A stretch of 64,000 bases of DNA from Octopus vulgaris (lineage: Eukaryota): NCBI GenBank assembly GCA_951406725.2, contig OX597820.1, positions 64,232,001 through 64,296,000 of the forward strand, in the 5' to 3' direction. Positions 1-64,000 of the stretch are shown piece after piece (within the stretch, counting starts at the first letter, position 1; each line of letters begins with the position of its first letter). Both the position numbers and the translations under genes were made by a program. Under the pieces are notes generated by a model. It was not told where the DNA came from. It ran no database searches and was given only the letters and a program-made list of their open reading frames with translations.

Positions 1-72
1 GGAATTTGAACTCAGAACGAAGCGACGGGTGAAATATAGCTAAGAATCTCATCCAACGATTCTGCCAGCTCA
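1..72 (-). mobile_element. 5' fragment of tRNA-derived SINE family B (MetaSINE-like)
   Basis: Reverse complement matches the head of the copies at 57696-57917 and 19115-19490 (GAGCTGGCAGAATCGTT...GTTCTGAGTTCAAATTCC). Confidence 0.6.
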
Positions 73-827
73 ACTAAAGAGGGATATTCTCTTCGAAGTT
101 TTAATGATATGGACGATTTGCTAGCTTCCATAAATACATCTTTATACATATATAAACGCGTTTATATACATAAATATATATGGGAACACCTGTATTTGTG
201 TGTGTATATGTGTGTGTATATGTGTGTATGTGTGCGTGTGTGTGTGTAGGGATGCCCAAATGTGGAAGTGTTCAATTGCATGTGTATATATGTGAGTATA
301 CCTGTGTCTAATTAATTGAAATGTCAAGACTGTCTCAGCTGTGTTGCTTGTCCAGTCAGTGTTAAACTGATACTCATTTCTTCTGAACACAGATAGAAAT
401 TTCATTAAGTAAATATCTCTGTACACTATACTAAATATAACAGTACTGACTTAACCACTTGAAATGAAAAAAAAATGTACAAACAATAGAGTAGAAGAGC
501 TAACAGAAAATGTATATAATAACTTATGAATTTAATGAAAATGCAGAATTTAACGAAAAGCTAGCAGTATGACAGGTATCAGCGAAGTGCTACTGACAAT
601 TTACTATAATATCTTTATTTTTAAAAAATACTTGAAGCCTAGTAATCGTGAGGAAGGCTTCCCAATATCTATGGCGTCTGCGTGACCGAGACCACACCAA
701 TCTGTTGTAGGACAGCACATTTGCAGAACTCAAGGCCAGCAATTTTGAGGCGACGAAACCAGTTGATTTTACGACCTTCAGTACTTCGCTGGTACTTTAC
801 CTCGAAGGGTTTTTAGAGAACTTAGTA

Positions 828-861
<34 letters not shown>

Positions 862-1653
862 GTATGTATGTATGTATGTATGTATGTATGTATGTATGTA
901 TGTATGTGTATGTGTGTGTGTATTTATACTCGAACTATCTGTATGTGTGTATCTCTGTTTTATCTGATTCTATATTGTGATCAAATAAAGAAGAAGAAAA
1001 TGCAGAAGCCATTCTATGTTACCAAAGATGTGTTGAGAGAACTTGGTAATTCAACAATACTGAATACTAACTGATTGCTCAACACAAATAGACAATCTTC
1101 AAGCCAGGACGTCGGACAAATATTTTTCAGATAGGAAATATTGATATATTATTGTAAGATTTTTTTTAAAGAACGTACACCACCGCATGAAAAAAAAAAA
1201 AAAAACCGAGAGATTTGACAAATTTGATGTAGGAAACATTCGACACCAAATATGCAGCAGAATTTAGACCATATTTTTGTCTAAATACGTTATTTCTTCT
1301 TTCCAATTCTCCTGATCATATATTTATAAACTCGATCCTGTATTTTTACTGGGTATTCTCATGTACGATCGGATCGATGAGCGAGAAGCATTGTACATTT
1401 AGCTAACTAGCAATGGCAATTATTTTAGATTTTCTGTCGTTACTTCAATTTTTTATTGTGTAATTTCCTTGGAGGCAATGAGAAATAGCTATAAATGTGA
1501 CGCACTATTCACCTTACCGATGTATCATCCTTATGCGATGACAATCTAATATGATTACACACCCATGCATGCCTGCACACACAATCGCACACGCATGCAC
1601 TCATATCAACACCCATGTACATATATATATATATGTCTCACCCTCTCACTTTT

Positions 1654-1670
<17 letters not shown>

Positions 1671-1689
<19 letters not shown>

Positions 1690-1747
1690 TACACACACAT
1701 GAATATGTATATATACATGTATATATATATATATATGTATATATATA

Positions 1748-1805
<58 letters not shown>

Positions 1806-2260
1806 TATTAATCCACTCAACAGACCACTTAACAACGTAGAATATTTGTCTATAGGGCTATTAATGAAATTGGCCAATATAGACAAAAATTAAATCCAAA
1901 AGAAAATATATGAAGGTAAAGAATAACGAAAAGCAACAAATGCAAAACATCGCTATAAACACGAATATAATTGAAGATAATGCACCAAAATTTTGTTTAT
2001 TTACGTCGATTGAATGTCGATGACTCTATGAATGTGAGAATGTACGGACACACACACACACACACACATATACATATATATGCACACAGACAAACACACG
2101 AGCACATACAGACACACACCCGCAAACACAGGCAGTAAACACACATACACATATATGTATATATATATATATATATGAATACATATATAGATATATATGT
2201 ATATATATATATATGTGTGTATGTGTGTGTGTGTGTATATACATATATATATATGTGTGC

Positions 2261-2308
<48 letters not shown>

Positions 2309-2523
2309 TGCCGGTTGATATGTACGATTCAGTGACATTTATATCTGGATAGTACACAGATAAGATGGAGAAAAATGCAAGCATAAGCAAGCCTTTGGTA
2401 GCCTAGATATGCATACACACTCGCTCGCACACACACATTCACACACACACACACACACATACACACAGAAACACTCAAACACGTAGGCACTCATACATAT
2501 ATGTATACGTATATATGTATATA

Positions 2524-2585
<62 letters not shown>

Positions 2586-2818
2586 GATTTATGCATTGTT
2601 AGTGGTTAAATACGTACGTGTTTCGATCAAATATACGCATCACGTTGTCGAGGTAGTATACGCTCACTCACACACACGTACTCATGTAAATATTTATGTA
2701 AATATTTATTTGTATATCTGTGTTTGTGTGTTGTGTGGTGGTTGTCTTTATGTTCTTGTGTATCAATATTTATCTATCTATCTATCAATCTATTTATCAA
2801 TCTATCTATCTATCTCTT

Positions 2819-2908
<90 letters not shown>
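1671..2908. repeat. Cluster of (TA)n, (CA)n and (TATC)n microsatellites
   Basis: Long dinucleotide and tetranucleotide runs read directly; source of the YIYI/HTHT ORFs. Confidence 0.95.
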
Positions 2909-2912
<4 letters not shown>

Positions 2913-3229
2913 GTATTATGTATGCATGTATGTAATATTGTATATATATTTGTGTATAATTTATACCTAACTTTATATCTATAAACATAGATATACACAT
3001 ACATGTATTATTTAATCTGTCTGCTTTTGTAGATGTTACTCTTATATCGATTAAGTAAGTTGTGATAAATATGAAATTTTATAGCATATATGTTTGTATC
3101 TTGGAGCGTTTGTTTGTTTTGTTTTTTGTTTCATATAAACGTGCTATCACATATTCTCTGACGACTCTCATGCAGCTATCCTTTGTGAATGAGGGACTTT
3201 GATATTGCTACCTTTCCTTTCGTTTCTTG

Positions 3230-4320
3230 AGAAGATGTTGGCTCACCTGGTATATGAAGGCACTGATGCTTATCAATAAATATCTACCCCTCTACACCAC
3301 ACGTAGTTCTTTTAGGTGTTTTCAGCATGATATTAGCAAGATATTTAATAGCTGTAGGCCTTTAAAATACAAGTTATCGCAGCACTTGCTCCTTATTTTG
3401 AACGGAATCTATAGGATCTTTGTAACAGTGGAGTGTCATCCATTTCGGGGCCGGTATAATTTTCGATAACAAAGTTTGGTGCCATGCCTCTCGAATCTCT
3501 CAAGAGTCTCTGCATATCTTCACACGGGGGTGCAAATTTGTAGTTCTTTCAATCTCTCTCAAAAGCTTAAGTACTTCATCGATGCCAAATTTTTGGTGAA
3601 ATACTTCCGGTTCCGCAATTTAACTGACACTTTTCTACTATATTTGCGAGCGCTCCATAGGACCGTAATTGTCTTCTGGTCCCTTGTTCTCTAAGCCCTC
3701 CGAATCATTTCACTATTTTACTATACATTGCAACTATCATGCTAATACGTACATGAAACGTTGCTTTATTATCCACATCATTCTGCAGCTCATGCATTGT
3801 ATTTTACCCTAAAATTTAATTCAAAATATCTGGGTTTGGCATGTTTGCACAAATTAGCTGATAGCGGAGAGCATTGAATTGCGTGTTCATTTCTTCAACT
3901 CATCTATAAATGTCATTTAGATCTTTCTGTAGAAAGTGATTCTTGACTGCTCGCGCTACTTTCGTGCTTACTGTGTATATAGCAGCATGTCTGATAGGGC
4001 CTTCAGGAACTGCAGTGGCCCTTTAGGCAGTCCATTCGCTTCTAATATCTCCTTGAAGATGACTCTATTAGCTGTCACAGAGTGAGATTTGTCGTTTAAG
4101 TATTCATATAACCATTCTGCCAGTTTTCCAATTATACCGAGCGTTATCATCTTATGACATAGTACACCTCTCTCAAGCTTGTGAGAAGCCTTTGCAAAAT
4201 CGAAATTTATCACATCCGTGTTTCAGAGATTCAGAAGTTGTTTCAACGTCCACTCATCATACTGCAGACGCTGTGTAAAGTAGCTTCTTCCCCAACGGAA
4301 GTGATACTGAGTGTCAGGGA
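3230..4320 (-). mobile_element. Decayed non-LTR retrotransposon (CR1/Jockey-group LINE), RT to 3' end
   Basis: ORF 3968-4213 (INFDFAKASHKL..LCHKM..LGIIGKLAEWL..LPKGPL..ALSDM) is a degenerate DFAKAFD..GVPQG..LGPLLF RT segment. Downstream minus-strand frames read YFTKNLASMKYLSF*ERLKEL. Many stops and frameshifts. Confidence 0.8.
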
Positions 4321-4654
4321 GCTACACATTGTAATCGATAACTGTTATCTTCTCTTGTAAATCTCTAGTGCCAAAGACCTGATTCGGCATAATTATTTGC
4401 AAGTGTCCCAACGAAGATATGATAAATAATTTTAGATTGCATTTTCAGTATTTCACACAACATTTGGTGGGTCTGCACTCAGTTAGCCATACTCATCGAA
4501 AAGTAACCCAATTTTACCGACGCTTTTACAAATCTAGAGAAGGCTTCAAGGAATGTCATTACACTTTTTACTGCCCTAGTTTCTTATTTTACCTCCTTTC
4601 TCTCACGTTCGTCTCTCTCTCTTTCTTTCTCTATCTCACTGTCTCCCTCTCTCA

Positions 4655-4730
<76 letters not shown>

Positions 4731-4865
4731 TATAAACAAAACAGTCCGACGAACATTACTTTGAGTAACATTACTTGTGATATTTCTACTGCTTTTCATA
4801 AATTACATACATACATACACACACACACATACATAAACTCTCTCTCTCAAACACACACACACACA

Positions 4866-4904
<39 letters not shown>

Positions 4905-4908
<4 letters not shown>

Positions 4909-5711
4909 GTAAAAAATATAAACTGGGACAAGAACGCAAAACATTTAGAAGATGATACAAATAAAAGGGACGGGACATTCGAAGCCTTCAATCTTCTGTC
5001 AAGAATCGGATCATCCTCGCAATTTCGGCCCCAATTTCGGCCCCAAAGGAAAATCTAAGCCAAGCGCATTAGATTCCTTGGAAGAAAGCCTCGAATGTAT
5101 ACAAAAGAAGGACGGAAAAACGGACGAGGTTAAACGAATACGAATACAAAAATACGTAAAAACAATAATGATAATAATAATAACAAAAACAGGACGTCAC
5201 GGACAGGCGTCTTTCGACAGGACGAGTAAACTTTGAGCTGGCGTGTTAGAAAAATGCCTTAGGGCAGTGAGAAAAAAATGTGTCTTGCCGCGACGACTGC
5301 TAAGTACGAAAGGCCAGCAATCGGTCAGTCAGTCACGTGTCAGGAGAAGAAAGAGGAAAAGAGGTACAGATGAATTAAGGAGGAGGAGAAGAGAGAAAAA
5401 AGGGGGAACAAGTAACAAAGGAGGAGGAGAAGAGAGAGAGAGCGAGAAAGAGACAGATCAAAGTGGAGTGCAAAGTGTGAAGGGCAGAGAAATTTAGGAG
5501 AGGGGGGAGAGACAGTGTTATAGAGTCGTACCATGTTTAAAGAAATATGTACATACATATAGCGCCGCTATATATATATATATATATATGTAAAAAAAAT
5601 ACAAACTGGGACAAGAACGCAAAACGTTTAGAAGACGATACAAAATACACGGACGGGACATTCGAAGCCTTCAATCTTCAGTCAAGAACAGGATCATCCT
5701 CGCAATTTCGG

Positions 5712-5716
<5 letters not shown>
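4905..5716 (-). mobile_element. Non-autonomous retroelement with ~125-bp direct terminal repeats (Penelope pLTR-like)
   Basis: AAACTGGGACAAGAACGCAAAAC..GGATCATCCTCGCAATTTCGG occurs at ~4905-5030 and ~5587-5712. Both copies abut (TA)n, one is truncated, and the interior is non-coding. Family and strand are inferred. Confidence 0.55.
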
Positions 5717-5762
<46 letters not shown>

Positions 5763-6420
5763 TCAATTATTCTTGTCCTATCAGTACACCTTTTATTCGG
5801 CCATTGATGTGGAATGGTGGAATGGAATTGTTTGCAATGAACAAAGTTTAACGGTTACAACAGCAAGAAGCTATTTGCACGGAAAGCGACAAAAACATTT
5901 AGTGAAATTATGATATTTAGAAACTATAAATTCTTATTGGCCATATCTCTTTTCATGATGTATAATGCTTATTACCGACCTGCTTCGAGGGAAATCGCAA
6001 TGAAACCATAACTAGGTTTGGGTACACCAACATAAATATTTCCAGAAATATGTCAGACAATTTTTTTTTATCTAGTCAGTGGGTGGGGGTATTTGTGCAT
6101 ATGCTGGTCATAGCAGAGCCCATTAGCTTGCACTGTTTCCAGTGATATACGCTACACAAAAGTACATTCTATGCGTCACACACATGATGTTTGGGGATCG
6201 GGGATGTGAATATCAGTCATATAATTTGAAGTTAAACCTTGAAAGTCAGACTACGTTGTTTACCCATGCTATTTACAGTCACGTCTTTACTTTCATATTT
6301 CTTACAGCCGCAACTACACGCACGCTTACATTGTAAGAGCACACACACACATAGACATACACATATACACACATATACGCACACATATACACACATATAC
6401 ATATATATATATAATATATA

Positions 6421-6833
6421 GGCGCAGGAGAGGCTGTGTGGTAAGTAGCTTGCTAACCAACCACATGGTTCAGGGTTCAGTCCCACTGCGTGGCACCTTG
6501 GGCAAGTGTCTTCTGCTATAGCCCCGGGCCGACCAATGCCTTGTGAGTGGATTTGGTAGACGGAAACTGAAAGAAGCCTGTCGTATATATGAATATATAT
6601 ATATATGTGTGTGTGTTTGTGTGTTTGTGTTTGTCCCCCTAGCATTGCTTGACAACCGATGCTGGTGTGTTTACGTCCCCGTCACCTAGCGGTTCGGCAA
6701 AAGAGACCGATAGTAGAAGTACTGGGCTTACAAAGAATAAGTCCTGGGGTCCATTTGCTCGACTAAAGGCGGTGCTCCAGCATGGCCGCAGTCAAATGAC
6801 TGAAACAAGTAAAAGAGTAAAGAGTAAAGAGTA
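6421..6833 (+). mobile_element. tRNA-derived SINE family A (CORE-like motif), near full length
   Basis: A-box-like TGGCTGTGTGGTAAG (here AGGCTG), B-box-like GGTTCAGTCCC, CCTTGGGCAAGTG motif, internal (TA)(TG) tract, (AAGAGTA)n tail. Near-identical copies at 32621-32987 and 37732-38153. Confidence 0.9.
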
Positions 6834-6854
6834 TATGAAAATATAAACATACAC

Positions 6855-7748
6855 GGACCCTCGAAAAATGTGGAACGCGTCAGATAAGCGTTGATACAGA
6901 ATCAGAATATTTCTGCTCGAAGGCAATCAACTGAACTTGTCATTGGTAATTGATCGGTAAGGCATGAAAACATGGGTTCCCATCCGTACAAATTGGTCGT
7001 TGAAACAATGAGTTACGCACAACGGCTTAACTTCGCATGTCAGATGGAAGCAATGTTTGAGTCATATGACAAACTAATTTTGTTAATGAATGCTGAAGCT
7101 CAAATTCATCTCAGTGGCATGGTGAACGAACCGAACTATCGTCATTGGGCTCTTGAAAATTTCCGAGGGAACTGCACGAAAGACCTCTGTACAGCACAAA
7201 TATGACGGTCTGGAGTGCTGTTGGAAAAGCTGTCGTCATTGGTCCTTAATTTGTTGAAGACAATAATGGAAATGCTGATAAACAATTTCTTAGAACCTGA
7301 ATTACGACGAAAATCCATCCGTATTCCACGTGTTTGGTTTCAACAGTACAGAGGGACGGCGCACACACCCAGAACATTAATGGGCGTTCTTTGCCCTGTC
7401 TTCATGTCCAGGTTTGCTGACATTCCTTGTCACCCTCTGTCCCCTGATTTGTTCATGTGTGATTATTTCTCAATGCACGTGTGTGTGCGTATAAGCCCCG
7501 TACACAAAACGATTTGAAGGAAGATTTTCGCGTAGAAGTCGCCCAAATTGATACTGTAATACTGGAGATAGTGAAGGCCAAGTTCCAAGGACGACTTCAG
7601 AAATGCATCATTGGAAATGGACACGACATGATTGATGATGTTTTTCAGACTTGATTTTCATAAATTTTAATTCAGTAAATATTTTTGCATCTAAAATTAA
7701 GGATTTTGTGAAATTTTCAAAAACATCCGTCTTCCCTCCACCACCCTG
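6855..7748 (+). mobile_element. Decayed Tc1/mariner-superfamily transposon (rosa/DD41D-like), 5'-truncated
   Basis: HPYKL, MNAEAQIHLSGMVNEPNYRHW (cf. SDEAHFHL.G.VNKQN.RYW), WFQQYRGTAHT (cf. WFQQDGATAHT), PLSPDLFMCDYF. Ends CACCCTG followed by TA. Confidence 0.8.
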
Positions 7749-8174
7749 TACATAATACTTACATACATATTCATCCAAATATGTGTGTGTGTGTGCGTGC
7801 GTGTGAAATATTTTGAACTGATGGGTATATGTCAATTAGTGTGTTGATGTTTTGAGTAAGGACAATCGTAGCAATGCCATATTCCCTAACTAAAGCGGGC
7901 AAATAACAACATGGCCGCTGAAGCTCGAGATTTTTAGCGAGACACCACTTTATGTATGAATGTACCTAATATGACCCAGACTGCAAATCTGATGCAGTAC
8001 ATTATGATACACAATACCCCACCCATAAGACAGAGTCAAATGATGGGTCAGAACGATCGTCGTATAAAATAGAGTATTATACCAATTCCATATTATGTTT
8101 TGTTAATTGATTATTATTATTATTATAATTATATATAAACAAACACATACACAGACATGCATATATATATATAT

Positions 8175-8215
<41 letters not shown>

Positions 8216-8934
8216 GTGTGTGTGTGTGTGTATGTGTGTATGTGTGTGTGTGTGTGTGGTTAGATACATTGTTACATAGATAGAGAGACAGAGACAGGCA
8301 TATAGAACACAAAAATAGTTCAAAGAAAATCAAAATTTTGCAAATACGTTAGTATTCTTATATATTTTAAGCGATATACTATGAAACAGTTTGTAAGATC
8401 TTCAAATACATTACACAAAGCAGATGTATGTATATATATATATATATAATTACCAATCATATAGGCATCACCTGTGTGTGTAGACGTGGTGTGGAAACAT
8501 AACTAACCTGGCAAGAAAAGAACTCGAAACTAATCGAACCAGGTACACACACATATTGTTGTTTATTATCATTCGTGACCTCGGTTATGTCTAAAAGAAC
8601 ATTATGAAAAGGAAGACGGTCCCATAAGTATTTATATATATATTATTTTACATGCAAGTCTTAGACATACCACATTTAATTTTGTTTAAACTCACGGCAG
8701 TTCATCATAAGTGTGTACAATAGAGTTTATTTAAGTATTATACGACAAAATAAAATCTGTTCAGTTTTTTTTTCCAAAATTATAAAGCAAATGAAATTAC
8801 AAGACTCAAAATCTATAACACAAAACAGATGTATGTATTATTATTTATCAGTATATAACGAAGGCGAGAACTATGCCGAGAAGGCTGTCACATATATGTG
8901 TGTGTGTGTTTGTATGTGTGTGTATGTATGTGTG

Positions 8935-8965
<31 letters not shown>

Positions 8966-9149
8966 ACGCGTGCGTGCATGCGTTTGTGTATGTATGCTCA
9001 TGTATATATGTATATGTGAGTCAGTTCTTGTATGCCATTCGTATGAATTTAGAAAATTATGCATAGCTCATCAAACGAAAGTTGTAGTTGTAAATAGCGA
9101 GACAAACAATCTTGAGAATCCTTTCATCACGTCTACTCAAAGAATCAAC

Positions 9150-9430
9150 CATTAGCACATGTGGCTGCTTCGAGACAGGGTCGGAAGTGTTGAAGTACCC
9201 GAATCAGATTATCTTTATCAATTTTAGACAGCATTGGTTACGGTGGACTTGAGAGATTCTAATGTGTTCTGGGAGTGTTGATTGAACGCTCTCTCGACTA
9301 CATCTCTACATAATAGCCCAGTAGATTGAGATCTGGTGAGGTTAGAGGCTATGTATCTTTTATGATATGATCATGGATATAATCCTGGACCGACTCTTGG
9401 ATTGTCTTAACCTTATGAGCTCTCAAAAAT
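9150..9430 (-). mobile_element. Transposase C-terminal fragment (maT/DD37D-like)
   Basis: Minus-strand translation with frameshifts: AHKVKTIQE...PLTSPDLNLLGYYV..VVERAFNQHSQNTLESLKS. Confidence 0.6.
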
Positions 9431-11959
9431 ATGGCAATTGTGTACATTATTCCGAATTTTTTTACAATGTCTGGAAACATGAAAGTCAAGGTTCATCTTT
9501 TGCTATTCAAGTTGTAGCTGAAAATATTTTCCAGGTCTTTCTTGCCTCTTAACTAAGTCCGTTATCATACAGATATAGCTATTAGACATTTTTCATCAGA
9601 TCTATCAGCTGTATTTCTTCCTAGCGACCTACAATATATTGTGCTTTCAAAGTCCTCTTAGACAGGGGTACAAATGAGACAACTATTCACAACATTACCA
9701 AGAATTCGGAAACCGGAATGGTTATTAAAATATGCCAAACATTTGGAAAGAATCTGCACTATTTCACAAGATAACACTGGATTACCTGGACAGGAATTCC
9801 TTGATAAGATTTACAGGAATTGCTTGAAACTTGATGTCAGATAGGACTAGCAGCACTAGTCAAGTGCATTCTATATCCTGCCAATGTTAAATAAGAGTAC
9901 TTATCTGACGAAATGAGTTAGACCAAAGTGCAATTCTTCAAATTATCGACAAACATGCCATTTATTTGCAGAACAGCTGCCCGTTAGTTTTGTTAAAGTA
10001 TCGTTTCAATATGGTGAGTAATTATTTCCATCCGGTTTTATTCCTCCGTCAATCCATTTCTAATGACTGAGTTCTTTCACAAGGCAGTCGAAATCGAATC
10101 GAATCTCTTCCTTCATTAACGAACAGTTAGTTTACTGAACAAAAATCTATTTTTGGGTTTTCAGTGGAAGCATTTCTGTTATATATATATATATATATCC
10201 AAGCATTCCTATAAATCTATAGGCAACACTGTTGATCTGTAAAAATAGTTCACAATACTGCAAAACAACTAATTTAATCAAAGCCTTCATATTCACCGCT
10301 ACGTAGACTTAAAAAAATATAAAATCACCCCAGTTAGGCAATTGCCTGATTTTTAAAGCTTGGAGCAATGCAATGACTCATTATTAATGATTATGGTATA
10401 ATTATAAACAGGGAAAATTTTAACCATTGATCCGCCGATCGAAAAAAATGACGAACGAACTTAATCTATTTTCGAACCTCAGTGGTTTCTCCTCATCAAA
10501 GGCGTTTACATCATTCTAACAGTCTCCAGACAAACGAGCAGCCAAGCTGTTTATTTACTCAACAAATCCAGCAGTTACTCCACGAAGGAATACCTAATTT
10601 GCATACCGAAAGAAGTTTATATAAACTAAGAAATTTATGTAGCATATCCACGATACATGGATACCCACTGGTGACATCAACCCGTTTCGATGAAGTTGAC
10701 TTCAGTTTCCTGAAATAATCATTACCGTATCAATCAAAGCATTGCAAGTGCATATATTGATTAGTGCCGAAATCTCTGTTGACCAATGTCGCTCTCGCAA
10801 TCACCATATTCAATAAGGATGCTGAAAATAATGTTGCGAAAATAACCTATAAATTCTCTTCGAACCTATTTGTAATACAAAACCATTGAATACTGTGCAA
10901 CGCCGAATTGTCATATCTGTGATAGTGCGTATTAAATATCGTATAAGCGTCGGCTCAGAGCTATTATTAGTTTAATTTCTCCCTCGGTACCTGTATTGAA
11001 GTTCCAATTTGTGGTTGTGCTCCTCTCCTCTCGGCCTTCACTTTTACGTAAGATATAAAAATGGTCATATTCTTATGGGTGGTTTAACACCGAATAGCTC
11101 TGCGTCTAATCGGTCTTCAAATCGTTTTAAAATTCAAAGAATTTCTTCAGTATATTCCAAAGATAATATTTTATTTTTCACTTACAGCGATAAGTAATAT
11201 TGTATTCGAATTTGGTTGACACTCTGTCCTTATTTAATATCCTTGAATATAAAGTGTATGACATATACTCATTAATGGCGCAAAAGATATTGTATGGGAG
11301 CCAATATTTCGCATAGAGCATTACATACCAATGAAATTATAGAAATACAATTCATTTGTATCGTGATATATAACTTCTCAATGCAATAGTCTACGTGCTA
11401 TAAAACCAAATATGCATTCATTAAGAGCTATTCTGGTACATTAATATGGATTTAACAGATATTTTAACAAAGATAAAATAACCGAAGGCTGACTGGATCA
11501 GTCATCTATCTATAAGAATCCAAGCTTTCATGGATTCTCTTATAATAGAGAAACATGTTCTTTAAAATTGCGAATACAAGAAAAACCGAAATCCTCAATG
11601 TGGACAGAATTATTGAAGTTTGATATTGCACATTATATATGATGTATTTGATGTATAGTATATGATGCAAGGAAATAGAATATCATATAGATATATAAGT
11701 GTGTGTGTGGGGGGGTCTGTGTGTCTGCGTGAGTGTCTGTGTGTCTGTGTATGAAGGGAGAATTGTTTGTTTCTACAAAGAGGAACACGAACACAAAGTA
11801 TGAGTGCTTTTATATGTGTGGGGGTGTCTGTGTATCTATCTATCAATAGATATAATGGATAATAAAACCATTACACCTCATAGCTTACTGGTAAAGAACG
11901 GTCATATGTACGTGTGTGTGTAGAACGGTCCGTGTGTGTGTATCCGTCTTTCATCCGCC

Positions 11960-11991
<32 letters not shown>

Positions 11992-12008
11992 ATGTATGTA
12001 TACATATA

Positions 12009-12058
<50 letters not shown>

Positions 12059-12066
12059 CGAAAGCA

Positions 12067-12132
<66 letters not shown>

Positions 12133-12567
12133 GTGTGTTTCTCTGTGTCTAAGTGCAAAAAATCTGTGAGAGAGAAAGAAAGAGAGTGACTGCGCGTGTG
12201 GAATGGAATTCCCATATTTCACGGCATAAAACAATGTTAACTTTGAAAACTGAGAGAATCTGTGCTCATAAATCCATTTTGATAATCCATAAATTTAAAT
12301 AACATAAAAGTCTAACATTAATTCTGAATGCGGAAGTTGTCTAGTGGATATAAGTAATATTAATCTTAGTTTAGAAATTCCTGGATGTATAGTCTATAAC
12401 CATCCATAAAAACGATCGAAGATCAAATATCGAAACATGGTGTAGCGAGTAATCATAAAACAAAATGACCCTTCATCTCTAAAAAAAAAATGCGGTTAAT
12501 AGCTCGTTTACGTATGTGTATCTATCTATCTATCTCCCACTATACATACATAAATGTATATTATGTA

Positions 12568-12605
<38 letters not shown>

Positions 12606-13619
12606 AATACTTATGTGTGTATGTCTATGCATATATTTATAGTATGCTTATATTTTTATCATATCATATTATACGTATTATATTGCATCATCTTTATCTT
12701 TACATAACAAATAGTGCTCACTACAGATCTCTATCAGCTATATTCTGGCTGTATAACAACCGTCTCTACGTCAATTCAATATTCCATCAACAAAGGCAAG
12801 CAAGATAATTTCAACGAAGTAATCCAACATATTGACTAGAATATGTAACTAAAACAGTTTGCTTTGAAAGCTTCTCGTGCCATGGCTACCTGAGTATGCC
12901 GAGCAAAAGTGATATTATAAAATAGGCAAAAAATAGTATAGTTAACGCACGCTTCCATTTTCAATCAGAGTTTCATTGTAAAACCTGTAAGTGGTATCAT
13001 GGTTATAAATCATAGCAATATATATTCTGCCTGCCTTCAAATTATTCAAAGCGGTTTATACGCTGGAGTATAACGAAACCTTGAGTGTCATATGACACTG
13101 GTAATGCAATTATAATTAACTCTAATTGCACCCATTTGTTTTCTGCCAATAGAGGAGAAAAGGCTTGAAAGACTCGTAAAGAAACGAATACCGAGACCCA
13201 AACTTCTGAATGGTTCTATTACAGTAATATGCAAAGGAATTCGAAGGATGTACGCTTCTCGCAAGCCATATTGTAACGAAGTAGAAACGATATTACATCA
13301 TGGCTAAAAGAAAAATCCTGATTGATGAGAATTCTCTGACAAATAATATGGTGTTGGCACATGAAAAGAAGAGCCGAATATATCAAAGACCTAAGAATAG
13401 TAAATAAAAATTGCAGTGTTCGCCGAGCAGTATGTGGTGGTATTTTGTATATACCTAAAAAATGCCCCGAAATGTCTTGCAGTGGATTGTAATCTCGCGA
13501 GCTAGAGACTGAATCAGAAAATATTTCATTTATATAGTTTCAAAGTAAATGGCATAGATATAAGGAAAGAGTTACAGAGCAATGCAGAGAAGGAATTTTT
13601 AGCAAGTACGGAAAGGTAG

Positions 13620-13965
13620 TGAAAACGCGTGGTTCAGAAGTTAGAGCGTCGAGCAGAATATCTTGACATAGCGAGTTCGATTCCCGGACCGATCTGTGTG
13701 TTGTGTCCTTGAGCAAGAAAGTTTATTTTCACGTTGCTCCGGTTCCATTCAGCTGTAGAAATCAGTTACGACGTCACAGTTGCCAAGCTGTATCGGTCTT
13801 TGCCTTCCCCTTGGATAACATCAGTGCCGTGGAGAGGTGAGGCTGAGGTCCATGGGCAACTGATGGCCTGGAATAAATAACGATGGTAGAGCTTGTGCCT
13901 CGGAGTGTAACTTTCCAGGTGCAATCATATGGTCATTCATGACCGAAGTGGCTCTTTACCCTTCA
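13620..13965 (+). mobile_element. tRNA-derived SINE family C
   Basis: tRNA-like head (GTGGTTCAGAAGTTAGAGCG..GAGTTCGATTCCC), then GTGTTGTGTCCTTGAGCAAG...TTGCTCC..TCAGCTGTA and a TTTACC-type tail. Related decayed copy at 48935-49080. Confidence 0.7.
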
Positions 13966-16294
13966 CCGTTTACTCTATTCTGTTTACTGAAACAAAATAC
14001 TGCACGACTGGCTTTAGTTGTATCCAGACTAGTCTGGTACTTGTGTAAATGGAAGAAAAATAAAATGTATTACAAAGTAGTCTAACGTGATGAAGCTATT
14101 CCATTGGTAGCATCAAGTTTGCTCGAAACCGTCGCGGACAGTGAAACGATTAAGGGATTTCTCTAATGGATAGTTCATTGTTGTATGCCCTGTAGCGCAA
14201 ACCGTAAAGTATAACACACCCGAATATACATAAGCATACACACACACACGCATGTGGTTCTCAAGGTAACCCCCATAGTAATCCAATACCGTGGAGTATA
14301 AAACAGAGTTCTATGCTACTGAAATCCAGGGTAACCGGTCACTGAAATTACTTCTTGAGGAGTATATAAACCATAAAAAAGTAAGGAGATATGATGTGTG
14401 AATATATTGGTTTAACCACTTGTTATCCTTAGGAATAATGGGTTTTGGCAGCTTTGATAGTGTAATAAAATATCAGTGTAAAATATATTATTTGACTAAT
14501 ATGCATGCTACACATTATACAATACAAAGGTATAGTTAGAAATCAATTGAGATAAAAAGGAAAATCTAGCCCATCAGATCATTCAATATTGATCTGGTGT
14601 GCTAGAATTTTTTTTAATCTGCAATGATTTGTAAATACGCCATCGTGTTATATAATACTTAGCATGCAGATTAGTAAAGACATGTAAAATTATTTATTAT
14701 ACACTGAAATTATTACATGTTAAAGGCTGAAAAACGGCCGTACCCCTAATGATGACCAGTGGTTAGATAAACATATTCACCTCCTATGCCGCCTGATTTT
14801 TATGTTGTGTATATTTACTATGTATGTTCTCTTTTATTAACAACCGATTTGCGGAAATTTTTCGTTGTTATTATTGTTTAGCTCCGGGTAAATCTTAACC
14901 TAAAAATGCTTCGTTCAAAATCATCTAAGCTAGAGACATCCCGTCTTTGTGTGTGATGGTTGTATATGGTATTCAGCTGTTATTTCTGGCAGGTTAATTA
15001 ACTTTATGCAGGCTCCATTATTTGCTTCTTAATCCTTTATCTTAGAAGTACGTGTGTCTCCATATAGCAGTACATTGTATTTGTACGTATGAGAGGATTG
15101 TATCAAATCCCTTGAGCTTGACGTGATAAATATCATTAACGCTCACGGTGGATGTGATTTGTTTCCTGTTCTCCACAATTAGCGTGAAAATTAGCGTCAA
15201 TTGATTGAGGTTTACTATGTTATTGATCAGGAGTTTCTCTTAATTGGTGATTAGTTTCATTTTGTTTTATGGCAATGTAGGTGAAAATGATATATTTGAT
15301 GTGAATGTCTTTCTAATTCTCTATAATTAATTACGGACGTTGTGTATATACTTTCTATCGGGAATTGAAACTGGTATCACAAACTTGGGTGATGTCAACA
15401 CAACTTTATTAACACCTAATAAGTGTTTGTTTATCTTCGTTTGGTTAATTTTCAACGAGTTGAAACAAGATTATTTCTCATTTCACGTTTGGAAATTAAG
15501 TGGTTTACTTTTAATTGTTGCTTCTGTTGAGCGAAGAACAACTACATTATATAATAAAAAAAACATATTTCTACAAGGAATACCTATTTTTATGCTTCCT
15601 TGCCTACCAAGAGTATCAATGTCCAAGGCGTGCTTCGATTTTGAAAATTATACATTAACAGCTGAGCGATTTGACTTCTAATTCTAGCATGCCGATCGAC
15701 CACAAAGAGGCCTTTTGGCAGATTATCTCATTGGTAGCCCGATGTACACTAGCAGGTTTTGGAGGAATTTCCTATTCTTCTACAACAAATTATAATAATC
15801 GTATTTGTAACCTTCTTAGTTTGGTACACGATTCTACTTTATTACACTCTCCGCTCGTAAGTCCTTGAAGGGAACTTTGATTTCGCAAATCTATAAGTAA
15901 AACTATTCAAATCATGATACTAGGATGTTTTCGAGAGCCTTTAAGACTATATAATCTAATATGTATGTCTAGCTTCAGAACGATAGATTTTGATTTGAAG
16001 GTGGTTTTATAGTGCCCTTATCAGATCAAGCTAAATATTAATGCTCTCGCTTCCACTGTAAAGAAGAGATTAAAGAAGTGAACACACTGTTTAATATTTG
16101 TTCCGTAATAAAAGCACTAATACGCTGAGCAGAAGAAAACATTTTCTTAATACCACGTACTGCAGTAAATAAACTGCAACACCCAATATTATACCAGGGA
16201 CCTTAAGCTCTAAGATCCGGGGCCTAAACGTTGTTGTATGACCTGCTATAGTAGTTAAACATTCCCCTCAAATCTATACCTAAACATTATCTTT

Positions 16295-16660
16295 TAGCTC
16301 TTGTTCTTGACTCATTTACTGCGGTCATGCTGGGTCACCGCCTGAAAGTGTTTTATTCGCAAATATCAACCACACTCCTTACACATTTCTTATTCTATTG
16401 GTTGCGGCATAGATATGGGGACATAAAGAAACCAAAATCAGTTGTCAGACGTTGGGCGGAGAAGAAATATAGGCACAATGACATGAGAATACACTTATAT
16501 ATAGGACGGGCTTCCACTCATTTCTGCTAACCAGCTTCACTCACATTGACCAGCCCGGACTTACAGTAGAAGAGTTTCGTTCAGGTGCTGTGCAGCGGAA
16601 CCGAATCCGTAACCGCGTGACTACAAAGCGAACTGCGTAACTACAGAGCAATACCTACGC
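16295..16660 (-). mobile_element. Old decayed copy of SINE family A
   Basis: GCGGTCATGCTGGGTCACCGCC, TCAGTTGTCAG and GCTGTGCAGCGGAACCGAATCC align with the reverse complement of 6421-6833. Confidence 0.6.
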
Positions 16661-17520
16661 ATATAAAAAACAGAAACAATATCAACACCAATAAACAATT
16701 TATTATTTTACAGTCCTGGACATTGTATGAAAACAAGATTGGATATCGTAGACAATAAAACCGAAAATCATTATGCGATGGTCATTGTTTCAAAGCTTTG
16801 ATCTTTGGTCTGTTTAATCATCGTAATGCTGACCGGGAGATAAATATTATCGAAAATAGCCACAATAACAAAAACAATAACTTCATCACTGCCAACACTA
16901 AAGCCTTGCAATAAACACGTGCAACTGAGCTGACTGGATCTTTCGGCCCCCGTGTGTCTAGGACCATGGACAAGGCACTATACCAATGAGATTTCATGAA
17001 CCATCCAGACCAACTTCCGCCCGCTTCCTGGCTGGATGTCTGCAATTCTATCGATTCCTTCTAGCGTGACTCCTACAACGCCACCGATGGGATACAATCA
17101 CACCACTGTTCAATAAATGGATTAAATAGTAACTCTTCATATCATTCAGCCATTGTGATTCCCTATAGCGATAACATCTTGTAACAGAGGTCCAATGATA
17201 AATCTCATATTGCTATGGCATGAGATAGCTAAATATTTTATATTTCACCTTTTCAATTGATGACGTCAAAATGTCCATCTGTTCATTTATTCATGTTGGC
17301 TATCAGCCAACTTGCAACAGTTTACTGAACCTTACAACACACAAACACACACACACACACACATTCGTATGCAGACACACACATACCAAAGCTTCCACTC
17401 ACGCATTCATATATATGTGCATGTATTTTTGTGCATATAGGAATGTAGGTGTGCCTATAGGTATATATATATATCCCTCTCCATCCCTTTCACTCTCTCT
17501 CTCTATTCCTTCACACACAC

Positions 17521-17588
<68 letters not shown>

Positions 17589-19114
17589 TATGTGTGTGCA
17601 TATATGTTTGTGGCGTGGTATTGTGTATATGCTTGCATATATATGTGTGCGTATCTTTTGTATATATATATGTGAGCATATATCTGTGTGCGTCTATGTG
17701 GTTCTTAAAGCGTGTAGAGTTTTAAGATAGACAGGATAGAGAGGGAAGGAGTAAATGAGAGAGAAATAGCGAGATATATAAATAGATAAATGGAGAGTTA
17801 GAGTGAGAGAGAGCAAGAGAGAGAGAGAGAGAGGGGGGGGCTCTGACGCAGTCTGCAGAACACTGTCCTTGACATATATGGCATAAAATCAGATAGTGCT
17901 GTTAAGATATTTTGATAAAGAGAATGATCTCAAGATTAATATACTACATTTACTAGTTGACAAAGGCGCTTTCAAAATGCCGCTTTCTGTGCTAGAAATA
18001 ACAAGCTAATCGCCCTCAAATCTCAAACCATTGTGAAAGGGAAAGGCATAATGAAGTATTAAGTAACATTAAATATATAATGGCCGCAATCGTCATCAGC
18101 TTTGATCACTGGTTAACTCAATCGGGGTTGACCTGAAGGATATAAAACAACGATTACTATTGTTTATTTAAGTAAAAATATATAATTTTCTCTGCGAGCA
18201 ACATTTGTAATAAATTGGAATTATTTCGCAGTCCGGTGTGAAGGCGTACGGAGATAAAATTAGTATTTTATAATCTCTATATCGTAGTTTCAATTCCCAA
18301 CTACGGCATAAAGTTCTGTTCTTTTATTTCGTGAAAGAATTCCAGTTTATCTTCTTTTTAATGTCTCACCCTATATCTCTCTTCAGATGTATTCCTGCCT
18401 TACACATGTTTTTGCTTGCATAGTGTAACAAGCAGTATATTGTTCAATTTGGTCTCCCTTTTATCATGATGTGAGATTTCGAAAAAAATTGCCTTTAATT
18501 TTTACCAAGTCAGGGAAAGGATGCTTACTTTTTCTTTGATTGTCTGCGTTTGTGAGTGCGCGTGTATATGTTGTTATTTTGTAAGAGGATTAAGACCGAG
18601 GAGCAGTGATAATGTCCATAATTTTTTCCTGGCAATCCGGTAGTATACTGAGATCAGGTGCTTGCAACAGATCAGACTTCGTTAAAGAGAACGGAGTGTT
18701 GAAATTTGAATCCCAAGACGGAATTTGGACACATAACTTAAAGACTAAAGCAAGGCATCCCGTTCGACACTTTAACAACGACAGCAATCTCTTACCGTTG
18801 AAGAGTACTTTATCGACCCCGCGATGAAGAAAAGCAAAGATGTTTCAGCACCGAAATATCGCAGCTTGATCTCAACAAATATATCCAAATAAGGTCGCCA
18901 TCACTAATTGCCACGATATTGATCTATGTAAAGTCACCTCGACAGTATCACTTGAAAAAACATTAGCCTCACTTTACTGCTACAATATCACTGCCTCTCA
19001 GTCCCCGACGACCGTCAACATGACATCTAAAATAACACCATCATGAACCTCCTCAATGACATCACCAAAGTGCTATTGCTTGATTTAACGTTCTGTAATA
19101 TTTGAGTCATTTAA

Positions 19115-19490
19115 GAAACGTTAGCAAGACGGGAGAAATACTTAGCGGTATTTCGTCTGCCGTTACGTTCTGAGTTCAAATTCCGCCGAGGTCGACTTTG
19201 CCTTTCATCCTTTCGTGGTCGATAAATTAAGTACCAGTTACGCACTGGGGTCGATGTAATCGACCTAATCCGTTTGTCTGTCCTGGTTTGTTCTCTCTGT
19301 GTTTAGTCCCTTTGAGTAGTAAAGAAACAGGTATTTCGTTTGTCTTTACGTTCTCAGTTCAAATTACGCCGAGGTTGACTTTGCCTTTCGGGATCGATAA
19401 ATTAATTACAGTTGCGTACTGAGGTCGATTCAATCGAATGGCTTCCTCCCCAAAAATTTCGAACCTTGTGCTTAGAGTAGAAAAGAATGT
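19115..19490 (+). mobile_element. SINE family B (MetaSINE-like), dimeric with repeated core
   Basis: GTTCTGAGTTCAAATTCCGCCGAGGTCGACTTTGCCTTTCATCCTTTC.GGGTCGATAAATTAAGTACCAG occurs twice, the second copy with a short deletion. This core resembles the Meta domain of Sauria-type SINEs (from memory). Confidence 0.85.
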
Positions 19491-21049
19491 TCCTATCATT
19501 TTAACCATTAAATACTTCCAGTAATTGTTTGTTTTCATCTTTCATGAAATCCAATGTCGAATTTATAGCCAAGTTTTAGGGAACTTATTCAGTGAGCAAG
19601 TTTCAATGCCGTATTAAAATTAAGGTACCATTCACTTCAAAACATTATTCTTGCTCAATGCAAGGTCGGCAGTTCTAATCGCGGTTCCTTTCTTATCAAC
19701 TGACCCTATCAGATGCTATAGTTTAAGGACTCCAATACCCTAGAAGAAGATGAAGCTTGTAAATTATATTGATGTTAATGACACACAACATCAAATTATG
19801 AACCGACCAAAGATAATGGGATTTTGTACAGATTCTTGGCACCGCGTAGTGAAACAGAATTGACGGAATAAATAGATAAGTCCTCTATCATTCTGTGTTC
19901 ACCCAAAACAAATTAGAAATTTATAATACAAATTTTGATTAGGTGTCCTTCACCAGAGAGAAGGAAGACAACCAAATCTGGAACTTTGGTATAATTTTTG
20001 GTTGTTGTTGTAGTTCCTGTGGCATCACCCCATCCACTTGAAACAATAATATTCAACAAGCCAATGAAAGAGGGTTTCTGCAATGGTTCGAACGCCTACA
20101 GCTATCAATCAAATTTCATTCAAGACATCTTTTGAATACATTAAAGGAGTAGTGACTAATTTATTTAATGATGAGAGGATCAACTCAGGAATATATTTTT
20201 ATCATAGATATAAACGACTAGAGCTTGTCTGTTGACTGAGGAGATGTATCAACATCGTGTCATCACTTAGGATATGATATAAGTAATACAAACAAATTTT
20301 AATCAAAATTAATAGTTCAGTATACTAAATTGGTGTTTATGGCTTTGTACCTATGAAAGAAATGAACATAATTTAGGGAAATTTCTTTGTTTATTATCCT
20401 CATAATTCATAATAGTGAAAATGTCATCTATTCACGTAGTGTCGAGGTCAAGATGCTTTAGTTGAATATGTCGTGTTTAGTAACAAAATTGTGGTGTGTC
20501 TGATAGAATCCGTTAGAAATGTGGCGTGAAATATACGTTGCTTAGCACACTAATGATGAATAAGAATGAATAAAGTGGAAACAAAATAGCCAAAGGTCAC
20601 TTGTCGACGGTAATCTTGATTTAAGATTTGAAATCCTATAAAATATCGCAGAATACACAAGAGACAATACACATAAATATACGTATACATTGAGACACAC
20701 ATATACCTGCTTGAATGTAGTTGCACACACAGAAGTACAGCTAAATAATAATCTGTGGTGACAGAGAACCGAGTATAACTAAGTTGTTAACTGCGCAAAA
20801 CCACGATGCGTTCGATTCGATCGTGCTTCGTGGTACAAGTGATAACTATTTTCTTCGAGAGTGTCTGATAAAAGAATGATTCTTAGTATAATTTAGTTGA
20901 CGGAAACTGGTGACAAATACATTCACGCACCGGCATACACACACGCACACGCAGAAATACATATATGAAAACTAGATAATTGGTTATATCTTTAATTCCA
21001 TGTTACACGCAATACATTACGATACAGGAGACATAGAGTGAATGTAAAT

Positions 21050-21266
21050 ATTGGTTTCAAATTCTGGCACAAGGCCAGCAATTTCGGAGGACGGTGTATG
21101 CTGCTTACATAGAAGCCAGTGAGTAACTAATAATTATTTTATCGATCCTGAAGGAGTAAAATGCAAAATTAACTTCGACAGAATTTAAACTAATGCTATA
21201 CACACGGATGAACTGCCGCGAAGCATTTTTGTCCGGAGTGATAGCGATTCTGACAGCTAGGCGCCT
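21050..21266 (-). mobile_element. SINE family B copy
   Basis: TTGGTTTCAAATTCTGGCACAAGGCCAGCAATTTC...TTTATCGATCC...ATTCTGACAGCTAGGCGCC. Confidence 0.75.
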
Positions 21267-21596
21267 TATTGTGAATGTTCTAAATATTAACATTAGTAAC
21301 ATTACTATTACAAATGTGCCAAATTCTATATGAATAGGTATATTCATATAGAGAAAACTCGTATAAGAACTCTTACCCGTACTTCGTCAAACAAATTAAA
21401 AATTTCCCAGACTATTTACACTGCAAATATGATTCATCACAAGTTTCAACTAATATGTACACACACGTCCAAACACACACACAAACACACACACAAACAC
21501 AGACAAACAAACATACACACACACCGCAACACACCACACTAACACATATTCTTTTATGTTTTATGTGTTTCAGCCCAATGGTTGTGACAATGGTTG

Positions 21597-21928
21597 TGAC
21601 ATCATAAGCGGAAAGTGTAACCTCTCGAAAGAGCTGTTCTTCACTCCTGCTCCAGAGCGTCGGCTGCGGGGTCATTCCGAAAAGCTCTACCTGCGACGAT
21701 TTCATCTCAATCGAAGGAGAGGAGCTTTCTCCATCCGGGTTGCAGATCCGTGGAACAAGCTGCCAGACGAGATGGTGAAGATGCCGACGACCGCTTTGTT
21801 CAAAGCCTCCCTGGACCTCAAGTGGTCTGAACTCTTTACATGAACACCACCCTGTACTTAACTCCATGTCCCCCTACATGGCCTTGCTATTTGCTTTTGA
21901 GCCAAATTAACTAACTAACTAACTAACA
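21597..21928 (+). mobile_element. Young 5'-truncated CR1-type LINE 3' end with (AACT)n tail
   Basis: Uninterrupted RLRGHSEKL..FSIRVADPWNKLP..FKASLD (CR1-like ORF2 C-terminus), short 3' UTR, AACTAACTAACT tail. Confidence 0.85.
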
Positions 21929-21984
21929 ATGCTGGTGCACCGCTGTTATTATCGCTTTTTCAGCGGTCATTCTTTTGGAATTGA

Positions 21985-22150
21985 ATTTTGGGGAAAAACA
22001 TTTGATATTGCTAACTTCTTTTGACTTATCTGCCGGGTCGTAGGTTAATCTGGGACCTTGGACAACAGACTCCAACATGCTTCTTGAAACCATCTACCAC
22101 GACTCCATGTATTTCTTTCAGCTGTGAACCTTTAAATTTCAAGCTAGTGC
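21985..22150 (-). mobile_element. LINE 3'-end fragment (similar group to 3230-4320)
   Basis: LKEIHGVVVDGFKK..LSKVPD*PT in minus-strand frames. Confidence 0.5.
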
Positions 22151-22904
22151 AGTAGCTGGTCCCAGCTCTAGGCGGGGCTGGATGGGTCGGACGTTTGGAA
22201 CAGTGCAGTTCGGCGTGTAATATATCCTTCGATGCCACAGTTGGGTGTTAAACCCTCCGGGGTCTTTCATATGTATATCACTACATTGCTCTCTCTCTTC
22301 TTAGCTTGGGGGAGGAAAGTCGCAACTCTTTCAGGCTGTCTCTGTAGCTCAGCTAGTGCAGCAGCGTTAATTTTACAGTGTCGGTTGACTTCTATTGAGA
22401 TCAGTAATCCAGACTGCTAAGGACAAATATCGTCCCGAGAACCGAGGGAATAAAGTCGCAACTCGTTCAGTCTCTCCCTGTAACTCAGCTAGTGTAGCAG
22501 CGCTAATTTTACATGGTTGATTTGCTCGACGAAAGGCAGTGCTCCAGCATGGCCGCAGTCAAATGACTGAAACAAGTAAAAGAGTAAAAGAGTATATCTG
22601 TGTGGATATGCATGTACGTATATATGTATGCATGGATGTATATATATATGTGTGTCTTCACATCGTGTTTGTAACCTGCCAGAGCTTTACAACTGGTGCT
22701 GGTTTCTTTACGACCCCCCAAAACTATCAATTCACCACATGTAACTGATATAATGGATACCAGTCTTAAGAAAATATGCTCGACTAAACATGTCGAGGCG
22801 CTCCTTTAGCATAGGCGCCATCCAATGACTAAAACAAGGAAAAGATGAAAAAAAATTATAACATATCATATCAATATATTGACCTTAGTGTATATGCTAT
22901 GAAA

Positions 22905-23029
22905 GCATGTATGTATGTATGTATGTATGTATGTATGTATGTATGCATGTATGTATGTATGCATGTATGTATGTATGTATGTATGTATGTATGTATGTAT
23001 ATCTGTATGTATGTATGTATGTATGTATG

Positions 23030-23063
<34 letters not shown>

Positions 23064-23877
23064 TGTATGTATGTATGTATGTATGTATGTATGTATGTAT
23101 GTCATTGTTCAGTACTATTTCAAGATCTTTTGCCAATAGAGAAAGAGCTGGTTTCTAACCTAGAGCCAAGGCTCCTTCATAGGAATTTCAACTTCAACAG
23201 AGGAATTTTGTATGTTTGTATATATGTATATGCGCAGATTTGTGCGTTTTGTTTTATGTATGTATTTGTTTTATGTGTGCATATAGCTGCATATCTAGAC
23301 TTGCGCATATATGCTTAAATGATAAAATTCTGAAAAGTTTTAGCGATTTTTACAGTTCCAGCGATGGATTGGATATGTCATCGAATCAGCGCTTTCCTTT
23401 CTGATTTTGAGAAGCCTAATTTCTCAACATTGGCATTTAGGCAATGATTGTATATGGTATGTGAGTAAGTATTTAAGCATAAACAATGTGTGGCTATCTT
23501 AATGGAATCCTACAGATGATATTTCGTTTGTATAAGTGAAATACTCTTCTATAGACATACATGTGCTTTGTGTGTGTATGTGTGTGTATGCGCGAGTGTG
23601 TATGTGTACGTGCGGATTTTTGTGCGTGTGTGTGAGAGTGTGAGTGCCTCTGTGTGTGTTTTTGGGGGCGTGTATGACTGCACTTGTGGTTGAGTAACGT
23701 TAATAATTTGCAGTTGAAGAACTCTATCAGAATATTTGTTTGCTTTGTCGCCACGGCTGATATTTGCCTGTTATCAAATACGATATCAACGAAAGTGTAA
23801 AAATATTATCTACTTCAAAAACAAAACAAAAAAAATTATATCGTATTGATATAAGTACACTAAATTTTAAATATGGA

Positions 23878-23960
<83 letters not shown>

Positions 23961-24022
23961 ATATCTATATATATATCTATATATATATATATATATATAG
24001 GTACACATACATATGTAAATAC

Positions 24023-24062
<40 letters not shown>

Positions 24063-24229
24063 GTATAATTTTATATATACATATATATATACTCATAAAT
24101 ATAATGTATGCATATATATAAACATATATAAACACATATATACCTATTTATACATATATATATATATATGTATATATATATGTAAATAAATGTGTGTGTA
24201 TATATATATAGAGAGAGAGAGAAAGAGAG

Positions 24230-24305
<76 letters not shown>
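22905..24305. repeat. (TATG)n, (TATC)n, (TA)n and (GATA)n microsatellite blocks
   Basis: Read directly at 22905-23102, 23876-23999 and 24230-24305. Confidence 0.95.
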
Positions 24306-24306
<1 letters not shown>

Positions 24307-24599
24307 TCAAGCTATTAAGATAATAAATTACGCTTAGAATGAGTTTTCTGTAAGTATAAAAAACATACATCAAATGGACTTAGACAAATTGTAAAGAAAG
24401 ATGCCCACTGACTATTTTATAATTTCTTCTCTGAGTAAATACGAGGAACGGGAATCAATAAAGATTTAAGACATTTAAGGAAAAGAACAGGAAACGCTTG
24501 GTCTTTATTACTTTTTTTATTGATGACGTTGTTGTTGTTGTTATTGGTGGCGGTTGTGGTGATACTATCATTTGGACTCAGAGCACCATTGCACAAGTT

Positions 24600-25340
24600 A
24601 AGATGTGATTAAAAGTGATCCAACACCAATGAATATACTGTAGGCTTCTATGTCAGAGTGCATGGTACTACAAAGTACAATGAAAATTTTCGAGGTTATT
24701 TTTGTCTTTGGTGCAGAATGGGGATGGTTATCTTTTATTTTTATTGTTGGCAATTTGTGCTACCGAAGTTGAAAACTCAAAGGAGAATCTTTTGTGTAGA
24801 TTGAAATCCCGAGGGTAAAATCTTTCAAGTTTGAAAAATTAATTCTCTTTAGAATTATTGACAAAGTGTGAGCGAAATATATTTTTTGTAGCGTTCATTT
24901 TTGAGGTTGCTATTAATAAAATAATATAAGTATTTTAATATTTCGCAATAACATATGCACATAGGACTAATTCTTTCCTTAAAATTTTTAAGGTAACTGG
25001 GAATTGGGAACTTGTAAAAGGGAGAAATTTTTTTTAAATATCGTTTTTTTCTGGATAATGAAGTTATCGATGTTTTCGCAGGCCCAAAGTTACAACGAGG
25101 ACCAGCGAGATAAATATTTGTCTTGGCTATTGTCGAAATGTTTACATGAAAGCAAAAGAATAGTAAGGTATAAGAAACAATAGTTGTGATAGTGAAGATG
25201 GGTTTTGAAAGCATTTGACCGTTATTTCCAAAAGGCCGATTAACTTTGAACGAGATTTCTTCCTTCGTTCGTAAGATAGAAATTTTTTGGTCCAGAAATA
25301 CCTTGACCACTGCGAGGGATTCCATCTTTCAGAATATCAC
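24600..25340 (-). mobile_element. Possible heavily decayed Penelope-like RT/thumb remnant
   Basis: ORF 24855-25325 begins VKVFLDQKISI..SFKVNRP, resembling the PLE FLD.xI...YRK motif. HYPEKTI appears in an adjacent frame. Weak. Confidence 0.35.
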
Positions 25341-25379
25341 CTAGTTGTAGACATACAACATGAGTTAAGAGATTATATA

Positions 25380-26507
25380 CACAGACAAGACAGTAGTAAA
25401 TTGACAGCTTTGTAATCGTTAGAATTCGTTTAAATCTGTAATTTTACATTCCGATTATTTATTAATTGTTAAAATGTGAATATTTAATATTTAATAGATA
25501 TTTCCCTTGCATTTTGCAATGTAAGGCCCCTATTAGTCATTTTATTGATCAGATTACTAATATACTCTTCAGAAATTTCTTGCCAAGTTTCATGCAGTAA
25601 TTTCAAAATATCTGGCTTGGAAGATGCTTTCTTGTTCCTTTTATGAAGTGTCCTGTCCATTATGCCCCATAGGAGTTCATTACGTTTCATATCTGGTAAC
25701 CGGCTTGAACATGGAGGCTTTTTAATGCCATTCTCATCCAAAACAAATTAAGGGATTTTGGCCGTACGACAAGGATCTCTATCTTCCATAAATAAAGAGT
25801 CATCTTTAATCATTTCACCACTAGAGAAAATTAGGAGTCTTTTCTACAATATGGACACATATTTATCTGAGTTTATGTTTCTTTCACACTCCACCAGCTC
25901 TGATTGACCATTGCTCCAAATTGCTCCCCAGACCATCACAGAATAGTTGCGCTCATTGCAGAATATCATAGTGCCCCAAAATGCTAGTGGTCCCTCCTCC
26001 ATCTCATTGGCTCAATCTTTTCTCCGCTTGATACTGGCTGGTCAAAGTAGTTGCTTCCTTCTTACTGCTCGACCATAGTAACCAAGTATGTGGAGATACC
26101 TGACAGCTGTTCTGGGATTGACATCAACGTGCCATTTCAGAGGCCTTGCAATGTGGAATATCCTTCACACTTTTATTAACAAAGTGAAAGTTCTTGTCAG
26201 AAAGCACTGGTGGACTTCTTTTCCTCTCTGGTGAATCGCGCAATCACTCTATTAACTGTAAAAAGCGGGACACCAAGATTTTCTGCTATTTTACGTTAAG
26301 TCTACGTTCAGATTAATACACAGTATGGCCTCTTTAAAATTCAGACTGTTCCAAGGCTTCTTTTGCACATGACATGTTTAAACAATCACATATAGAACCT
26401 AAAACATAAAATGTCCTTTAATGAAAAATATAGATATTTATAAGTTAGAATAAACCCCCAAAAAATCAATGTTTTATAGGGTGCTTATTCACTCCTGTCA
26501 TGCCTTT

Positions 26508-26508
<1 letters not shown>
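25380..26508 (-). mobile_element. Decayed Tc1-family (DD34E-type) transposon
   Basis: [19 protein letters not shown], then LPDMKRNELLWG..W.EI..M.NR...IKY. Degenerate ~25-bp TIRs (CACAGACAAGACAGTAGTAAAT and reverse complement TAAAGGCATGACAGGAGTGAAT) with TA flanks. Confidence 0.85.
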
Positions 26509-26573
<65 letters not shown>

Positions 26574-26611
26574 GTATATATATATATATATGTCTATATA
26601 TCCCTATATCT

Positions 26612-26675
<64 letters not shown>

Positions 26676-26759
26676 TATTCTTTCAAGAAAAGTGTTTTTT
26701 ACACAATTGCCTGAAAGGGCCCAGATTGAACCCGAGGCGTTAGACATTATATAATATTG

Positions 26760-27065
26760 TTTAAGAAGAGACAAAATTTGGAAAATCATATTTCAAAGAA
26801 TTGAAAATCAAAAGATATAAAAATATTTCAATTAATTTACTAATATAATTTCAACTACTCTAGCCTCCTATACACATATTTTAAGGAATAATAACATTAA
26901 TAACAGCATTAATAGCAAATGCCCTCCCCTATAATGCTATAATGAACAAATGTAATCTATGCATTCAGGAATCGTACATTATCCTTAGTTCATTTTTAAT
27001 TCGGGTACATTAAGTAAATTCTCTGATACTATTCATTCATATACTCACAAATTCCACTCATCCTT
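26760..27065 (+). mobile_element. Penelope-like element remnant: GIY-YIG endonuclease C-terminal half
   Basis: Frameshifted translation STTLASYTHILRNNNI...ANALPYNAIMNKCNLCIQESYIIL matches the T.LS.Y...L.......W......PY......C.LC..E...I pattern of Penelope-type endonucleases. The 3' region appears to resume at ~27900 after a Helitron. Confidence 0.65.
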
Positions 27066-27123
27066 CATGAAGCCCTCTAAGATGCGATATAGGGAATGAG
27101 CTATGTTTCTTCTTCTAATAGTA

Positions 27124-27896
27124 CTAACTGACGTACCCTAGAATTCCTGAGAAAGCGGGGATTATCCTTTGGTTCTGTTCTCATAATAGTTTCGCTAATC
27201 CAATAACAACAATACAGATTATGCAGCCATTAAAACATTTTTGTGCATTTACAGAGAATACCATACTGTCTTACACAGGATCTTGTCATTAGGAATCCCC
27301 AATAAGTTATGAATACCCAAATTGTGAAGTCATTTATGTAATAACATGAAAGTACTTACACGATAGAAAGAATTTAAATAAAGTAGCCTCGAAAAGGGCT
27401 TTAATGCGTTCCTATTAAGGTATGTATACTAAAATCGTGAAGCACGTTACGTAAGAACAGGCTAATCAGATATGAGGTAATAAAAATTCAAAGTAAAAAA
27501 ACTCTGAAAAGGCTTTTGTGCGTTCTCGGAGAATATTACCCTCAGGGGCGCTAGTGTAGGTATATTCGTGAATAAATCGCTAACAGAAATAAGTGGATCA
27601 ATTGTTTAGAAAAATACTATTTACTTCTTTAAGGATAAATTACGAAAATATCTTTGAGAGTTCAAATACTAAGAAATAAGCAAATAATTTAGGAAAAATT
27701 AATGGGTTATTTTCCTTGGCTATATAGAAGGATCCTTTCCAGGGTCCCTATTATCGATTGTTTCAACAATCTGAGTATGCCATGCGGTTCCTACTCATGT
27801 GTCAAGTTTCATCAAAATCAATAAAACTTGTAGGAGGAGTTAGCTAGCAACTTCGCAAACACACCCACAGATAGAATTTCCCACTTATGTGGTAGA
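27124..27896 (-). mobile_element. Non-autonomous Helitron-like element (old)
   Basis: Minus strand starts A|TC at 27896 and ends TTAG|T at 27124 (variant of CTAG). Carries the AAGTTTCATCAAAATC..GGAGGAGTT..ACAGA subterminal block typical of invertebrate non-autonomous Helitrons, also echoed in 55739-56130. Confidence 0.55.
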
Positions 27897-28131
27897 TTAA
27901 TTATTACACAGAATTAAAAAAAAAAAAATTCCCATCATGACTACCCCCCCTAGAAAAATGAAAAACAAATGTTTTGGTATCCCATCATCCTATACTTACA
28001 ATTTATTTACATATATGAGCATAAATCATCGTAAAAGTGGTCGGTATCTGATACAGTAGCCGAAGGCCATCACAATGTATACTTAAAATTCTGTTTCTCT
28101 TGTATTTCTTCGAACCTTGCTACTCATTTCC

Positions 28132-28222
28132 GTATTTCTTGATGAAGGGGACATTGTCAGTTTGAAATTAATGGATTCATAAATTCTAGACAAATGGACT
28201 CCAGAAACGGCCGTCAAAATGC
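28132..28222 (+). ncRNA. Type I hammerhead ribozyme (degenerate, long stem II), PLE-associated
   Basis: GUAUUUC-[U]UGAUGA-A-GGGG.CAUUGUC...GACAAAUG..CUCC-A-GAAA-CGGCCG-UC^AAAAUGC. Stem I pairs 6 of 7, stem III is the palindrome ACGGCCGU, the cleavage triplet is GUC, and C3 is mutated to U. Confidence 0.7.
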
Positions 28223-28530
28223 ATTTTTTATATGGTGCTATAATCCTCTATAAATATTTCTTTAGAACTCTTAAAACAAATGTATCCTTATTATTTCTCT
28301 GACTTTTAAATCCATCATTATCATCTCTCACTGCGGTCGATGTATCTTATAACTTTAATTATTAATTCAAACATTTTTAAACCTCAATTTAATATGATTT
28401 TTAATCAATGTATCACTCGTTATTTATTTATCCTTTTCCCGTATGTTTTTACCTCATGTATTTCTTATTACTATTCAAAATAGTATATTGTTATGTTCCT
28501 TCTCGAAATGTATTTATTGTGTTGTATGTA

Positions 28531-28651
28531 ATCATCATCATCATCATCGTCATCATCATCATCATCATCGTCATCATCGTCATCATCGTCATCATCTTCA
28601 TCATCGTCGTCGTAGTCGTCGACGTCGTCATCATCGTCATCATCATCATCG

Positions 28652-28713
<62 letters not shown>

Positions 28714-28820
28714 GTCATCATCGTCATCATCGTCATCATCTTCATCATCGTCGTCGTCGTCGTCGACGTCGTCATCATCGTCATCATCATCATCGTCATC
28801 ATCATCATTATCATCATCAC

Positions 28821-28857
<37 letters not shown>

Positions 28858-28936
28858 GTCATCATCGTCATCATCGTCATCATCGTCATCATCGTCGTCG
28901 TCATCATCGTCGTCATCATCGTCATCATCCTCATCG

Positions 28937-28976
<40 letters not shown>

Positions 28977-29025
28977 TATCATCATCATCATCATCATTAT
29001 TATTAAAATTATTATTATCATTATT
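28531..29025. repeat. Compound (ATC/GTC)n trinucleotide repeat with internal ~144-bp duplication
   Basis: The variant block ATCTTCATCATCGTCGTCGT.GTCGTCGACGTCGTC occurs twice (~28594 and ~28738). Confidence 0.95.
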
Positions 29026-29160
29026 AGATAATAATTCGTATGGTATACACCTGGTAACTTACCGGCACAGAACGTTCACTTTCATTGTTCACTTTCAGTG
29101 TTCGCTGTGTATTTGATTAATGAGAGAGACGTAAGGCGGAGGACACGAGAATGTTTATTG

Positions 29161-29266
29161 ATCACTACAATTGTTTCAACCCATCTTACATCGATTGTTT
29201 ATGGGTGGGATACTGAATAACTGGTTTAGGAGTATGTATCAATGTAAACGTATCACTTCAGGTGAT
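29161..29266 (-). ncRNA. Type I hammerhead ribozyme (degenerate), left arm of palindrome
   Basis: Minus strand reads AUCAC-CUGAAG[U]-~75 nt-GAAA-CAAUUG-UA^GUGAU, with perfect stem I, palindromic stem III and an A9->U change. Confidence 0.65.
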
Positions 29267-29565
29267 TATAAGATGTATCTCGTGTTTTCTTTTCGGTTTG
29301 TGTATAGAAAAGCAGCCAATTAAAACAAAGAGCTTCATTATTATAGAAGATCAATAAAAATCTGATGCAGAAAGAAACAAATGCACAATACAGGGAAAGG
29401 TATTTTGATACTCTTTTCACTGTATGTTGTATTTGTTCCTTTTTGCATTTGCTTTTATTTTTTGTATCTGATTTTTATTGATCATCTACAATAACGAAGA
29501 TATATCCTTTAATTTGCTGCTTTTGTATAAATATACCGAGAAGAATACTCGGGGATCAGCTCGCA

Positions 29566-29669
29566 ATCACTTGAAGAGACAGATCTACACCGACGGATAC
29601 TCCCCAATTATTTGCCAGTATCTCACCCGTGAAGACTCGATGCTAGATGGATCGACACTATGTAGTGAT
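29566..29669 (+). ncRNA. Type I hammerhead ribozyme (more degenerate), right arm of palindrome
   Basis: AUCAC-[U]UGAAGA-GA...UC-GA[C]A-CUAUG-UA^GUGAU. Together with the left arm it restores the consensus CUGAAGA...GAAA. Confidence 0.55.
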
Positions 29670-30085
29670 CAATAATCTCGTATCTTCCATCTTCCGTCTC
29701 TCTCATATAGACATAAGAATATTTCTTTCCAAACCTCTAATCTACTGATGAGAAGCTTACATCGCTGCCCTGATATTTTGTACTTTTAGTTATTATCTAT
29801 GTACATGTCTTAGTGTTCATAAAATATCGATGGCATTACCGTGGCAAATATATAATGTTACATATACATTCAACAAGAAAGACATTAAAAGCATGGAGTT
29901 TTCAACTTGTAAGTCTGTGCTTTAAATTTCAAGGACGTTCCTGTATTTCTCTGTTGCAAAATTAGATTGTTCGTTGTAGACAAATTTTTAATAGGCAACA
30001 AACTTTTACACTTTTGTACGTACATACCACATAAATACTAACATGCATGCTTACCTAAATACGTACGTACGCACGTATATTGACA

Positions 30086-30145
<60 letters not shown>

Positions 30146-30339
30146 TATATGTGTGTGGTGGGGTGTATATAAGGACAGGAGAAAGAAGAAGAGATGAATC
30201 GATACATACATTCATGCAAACATGCACGCTTATATGCGTGCACGCATTCGTGCGCATTCTTACTTATTACTGGATCATTCCTATCAGAACTTCTACTTAA
30301 TGCAAACATGAGAGGCCGAATATTATTGTTTGTGACAAA

Positions 30340-31220
30340 CAAAATTTCAGCTACCCTGCTGATGTGAAAATCTCTTCAAAAATCAAAAAGAAAATTATGG
30401 ACAACTGCTCTGAAACAGCTAACGTCATATTTATATCAATAATAGTTGTGGGTAAAAACTCAAATATCAATCTGGATAAGCTGCGGAATCCTGAATAAAA
30501 TCAACCCATGAATCTTTTCTCAGGTTCACAATGTGAATTCGATTTTATCTTATCTATATTCCAATAATGGGGTTGTGTATATTTGTTAGAAACCAGCTCT
30601 ATATGTACATTATTATAGCTAATAATTAAGCAACAGAAGATGACATACATACTGAGAGACGGACTGACAGACATGCAGAATCTGGGATTAACAACCGAAG
30701 AGGTGTGCCAAATCATAAGCAGCGGTTCTAAAGTGTCATCACGATGCCATCTGTCAGCGAAGTATTGGAACAATTGACAAACTAATATAAAATTTTGCTG
30801 TGAAGTGGGCCTCACACAATAATAATTATGAAAGATTAACGGCGGAATATTCCTGTCAAATCCTCTGTTATATATAGGCACGAGTGAACAGACATAATGA
30901 CCTGAGAGAGGGCAAAGAATGTGCACATAGCAGAATAAATATGTTGCCCAACACAGTTTAAAAGATTAAAGATGAAAGAAGCCGGAAGCATTTATGCTGA
31001 ACTAATTAGAAATATGCCGATACTACACCCTGAAGATAACTTCAGATTTATACCTGTGATTATTGGGGTATTTGGTGTGTGTAATTAAATGCCTCAGTGA
31101 CAGTCTCCAAAAGTTTGGCTTTACAGAACCATAGACAAAACCATAATTAAGAGTTTACAATTAGAAGTGATTAATGGAACTCTGAAAACGCAAAACATTC
31201 CGTAAGTTTATTAAATGATA
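30340..31220 (+). mobile_element. Decayed R4/Dong-like (restriction-like endonuclease) LINE 3' region
   Basis: EEVCQIISSGSKVSSR (CCHC remnant), HN*PE (cf. HNRPD), LLHPEDNFRFIPVIIGVFG, LQLEVINGTLK. Confidence 0.65.
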
Positions 31221-31323
31221 GATGCATACACACATATAAATATGTAAACATGTACAAACACACATACATGATTAAAGCTATACAATTTCAGACATGAAAA
31301 TCTACACAAACAAATATGTGTGA

Positions 31324-31480
31324 ATGCAGGATGGCTGTGTGGTAAGAAGCATGGAACCTAACCACATAATACCTGGTTCAGTCCCTCTCCTCCGTGATAT
31401 CTTCGAACAAGTATCTCTGCTGAAGGTACGAGCCGAGCAAAGCTTTATGAGTAGATTTGTTATACGGAAAATAAGTGTCG
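31324..31480 (+). mobile_element. 5' part of an old SINE family A copy
   Basis: GCAGGATGGCTGTGTGGTAAGAAGC..AACCACAT..GGTTCAGTCCC. Confidence 0.65.
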
Positions 31481-31550
<70 letters not shown>

Positions 31551-31816
31551 TTATGCATGTATTTGTGCGTGTCTGTGTCTGTGTTTGTGTATATCTATAT
31601 ATGTATATATAGATATATGTACATGTATATATGTATATATATATATATGTGTGTGTGTGTGGATATATATATATGAATACACATGTATATATATATATAT
31701 ATATATGTGTGTGCATGTGTACATACATATAAGTATATATATATATGTATATATGTATATATGCATATATACACACATATATATATCTACATAGTTATCC
31801 ATACATACAAGCATAC

Positions 31817-31859
<43 letters not shown>

Positions 31860-31860
31860 T

Positions 31861-32535
31861 GTCCCTCACACCACCGTCTGATAGTGAATGGATACAATGT
31901 CTTAGATGTGAACTATAAACCTACCTAAACATATGTACAAGCACACAGTGTCAAATAAACACTGATACACACACACACACAAACACACTTATATACGTAT
32001 AATCTTAAAGTATACACATGTATACGTTTAGCCATCTATTCATATATATGCCACTATTTTCGTAGACGACGCTTAAAATTCAAAATCTTTTTCTTGTACT
32101 TTACATTGACATATACATATATATGCGCATACATACGTATAAAATATATGCATATATATATACACATACGAGCATGCACATACACAATCATACACACACA
32201 TATATACTCACACATATACAGATACACGTATGAGTATGTATGTATAAATACGTTGCTATTATAAATATATGTATGTCTGCACATATATATGTATATGTTT
32301 ATGTAAAATACAAAAAAAATGTTTTTAAATTTTAAATGTCTGCGAAAATAGTGACATATATATGTGTAGATCGATAAGCGTATAGATGTGTATACTTCAA
32401 TCTTATACGTATATATGTATGTATACGTGTTTATATATTTGTGTGTGTTTGTACATGTGTATAGGTTGGATTATATTTGCATGAATGTATCTAAGATATT
32501 GTATCCATTCACCGTTATACGGTGGTGTGGAGGAC
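31861..32535. repeat. Long imperfect inverted repeat (~280-bp arms, ~110-bp spacer)
   Basis: GTCCCTCACACCACCGT..GTGAATGGATACAATGTCTTAGAT pairs with ATCTAAGATATTGTATCCATTCAC..ACGGTGGTGTGGAGGAC. TGCCACTATTTTCGTAGAC pairs with GTCTGCGAAAATAGTGACA. Confidence 0.85.
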
Positions 32536-32554
32536 ATACATATATATATCTTGT

Positions 32555-32620
<66 letters not shown>

Positions 32621-32622
<2 letters not shown>

Positions 32623-32987
32623 CTCTTTTACTTTTTTCCTTGTTTCAGTCATTTGACTGCGGCCATGCTGGAGCACCGCTTTTAGTTGAGCAAATCGACC
32701 CCGGAACTTATTCTTTGTAAGCCCAGTACTTATTCTTTCGGTCTCTTTTGCCGAACCGCTAAGTGACGGGGACGTAAACACACCAGCATCGGTTGTCAAG
32801 CAATGCTAGGGGGACAAACACAGACACACAGACATATACACACACATACATACATATATAAATATACATATATACGACAGGCTTCTTTCAGTTTCCGTCT
32901 ACCAAATCCACTCACAAGGCATTGGTCGGCCCGAGGCTATAGCAGAAGACACTTGCCCAAGTGCCCAACATGCCACGCAGTGGGACT
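32621..32987 (-). mobile_element. Young SINE family A copy, lacking the 5' A-box
   Basis: Near-identical reverse complement of ~6480-6820. Confidence 0.9.
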
Positions 32988-33467
32988 ATATATATGTACA
33001 ACATTCGACAGAGAAGCAGTCATATATATAACTTGAAATGACATATATATCAGTACATAAACATACATTCACATGTACATGCACATATACACAGACACAG
33101 AAAAGTCTACACTTTTATTCACCTAAATATGCACGTACATGCGTAAGTACATAGATATATATGTACATACATACATACATGCACGCAAGTAGGCGTGCAC
33201 GCACTCATGCGCACGTACACAGTTGTATGTGCACACACATGCACACATTCACATACATAACAAAATACATGCATACATATATGTCATGAATAAACTGTAA
33301 CTTTACTTACAGATGCTGCATGCAATTTTGTCATTGAACAGGTCGCGGTTTCAAAGTGACGAAAATATTTTCACAAATTGAATTAAAATTTTCAAGAGAA
33401 TCTAACGGCTTTTTTGTGTCTTTAAATAGCCTATAAACAACTCCCAATCTCTCTCTCTCTCTCTATC

Positions 33468-33550
<83 letters not shown>

Positions 33551-33599
33551 ATCTCTATATATATATATATATATATACATATATGTAAGTATATATATA

Positions 33600-33799
33600 T
33601 GGTCGGGTCGTCGGCGACTAAACCGGCAACCCCACCAAGCTTGCTTGGTGAGTAGGGTGTTTCTTGGACACCCTGCGGGATGAAAAACAAAACCTGTCAA
33701 AGGGCGGAGGAACTCTTGACAGTCAACGGCCATCCAATACATGTCTTAAGAGTGTATCCTAAGCTTGACGCTTTAACCAGTGAGCCATGCACCTTCACC
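33600..33799 (-). mobile_element. Short chimeric SINE-like element: tRNA-like A-box head plus structured tail
   Basis: Minus strand starts GGTGAAGGTGCATGGCTCACTGGTTAAAGCGTCAAGC (resembles the family C head at 13620), has no B-box, then a GC-rich three-hairpin tail ending at (TA)n. Confidence 0.55.
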
Positions 33800-34278
33800 A
33801 TATACACATATACACTCGTGACTCTGTGTGTGTGTGTGTGTGTGTGTTCGTGTGTGTGCGTGTGTGTGTTGCGTACGTGTTTTTATGTTTGTGTATGTAT
33901 CTGTATGTGTCTGTCGTTACATTTGTTTCCACCGTTTGAAAACCTACGTTGATGAGTTTACATGTCCTTAATACCTAATTTTCCGGTTCGGCAACAGAGA
34001 CCGATAGAAGAAGTCTGACATCATTATAGCAGAATCCCAGCATGGTCGCAGTACAATGGATAGAACAAGTAAATTGAAAAAATATAAGAGAAAGAGTCTT
34101 TTATCCCGCTAGATTGAAGTACGACTTGTTACGATACAACTACAGGTTCAATATCAGCAATGCGGCTTTGGTAATTTTATGAGTTTCTTAGTCTTTCAAA
34201 CAACGTACTAATAGCTTTATACGTTATTTTGTAATGTCATCTTAGACTACATTGTAAACAAATATATACATATTTCTA

Positions 34279-35324
34279 TTAGGTCGTCGGAATGAAATTT
34301 GTAGTAAGGTATATTGTAAACTTTGACAGCTAATTCTAGTGTTATTACACAGCTGACAGTATCAAACTGGTTTGCAAAAATTTCGTTCTGGTAACTATGA
34401 CCTCAAAAATGTGCAACAAGTTCGACCAGAAACAAAGGTGGATAATGACGAACTGAAAGCCACCGTCGAGTCAGATCCATCTCAAAGTGCCCGTGAATTA
34501 TCGTTGTTAGCAAGCAAATAATATTGACTCACCTAGTTCAAATCGTTAAAGTGAAAAAGTTGGATAGGTGGGCCCCACATGAACACAATGAAAATCAGAA
34601 ACAGCAATGTTTGGAAGCCTGCATTATGCTACTCTCTTGTCATAAAAATGAAACCTATTTTAATCGAATTCTAACATGTGATGAGAAATGGATCCACTAC
34701 AATAACGGTAAACATTCAGCACAATGGTTGGACATAGAAGAGCCACAGAAACACAGTCCAAAAGGCAAAATTCATTAAAAAAAAAATGCTGATGATGTTC
34801 GTTTGGTGGTCTGGCGCAGGTGTGATCCATTATGATTTCATTAAACCTGGTTCATTAATCACGGCCGAAGTATAATGCAGCCAACTGGACCAAATGATGC
34901 AGAAATTTTAAAAAAGGCCTAGATTAATAAACAGATCCACTTTTATTTTATTGCAAGAGAACGCCAGACCACACATCGCAAAAATGACATTGGTGAAACT
35001 ACAGGATTTGGAGTTGGGTGTTCCCCATCATCCACTTCATCTTGCCCCCAATGACTACCACTTCTTCCAGAATTTGGATAACGTTTTCACAAAAAAAAAA
35101 GAATAATAATAATTCAGACGATGTTATAAAACAGGCCTTCCAAGATTTTATTGATTCAAGATTGCCAGACTTTTACAGTTCCGGGCTGGACAAGCTACCG
35201 TTGAAATGACAACCATGTATTGACAATATGGCTGCATACTTTGATGAATAAATCTATTCCTTGTATTTATAGAACCTTAGCAAACTTTTTTTCGTTTCTA
35301 CAAATTTCATACTTGACGACCTGA
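34279..35324 (+). mobile_element. mariner (DD34D) transposon, decayed, both TIRs present
   Basis: TIRs TTAGGTCGTCGGAATGAAATTTGTAG and CTACAAATTTCATACTTGACGACCTGA with TA flanks. Motifs WAPHE, LTCDEKW, QENARPH, LAP.DYH. Confidence 0.92.
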
Positions 35325-35354
35325 TATATTCTTGTATACTTCATTGACTCTTTC

Positions 35355-35685
35355 TTTATTATCTCCGCCTTCGCTAAGGCTGAGGTAATGTTTTCAGTCG
35401 TGTTTGTTTGTTTGTCCGCTGTATGGATTCGGATGAAACTTTAAGGGATGTTTGGCCTTGTAACTGGCACGAATTAAGTAGATTTTGTGATCTGGTACCA
35501 GAAAAGGATTCTGGATTAGTTTTCCTGTTTTTTTACTTAAGTTTTGAGAGTACCGAGTTCATTTTTAGTATTCTCGTTCTTGAGAGCAGTCGAGTATATT
35601 TTAGATATTCTCATTTAAAAAACCATCTCTGGCTAATTGCTGAGAGAACCTTAGTGGGGTTTTGCACTCTCTGAGTGCTCTTGTT
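35355..35685 (+). mobile_element. Helentron-associated (DINE-1/HINE-like) non-autonomous element
   Basis: Starts TTATTATCTCCGCC..GGCTGAGG (5' hairpin), has a (GTTT)n tract, and ends with hairpin GCACTC-TCT-GAGTGC then TCTTGTT. T-rich flanks, no TSD. Confidence 0.6.
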
Positions 35686-35919
35686 ATTTATATTATACTC
35701 CAATGCTTTGTTTTGCTGAACTAAATCCCTTTGGCGTCAGGTAGGGGACAGATTTATTTCCGGTGAACAATTTCTGAAACACCTAAGGAATTTTGTCAAA
35801 ATTACTGCGCTTAAATATTTGAATATATGCGCTGTAAAAGACTACAGTCACATATTAGTGTAGAAGTGTGGAATGTTGAGGTAGCAAACTTTGTTTTCCT
35901 TTTCCTCCTCCTTATAATA

Positions 35920-36345
35920 GACGCAGACATGGCTGTGTAGTTAAGAAGCTCGCTTTTCGACAATGGTATTGGGTTCAACCTCATTCCGTGGCATCCTAAT
36001 CAAGTGTCTCCCACTATAATCCCGGGACGTCCGATTCCTTGTTAGTAAAGTTTGGTGGACCGAAGTTGCGTGGAATCACGTCGTATATGTATTTAAATGC
36101 ATATGCGTTGTGTGTGTATTGGTGCGCGCGCGTGCGAGCGTGTGTATATATCTGTGTGTGTGCGTGTCTTTGCGTCTGTGTTTGTTCCTGACCGGTTGAT
36201 AACCGGTGTTGGTTTTCTTACGCCCTCATAACTTTAGCGGTTCTGTAAATTAGGAGTCAGACCGGATTCAGTTCCACTTAAACTCTTTGTGATATTGCTC
36301 CATTGTGACCGCTGGCAAATGGACAAAATAAGTAAAAGGCATAAG
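35920..36345 (+). mobile_element. Old SINE family A copy
   Basis: GACGCAGACATGGCTGTGTAGTTAAGAAGC..GGGTTCAAC..CAAGTGTCT..ACCGGTGTTGGT..AAGTAAAAG. Confidence 0.7.
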
Positions 36346-37731
36346 ACACTATTTAAACGTTTTATACGCTTATCCTCGTTATGAGTTATTATTTCCTCTC
36401 ATGTGGTAACACTAAAAACTAATGTAATGGAACGGTCCCTTGCAAATAATTATAAAGAAAGCGTTCTCAAAAAGATTTCCTTATAATTTTGTTCATCTAG
36501 GATGATATTCTCTCACTCCTTGTTTTGTTTTGTTTTTTTTTTTTTCCTTTTTAGTCTCATAGTATGACTTGTGAGAGATTTAGTTATTATATTTAGCAGG
36601 TCGAGCAACCAAGTAAAATGTCTCTTGTTGACTCAACTGACTTTCGTTTTGCTGCCGCTAATCGATGAGCAGAACGGTAATTAAACTTGTCCGAGCTATG
36701 AACAGCTCGTTTCTGTATTAGTAAGACTTCACTGCCCAATGAATCCTCCCATCTTCCTTTACGCCACCAATAAAAAAAAAGACTTTTCTTCTCTTTTTTG
36801 AAATGCAGAAAGAAAGATGTTTCCGGGGCGATTCATATGAAATGTTTTGCTTGCTAGGCGACAAACCGCATAGAAGCTCTTTCATAAACCTCGAACACTG
36901 GAGGTGAAAAACTGCGGTTTTTATCCCATATGATTCGTTGCACAAGCTCAAAGCTAGAAATTTCAAAAGAGGAAGAAACAGCCGATTAATGGATTCCATT
37001 ATTTGATTGGTTCTTATTTTCTTATATTATACTCCGGGAGTTTTAGAATAAAGTCCCCTTGGCGAGGACGTAACGGTTCATATATTGTTCTCCTTTTATT
37101 ACCGGACAGTGAATAAATGCATAACTCGTTAGCATGATGAAGAATTACAGTTTTATTTACTGTGGAAAAAAACAACATCAAGTTGAACCAATGTTGTAGT
37201 CTGCAATGTGTCATTTCACTTACGAGAAATAATAGCCACGTTTCCTCAAATCATAACCTGCACAGATTTAATCTTGTATTTCTCGAATACAAAACATGAT
37301 GATCACAAACGTACCACCTTTCATTGGTTTTCTAGATCAAAACAACAATAGTAATGAGAATAGGAACAGCTACGACCACAGATAAAGAAGAAACTGACCC
37401 CCTCCTTCAGCTACATGTACTGACAGAACTATTCACCGGAACCTAAATATTCTACAATTCTTGAAACTCGTGCTTATGTTGATGTTATTATTGTTGTAGT
37501 TCATTTTGTGATTTAAACACAGGTCAACCTTCATTAAATAGACGTCTGTTCACTATGTTCCAGCAGTGGACATTCGATTTCCTAATTTTCAGTTGCTGCA
37601 TCCGTCACTATTATCTAAATTGATCCTCTACAACATTATAAAGTATTGTTTGAAGTGTTAACCGGTGCCTCAAAATAAGATCTCAGATCTCAGAGATACT
37701 AAAATCACGTCGAAATCAGTCAATGGTGTTT

Positions 37732-37885
37732 GTGGTTGTATGGTAAGTAGCTTGCTTACCAACCACATGGTACCGGGCTCATTCCCACTGCGTGGCACCT
37801 TGGGCAAGTGTCTTCTACTATAGGCTCGGGCCGACCACAGACTTGTGAGTGGATTTGGTAGACGGAAACTGAAAGAGGCCCGTCG

Positions 37886-37946
<61 letters not shown>

Positions 37947-38153
37947 GATTGTGTTTGTCCCCCAACATCGCTTGACAACCGATGGTGGTGTGTTTACGTC
38001 CCCGTAACTTAGCGGTTCCGCAAAAGAGACCGATAGAATAAGTACTAGACTTACAAAGAATAAGTCCTGTCGTCGATTTACTCGACTAAACGCGGTGCTC
38101 CAGCATGGCCACAGTCAAATGACTTAAACAGGTAAAGGAGTAAAAGAGTAAAA
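37732..38153 (+). mobile_element. SINE family A copy, near full length
   Basis: High similarity to 6421-6833. Confidence 0.9.
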
Positions 38154-38719
38154 GTGTATGTATTATAAGACACAGATTAAGCTAATCTGTAATCAAGAGC
38201 CTTCAGTCTATGATAATCCTACGTTTTCGTTCAGGTATTGTTTATCTCCCACTATTTTATATAAACTAGTCTTGCACGAAAAGTAATCGTATTAACGATA
38301 GGTGTTAATTTTTCTTCTCCCATAAGTGAGACATATATATTTTTTTATTGAGAATATTCAGCATACGTAATGTGGTACACCTCCCCAAGCACATATGGCA
38401 GTCACCTGGAAAACAAAGTGAAGGAGTTGTCCTTATTCAAAATTTTAACAAGATTTCCTACAAATGAGCCAATTGTTTCCAACAAAATATGAAAACTTCG
38501 TCAATTGACACGATATGAGCGCAACACTTACCAAACCAACAAAATCAACAGCAAAAATAATACTTATAATAGTAATAAAACGTTTATTATGATTAATCGT
38601 TTGTCATCATAATCATCACCATCATTATTATTATCATTATTATTACTATCATCATAATCATCATCATCATCATTGAGTGAGTGAGAGGGCAGCCCACGCG
38701 ATGAAAGTGATGCTGGATA

Positions 38720-39100
38720 CTCTTTGGTAATTGAATAGTTCAATCATGGGAAAATGGATGTTTCGCTCGTTATCCTTAAATGATCCTTGTTTAAGGACCT
38801 TTGGAGCGGAATGGGTTACTCAACCTGAAAGAAGACCAATATACGAAGACCAATATACCGGTCATGATTATTTGTTCGATACGTGTGCAACACGCACACT
38901 CATCACAACCATATGTCCGCATCATGGCGACCTCAATTCAAGACAAAACAGCACACGAACATGCACGTGGGGCCCCAGTTAGAATTTTCTTTCAGGTTGA
39001 GTATCCCATTCCGCTCCAAAGGTCCTTAAACAAGGATCGTTTAAGGATAACGAGCGAAACATCCATGTTCCCATGATTGAACTATTCAATTACCAAAGAG
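38720..39100. repeat. Inverted repeat with 114-bp arms (3 mismatches) and 153-bp spacer
   Basis: 38720-38833 pairs with 38987-39100; both outer flanks are TA. Confidence 0.95.
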
Positions 39101-39384
39101 TACATCTCTCAACACATGGCTATGATGCTCCCCAAATACTTCTGCTCATGATCAGAGATAAACATATCGTCAATCACTAAGAAAACATGCTAAACTGATT
39201 ATGGTCAAGTAACTGACAAGCAAATTCGTGGTATTGAACAGAATATTTACTGTAGCCCATGTTTTATTCCGCGACGAAATATGTACGTTATACACAACGG
39301 AACATGTACATAATAACAGTTGTAATCAATTAACATCAGCTATTGTTATGTTAGTATTGCGTCAGGGCATTAACATGTCGGAAT

Positions 39385-39722
39385 CTGAGTTCAAATTCCG
39401 CTGAGATCGACTTTACCTTTCATCATTTCAGGGTCGATAAAAAAAGTGGTACTTGAACAATTGTGGTGGGGGGTCAATGTAATCGACTTATCCAGTGCCC
39501 CCAAATTGTTTTGAAACCATTATTAAGGCAATGAGCTAGGATAATCGTTGGCACGCTGGCATTTCGTTTGCCTTTACGTTCTGAGTTTAAATGCCGGCGG
39601 GGTCGATTTTGCCTTTCATCCTAAGAGGATCGATGAATTGAGTACCAGTGAAACACTGGGGTCGATGAAATACACTAGACCGCTCTCACCAAATTTCCGG
39701 CCTTGTGGCTATAGTAGAAATG
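39385..39722 (+). mobile_element. Two adjacent SINE family B copies followed by (TTC)n(TTA)n
   Basis: TCTGAGTT.AAAT.CCG..GA.TTT.CCTTTCATC core occurs twice. Confidence 0.75.
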
Positions 39723-39740
39723 ATTCTTCTTCTTCTTCTT

Positions 39741-39883
<143 letters not shown>

Positions 39884-40530
39884 CATCATCATTCTTCTTC
39901 TTGTTCTTCTTCTTGTTCTTGTTCTTCTTCTCGTTCCTCTTCTTCTTATTATTAATAATTACTTTTAATTTTCATGTTAGTAATAATCACCTGACGAGAC
40001 ACACCCAGGGTCTTAAGGCGAGTGAAGGATAAGAGATGTTACAGTATGACTGTAAATTTGGGGAGATGAAATGGCAGGGACAGTGGCGAAATATCTTCAT
40101 GTAATACATTTAAATTGGTAGGATTTTTCAAAGGATGTGGTATTATTATTATTATTATTGTTATTGTTGTTACTAGTGCTGTTGCTGTTGCTATTGTTGT
40201 TGTTGCCATTATTATCACTATTATTTGCAAAGCAAGACTCGAGTGATCATTGGTTACGATTTTCACCACGTCGACCAAGCACGTGGCGTTCCTTTTTCGG
40301 CTCAGCGAAGCGAGTTTCATACGTACTATTACGTAAGTGGATGTTGTGGTAATTATGTGATATTAGTGTTGTAACCGATGCTAAAATTTTCGAATAACAT
40401 CTAGATAATGATAATGTGAATCGGCTAATGTTGAACCGCAGATAATGTACAGGGTAGTTATAATATATACGCAGATATTTACACACTTTGTTAGCGGATA
40501 CTTGTGTATATGGGTATATATTTATGTTTG

Positions 40531-40583
<53 letters not shown>

Positions 40584-40672
40584 GTATGTATGTATATATG
40601 CATACATATTAATATGTGTTTTTACGTATATATTTAAGTATATATATATATGTGTGTGTGTGTGTGTATGTG

Positions 40673-40708
<36 letters not shown>

Positions 40709-41449
40709 TGGGTATGTGTGTATGTATAGATGAATGCATGCATGTGCATATATATGTGTGTATCTATACATATGTTCGTATGTGTGTATGTATGTATAGG
40801 TATGTATGTATACATGTATGTATGCTTGTATACATGTATGTATGCATGCATGCATGTATGTATGCATGCATGCATGCATGTATGTATGCATGCATGTATG
40901 TATGCATGCATGTATGCATGTATGTATATAAGTATAGGTGTGTTCGCTTTTGTGTGATTTTCATTGTGGTCGTATGTATCATTGTGCATTTCATGAATGT
41001 AATAGCATGCATCAGCATGCGCCTATGTGTGTGTGCGCGTGTTTCAAACAGAGGGATAAGAAAGAAGGAAAGAAAGAAAGAAAGAACGAAAGTGAACAGG
41101 AGGGAGAAGGAGAGAAATTACAAATGCAATGTGGGAATTAAATGAAGCCTATCTTAGCATCGTCCGTCTCATTAATGGAGTTTAATGATCGTCAATGTCC
41201 GGTTGGTTATATGTTTGAGACGGAAAGGTAGGAATTAAAGAGATTCAGAGACAAAGAGAGAAAGAGATCGAGAGCAAGGGAAAGAGTGAGAGGAAAAGGA
41301 AGTGTGTGAGGAGGATGTGTGGCTATCTATGCATTTAAACATGTATGCATGTCTATATACATACATTCACTATATCTATCTGTCTATCTGTTCATCTGTG
41401 TGTCTATCTCTCTCATTCTCTCGAAATCTGTCTGTCTCTCCCTATATCG

Positions 41450-41515
<66 letters not shown>

Positions 41516-41623
41516 ATGTCTGTCTATCTATCTATTTATCTCTCTCTCCCTCTCTCTCTCTATATATATATGCAAATATATTTATACTATATATATATAT
41601 GTATATATATGCATATATATTTA

Positions 41624-41657
<34 letters not shown>

Positions 41658-41719
41658 AGAGAGAGGGGGAGAGAGAGTGATAGATACACAGATAGATAGC
41701 TAGATAAATTGATAGATAT

Positions 41720-41791
<72 letters not shown>

Positions 41792-42189
41792 GTATGTTTA
41801 TAGAATGCTAGAGATATGGTGTACATATGCAGTGAACATTTCAGAATATAAAGGAGACTGGATAAAGACGAAGAACCGAAAATGGACAAATCAACAAACA
41901 AAAGTAGTAAATAAATAAATACATATGTGAAACAATGAATAAAGAAGAGGAAAAAAAGACAGACACAATGTCCATTGCAAGGAAAGTGTTACGGAAAATA
42001 AAAGAACAGAATATATTGTTGATCAACGAAGTAGAAAAAGAGAAGAAATAAAGACGGGGCTTAATAGAGAAGGAAGAAAGAAACAATGAGATTGAGAAAA
42101 GGAGAAAGAAATTAAAGGAGTGAGCAGAGTTGAAGTATATGTGCGTACTGTTTGAAGGTTAAAAGACATTGATGCATAGCCACATCTAT

Positions 42190-42860
42190 AGATTCCAAAT
42201 TTTAGCAAAGGATCAGCAATTTTGTGGTGGAACGGGGAAGTAAGTCGTTTACATCGAACCCAGTGTTCATCTGGTATTTCTTCTATCGACCATGAAGGGA
42301 TGAATGGCAAAGCCGATCTCGGTGAAATTTGAACTCAAAACGTAATGACGGACGAAAATCCTCTTAGTGTTTTGCCCGGCGTGATAAGGATTCTCCCGGC
42401 TGAGCGCCGTATCTATGCATATACTGGTTTCAAATTTTGACACAAGGCTAGCAATTTCAAGTGGGGTGGGGGCTCTGTCACACAGACACTAGTGCATAGC
42501 TGTTACTTATTTTATCGACCCCAAAGAATGAAAGGCAAAGTTGACCTCGGCAGAACTCAGAACACAAAGACAGGCGAACTGCCGCTAACTTTTCTGCCCA
42601 GCATGCTAACGATTCAGCCATATTGATACTTTACATATGCATATATTGGCTTCAAATTTTGGCACAAGGCCAGCAAATTTGGGGGAGGGGTTAGTAGATT
42701 GCACCGACCGCAGTGCTTATCTGGTACTTATCATATTGAACTCCGAAAGGAAGAAGTGCAAAGTCGATCTTGCTAGAATTTGGCCTCAGAACTTCAAAAC
42801 GTTCGAAATACCGCTATGGCATTTTTGCTTGATGTACTAACAATTATGCCATCTTGTCGT
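42190..42860 (-). mobile_element. Three tandem SINE family B copies (~220-bp period)
   Basis: Each unit starts TT[T/C]CAAATTTT.GCA.AAGG..AGCAA.TT on the plus strand (~42193, ~42426, ~42648). Confidence 0.75.
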
Positions 42861-43029
42861 CTTTTATATACATATATAGAGGAGAAGAGCAGAAAATAAA
42901 AGAAAGATCGGAATACAGCGGGCAGAAAGAATGAAGTGTGTATTATGGAAAGAGGGGAAGATGAAAACGTACAAAGAGAGAACGTTTAAAAGATACTAAT
43001 TCTAAAAAGAGAAAGATCGGAAGAAACAT

Positions 43030-43079
<50 letters not shown>

Positions 43080-45775
43080 CAGACAGGCAGACAGAAAGAC
43101 AGAACGACAAAGACACAAACAGGGAAAGTAAGGGAAGGAGGGATAATATGGGAGATCATTGTAGAAATATATATATTCCTTGTTTATCACGGGTATTTGG
43201 TAAAAAAAGAAAAAGAAACATCGTGTTGAATAAATCAGTGGAGAATATGACATAGGAAAAATAGGTTTCGTTCCGAGATCCCAAGTTGTTTTCTGCACTG
43301 TTGACGGCATCTGGGTCGATCTTTTGTGGTTTGATCACCATCTTTGAATGATCGCCGACCCCTGTTATCACAAATCAATCCGCGTTAAACGTAACACGGT
43401 TTACAATGAAGATACCGCGTTGTCGTTGATCAGTAATGAATGAATCAAACGTAAACAATTAGAATAGAAAATATGTTCCTGCAATAGAAAAACAGAAGAC
43501 AAACAAGTATAATAAAGTTATGCTGTAGAAAGAATGCAGAAGAGAAAGAATATAGTATAGTGGGAATTAAGTATTAGAAGAGACATTTATAGGCGTAAGT
43601 ACTTAGGTAGCACTTTACTTTATCGAACTTAAAGGGATAAATCACAAAACTGACTTCGACAGGATTTGAAATCAGACTGTAAAGACCCGGAACAAATGCC
43701 GAAAAAAAGACATGGCTTCTACACGACGCTGACTCGTTTCTACCAATCCGGACTTAACAGGATAGAAGGTTTTTAAAAATGGAATATAGTAAATTGCATT
43801 AGGGGAGTTAAAAAAAGAAACTACATGTATAATACAGAGTGAGGGAGAGAGAGGGAGAGAGAAAGAGAGAGCGGGAGACTTAAGGAATGAAAAGAGGTGT
43901 ATAAGACATATTAAAGAAAGTGACTGTTGTGGAAGATGTAAGGTGGAAAGCGTCTTAGAAAAATAGGTTAAGGCTGAAAAATGTAAAGGCAGATAATATA
44001 TTATTGTTAAAAAGAACAGAGAGGTAGCGAGAGGGAGAGAGATAGAGAGTGAGAGAGAGAGAGAGAGAGAGAAGGGGAGAACATGTGGGAGTAAAGAGTA
44101 GAATTGTAGAAAATACAATGGCAAAGAGAAAAGGCATAGAGAGATGAATAACAGAAAAAAATGTATCTGAGAGAGTGAGAAAACGGAATACAATAAAGTG
44201 ACATGAGAGGTATGCAGAGAGAGAAGGAGAGAAAGGGTAATAGAAAGAATGGAGTAGGAAATCTACAAAATAGATTAGAGTGGGAAGGGGAGGTGAAGGA
44301 GATACTAAAGTGAAAGTAAAATAGCGAGAGAAGGAAACATTAAGTAACTATGCTTATAATGTTAAGGTGCATGTTATTTTAAAAGGCGGCTAAATACACA
44401 CTCTTATTCGTTGCCATGGTAAATATTTGCAGTAGCATTTGTTTTTCGATTGCCAAAGTAATCCCACTTAAGATAATGATACAGGAAGTTAGTTAGACAT
44501 CTCTTTACCACCTACCTTCCACTGACTACCAACTGGCATTCCAGGTTAAAGATTTGAAATTCTCACCTTAATTATACAATTCAGCTGATGTAGCTTTGTC
44601 GAATCCTGTAGAGAACTGATTGTAGGGATATTATAATATGGAGAAACTGAACGGAACTGTACACGGAATACAAATATGCATGTAATTACCAACATGCTGA
44701 ACAAACAACGAGGTAACCTCTTCGAGAATGCTTGATCTGTTAGAAGAAATAGCCTAAAACCTCGGTTTATTGTTTCCTTTTTTTAAAGCTCATCTATCTG
44801 ATATCTTTTATCATTTACTACTTTCAGTTATAGCTCATACTGGAGCACCATCTTGAAAGGTATAGTCAAACAAATCAACCCATTACTTTCTTAATGGTTT
44901 GTTCTTTGTTCTTATTCTAGCGATTTCTTCTTGCAGAACCACGAACTTATGGGTAACCTAAAGAAACTGACATCGGTTGCCAAGTAGTAGGGTAGGACAG
45001 GTGCAAACTCTAAAATGCTCACATATTATGGTTCCTAATAAGCGTTACTAATATAGTCATGAAGCCACAAAGTTGTAGGGAAGGACCCTAATCAATTGAA
45101 TTAAACTGTGTTCAACTGGTGACATTCGGGGAGGATATTATGTAAAGTTGATTTCGGCGATATGCAATTTCAACAGATGTCCCGACTCTAAAAGGAATGT
45201 ACCAAACTGCTGTGTTATATCTTGGTTAATAATGATTTAAAATATCAAACTGAAATCAATAAATTTTTGTGAGGGAACTGATTCTTTGAAGGATAGTAAA
45301 GGAAACATATCATGACAGTATTTGAATTTTGAATAGGATGAAATGAAATATTGGTGGGCACATGAAGCGCGGGGAAAAAATGCTGGTAATGACTTTCTTT
45401 GACGCGCTGTCTGTTCAGCTATCACACCATATATATATATATATATATATATATAGGGACGACAGAAAAATATTTACAAGGAATAATATAGAACCGGAAG
45501 GTCCACTATATATTGTCCACAATTTCAGCAACGACACAAAGAGCATAGGGTCAGACAAATATACCCAAACGGGCTTTAAAAGTTGTTAAATAACTAGCAT
45601 CTAGAATGTGGAATTAAAGACTTCTTCGGATATTCTTCATTGGTGTTCTTTTCAGTTTCTGTCTACCAATTCTACTCACAAGGCTTTGGCCGGCCCGATC
45701 CTATAGTAGTAGACACTGAACCCTGTACCATGTAGTTGGTAAGCAAGCTAATTACCACACAGCCGCTCCTGCGTC

Positions 45776-45857
<82 letters not shown>

Positions 45858-45860
<3 letters not shown>

Positions 45861-46093
45861 TAGTTTTATTTTTATTTTTATAGCGTGCTTTCACTTCACT
45901 ACCGAGCGCAGCTCTGTGTGCCTTGGGTATGTGCTGTGATTTGTTGCGATGCTCTGATGGTTATTGTATGGAAAGTGTTCTGCGTAGGATGTGTGGAGTG
46001 CCTAGTAGTGCAATTTTCTGTATGTTATATGTGTTTGTAAGTCCTGGTGTTTTTGTTATGTATTTGTCTGAATATTTTTTTATCATGCCTAAT
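45858..46093 (-). mobile_element. Young 5'-truncated R4/Dong-like LINE 3' end in (TAA)n
   Basis: LGMIKKYSDKYITKTPGLTNTYNIQKIALLGTPHILRRTLSIQ*, flanked by TTA repeats on both sides. Confidence 0.8.
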
Positions 46094-46131
46094 TTTTATT
46101 ATTATTAATATTATTATTATTATTATTATTA

Positions 46132-46345
46132 AGGCTGCGAGCTGGTAGAATCGTTAGCACATCGGGCAAAATGCTTAGACGGCATTTCGTCCGTCTATAC
46201 GACCTGAGCTTATATTCTATCACGGTCGACTTTGCCTTTGATTCTTTCGAGGGCTAAAAAGTAAGTAGTAGTGAAGCATTGGGTTCGATGTAATCGTCTA
46301 GTTTCATCCCCGCAAATTTCAGGCCTCGTGTCTTTTCCAGAAACA
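46132..46345 (+). mobile_element. SINE family B copy
   Basis: GGCTGCGAGCTGGTAGAATCGTTAGCAC..GGTCGACTTTGCCTTT. Confidence 0.8.
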
Positions 46346-46419
46346 CATAATTCTTCTTCTTCTTCTTCTTCTTCTTCTTCTTCTTCTTCTTCTTCTTCTT
46401 CTTCTTCTTCTTCTTCTTC

Positions 46420-46496
<77 letters not shown>

Positions 46497-46509
46497 TGTT
46501 ATTAATATT

Positions 46510-47045
46510 ACAACTATTTCTTATTATCAGATGTTTCGTTGGATCTCCTGGAGTCTTACATACGTAGCGGGCTTGCTACCTGCACATGCTATTCATTCTT
46601 TTCAGTTATCTGGTACCTTTCTAAATTATTCTGGCCGTGACAGGGAGGCAAACATTTTGTAATAGTTCTACTGGGCACTCTATTCCGATTTCTATTATAT
46701 ACTCCTTGACGCCTTCTCATACTGTTCCCAAAGAGCCAACAATAATTAGCACTATCTTCACATTCTTAAGGTTGTATTCATTTATCGATCTTTCCTTATT
46801 GACTATTTCTGCGTCAAAGTGGCATGCAACATCAACCACATAGCATATGTGTTGCATGTTGTCCACCACTAGGTCTGGTCTGCTATGTTCTAGCATCTTA
46901 TGTGTTTAGATTGGGAAATCCCACAGGATTTTGCTAGTCTCCGACTTCACCGCTCTCTGCAGTTTGTGCTCGTATCACGTCTAGCTTCTCTCTAGCCCAC
47001 AGTTTCTAATGTAGGACTTTCGCTACATGATAGTGTCGCCACAAC
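46510..47045 (-). mobile_element. Decayed R4/Dong-like LINE 3' end
   Basis: YEHKLQRAVKSETSKILWDFPI..LEHSRPDLVV..CYVVDVAC..IIVGSLGTV (RLE PD-D motif), followed by (TAA)n on the minus strand. Confidence 0.8.
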
Positions 47046-47224
47046 TTGTATTCGTTTTGGGCAAGCCTAGGGCATTCGTTCGTGATATAGGCAATAGTTT
47101 CATCCACTCTAATTCAGTTGCAGCACTGCGTAGACACTTACTCATTCATAAGGTTGACAATTCAGTTCGTGGCAAAAGCTTGGTCCTGCGCTTGTTTTTT
47201 GTTGTCATTATCATCAGCTGTTCG

Positions 47225-48358
47225 CTACCAGTAAACTAAGGCAACACCCCTTATTTTTCGAGCAGCATCCAGAGTATTCGAGCGGTTCCAAGCAGTGTTG
47301 TTTTCTGCAAATGCTACACCCTTATTGCAGCCCTTTTTGTTCTATGTACTTTTGAAGATTTTTACTCATTGTTCCCATGGCTCCGACAAATATTGGTACC
47401 ACTACCACCTTTTTCATCGACCACAACTGCTTATCCCCCCAAGCTAACCTGTTATATCTATCGATATCCTTCCTTATCGCATACCTTGTTGTCAGCTGGG
47501 CATGCTATATCTATGATCCAGCATTGCATGTTTTCTTTCTCAATTAACACAATGTCTGGTTTTCTGTCCCCGTACTGAATCATAAAGTCCGATAGGATTT
47601 TTGCCTTACCATTTTTGATGATGCCTTTGGGTTTATATTCGTACAACTTTTTGCTCTGTCAAATGCATACTTGTTGCAAAGTGTCCAATGTATAATCCAT
47701 GCTATATTTTATGACGTCTCTTATATTGTTTGGGGACTAGTGGCGTACAATGACTGGTAATACGCAATAACGTTTCACCATTTTGTCCACAAATTCTGCA
47801 CTTATCACTTTCTGATGTGTTGTCAATTCTGTATTTCATGTAATTGGTTCTTAATGCTTGCTCTTGGGCAGCAAAGATTAGGGCCTCTGTTTCCGGTTTT
47901 AAATCACTTTTAGTCATCCATAGCCATCTATTTTCTCTGTCTTCTTTTGAATATCCCTATGAAATTGTCCATGCATTTTTTCTTCATCCACCTATTTTTA
48001 GTTTAATTCATTCCCAGTGCTTTATCTTTGCAATCTTTTATCCTACACAAGCCTGGCCGTCTTGTTTCCAGTAGGAGTGGTTCTGCGGCATTTTTTGCAT
48101 ACCAAGCTATGCTGTTTTCTTCGGCTATAATGCTGTGTTTGTATCTAATGAGTCTTAGTCCTCCTATTTTACTTTGTACTTAGAGTCTCTCCGTGTCACA
48201 TTTTGAGTGGCGTGACCCATATCTAGTCAGAAACTTCCTTGCCTTTCTGTCTAAGCTTTTTTAGTTCCTCTCCTGTCCATGCGATTACACTTGCTCCATA
48301 TCTAAGGAGTGAAACTACTGAGGTGTTGATAGCTCCAATCTTATTCCGCCCGTTGAGA
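47225..48358 (-). mobile_element. Decayed R4/Dong-like LINE, post-RT region to 3' end
   Basis: LNGRNKIGAINT, ETEALIFAAQEQALRTN, CRICGQNGET..I.SHC..YKRRH (CCHC), RKPDIVLIEK..IIDIACP, LQKTTLLGTARIL. Confidence 0.9.
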
Positions 48359-48373
48359 TTCTTCTTCTTCTTC

Positions 48374-48405
<32 letters not shown>

Positions 48406-48447
48406 CTTCTTCTTCTTCTTCTTCTTCTTCTTCTTCTTCTTCTTCTT

Positions 48448-48537
<90 letters not shown>

Positions 48538-48652
48538 TATAGTATTAAAAGTAGTAGTAATAGTAGTAGTAAGAGCATCAGCAGCAGCAGTAATAGTAGT
48601 AGTGGTAGTAGTAACAGTAGCAGCCGCAGAAGCAGCAGCAGCAGCAGTAGTG

Positions 48653-48723
<71 letters not shown>

Positions 48724-48733
48724 TGTAGTAGTA
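48358..48733. repeat. (TTC)n(TTA)n(GCA)n(GTA)n compound microsatellite
   Basis: Read directly. Confidence 0.95.
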
Positions 48734-48934
48734 GATCATCAAATTTGAGCTAATAGTTGATACAATGCAGCCTGGAACTTGACTAGAACTATTTTATCGA
48801 ACTTGGCGTGATGAAGGGCAAAGCTGACCTACCGAAATCATAGAAGAAGATGGCAGCAGGCTAGTTATTGAAAGTGCCGAATCAAAGAACCGTTTCATTC
48901 CCATCCAAGTCGCAATGTAACATCTGGTCCGTTT

Positions 48935-49080
48935 TGGTGAGGTCTCGTTGTCAGGATATTGAAATCACAAATACAACTGTTTCGATTTCCGGTACGGGTG
49001 GTGTGCTGTTTCCTTGAACAAGGCACTTCACTTCATGTTGTACCAGTCCAACTTGCAAAAAATTCGTACTTGACTAGTGC
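48935..49080 (+). mobile_element. Decayed SINE family C copy
   Basis: GTTTCGATTTCCGG..GTGTGCTGTTTCCTTGAACAAGGCACTT..TGTACCAGTCCA, comparable to 13675-13760. Confidence 0.5.
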
Positions 49081-50271
49081 TGGTGATACATGCCCTCCTT
49101 CCAACTATAACATTCTCGACGCTCTACAGTGTCAAGGAATTCGAGAGCTTAAAGGGTATTTATGTTTGCACGCATCTACATGAGCGTCGAAAACTCTTTG
49201 TCACGTCATTATGTGCTTTCAAAGGACACTTATATTTTATTAGACTAAAAACAGTTTGCCAAGCAAAACTGTCAGATATCTTGACAAAGCAATTTTATAG
49301 AACTACGCGAGGACTATATAGAAATAAAACAGATATTTTCCCGTTACATTTATAATATTTATGGTTTTATTTAAATAACTTGTAATATAATCGTTGCAAA
49401 AGTGCAACCCAATTTTATATTAACTAATCTATAAACACACCACTCCAAGACAAAACACAATTATGTGTATGTGTGTATATATATGTATGTATAGGGGTGT
49501 ATGTATATATGTGGATTTCTGTGCGTATACATATGTAAATTATGGAATATAAAGTGCAACCGAAAATAGAAGGTAAGAAAATGTAATAAGAAGCAGAAAA
49601 GTACATGCATATATACATAAATAATTACATACCTACACATATATATCTAAGCGTATGTGAGCATGTGTATTTTGTATGTGTGTGTGTGTGTGTGTATACA
49701 TGGAAACATTCAAATTGGTGTGCATACTATATATGTATATGGATGTGCGTGCGTATGTTTTCGTGTGTTAGTGTGTATGTATGTATGTATGTATGTATGT
49801 ATGTATGTATGTATGTAGGCAGGCATGAGTGTGTATGTATTATCTACATGTATAATCTTGAAACAACAGATTTTACATATTTACTAAGAAATATTTCGAC
49901 TCAGAAATAATTTTGAAAAGATATTCGCAGAATATTTCAAGGAATAAAAGAAAACAATGGAATATTTGATGAGTATATATTCGGGAGTATGTCAGCAGAG
50001 TGAATATGTGTGTAATGGTGTATTTTGTTGTGTACCTGAGTGTCTGTAATGTATATAAATATATAATTTACATACATGTACATATACACGAATACATACA
50101 TGCATATATATATATATAAATTAAAATTCAGATTCAGATAGAATCAGGTATTTGAAAAAATTACCAACTGGTAGTGTTGGATAAATCTGTTCCAGCGTAT
50201 GGTTAGTAAGTATCAAATAAGATATTCCGGTTGTGTACAAAGAGAAAACCAAGTCTATGAGTATTTAGCGC

Positions 50272-52230
50272 CTAGGGCGGGAGTGGGCAAACCCTGGCAC
50301 GTATACCACACATAGCACGCCAATAATTTGTTTTTGTCAGGTGAAGGCCTCTCTCTACTAACCCTTCATTTAACGACTTCCTTTAAGTAGTATATAGCGA
50401 CTTTTTATTGCTCAGATACGTTTACATTAAAAATTAGCCTTGTATTTATTTAATGATCTCCTCCCAGACCAACCAATGTTTTGGTTTCAGCCTCCACTAA
50501 TAGTATTGGTTTGGCAACTAAGTTCCCGCAAATGGTATTGGGTTGGCAACTAAGTTCCCGCCGTTTTAGTATACTTTTGAATTGATTGCATTTTTAAATT
50601 TTAGAATCTATTTTTTGCGAGACTTCTATCTTTGATTCATTTTTTTCTAGTTAATTTTAGTTAATTTTTGTTTCTGTTCAGATCATTAAAATGGAATGTG
50701 TAGTGAAGAAAAACGAGCATTTTCGACACCTCCTTATTTTTGCTTTTAATCAAGGTTCTAAGGCAGCAAAACTGCACGTGACATTTGTGCTGTGTATGGA
50801 GAGGGTGCTATAGCTGAGAAAACTGCTCGTAATTGGTATGCCAAGTTCAAAATAGAAATTCTGACCTCAAAGACACATCTCGTTCTGGTCATCCAGTTGA
50901 GTTCGATGAAGAGCGATTAAATCAACTTTTGCACGAAAATTCTCGTCAATCGACAAGGGAACTGGCAGAGAAAATAGAATGTTCCCACACTGCTATAGAG
51001 AAGCATCTTCATTCGATGAGAAATGTACAGAAGTATAGAGCGTGTGTTCCGCATGCTTTAAGTGACAACAACAAAACTCAACGAGCCACAATCTCCGCTG
51101 GTGTGCTTGCTCGTCACTGGTCAACTCATGGACAAAAGCAATGATTTCTGTACCGAATCGTTACTGGCGACGAAAAACGGTCACTGTATATCAATATGAA
51201 GCAGCGTAAGGAATGGTTTAGCCCCGGTAAAGAAGCCACACCGCGCGTGAAACAGATCTTCATCTACGTAAAACGATGTTGTGCGTATGGTGGGACTGGG
51301 AAGGGATTATCCATTACGAATTGCTTGAACGGAACCAAACGGTCAAAGCGGAACTCTATGTCCAACAGATGGAACGACTCAACACGGCTATTCAAGAGAA
51401 AAGAACTAATCGGTAGCATGGAGTTCTTCTACTGCACGACAACGCCCCTCATATCGTCAATATGGCCAAGGAAGCCATTCAAACGCATGGCTGGGAAGTG
51501 CTGCCACACCCTCTGTACTCTCCTGATTTGGCACCAACGTATTTCCACTTCTTTCTATCTCTTTCAAATGCTATGCGCCGTGTTTCGTTCAATACTGATG
51601 CAGAATTGAGAGCTTAGTAGGATCAATTTTCCGAGTCGAAATCGGGTGATATCTACCAACGTGGTATTGAAAATCTTGTTAAACATTGGGAAGAAGTTGT
51701 AAACAACAAGGGTGAATACGTTATTGACTAATTAATTGTTATTTTTTGTTAAATCTTTTTAAAAATTAAAATACAGAAAAACGACAGGAACTTAGTTGCC
51801 AACCCAATACTTATTCAAAATTTCTCTCGATGTGTGTTACAGCAGTGACGTCATTATGCCGTATTCTTGCAGAATGAGGTAGAATCTGCGTATAAAGGGC
51901 AGAAAATGTACAACAATATTCGAAGGCTTAGCTGAGGTTTGCTTCTAAAACAATTTGTTGAGTACTTAAATGAGATAAAGCTCCTTTTGAATGCACAACA
52001 TGTTTCGCATCGAGAATTGTTTGACATTTTATAGATTTGTAAACTGGTTTTTTTTAAAGTTTTTCGTGAACGTTTCAGTGACTTGAATGTTAAATTAAAT
52101 GGTTCTGGTAAGACACTTGATGTTATGCTTGGTTACAGAAAGGCTTTTGAAATGAAATTAGAAGCGTTTAAGAGGGATGTGAACAATGAAAGACTTAGAT
52201 ATTTCTCAAACCTAAAAGGGTACATACAGC
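50272..52230 (+). mobile_element. Decayed hAT (Buster/SPIN-like) transposon interrupted by a mariner
   Basis: TIR-like CTAGGGCGGGAGTGGGCAAAC at 50272. 51865-52220 translates MYNNIRRLS*GLLLKQFVEYLNEI..DLNVKLNG..AFEMKL..F..YF.NL (cf. VRWLSRG..L.RF..LN.KLQG). Confidence 0.7.
50538..51807 (+). mobile_element. Full-length (1270 bp) mariner (DD34D), transposase inactivated
   Basis: TIRs TTGGGTTGGCAACTAAGTTCC and GGAACTTAGTTGCCAACCCAA with TA flanks. Transposase ~50691-51731 has RSGHP, VPHAL, IVTGDEK, HDNA and YSPDLAP, plus stops and frameshifts. Confidence 0.95.
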
Positions 52231-52399
52231 AGGGATATGGCTGAAGCCTGACAGGACGAATTATGCATTGGGAAAATGACTAACAAAGATGACTGTTGAA
52301 GTTAACAATATAGTTCGTGAATGTGTGTAATATGATATCTAAGGTTTTAACCAAACCGGGTGAGAATGGGAATTTGCTAGAAAAGTCCTTAGGTAGGCT

Positions 52400-52915
<516 letters not shown>

Positions 52916-53019
52916 ACATATATTTACAAGTAATTTGTAAATACATGTATGAATTCGTTTTTCTATACATTCATATCAATATGTGCGTATCTATGCAAAC
53001 ATGAATATATATGTATATA

Positions 53020-53071
<52 letters not shown>

Positions 53072-53111
53072 CATATATATATATACATATATACATATAT
53101 ATATATGCATG

Positions 53112-53153
<42 letters not shown>

Positions 53154-53758
53154 CATAGTAAGAGAGCGAGAGAGGGAGATAGGAGGAGGAGGAGGAGGAA
53201 AGACCCACAGGCGCAGAGTGACAGGAAGACAAAAAGTAAGGGATTATGGAGTTTGACAGAGAGACAATTACACTAATATTTCGAGGTAAGAAAAGGTGTA
53301 CGGAATACAACTAAACGCTTATTCATAACAAATTCTAGAGAGATGAGTCTTGTACAAAATAAAGTGAAAGTTTGAAAGGCATTTATTCAGAGTTCTGCTC
53401 ACCAAAAGATTTTTCCTCGGTTGGAAGTTAGAGATCCATTGCTTCGAAACAGAAGTCTTTAGATCAAACATTTCTTTAGAATACATTTTTGCGTTTTACA
53501 TAATTTTCTACATGTGTTTTCTTTTAATCGGAAAAATATAAAAACGGAGAGAATTTGTATGAATTGTAGGGGCATATTCCCCAAAGTGCTCGATTTTACA
53601 TATGCTCTCTCTGAACATATATCTTTACATATAATTATCTATATGTTGATACGAGTAAGCGCGTATGCAAATTTCAAATCCTTGTGAATGCAAACACACA
53701 AATATGCGTACAAGCATAAACAGAAACTTCTGTATGAATATATATACATATATGTATA

Positions 53759-53813
<55 letters not shown>

Positions 53814-54449
53814 GTGTGCGTATGTGAATGTGTGTAAGTGCGTACGCACGTCTGTGTATGCATGTGTGCTTATGCGCCTTCACAGGGCGTGTGCATGTTT
53901 GCCGTGTATGTATGTGTACAAATGTCTCTGTCTTGATACGAACGGCATACATGTAAAAGCAGGTGGACATATAAATCTATATCCAAATTCTCACAGACAT
54001 ATATACATACATATTGATGTGTGTGTGTTTGTGTGCGCATGTGTGCGTGTATGTATGTCTGTTTTTATGCATTTAAATACAACTTAAAGATACTTTACAA
54101 TGTAGGATGCATGAAATAGATGCAACGTGCATGCATATATTTACATACATATGAATAAATTTTCCGATAGTTGCAGGTCGTCCACACTATTTCCATTATC
54201 CTGCTAATATCGATATGGATGTGAACATACGTGTTCGGTGTTGCACACACGGAGAAATGCATACGCCAACGTATTCACACACATACATAAATACGAGTAT
54301 ATGTTTGTGCGCATGCCTGAGTGTGTGTGTGTATGTCTGCATGTGTGTGTGTGTGTGTGTGCGGGTGTGATGTACGTGTGGCATGTGATTGTATTTTTGT
54401 GTGAATGCAGTGAATACACACACATATATATGTATATATATATATATGC

Positions 54450-54515
54450 AGATAGGTAGATAGATAGATAGATAAATAGATAAATTGATAGAAATAGAGA
54501 GAGACAGACAGACAA

Positions 54516-54588
<73 letters not shown>

Positions 54589-54635
54589 GAGACAGACAGA
54601 TAGATAGATATATATATAAATAGATAGATAGATAA

Positions 54636-54698
<63 letters not shown>

Positions 54699-54715
54699 TA
54701 TAGATGGATAGATAA
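54450..54715. repeat. (GATA)n microsatellite
   Basis: Read directly. Confidence 0.95.
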
Positions 54716-55738
54716 AGGCATATATGCTTGTATGGTTTTATGCTTTTATAGAGAAATAAGCACGCGCACGTATTTATAGATGTATACAGAGAGAGGCACT
54801 GAAGGGCAGAGTGTAATTTAGAGCGGGAAAACATATGCAGGGATTGGATTAATATAGATCTGCATGCACCTCCTGTGGGATGCGCATACCTTATTCAACT
54901 AGCTGCATGAAATAATGCAGCTTAGTGTTTCATTATACATACAATCATGCACACATGCACAGGAACATACACACACACACACACACATTGTCCATCTCCC
55001 TCTGTCTCTCTCTCTCTCTGTACTTCACCTCTCTGTTACTATCTCTCTCTTAGCCACATATCCAGATACGGAGAGAAAGAAACAGATAGATTGTTGCATA
55101 AACAGATTGTTGGATGGAGTCATACACATATACGAAAATACGAATATGTTTGCACCACCGACTAATATGAAAATCACTTGCGAACTCACAAACTGAGCAA
55201 TATCTATGTATATATATAGTGGAAGCAGGTTACTGTCTTCTTGCCTTTGTGGTTGTAAGTCTCTCTATTCTACTGCCACATTTGGCGTGATAATTTGTGA
55301 TGCTTATATATTGTTTTCGCAGCCTGGTGTGTTTAAATGTATTTAACCTCAAAAATGTACAACTGTCAATCGTACTTCTTGTATCTGAATACAAATCCCC
55401 CTTCTGCTCAACAATCGGGTTCACTATCACAGTCCCAGTATTTATGAAATTTCATCAGCAGCTGCCCCTCTCTTTTTTAATTTGATACTCTGGAATTATA
55501 TATTTATAAATGCCACAATCATAAGGGGATTTATTGGGACAGACACACCGATTTTCATAAATGACGCACACTTAACATATTCTTTGACTTATATATCGTT
55601 GATGCGTTATAAGTGTTCGGATTTGTCTATGCTATAGTGTACTACAGAATTAACAGATGTATTTGAACCAAAGATGCTAACTGTAATTAATCTAAAGAAA
55701 ATCACGTTGGATAGGAAAGGTTTGGCGTTTATATACAA

Positions 55739-56130
55739 CTAGCAGTATCGCCCGGCGTTGCTCGGGTTGTAAGGGAAATAACTATAAAGCATTTTTAGAG
55801 AGTTATAGCCAAAAAATAGAAAAAAAATGCATTAAAAATGGAAAAAATATGATGGTAATTTTTTTTAAAAATCGTTGACTCATCGTAGACATTTTTAGAG
55901 AGTTACTTCCCTTTAAAAAATATGCACTAAAATGGAAAAACATGATGGTAAATTATTTTTAAAATCGTATACTCATCGTAGACGCACGCTAATATCCAGA
56001 TGGGCTCGATATGAATCACAACTATCAGATACCCGGTTTTGGTTAAACTGCACCGCAAAATGTGGGAGTAGTTAGGAATCTAAATCGTAGGAGACAGACA
56101 CTCACACAACTTCACGTTTATATATAAAGA
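55739..56130 (-). mobile_element. Non-autonomous Helitron (392 bp) with canonical ends
   Basis: Minus strand A|TCTTTATATAT...CCCGAGCAACGCCGGG (hairpin)..CTAG|T. No TSD; inserted between A and T. Confidence 0.9.
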
Positions 56131-57599
56131 TTTCTACGAGAAGAGAAAAATAGTGACATACCTGATCTGCAATCTTTAATACATTGTCATCAGTTTTTGA
56201 TTACCTCTTTAACTCGCCGCTGTAACACTTGGTATACAGCCACTATTATTTCGGACTTTATTGAATCGTATATAACAATTTACACAAGTGACACGCTATT
56301 CATAGGTAGTTTAATTGACAGATTGCTGAAGCGTTAGCAATGCCCTTTTGTTGGAGCGTAAAGTACTGCAGAATATAATATTTTAAGGAATTATGACTAA
56401 ATCCGCTTAATGACTACCTAAGTAGAAAGATATTTATGGTCCCCGGTGTTTTTGTTTTTTATTAAAGTTCATTTACAGAAGGAGGAATGTATAAAAACTA
56501 TGACTTTGTATTCGAGCACGTTATGACATATGTAGATCTATGTATATATTGATGAAAGTAACATAGATGTATACATACATGTATGTATATATAATATATA
56601 TATATATGGCTGTATTATGTATGTGTTATGTTATGTTACGCATGTATGTATGAATGTATGTATGTATGCATGTATGTATGTATGTATGTATGTATGTATG
56701 TATGTATGTATGTATGTATGTATGTATGAATGTGTGTATGTGTGTATGTATGTACATAAAGATAGTGTAACTGCAGCTGTTAAAAATATTATTATGACAG
56801 AAAAATAGAAAATTCTCTGAACACTCAAATAATGAATATTCTATTTTGCAATTTTCAAAGAGACGGAGTCACACTCTCATAAGTTTGCACACACATTACA
56901 TGCATACAGACACAAACACATACATAGATACACATACCTCTGTGTGAATGAATATATATATATATATATATGAGAAAGAGAGAGAAAGAGAGGAAAGGGT
57001 TAAGAGAGAGATATGCATATGCATACATATAAATATATATATATGCATATTTGTGAATGCATTCATGTATGGATGAATGCCCATGTATTTGTGTATATAT
57101 GATTGCATGCATTCATATAAATATGTATGTATATATATATATATATATAAATATATATATGCATGTATAATTGAATGAATAAAACCGCAATTGCGAGATC
57201 ATTATAATTAATACATCATTAAAAATTCTCTTCTAATTACTGGCAAAAATTAAAACAGTTTTGTCAATCTAAATTACTAACGAAGGCGAGATATTAATAA
57301 TAAAATGAATAAAATACGAAATTTCATTTTAACTAGAACTCCTCCAATGATTCCGCAATAAAAATATTGCATTTACGCATGCGCACGCTTATAGAGTTTT
57401 ATTTGAATTTATGAAAATATTGAATATCATCAGTATCAAATTGTTGTGCTTAGAAAGTTAACTGAAATGTTATCAACATAACTCAAAGAAACCTTTGCGT
57501 TATAAATTATGTCAGTCGAAAATTCAATAAATATAACGTACTACTTGTTTATATGTTTGAGACAGATTTCTAATGCTGTTGTAAGGAATGCGTGTATAT

Positions 57600-58990
57600 A
57601 AGATTCATACTGGCCACAATCCACCGGAATATCTCCACTGCTCTGTACTGACAGGACCATTGTTCTCACTGACATTAATGCAATATTGGTAAGATGGCGG
57701 CGAGCTGGCAGAAACGCCGGGCGAAATGCGTATCCGTATTTCTTTTGCCGTTACGTTCTGAGTTCAAATTCCGCCGATGTCGACTTTGCCTTTCAGCCTT
57801 TCGGGGTCGATAAATTAAGTAACACTTACGAACTGGGGTCGATATAATCGACTTAATCCGTTTGTCTGTCTTGTTTGTCCTCTCTGTGTTTGGCCCCTTG
57901 TGGGTAGTAAGGAAATAGGTAAGATGGCAAAGCATTTCAACAATTTTCTGAACACGCGTTGTTCTATCAATGAAGAGACCATTGCTCGTATGCCCTAAGC
58001 TGACATCAACATTATCTGGCAGAGCCTCCAACAGAAGCAGAATTTCAGAAGGCAATTAAGATTTGCCTTAAATGGCAAAGCACCAGGCACTGGCCTCCAA
58101 CACTATACAAGCCTTGAGGAAAGTATTGATACACAAACTCGCCAATTTCTTTCAGACCATGTGGCAACAGGAAGTTGTTCCCCAGGAGCTTAAAGACGCA
58201 ATAGGCGTTCCAGTGACAACCAACGAGGAATTTATCTGCTCATCGTCGCTGTCAAGATACTCGTAAGCGTCCTCCATGACCACCTCATTCAGCAAAAAGA
58301 AGACGGTCATCTGCCAGAGAGTCCATGTGGCTTCAGAGAGTGTGTAGCTAAGTCGACATTATATTTGCCGTACACCAACTTTAAGCGAAATGCCAGGAAC
58401 AGAACAGGGATATGACCTTTGTAGACCTAACCAAGGCCTTGATACTGTCAGCCATGAATGACTTTGGAAGATCATGGGAAAATTGGGCTACCAGGAAAAT
58501 TATTCAGCAAAATGTGACAGTTTCACAACGACATGCTTGCGCGAGTACTGAAAAATGGAGATTCTTCCGATGCATTCCCAGTCACGAACAGAGCCAAGCC
58601 CGGCTGTGTACTCACACCTACACTGTTGAGTATGATTTTCTCAGCCGTACTGTAGGATGCGTTCTGCAATGACGGCGAAACTAGCATCAAGATAAGATTC
58701 AGGACTGATAGCTGACTCTTCATCCTGCAGCGGCTACAAGCTAAGACTAAGGTACAAACGGAAGCGGTGCGCGACTTCCTGTTTGTAGTAAACTGCTCAT
58801 TCAACGTCACCACAGACACCTAAACGCATCACAGCATAAACTGCTTTCCCATTGCCAGCAATAACTTTGGCATTAAAATCAATATCGAAGTCATGCACCA
58901 ACTTGCTCTGCAAAACTCATATTTAGAACCAACTATCACTGTTGAAGCGGAAACCTGGAAGGTTATTGTACTCTACTCTAGAGCATTGAC
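57600..58990 (+). mobile_element. Decayed RTE (BovB-like) LINE fragment
   Basis: AILVRW, NGKAPG, VPQELKDA, LPESPCGFR, TFVDLTKA, GCVLTPTLLSMIFS; many frameshifts. Confidence 0.88.
57696..57917 (+). mobile_element. Young SINE family B copy with target-site duplication
   Basis: Flanked by GGTAAGAT(GGC) at 57688 and 57918; interrupts the RTE frame. Confidence 0.9.
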
Positions 58991-58994
58991 GACG

Positions 58995-60068
58995 AAGTCC
59001 TCGCGCCGACACTTGTCACAATCACTACAGTACTATACTCCATCAGGCCACTGAAAGTGTTGGTGGTAAAGATGGGATTTTCATGTGTTGTGAACCTACA
59101 TGCTCAAACCAAAACACTGGAACGACGCATCCATGACTTAGTTTTCATAGACGATGCTCCCTTGTTAGCGCTTAGAGAAACTGTTTCTTGCAAGACAAGA
59201 GCTACCTGACACTTTAGCCTATAAGCTTAAAGAAAACAGAAATTCTCCCACCTGCATCACTCCAAAAATACTAACCCTCACATCCCCACAAAGGAGACTG
59301 AACTAAACATAGTCAAACAGTTCACCTTCACAGGGTGTACCATCGTGCCAGATGCCAAAATCTACAAAGAAGTTAATAACAGACCGGTCAAAGCAAACAA
59401 TGCATTCGGCAGATTGTACAAAATAGAATTTGGAACAATAACATGAAGAATGCAACCAAGATCTGTTTATATAAAGGCGTCGTTCTGACCACACTCTCGT
59501 ACGGATCAGAGTCATGGGTCATCTGACAGGACTACGAACGAATCCCTGAGCGATTCCATCAGCGCTATCTTCGTATCATTCTCAGCATCCACTGGTGTAA
59601 CTTTCACACTAAAGTAGAGATCCTAGGGCAGGCGAAGGCCACCAACATCGAAGCAATACTACAGAAAAAAAGCTCTGCTGGGCAGAACAGGTCACTCGGT
59701 TGAACGATCAACGTTGAGATATCACGATGTATTACAATCTATCTTCCGGTCACCGTCATACAGGCGCGCCTAAGAATACGGCCGAGAGGCACCTAAGGAA
59801 ATCCTTTGAAACCTGCCACTGTTGCTGAGAGTGAAGCCTGGTATGTTACAGTCCATCGCACAATAGCTTCCTATGAAGACACCAACAGACACGAGGGGGA
59901 GGAGAAAAAAAAACACTAAAACCATTACGACCAGCCCTGACCAACCCACATTCGCATGCATCCTCTGGCGTCATAAGTGTTTGTGGAGAATCGGACCTGT
60001 TGACATGAGTGGCCTTGCCATGGACAAGAACATCTCCGTTCATAAATCTTCGCTCGCGAAGCCATACC
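58995..60068 (+). mobile_element. Second 5'-truncated RTE LINE with 3' end
   Basis: RT motif restarts (VLAPTL..LVFIDDA), then VVLTTLSYGSESW, ERFHQR, and the terminal hairpin CTTCGCTCGCGAAG before (CA)n. Confidence 0.8.
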
Positions 60069-60121
60069 GAACACACACAAATACACACACACATGCATAT
60101 ATATATTTATAAATATATATA

Positions 60122-60196
<75 letters not shown>

Positions 60197-60608
60197 CATA
60201 TATTATTAAAGAAACTTGAAGAGCCCTTTGCCAAAGGCGCTTCAGCAACAACACACACTCAAGCCCAGAGACCACTACTAAATTCAGGCCACGCCAGACA
60301 GATAGGATGTTCTAAAAGCCGAAGATTTTAAAATTACAGAGATAATATTTACATATCACATGAGGAAACATAACTAGGATCTCATTATGCAGTGAAACAG
60401 TTGCATAATCATGTACCTGCACATCTGGAGAAAATCGTTGCCTGGATACAATTTTCATGATTAAAAAATATACGCCCGACCGTGCTCCTACTTGCTGACT
60501 CCAAATTCTTCTACTGGATAGCATAGGGGAAATCTGAAGGTGAATGACTTTATACTGTACTTTACTATGTTCTCAACAGAATATACTATAACTATACACG
60601 CACACAAA

Positions 60609-60696
<88 letters not shown>

Positions 60697-60978
60697 GATA
60701 AACAGATATAGATATAGATATATATGCATATATATATAGATAATATATATAACTACGAATGTATGTATACTTTAATATATATGTATATATATATATATAC
60801 GTATACATATATATATTTATATATGTATATATATATATATATATATTAATAAAAAGAATTCCAACCTTGTCTGATTTTCACGTTTTATTTACAATCTTAT
60901 AATGATATATTATAAGATAATATATTATAATTGAATAAAATAAAATGAAATAGTAGAATGTTAAATATTCATTCTGAT

Positions 60979-61023
60979 TGAACTAGTACTTTCATGCATT
61001 GAATTCTGCAATCTTCGGGTTCA
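60979..61023 (-). ncRNA. Minimal type I hammerhead ribozyme in the PLE terminal repeat
   Basis: UGAAC-C[C]GAAGA-U-UGCA-GAAUUCAA-UGCA-U-GAAA-GUAC-UA^GUUCA: 5-bp stem I, 4-bp stem II, palindromic stem III AGUACU, U4->C variant. Predicted cut between 60984 and 60983. Confidence 0.8.
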
Positions 61024-61059
61024 TGTAGTAGTGTTGACAGTCATGCTTCACAATTTTTG

Positions 61060-61200
61060 ACTGTAGCAAGATGAGTGATTCTGTGCTATAAATACAGCTG
61101 GGTAGGCTCCAGAGTGCTAGGTTTTGCAAACTGTATTCTGACCAATCAGTGTGTAGTATCACTCAATTACTTAAGCTGATTGGTTGGTTGAGCTGATTGG
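61060..61200 (-). promoter_or_regulatory. Putative internal Pol II promoter of the PLE pLTR
   Basis: Three CCAATCAG boxes (61142-61149 +; 61176-61183 and 61193-61200 -), TATTTATA/TATAAATA at 61087-61094, and an Inr-like ACAGTC ~25-30 nt downstream on the minus strand. Confidence 0.5.
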
Positions 61201-61517
61201 TTTAGGCATCATGCTTTGTTGGACAGGTCAAGAGTCCTGTATCTTGACCCTGGCCGAAGCAGCAATTGTTGGGTTATTTTTAGAAATGTTGTAAATATCC
61301 TTTGTCAGAGATTTTTATATTTTTATATTTCAATTGTCATCATCATCATTGTCAGCACCTTAATTATTGTTGCTAGTGGTGATGGTGGTGGCAATAGAGC
61401 TTTTAACCCTAAATAAGATAATTTTCCTGCTATCTTCGTCTTGATCACCTTTAGTATTGTTGTTGTTGTTAGTGGTCATGGTCGTAGCAGTGGAAGTAAT
61501 ACCTCTAAGTATTATTA

Positions 61518-63845
61518 TTATTGCTTATTTAGCTTGGGTTCGAATTTATCAATAAAATTCTTTTCTCTGATTTTCCTCTCGATTTCACTTGGGCTGTGTA
61601 ATTTGTAGAATGGAAATATTATATATATTTTCCGACCACATGTTGCTAGGTGGTTACTCAAAGGTATCTGACGGACCTCTGGGTCTCTAATCTGTTGCCG
61701 GTGTACACGTGAGCGTTCTAATAGTGCGTTTCCCGTCTGACCTACATATATTTCTTCACAATTTGGGCATTTGATGCAGTAAATTAAATTTCTGCTTTTG
61801 CAGTTCATATTCGCGTTTGTGAATATTTTCCCGGTTTTTGTGTTTATATATTGACCGGTATGTATGAATTGGCATGTGCCACATCGGCTATCATTGCATT
61901 TAGATACCGTGAATGTTTGGTCTTTGTTGCTGAGGTCAAATTTTGCCTTTGTTAGTAATGTTTTCAAGTTTTTAGGCTGTCTTTTACTAAGCACCATAGC
62001 TCGATCCTTGATTATGTCTTTTAATTCATTACTTTGGGCAATGATTGGTAGGTTTGCTTTGGCAATGTTGAAGATATTCTGGTGACATGGGTTGTGTGTC
62101 ACTATGAATGGTATGACTTGTTCTTGTTTTCCTCTTCCTTGGGTTGTCCTAAGTTGTTGTATAGGTATTTTTATAGCCCGCTGTATGCCATTTTCTATAA
62201 GTAGAGATGGGTATTTTTGTTTGAGCAAAAATTCTCTTAGTTCTATTAGGCGTTTGTTCCTGATATTTGCATCTTCTACAATAGTACAAATTCTTCTGGC
62301 TAGGCAGTATGGGATGTTACGTTTTGTATGTGGTGGATGGCACGACTTAAAATTTAGGTATTGATGTGTGTCTGTGTGTTTATAGTATATATCTGTGGTG
62401 ATGGTGGTGTCTTTTTTAATTACCATTATATCCAGGAATGGTAATTTGGTACTACTCATCTCCTTTGTAAATTTGAGAGATGGGTGTAGGTTGTTCAGGA
62501 GGATATTGAACTCTTCCAGAGTATTTAGAGATTCTGTCCAGATTATGAAACAGTCGTCTAGGTATCTCTTCCATGCCTTTTCAATATACTTTCTAAATCC
62601 AGTGCCATAGTTTACCTCCACCTCTTGGTAGAGTTGTTCTTCTAAGTATCCCATTACAGAGTTGGCGTAAACGGGAGCAAACCTCGTTCCCATCGCCGTG
62701 CCTCTAATTTGGATGTAATTCTTTCCATTGAAGAAGAATGTGTTATTTTCTAGAATAAGTTTGACTGTGTCTAATATAAATGGCACTGTGAATCTGCTGG
62801 GAATCACTTCTCTATGTTTTTCTAACCAGTATTTAATCGCCTTTATTCCTAAATCGTGTGGAATATTGGTGTAGAGGCTTACCACATCAAAACTTAGTAA
62901 AACTGAATTTGTTTCTGTTGTTTTGGGAAGATGGGACAGGAAGTCGATGTCATCCCTGATGAAACTTGGTATGTAAGTACATAGTGGTTTCAAAACAATG
63001 TCAATAAAATTGCTTAGACGGTGTGTAGGGCATGCTGGACCAGCTATAATAGGTCTAAGTTTTAGGTCTTTTGGATGTAATAATTTTATGTACTCACTTT
63101 CTTGTTCTTTTACTGCCTGTTGAATGTTTTTTGATTTGTGTATTTTTGGTAAGCCGTAGAAGTTGCTGGGTTTTGGTTCAAAATTGGTGATGTAGTCTTT
63201 TTCATTATCCGTAAGTGAGTTGTGGTGTGTTGAAATCAGGTTGTTGATCTTTTTCATGATGTGGTGGTCTATATTTGCGGGTATTTCACAATAGAAGGTT
63301 GTATCCTTCAGTTGGTCTTCAACCAAATCCTTATAGTATTCGGTATCCATAATAACAATTGCACCACCTTTACCTGCTTGTTTAATTATTATTGTTTGAT
63401 CGTTTTGTATACGTTTACATGCAGACATCTCTGATTTGCTAATGTTTGGCCTAACATTGGTATTGCGTCTAAGGGGAAATTTAGACAGGATATCAATGTA
63501 TTGGTCAAGGTAGTTATTTCTTCCTTTTGGTGGGGTGAAATTTGATTTATTCCTTACTAGGGATTCATCAATCTCATTACTTTTGTTAGCGAAGAATTCT
63601 ACAAGTCGTAATTTTCGACAGAATTTTTGGATATCCTCCTTTAATTCTTGGTGGTTGGCTGTTGGTGTAGGTGTGAATTTCAGTCCTTTTGACAGAAGTT
63701 GGATTTCATCATTGTCAAGATCTCTTTTTGATAAATTAATTATTTTAGGATCTATACGTTCAGTTGTTTGGGGTATGTTTCCTCTTCGATTTTTTCTTTC
63801 TCCGGTGTTTGTTGTCCTGACGTAAAAAAATGGATTTTTTTCTGG
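61518..63845 (-). CDS. Penelope-like reverse transcriptase + GIY-YIG endonuclease (775-codon open frame; first ATG at 63428)
   Basis: IINLS..E..LLSKGLKFTPTP lies upstream of the ATG. Then FYGLPKIHK, LRPII, FDVVSLYTNI, GTAMG, RYLDD, PFLD, CNDSRCGTC (Cys-rich Neptune-type linker), LIYCIKC..IYVGQT, R..HR, E..I..F.P.LN. Confidence 0.93.
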   Translation of the reverse strand, partial: PEKNPFFYVRTTNTGERKNRRGNIPQTTERIDPKIINLSKRDLDNDEIQLLSKGLKFTPTPTANHQELKEDIQKFCRKLRLVEFFANKSNEIDESLVRNKSNFTPPKGRNNYLDQYIDILSKFPLRRNTNVRPNISKSEMSACKRIQNDQTIIIKQAGKGGAIVIMDTEYYKDLVEDQLKDTTFYCEIPANIDHHIMKKINNLISTHHNSLTDNEKDYITNFEPKPSNFYGLPKIHKSKNIQQAVKEQESEYIKLLHPKDLKLRPIIAGPACPTHRLSNFIDIVLKPLCTYIPSFIRDDIDFLSHLPKTTETNSVLLSFDVVSLYTNIPHDLGIKAIKYWLEKHREVIPSRFTVPFILDTVKLILENNTFFFNGKNYIQIRGTAMGTRFAPVYANSVMGYLEEQLYQEVEVNYGTGFRKYIEKAWKRYLDDCFIIWTESLNTLEEFNILLNNLHPSLKFTKEMSSTKLPFLDIMVIKKDTTITTDIYYKHTDTHQYLNFKSCHPPHTKRNIPYCLARRICTIVEDANIRNKRLIELREFLLKQKYPSLLIENGIQRAIKIPIQQLRTTQGRGKQEQVIPFIVTHNPCHQNIFNIAKANLPIIAQSNELKDIIKDRAMVLSKRQPKNLKTLLTKAKFDLSNKDQTFTVSKCNDSRCGTCQFIHTGQYINTKTGKIFTNANMNCKSRNLIYCIKCPNCEEIYVGQTGNALLERSRVHRQQIRDPEVRQIPLSNHLATCGRKIYIIFPFYKLHSPSEIERKIREKNFIDKFEPKLNKQ

Positions 63846-64000
63846 TTATGATTTATATTCCTGTTGATGTTTGCTTGATGAATTTTGCGTTTTGGTTTAG
63901 AGGATTGACACACAATCCTCTATTTTAAAGGAAATAGAAAAACAGTCTACAGACGGAAAACTTGGAAATGAACACATAAACTCTGAAATTAAGAATTTAG

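What the first reader, a model, noticed from the sequence alone, without database searches (positions are those of the whole stretch)
29121..29705. ~585-bp almost loop-less palindrome with a hammerhead ribozyme in each arm
Seen: the arms pair from the ends to a centre of a few nucleotides. Each arm holds AUCAC-core-~75 nt-GAAA-stem III-UA^GUGAU, one per strand, pointing outward. The arms carry different core mutations, and together they restore a perfect CUGAAGA..GAAACAAUUGUA hammerhead. A transcript of either strand would be a rod with a ribozyme paired to its own antisense. Inference: most simply an inverted pLTR pair from a Penelope-like insertion. If the palindrome is itself repeated in the genome, it would be an undescribed non-autonomous fold-back ribozyme element.
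Basis: partly seen in the sequence, partly recalled or inferred. Interest (0 to 1): 0.7.

Follow-up and report, generated by a model that had tools for sequence, protein, structure and literature searches.

The report
Head-to-head Penelope retrotransposon ends, decayed hammerheads
This 585-base palindrome is two decayed, back-to-back copies of the tail end of a common Penelope-like jumping gene, each with a mutated hammerhead ribozyme, likely left by one old insertion of a kind already described and seen at many other places in this genome.

Summary
The palindrome and both hammerhead remnants are real. Each arm is the 3' end (pLTR) of a high-copy Penelope-like retrotransposon (PLE): longer copies run on into a GIY-YIG-like endonuclease and an RT. 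Head-to-head pairs are routine in this family: 18 of 45 motif-picked and 10 of 40 similarity-picked loci, with differing junctions. One other palindrome has the same centre but belongs to another subfamily, and the window's deletion marker occurs nowhere else. So the palindrome did not detectably spread as a unit. Core bases are about as mutated as the flanks; both arms are broken and would pair with each other. The anatomy, including paired opposite-strand hammerheads 100-700 bp apart, is in print (PMC4209133, PMC3846280, PMC8557442). One useful by-product: the tail sits on exactly one arm in 30 of 34 pairs, never on both, and four pairs share no bases. This favours two priming events over simple fold-back. 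Verdict: ordinary PLE insertion relic, low interest.

The parts
29029..29109 (-). PLE 'tail': extension beyond the pLTR end, present on the left arm only
   Evidence: Matches family consensus positions 1180-1249. 3' ends of copies pile up at about 1170-1179 and 1240-1249.
29110..29404 (-). Left arm: 5'-truncated 3' end (pLTR / 3' UTR) of a Penelope-like element, with a private 22-nt deletion
   Evidence: 79% to consensus 866-1249 including gaps; 13.5% substitutions against a family median of 12.9%.
29161..29266 (-). Decayed type I hammerhead of the left arm (A9 to U); the ancestral cut would fall between 29166 and 29165
29400..29411 (.). Head-to-head junction at a short A/T quasi-palindrome just 5' of the U-tract of the element
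   Evidence: spanned by an independent contig; the same site is used by L031.
29404..29706 (+). Right arm: second 5'-truncated copy of the same pLTR, no tail, with its own 22-nt deletion
   Evidence: 74% to consensus 855-1169 including gaps; 14.1% substitutions.
29566..29669 (+). Decayed type I hammerhead of the right arm (C3 to U, A14 to C, loop III shortened)
28532..29028 (.). (ATC)n / ATT microsatellite next to the tail end, the likely target of the insertion
   Evidence: 90 of 113 family 3' ends have a simple repeat within 40 nt, against 14% of random 40-mers.

Best explanation
The palindrome is two 5'-truncated copies of the 3' end of a Penelope-like retrotransposon joined head to head, likely made in a single old insertion and likely without function today. 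Shown: the family, its RT and endonuclease-like frames, the one-sided tail, frequent head-to-head pairs with variable junctions, and core bases decaying like the flanks. Inferred mechanism (about 55%): the PLE protein nicked both strands of an A/T-rich microsatellite. It primed two reverse transcriptions on the element RNA, one from the tail end and one from the pLTR end. Both stalled early, here both just past the U-tract, and the two cDNA ends were joined through a few complementary bases. The hammerheads came along as part of the pLTR and then mutated. If the locus is transcribed, each would be sequestered by the opposite arm.
For: The arm is a high-copy repeat: 1750 first-look candidates and 161 exact matches to a 24-mer, 0 for the control. 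Longer copies continue into frames similar to full-length RT plus GIY-YIG proteins (E 1e-27 and 3e-26); L147 covers residues 27-697 of P0003 and ends in this pLTR. Head-to-head partners occur in 18 of 45 and 10 of 40 loci. Both arms are of the same subfamily type in 12 of 12 pairs that could be typed. The tail is on exactly one arm in 30 of 34 pairs and on both in none (6.6 expected if independent, p 4e-6). The tail arm starts downstream of its partner in 21 of 30; 4 pairs share no consensus base; 17 of 34 junctions overlap by 2-14 nt. Core 44 of 516 changed against 55.8 expected from base-matched sites; 3' flank 8.2%. Published: an inverted 5'-truncated copy plus a one-sided tail (PMC8557442, PMC3846280); dual opposite-strand hammerheads 100-700 bp apart (PMC4209133); both strands cut and extended, two RT start sites bounding the tail (PMC11167929).
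Against: The window's two arms are no closer to each other (77%) than to other copies (partner at about rank 46 of 85 and 41 of 83) and group only weakly in the tree (33/81), so a single event is inferred, not shown. No upstream direct pLTR was found in 9 long loci. Pfam hits for RT and GIY-YIG are below the curated cut-offs and only on relatives; the family's own fragments hit nothing relevant. No Rfam hammerhead match. For a symmetric case like this one, self-priming fold-back cannot be excluded. Only about 100 of an estimated 1,200-1,800 copies were examined.
Confidence: 0.9

Rival explanations
1. Same identity, other mechanism: the first cDNA (or an antisense template) folded back on the short palindrome at its end and primed its own copying, as proposed in PMC3846280.
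For: The window, L031, L085 and L137 are near-symmetric, and the junctions of the window, L031 and L085 sit at short palindromes. Here the tail arm contains the whole other arm, as fold-back predicts.
Against: In 21 of 30 one-tailed pairs the tail arm starts downstream of its partner, and in 4 the arms share no base; a fold-back copy cannot add sequence that its template lacks. It could still hold for the symmetric minority.
Confidence: 0.3
2. The palindrome is a non-autonomous fold-back element that was itself transcribed and re-inserted by PLE machinery.
For: A second full palindrome with the same centre exists (L031). A-to-G changes in the window favour one strand 13:4 (p 0.049 uncorrected), as editing of a hairpin RNA would give. 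The two 22-nt deletions keep the arms in register.
Against: L031 lies across a 100/99 split from the window's arms, and its arms share their own variants. The left-arm deletion junction matches only the window at up to 3 mismatches. No hit spans the centre among 40 of 78 candidates scored, and none is full length among 40 of 1750. Two more of 35 strand tests also fell under 0.05, and tail-less arms show no T-to-C excess (30 of 904 against about 3.5% in single copies).
Confidence: 0.03
3. A later event, not the insertion, made the inversion: a second PLE copy homed into the first one's A/T-rich pLTR site, or a DNA-level fold-back duplicated it.
For: PLE endonucleases cut A/T-rich sites, including in their own pLTR (PMC11167929). 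The window's arms share few private changes (7 substitutions against a mean of 4.4 with other copies).
Against: Independent insertions would not put the tail on exactly one arm in 30 of 34 pairs, nor match subfamily type in 12 of 12. Both arms are equally old (13.5% and 14.1%).
Confidence: 0.05
4. The relic was co-opted as a hairpin RNA (small-RNA source or editing substrate).
For: It would form a very stable rod on either strand.
Against: No excess arm similarity. Arm mismatches give G-U wobbles about equally on both strands (16 and 19, counted). Divergence is typical of the family.
Confidence: 0.02

Closest known systems
EN+ Penelope-like elements with inverted pLTR and one-sided tail (PMC8557442 Fig. 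2 legend; PMC3846280)
   Same: 5'-truncated copy with an inverted copy at its 5' end, head-to-head, short palindrome or overlap at the junction, tail at one end, microsatellite targets, RT followed by a C-terminal GIY-YIG-like domain.
   Different: The tail is about 70-80 nt rather than 30-40. Here both arms are truncated at nearly the same place, giving a bare palindrome with no ORF.
PLE type I hammerheads (PMC4209133), including dual motifs 100-700 bp apart on opposite strands in Schistosoma mansoni
   Same: Type I topology, canonical core, 2-bp helix III with a palindromic 4-nt loop, location in the pLTR, opposite-strand pairs.
   Different: Helix II region is 77 nt with a predicted side branch, far longer than the 4-8 bp described in the passages read. 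No Rfam model matches.
Non-LTR retrozymes (bioRxiv 10.64898/2026.07.22.740005; PMC7229834, listing only)
   Same: Non-coding, PLE-related, type I hammerhead.
   Different: Retrozymes are head-to-tail tandem repeats; this is a head-to-head pair on opposite strands with broken cores.
LINE-1 twin priming (recalled, not read here)
   Same: Two primers from the two target strands, joined by microhomology.
   Different: In L1 the second primer starts inside the RNA and inverts an upstream part; here both arms start at the 3' end, so the end is duplicated.

Membership tests
EN+ Penelope-like element (parent family) | PLE-type RT in the same element | tested here: met
   L105 frame against P0005: 29% over 161 aa, E 1e-27. 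P0005 hits RVT_1 at E 0.00086, below the cut-off. L147 covers P0003 residues 27-697 and ends in this pLTR.
EN+ Penelope-like element (parent family) | C-terminal GIY-YIG endonuclease just upstream of the 3' pLTR | tested here: met
   274-aa open frame of L078 aligns to P0003 residues 494-677, E 3e-26. P0003 hits GIY-YIG at E 0.015, below the cut-off. The fragment itself has no relevant Pfam hit.
EN+ Penelope-like element (parent family) | Hammerhead in the pLTR | tested here: met
   Consensus core and stems; 15 of 88 arms keep core and flanking pairs.
EN+ Penelope-like element (parent family) | Inverted 5'-truncated copy at the 5' end; tail at one end | tested here: met
EN+ Penelope-like element (parent family) | A/T-rich or microsatellite targets | tested here: met
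   90 of 113 3' ends against 14% of random 40-mers.
EN+ Penelope-like element (parent family) | Direct partial tandem (pLTR-ORF-pLTR) | tested here: inconclusive
   None of 9 long loci has an upstream pLTR; all may be 5'-truncated.
Neptune clade | Cys-rich Zn-finger-like linker before the endonuclease, and RT placement with named Neptune elements | tested here: inconclusive
   A four-Cys linker is present in natural frames of L018, L067 and relatives. No tree with named references was made; the Neptune label rests partly on recalled motifs.
Active type I hammerhead (the two window arms) | Intact CUGANGA, GAAA and UH core | tested here: not met
   Left A9 to U; right C3 to U and A14 to C.
Active type I hammerhead (the two window arms) | Can fold as a hammerhead in context | tested here: not met
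   Predicted pairs within either motif 0.0; 85-89 of about 110 nt paired to the other arm (equilibrium prediction only).
Type I hammerhead (family consensus) | Covariation in stems | tested here: inconclusive
   33 two-sided changes in 2606 cells, most at CpG pairs; 349 broken. Copies decay after insertion, so little covariation is expected.
Type I hammerhead (family consensus) | Match to an Rfam hammerhead model | tested here: not met
   0 at gathering score in 10 loci; none among the 150 of 193 window matches listed. The long helix II may explain this.
Type I hammerhead (family consensus) | Self-cleavage | not testable with these tools
   Needs an in vitro assay.
Non-autonomous fold-back element | Several copies sharing ends, centre and private variants | tested here: not met
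   the sample is partial.
Non-LTR retrozyme | Head-to-tail tandem units each with a hammerhead | tested here: not met
   The window holds two units on opposite strands and no other full copy.

The most novel reading that the evidence does not exclude
The symmetric pLTR palindrome is a rare non-autonomous element of its own: transcribed as a rod, edited, and re-inserted by the PLE protein, with sister copies hidden among the family copies not examined.
Probability: 0.03. Interest if true: 0.65.

Novelty: new member of a known kind. Interest (0 to 1): 0.17.

Why it matters
The locus itself matters little: it is a decayed example of a described PLE insertion shape. Two things could interest PLE specialists. 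First, the family gives counts that bear on an open question, how PLE inverted repeats form: tail on exactly one arm in 30 of 34 pairs, never both, and arms that share no sequence. This fits the two RT start sites and two-strand extension seen in vitro (PMC11167929) better than self-priming alone. One search (Penelope + twin priming + inverted) listed two papers, neither on this by title or abstract; subscription papers were not searched. Second, the ancestral hammerhead has an unusually long, branched helix II that Rfam models miss. Had the palindrome been mobile as a unit, it would have been a new kind of ribozyme element, but the evidence is against that.

Tried and rejected
Rfam: no hammerhead. 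Two same-strand motif pairs 3.5-3.8 kb apart were not pLTR-ORF-pLTR units: L082 is a tandem duplication, L083 an LTR-retrotransposon fragment with PLE pieces beside it. Shared 22-nt deletion as proof of one template: rejected; the deletions align best 11 nt apart (984-1005 and 995-1016). A-to-I editing trace: not supported after controls. Selection for pairing: no strand bias in wobbles. Centre patterns: 3 matches against 3 control (1 real), 1 against 0 (L031 again), 9 against 3 (2 family palindromes with other centres); these exact patterns miss most diverged copies and missed the window itself. Expression: no RNA holder listed; the two guessed-RNA runs gave only short pieces that run on into other copies, so no verdict. 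Target-site duplication: none seen by eye. Host gene: none evident among long frames; not a gene search. Earlier findings: none. The literature search with 'octopus' was a guess from genome size and repeat style and was not tested.

Full report
Observation. The palindrome is real. The arms align at 202 of 275 columns (best shuffle score 43 against 253), and either strand folds as one rod (z -16 and -25). A contig from an independent run covers 29333-29676 across the centre with one difference. Each arm holds a type I hammerhead remnant pointing outward. The left (minus strand, 29161-29266) has A9 changed to U; the right (plus strand, 29566-29669) has C3 to U, A14 to C and a shortened loop III. 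In the full-length RNA each motif is predicted to pair with the other arm and not with itself.

What the arm is. The window lies in G000, a 2.8-Gb genome. The arm is a dispersed repeat: 1750 first-look candidates, 40 scored, and 161 exact matches to a 24-nt motif against 0 for the control. With 8.5-10% change per site this implies about 1,200-1,800 copies (my estimate). Aligned copies extend upstream of the arm into a coding region. A natural 274-aa frame (L078) matches six long proteins and aligns to the C-terminal part of P0003 (E 3e-26). Further upstream, L105 matches the RT region of P0005 (E 1e-27), and the extended locus L147 covers residues 27-697 of P0003 before ending in this same 3' sequence. 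Pfam support is weak and indirect: RVT_1 and GIY-YIG hits on relatives are below the cut-offs, and the family's fragments hit nothing relevant. Downstream of the arm, copies end at two places about 70 nt apart, the PLE 'tail'. The window has the tail on the left only (29029-29109). 90 of 113 3' ends abut a simple repeat, against 14% of random 40-mers. The arm is therefore the pLTR of an EN+ Penelope-like element, probably Neptune-like; that clade label was not tested by a tree.

Is the palindrome itself repeated? I mapped loci to a script-built consensus. Set A was the 40 places scored, the window included. Set B was 45 loci from the 161 motif matches: the first 30 listed (five merged or dropped as duplicates, two re-fetched as long loci) plus 18 that I chose for the window's motif variant. 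Head-to-head partners within 200 nt were found in 10 of 40 and 18 of 45 loci. L078 is a further case that the rule missed; in L034 and L064 the partner is an internal piece. Junctions fall all along the element. Near-symmetric cases are the window, L031, L085 and L137. Only L031 shares the window's centre. A tree of 84 arms puts the window's arms and L031's arms on opposite sides of a 100/99 split, and L031's arms share their own variants; the bootstrap had not fully settled. The left-arm deletion junction matches only the window at up to 3 mismatches. A search with the centre gave no hit spanning it among 40 of 78 candidates. In set A, 5' ends pile up at consensus 845-875, just past a U-tract, although that set is biased by the query; a stall site would explain two palindromes with one centre. 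The sample is about 100 copies, so a rare sister copy is not excluded.

Selection. In 43 arms not picked on the motif, core bases differ at 44 of 516 sites (55.8 expected from base-matched non-CpG sites; 3' flank 8.2%), and 14 of 43 keep a whole core, as chance decay predicts. The window's arms are 13.5% and 14.1% from consensus (family median 12.9%) and 77% identical, mid-rank among other copies. A 13:4 strand bias in A-to-G changes (p 0.049) did not survive controls: two more of 35 tests were as low, and tail-less arms show no matching excess. Tail arms show an unexplained A-to-G excess (40 of 739 against about 3.1% in single copies, p 0.003).

Mechanism. Among 34 head-to-head pairs the tail is on one arm in 30, on neither in 4 and on both in none (expected 16.8, 10.6, 6.6; p 4e-6). 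The tail arm starts downstream of its partner in 21 of 30, four pairs share no consensus base, and 17 of 34 junctions overlap by 2-14 nt (L031 is mis-sorted there as asymmetric because of a deletion). Both arms are of the same subfamily type in 12 of 12 typed pairs. A fold-back copy cannot hold sequence absent from its template, so both arms must usually be copied from RNA. The likely route (inferred) is two primers from the two nicked target strands, one starting at the tail end and one at the pLTR end, joined by microhomology. This fits an in vitro PLE that cuts and extends both strands and has two RT start sites bounding the tail, with no difference in start site between strands (PMC11167929; passages and second half of the main text read). 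For symmetric cases such as this one, self-priming (PMC3846280, passages) remains possible.

Comparison with print. PMC8557442 (passages) describes an inverted 5'-truncated copy at the 5' end and a 30-40 bp tail often at one end. PMC3846280 calls head-to-head the most frequent arrangement, with palindromes at the junction. PMC4209133 (part 1 of 4 and passages) reports dual hammerheads 100-700 bp apart on opposite strands, and short palindromic helix III loops that need a dimer. The retrozyme preprint (part 1 of 5) defines retrozymes as tandem repeats. No supplements were read; they may list long-helix-II PLE hammerheads. Searches listed no paper on a mobile palindromic ribozyme element or on this family by title or abstract; the library lacks most subscription papers.

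Verdict. Observation confirmed. An ordinary, decayed head-to-head PLE insertion (0.9); new member of a known kind; interest 0.17. The mobile-palindrome reading stands at about 0.03.

Noticed in passing
window 61900-63300, minus strand: A 466-aa stop-free frame of a different Penelope-like RT (weak match to P0001-P0006; frame), apparently much younger than the family studied.
   Followed up: partly
window 38718-39102: Inverted repeat with 116-nt arms at 97% identity around a 153-nt spacer; looks like a MITE or another inverted element end.
   Followed up: no
window 11872-11904, minus strand: 33-nt match to the tail of the same PLE family.
   Followed up: no
window 29255-29300 and 29545-29570: Both arms carry a deletion of exactly 22 nt, best aligned 11 nt apart, which keeps the rod in register. 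Deletions of 8-48 nt are common in this region among 83 copies, so chance is possible.
   Followed up: partly
tail-bearing arms of 30 inverted pairs in G000: A-to-G excess on the sense strand (5.4% against 3.1%, p 0.003), in paired and unpaired parts alike, not mirrored in partner arms. Unexplained; may reflect subfamily or sampling bias.
   Followed up: partly
L004 2041-2281 and 2921-3201; L025 312-981; L012 348-783; L010 733-941; L011 1804-2025; L139; L141: Many other near loop-less palindromes that do not match this family lie near the loci; my hammerhead regex found none in the six scanned. Fold-back repeats are common in this genome.
   Followed up: partly
family hammerhead, e.g. L080 and L074: Helix II region of 77 nt with a predicted three-way branch; 15 of 88 arms keep core and flanking pairs; not matched by Rfam.
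   Followed up: partly
window 29064-29074, minus strand: The tail holds a GTAAGT splice-donor-like motif (read); PLEs are reported to have a 5'-UTR intron that spans the pLTR boundary (PMC8557442).
   Followed up: no
L075, L047: Two separate head-to-head pairs from different subfamilies or sister families within 1 kb, suggesting repeated insertion at the same microsatellite sites.
   Followed up: no

Follow-up and report, generated by a model that had tools for sequence, protein, structure and literature searches.

The locus and its genomic copies

The window, by which we mean the whole analysed stretch of 64,000 nucleotides of Octopus vulgaris DNA, carries near its end a minus-strand reading frame for a reverse transcriptase (RT) joined to a GIY-YIG endonuclease (EN). 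This frame (ORF2, 61518..63845) comprises 775 codons from stop to stop and, in agreement with the initial annotation, is open from 63845, with codon 140 as its first AUG. Pfam matches were found for RVT_1 (aa 290-442, E 2e-6, below the curated cut-off) and, C-terminal to it, for GIY-YIG (aa 687-773, E 3e-5, above the cut-off). The catalytic RT motif YLDD (aa 428-431) lies at 62553..62564, the zinc-finger-like linker CX4CX2C between RT and EN, a mark of Neptune and Nematis, at 61872..61898 (aa 650-658), and the endonuclease, with a CxxC between its two motifs, at 61527..61787, all on the minus strand. Every AUG of the frame is preceded by the conserved N-terminal block IINLS...KGLKFTPTP (63663..63743, minus strand; IINLS at 63743-63729, KGLKFTPTP at 63689-63663), a feature that had also been read correctly at the outset. 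The closest named RT homologues are bivalve proteins.

Overlapping the beginning of ORF2 by 91 nt (63845-63755) is the 3' remnant of an upstream frame, ORF1 (KPKRK...QLNV-stop, 63752..63897, minus strand), whose stop codon occupies 63754-63752. The remnant is cut at 63897, next to a palindromic head-to-head junction (63900..63920) with a second, inverted copy. The start of this companion (63901..64000, plus strand) lies within the window, from where the copy runs out of it (L031 3901-7343); its ORF1 lacks the first ~29 codons. The RT frames of the two copies differ in a single residue, located in the DKG motif (63372..63374, minus strand), which reads GKG in the window copy and has the Asp in the companion. 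Head-to-head palindromic junctions have been described for Penelope-like elements (PLEs) (PMC3846280). Inverted and truncated at its 5' end, the window copy is a remnant and could not itself encode an ORF1-RT-EN fusion.

The 3' UTR, or pseudo-LTR (60845..61517, minus strand), ends in a (TA)n tract, as observed for the two copies at the window locus; the same pseudo-LTR sequence precedes ORF1 in tandem copies. It contains a predicted minimal type-I hammerhead-ribozyme-like motif (60979..61023, minus strand), recognized with a pattern of our own that includes a paired helix I, and the same core with a paired helix I occurred in 3 of 14 other elements tried. No Rfam hammerhead matched the motif of the pseudo-LTR, and the Rfam scan returned low-complexity matches only. 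The complete ORF1 was seen only in other copies (for example L003): in the full copies L003, L010, L020, L023 and L025, out of 29 examined, it starts from an AUG and is 430 aa long, and a tandem 3' end of the element itself lies ahead of it.

The ORF1 protein matches no Pfam family. Its first 253 aa were modelled with confidence (pLDDT 91) as an all-helical domain of six long helices; the remainder is a basic tail of low complexity. No fold was assigned, because the model had no Foldseek match at E 0.001 and its best VIA matches (Z 9.6) were generic helical bundles. A sequence search of the PDB gave no match, and the ESM Atlas returned solely unnamed clusters, below 0.9. A putative role in RNA binding or packaging is predicted by analogy.

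The window family is young and of high copy number, and a search with a query outside the junction yielded 150 of its genomic copies. The same 775-codon RT-GIY-YIG frame was present in 110 of them, in 26 it was shorter and in 14 longer; the longer ones comprised 11 copies in which ORF1 is fused to RT by one of six different indels, two one-base deletions and one inversion junction. In the first genome search, whose loci were picked by likeness across the junction, a run of seven U residues in the overlap (see below) was present in 30 of 30 loci. Fusing indels outnumbered non-fusing ones in the genomic copies by 11 to 2 (p 0.02), an excess that may reflect cis-preference or sub-lineages; some of the fused copies have SNPs in common. 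The split frame is confirmed as a real feature and is not an assembly slip of the window copy. The possibility raised initially, that other copies would contain a single continuous ORF and that the window copy had suffered a homopolymer indel or an assembly error, did not materialize among these copies, the 11 fused ones having arisen by six different indels.

The overlap and the expression of the RT frame

Four codons and the triplet CCA into the RT frame, as previously noted, the minus strand carries the U7 run (63824..63830). The ORF1 frame reads these bases as CAT TTT TTT ACG, that is as a slippery heptamer U_UUU_UUU in -1 phase, which is the predicted shift site and has the same phase in relatives. 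The earlier claim that the upstream frame is open up to this run and in the correct phase holds, with the restriction that in the window copy this frame consists merely of the last ~48 ORF1 codons. A second, weaker candidate site, G_AAA_AAA (63836..63842, minus strand), lies upstream of U7 and is not conserved in other families. The overlap holds three homopolymers in all (A7, U7 and A6). As chance background, the remaining sequence of eight such elements, 26,469 nt in all, contains 8 U6 runs, and a run in the right phase is expected at ~1% per 100 nt.

Comparative evidence from these sequences points to programmed -1 ribosomal frameshifting as the very probable source of the RT-endonuclease. 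The majority of ribosomes would translate the 430-aa ORF1 to its end; the others would shift by -1 on U_UUU_UUU and synthesize an ORF1-RT-EN fusion with a predicted length of 407 + 768 = 1,175 aa. The slippage and its rate are predicted, as is the high ORF1:RT ratio that they would set, as in gag-pol. Tandem slippage on X_XXY_YYZ is the established mechanism of -1 frameshifting in eukaryotes (PMC3498833).

Conservation of the site was assessed in the same genome and in foreign contigs. The own-genome survey used a distant ORF1 and a distant RT as queries, and 40 loci were picked to span frame lengths. The RT N-terminus was present in 35, and 31 of these 35 had a U6 or U7 run in the RT phase with the frame open from the run; the remaining 4 carry indels. 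The loci represent seven further families (grouped by eye), all with U_UUU_UUA, and their ORF1 proteins are about 25-40% identical. Among 145 foreign loci, 42 had the RT N-terminus and 17 were examined in detail; U_UUU_UU(A/G) in -1 phase was found in 11 of the 42, and in these the upstream frame stays open across the heptamer. Left out of this count as decayed, distant or unclear were L130 (U_UUA_AAC), L173 (A_AAA_AAC), L183, L136, L147 and L199. In the RT clade to which the window element belongs (20 rows, support 99) the heptamer occurs in 9 of 11 junction-bearing members, and the two misses look decayed. Of 8 pattern matches, 3 are older relatives of the window family with U_UUU_UUA and then an A, and for this reason U7 looks derived. 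All these counts overstate independence, because the relatives share ancestry.

In the protein databases, ORF1 homologues fell into 441 clusters at 50% identity; the best 150 were all at most 706 aa long, a length that would be insufficient for a fusion to RT in every one of them. For the tail count 149 homologues were examined, 58 were dropped as partial, and 72 of the 91 complete ones had F-L/F within the last 47 residues (8% expected); the residue before F-L/F is encodable by a U-ending codon in 72 of 72, and the other 19 of the 91, which count against the frameshift, lack such a tail. The best 120 of 350 RT homologues were at most 845 aa long in a search allowing up to 1,357. A Mytilus gene model of 609 aa (P0052), known here from the protein alone, matches both ORF1 and RT and likewise counts against the frameshift, as do the genomic copies fused in frame and the excess of fusing indels among them. 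A word-based, weak search found no longer, fused ORF1 homologues among 273 candidates, no relative was found among viral contigs, and plasmids gave no match to an ORF1 homologue.

Entry into the RT frame at the heptamer predicts a frame that is open from the heptamer, closed upstream of it and devoid of an AUG before INLS, and this is what was found. Over the 327 codons between the heptamer and the ORF1 stop in 19 elements the RT frame is free of stops, and it closes within 145 codons in total upstream; there is no AUG between the heptamer and INLS in 11 of 12 elements and in 7 of the 8 families of this genome. The same observations bear on termination-reinitiation, known from L1 or SART1, in which translation would terminate at the ORF1 stop and resume close to it, on a near-cognate codon of the RT frame. 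Ribosomes resuming in this way could use an AUA that overlaps the ORF1 stop UAG in the window family or, in family D, an AUG 4 nt before the ORF1 stop, and for many homologous RT proteins the annotated start lies immediately ahead of INLS, although gene callers also put M for GUG and UUG. The missing AUGs, however, speak against restarting, which moreover needs neither the heptamer itself nor the open RT frame between heptamer and stop that all 19 elements have. The chance that the RT frame is expressed by reinitiation is judged to be very slight.

The initial annotation had offered frameshifting or an intron as the route to the fusion; the comparative evidence bears out the former and counts against the latter. 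With a retained intron, the main rival explanation, spliced RNA, in which the U-run and the next AG serve as 3' splice site, would give RT, and unspliced RNA would give ORF1. The AG exists in the window (63817..63818, minus strand), PLEs do retain introns (PMC8557442, PMC3846280), the heptamer is directly followed by G in 15 of 19 elements, making the splice-acceptor-like TTTTTTAG, and 17 of 19 elements, among them the window family, have their first AG in phase 2. In the relatives L098 and L110, however, this AG is in phases 1 and 0, and a phase-matched consensus donor of at least 4.5 bits was absent from 19 of 19 elements (scored with a generic matrix, several of the ORF1s being incomplete). 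In 20 of 72 ORF1 tails the codon of the next residue cannot start with G, none of 8 pattern matches was a spliced retrocopy, and an intron gives no account of why ORF1 always runs through the heptamer. For the window family the contigs of 4 of 4 runs cross the site with neither gap nor joint, as do those of 3 of 4 runs for family C; this is weak evidence, because the runs are presumed to be RNA and minor forms are lost from contigs. A splice role for the AG found no support in these comparisons, and expression through an intron is considered improbable.

Frameshifting on the ribosome has also to be distinguished from slippage of a polymerase, in which transcription or reverse transcription of the U or A runs would add one base in a minority of RNAs and so create an in-frame fusion message. 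The three homopolymers of the overlap would suit such a process, and the over-representation of fusing indels (11 to 2) is what a cis-preference for fused RNAs would predict. A polymerase, however, is blind to codon phase, yet the run keeps one phase in 12 of 12 DNA cases and in all seven other families of this genome; polymerase slippage therefore cannot explain the fixed phase. Relatives have U6 only, and there is no gap in the contigs across the site. Little probability remains for this explanation.

Finally, a former single ORF might have been broken by an indel in a defective master whose copies spread in trans, or the split might be an assembly error. Some distant relatives are indeed single-ORF PLEs, with an N-terminal part of 164-277 aa (seven loci, of which five belong to a clade that lacks the zinc linker), and a few fused copies exist in the window family. 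Homology between ORF1 and the N-terminal part of single-ORF PLEs was not significant (hhalign probability 0.2, E 0.26). Against a defective master, the same offset and motif recur across the eight families of this genome as well as in foreign relatives in spite of the low identity of their ORF1s, the fused copies go back to six different indels, and the split form is also the one present in the short-read contigs from four runs. Judged by the conservation across families, this origin of the split appears effectively refuted, and its probability is minimal.

Relation to known Penelope-like elements

The element is best explained as a two-ORF, endonuclease-bearing PLE of Neptune type. As in EN+ PLEs, RVT_1 is followed by GIY-YIG, YLDD is present and CxxC lies within EN; pseudo-LTRs, the 3' end repeated before ORF1 in tandem, and a palindromic inverted junction were also found. 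The presence of GIY-YIG excludes Athena and Coprina (EN- PLEs), and its C-terminal location excludes Naiad and Chlamys, in which EN is N-terminal to RT. The linker CX4CX2C agrees with the CX2-5CxxC between RT and EN by which Neptune and Nematis are defined (PMC8557442), and it is followed by a spacer of ~20 aa, which by eye is like the Neptune rows and unlike the Nematis rows in supplementary Fig. S2 of the same paper. The clade assignment rests on these features, because the RT tree was built without named reference elements.

With the Neptune clade (PMC8557442) the element has in common RT with a C-terminal GIY-YIG, a linker of the CX2-5CxxC form, pseudo-LTRs and both tandem and inverted arrangements of its copies. 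The hammerhead-like motif predicted in its pseudo-LTR and the (TA)n ends of the two copies at the window locus may also correspond to Neptune features; (TA)n is listed in the legend to Fig. 1 of that paper without a clade name. Canonical EN+ PLEs have been described there as single-ORF (Craig et al. 2021, PMC8557442), whereas the dominant allele of the present element has two overlapping ORFs, the 430-aa ORF1 overlapping RT in -1 phase with a conserved heptamer. In a killifish Neptune two non-overlapping, ATG-called ORFs were reported, and the accessible text of that report does not mention frameshifting (PMC12602865). Extra coding parts are known in Neptune, since esterases have been reported in Neptune-like PLEs of fish and molluscs (PMC5408684).

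The legend to Fig. 1 in PMC8557442 and in its preprint mentions an ORF1 that is separable by a frameshift with a pseudoknot; the clade is unnamed there and may include Neptune. The PLEs of that legend, to the extent it describes them, and the elements studied here are alike in having ORF1 upstream of RT, a proposed frameshift and a helical, coiled-coil-like ORF1. They are unlike in that neither a pseudoknot nor a conserved hairpin was found here. The frameshift of the legend probably refers to Athena/Terminon, and Athena has no endonuclease.

If EN+ PLEs are widely of this two-ORF, gag-pol-like organization, their RT proteins have been called with false starts and their ORF1 has been missed. 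Reconstitution of Neptune retrotransposition would need ORF1 together with the transframe protein.

Spacing between the heptamer and the ORF1 stop codon

Of the components of a programmed -1 site, the heptamer in phase is present and conserved, and a 3' hairpin or pseudoknot 5-9 nt downstream was not detected. Folding of the window family and its relatives, together with a pseudoknot search by a simple script, found no conserved downstream structure. For the window family the folding z near the site was about +0.3 to +0.9, in line with the lack of a strong stimulatory hairpin remarked on in the initial annotation. Values of z below -2 were obtained solely for L096, L101, L177 and family G, and families B and C are almost without pairing.

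The ORF1 stop codon is exactly 10 codons past the site in 19 of the 72 proteins with the F-L/F tail, closer in 1 and farther away in 52. In the eight families of this genome the spacings are 23, 10, 10, 11, 20 (10 in a sister copy), 23, 10 and 30 codons, the window family having 23; in L101 the spacing is 1 codon. The stretch is U-poor, with a third-frame stop rate of 4/190, and at a rate of 2% as many as 30% of the stops would be expected below 10 codons (relatedness being ignored). On a quick ORF1 tree the 10-codon class requires 10 changes, 7 of which are forced by well-supported branches. The spacing, with its floor and its spike at 10 codons, is non-random.

Ten codons is the minimal gap between collided ribosomes, and disomes are enriched at stop codons in yeast and human profiling (bioRxiv 2023.02.01.526718). 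Since the 10-codon spacing matches this gap and disomes are enriched at stops, it may be proposed, tentatively and as a possibility that we consider rather doubtful, that in a large Neptune-type lineage a ribosome terminating 10 codons past U_UUU_UUA parks its follower on the slippery site and thereby replaces RNA structure. In relatives with the 10-codon spacing, where such a queue at the stop codon is the foremost candidate for the stimulator, RT output would then be tied to ribosome load. The window family, with its 23 codons, fits the queue poorly; here the extra-slippery U7 may work alone, and under the queue model its U7 and 23-codon spacing would be derived. The stop spacings of the relatives form a natural series that bears on whether collisions at a stop codon might drive programmed frameshifting in the absence of RNA structure.

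Two viral systems invite comparison. HIV-1 gag-pol (PMC3498833) uses the same U_UUU_UUA as the sister families and the same -1 geometry of first ORF and polymerase; it differs in its 3' stem-loop, whereas the present elements have no such structure, U7 in the window family, and the floor and spike of stop spacings. In SARS-CoV-2 the location of the zero-frame stop is important and an effect of ribosome traffic has been invoked, as here; the viral stop follows after 5 codons and has been proposed to permit refolding of a pseudoknot (PMC8168617), whereas here no structure was found, the stop is at collision distance and the terminating ribosome itself would be the roadblock. A literature search based on listings found no description of this slippery site or of a stop-queue stimulator. 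There is nevertheless an appreciable, though minor, chance that the frameshift is already partly known.

Spacings longer than 10 codons, found in 52 of 72 proteins and in the window family, and the single codon of L101 run counter to the queue model. A protein-level need for a short ORF1 tail may also account for the 10-codon spacing. In long tails, residue 11 after F-L shows no clear trace of a lost stop.

A further, putative class was met among the ORF1 homologues, mostly those without the F-L/F tail. It is known from proteins alone, the searches for its DNA having found none. It comprises eight proteins with F-R/H in place of F-L and a ninth with F-L at 9; the F is codon 11 before the stop in 6 of the 9. 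In several lineages with R, H or L after an F so placed, a +1 shift on UUU_C, of the PA-X type, may have taken the place of the -1 shift.

Indels in the ORF1/RT overlap

Among 150 genomic matches obtained with a query outside the junction, indels fusing ORF1, the first gene of the Neptune-type PLE, to the RT frame, which overlaps it in the -1 phase, outnumbered non-fusing indels by 11 to 2. The copies with indels in the overlap region were loci L062-L075 and L089-L091 of the O. vulgaris genome (G000), and an identical G insertion was found there in two otherwise unrelated-looking copies. The excess of fusing indels possibly reflects cis-preference for fused RNAs, or fused sub-lineages of short life.

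ORF1 termination and the predicted shift site

In the sister families D, E and H the eleventh codon past the heptamer, the predicted -1 shift site, is TGG, whereas family C and locus L258 carry a stop at this position (loci compared: L247, L250, L252, L254 and L258). Judged from these sequences, single transitions toggle the 10-codon stop on and off. The ORF1 stop was TAA in 12 and TAG in seven of 19 elements, followed by A (10), C (6) or T (3), never by G; such contexts may represent weak termination or a side effect of RT-frame coding.

ORF1 proteins of several lineages (P0197, P0239, P0242, P0245, P0248, P0251, P0256, P0258 and P0259) carry, in their tails and 9-11 codons ahead of the stop, an F whose next residue is R, H or L. 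At the protein level these residues mark candidate UUU_C +1 shift sites that would replace the -1 site.

Distant loci and other parts of the window

Two distant PLE-like loci contain canonical heptamers of other types in -1 phase: A_AAA_AAC (L173:1215-1221), with the upstream-frame stop 10 codons further on, and U_UUA_AAC (L130:485-491), directly at the upstream-frame stop; L130 may be decayed. Many bacterial MAG records contain animal-type PLE contigs (matches L177-L240), likely host contamination.

Interrupted frames at 57540-59520 of the window carry motifs resembling, by eye, a decayed non-LTR RT. The long ORFs over 28400-29075 are spurious products of a trinucleotide microsatellite (ATC/GAT-type, ~650 bp).
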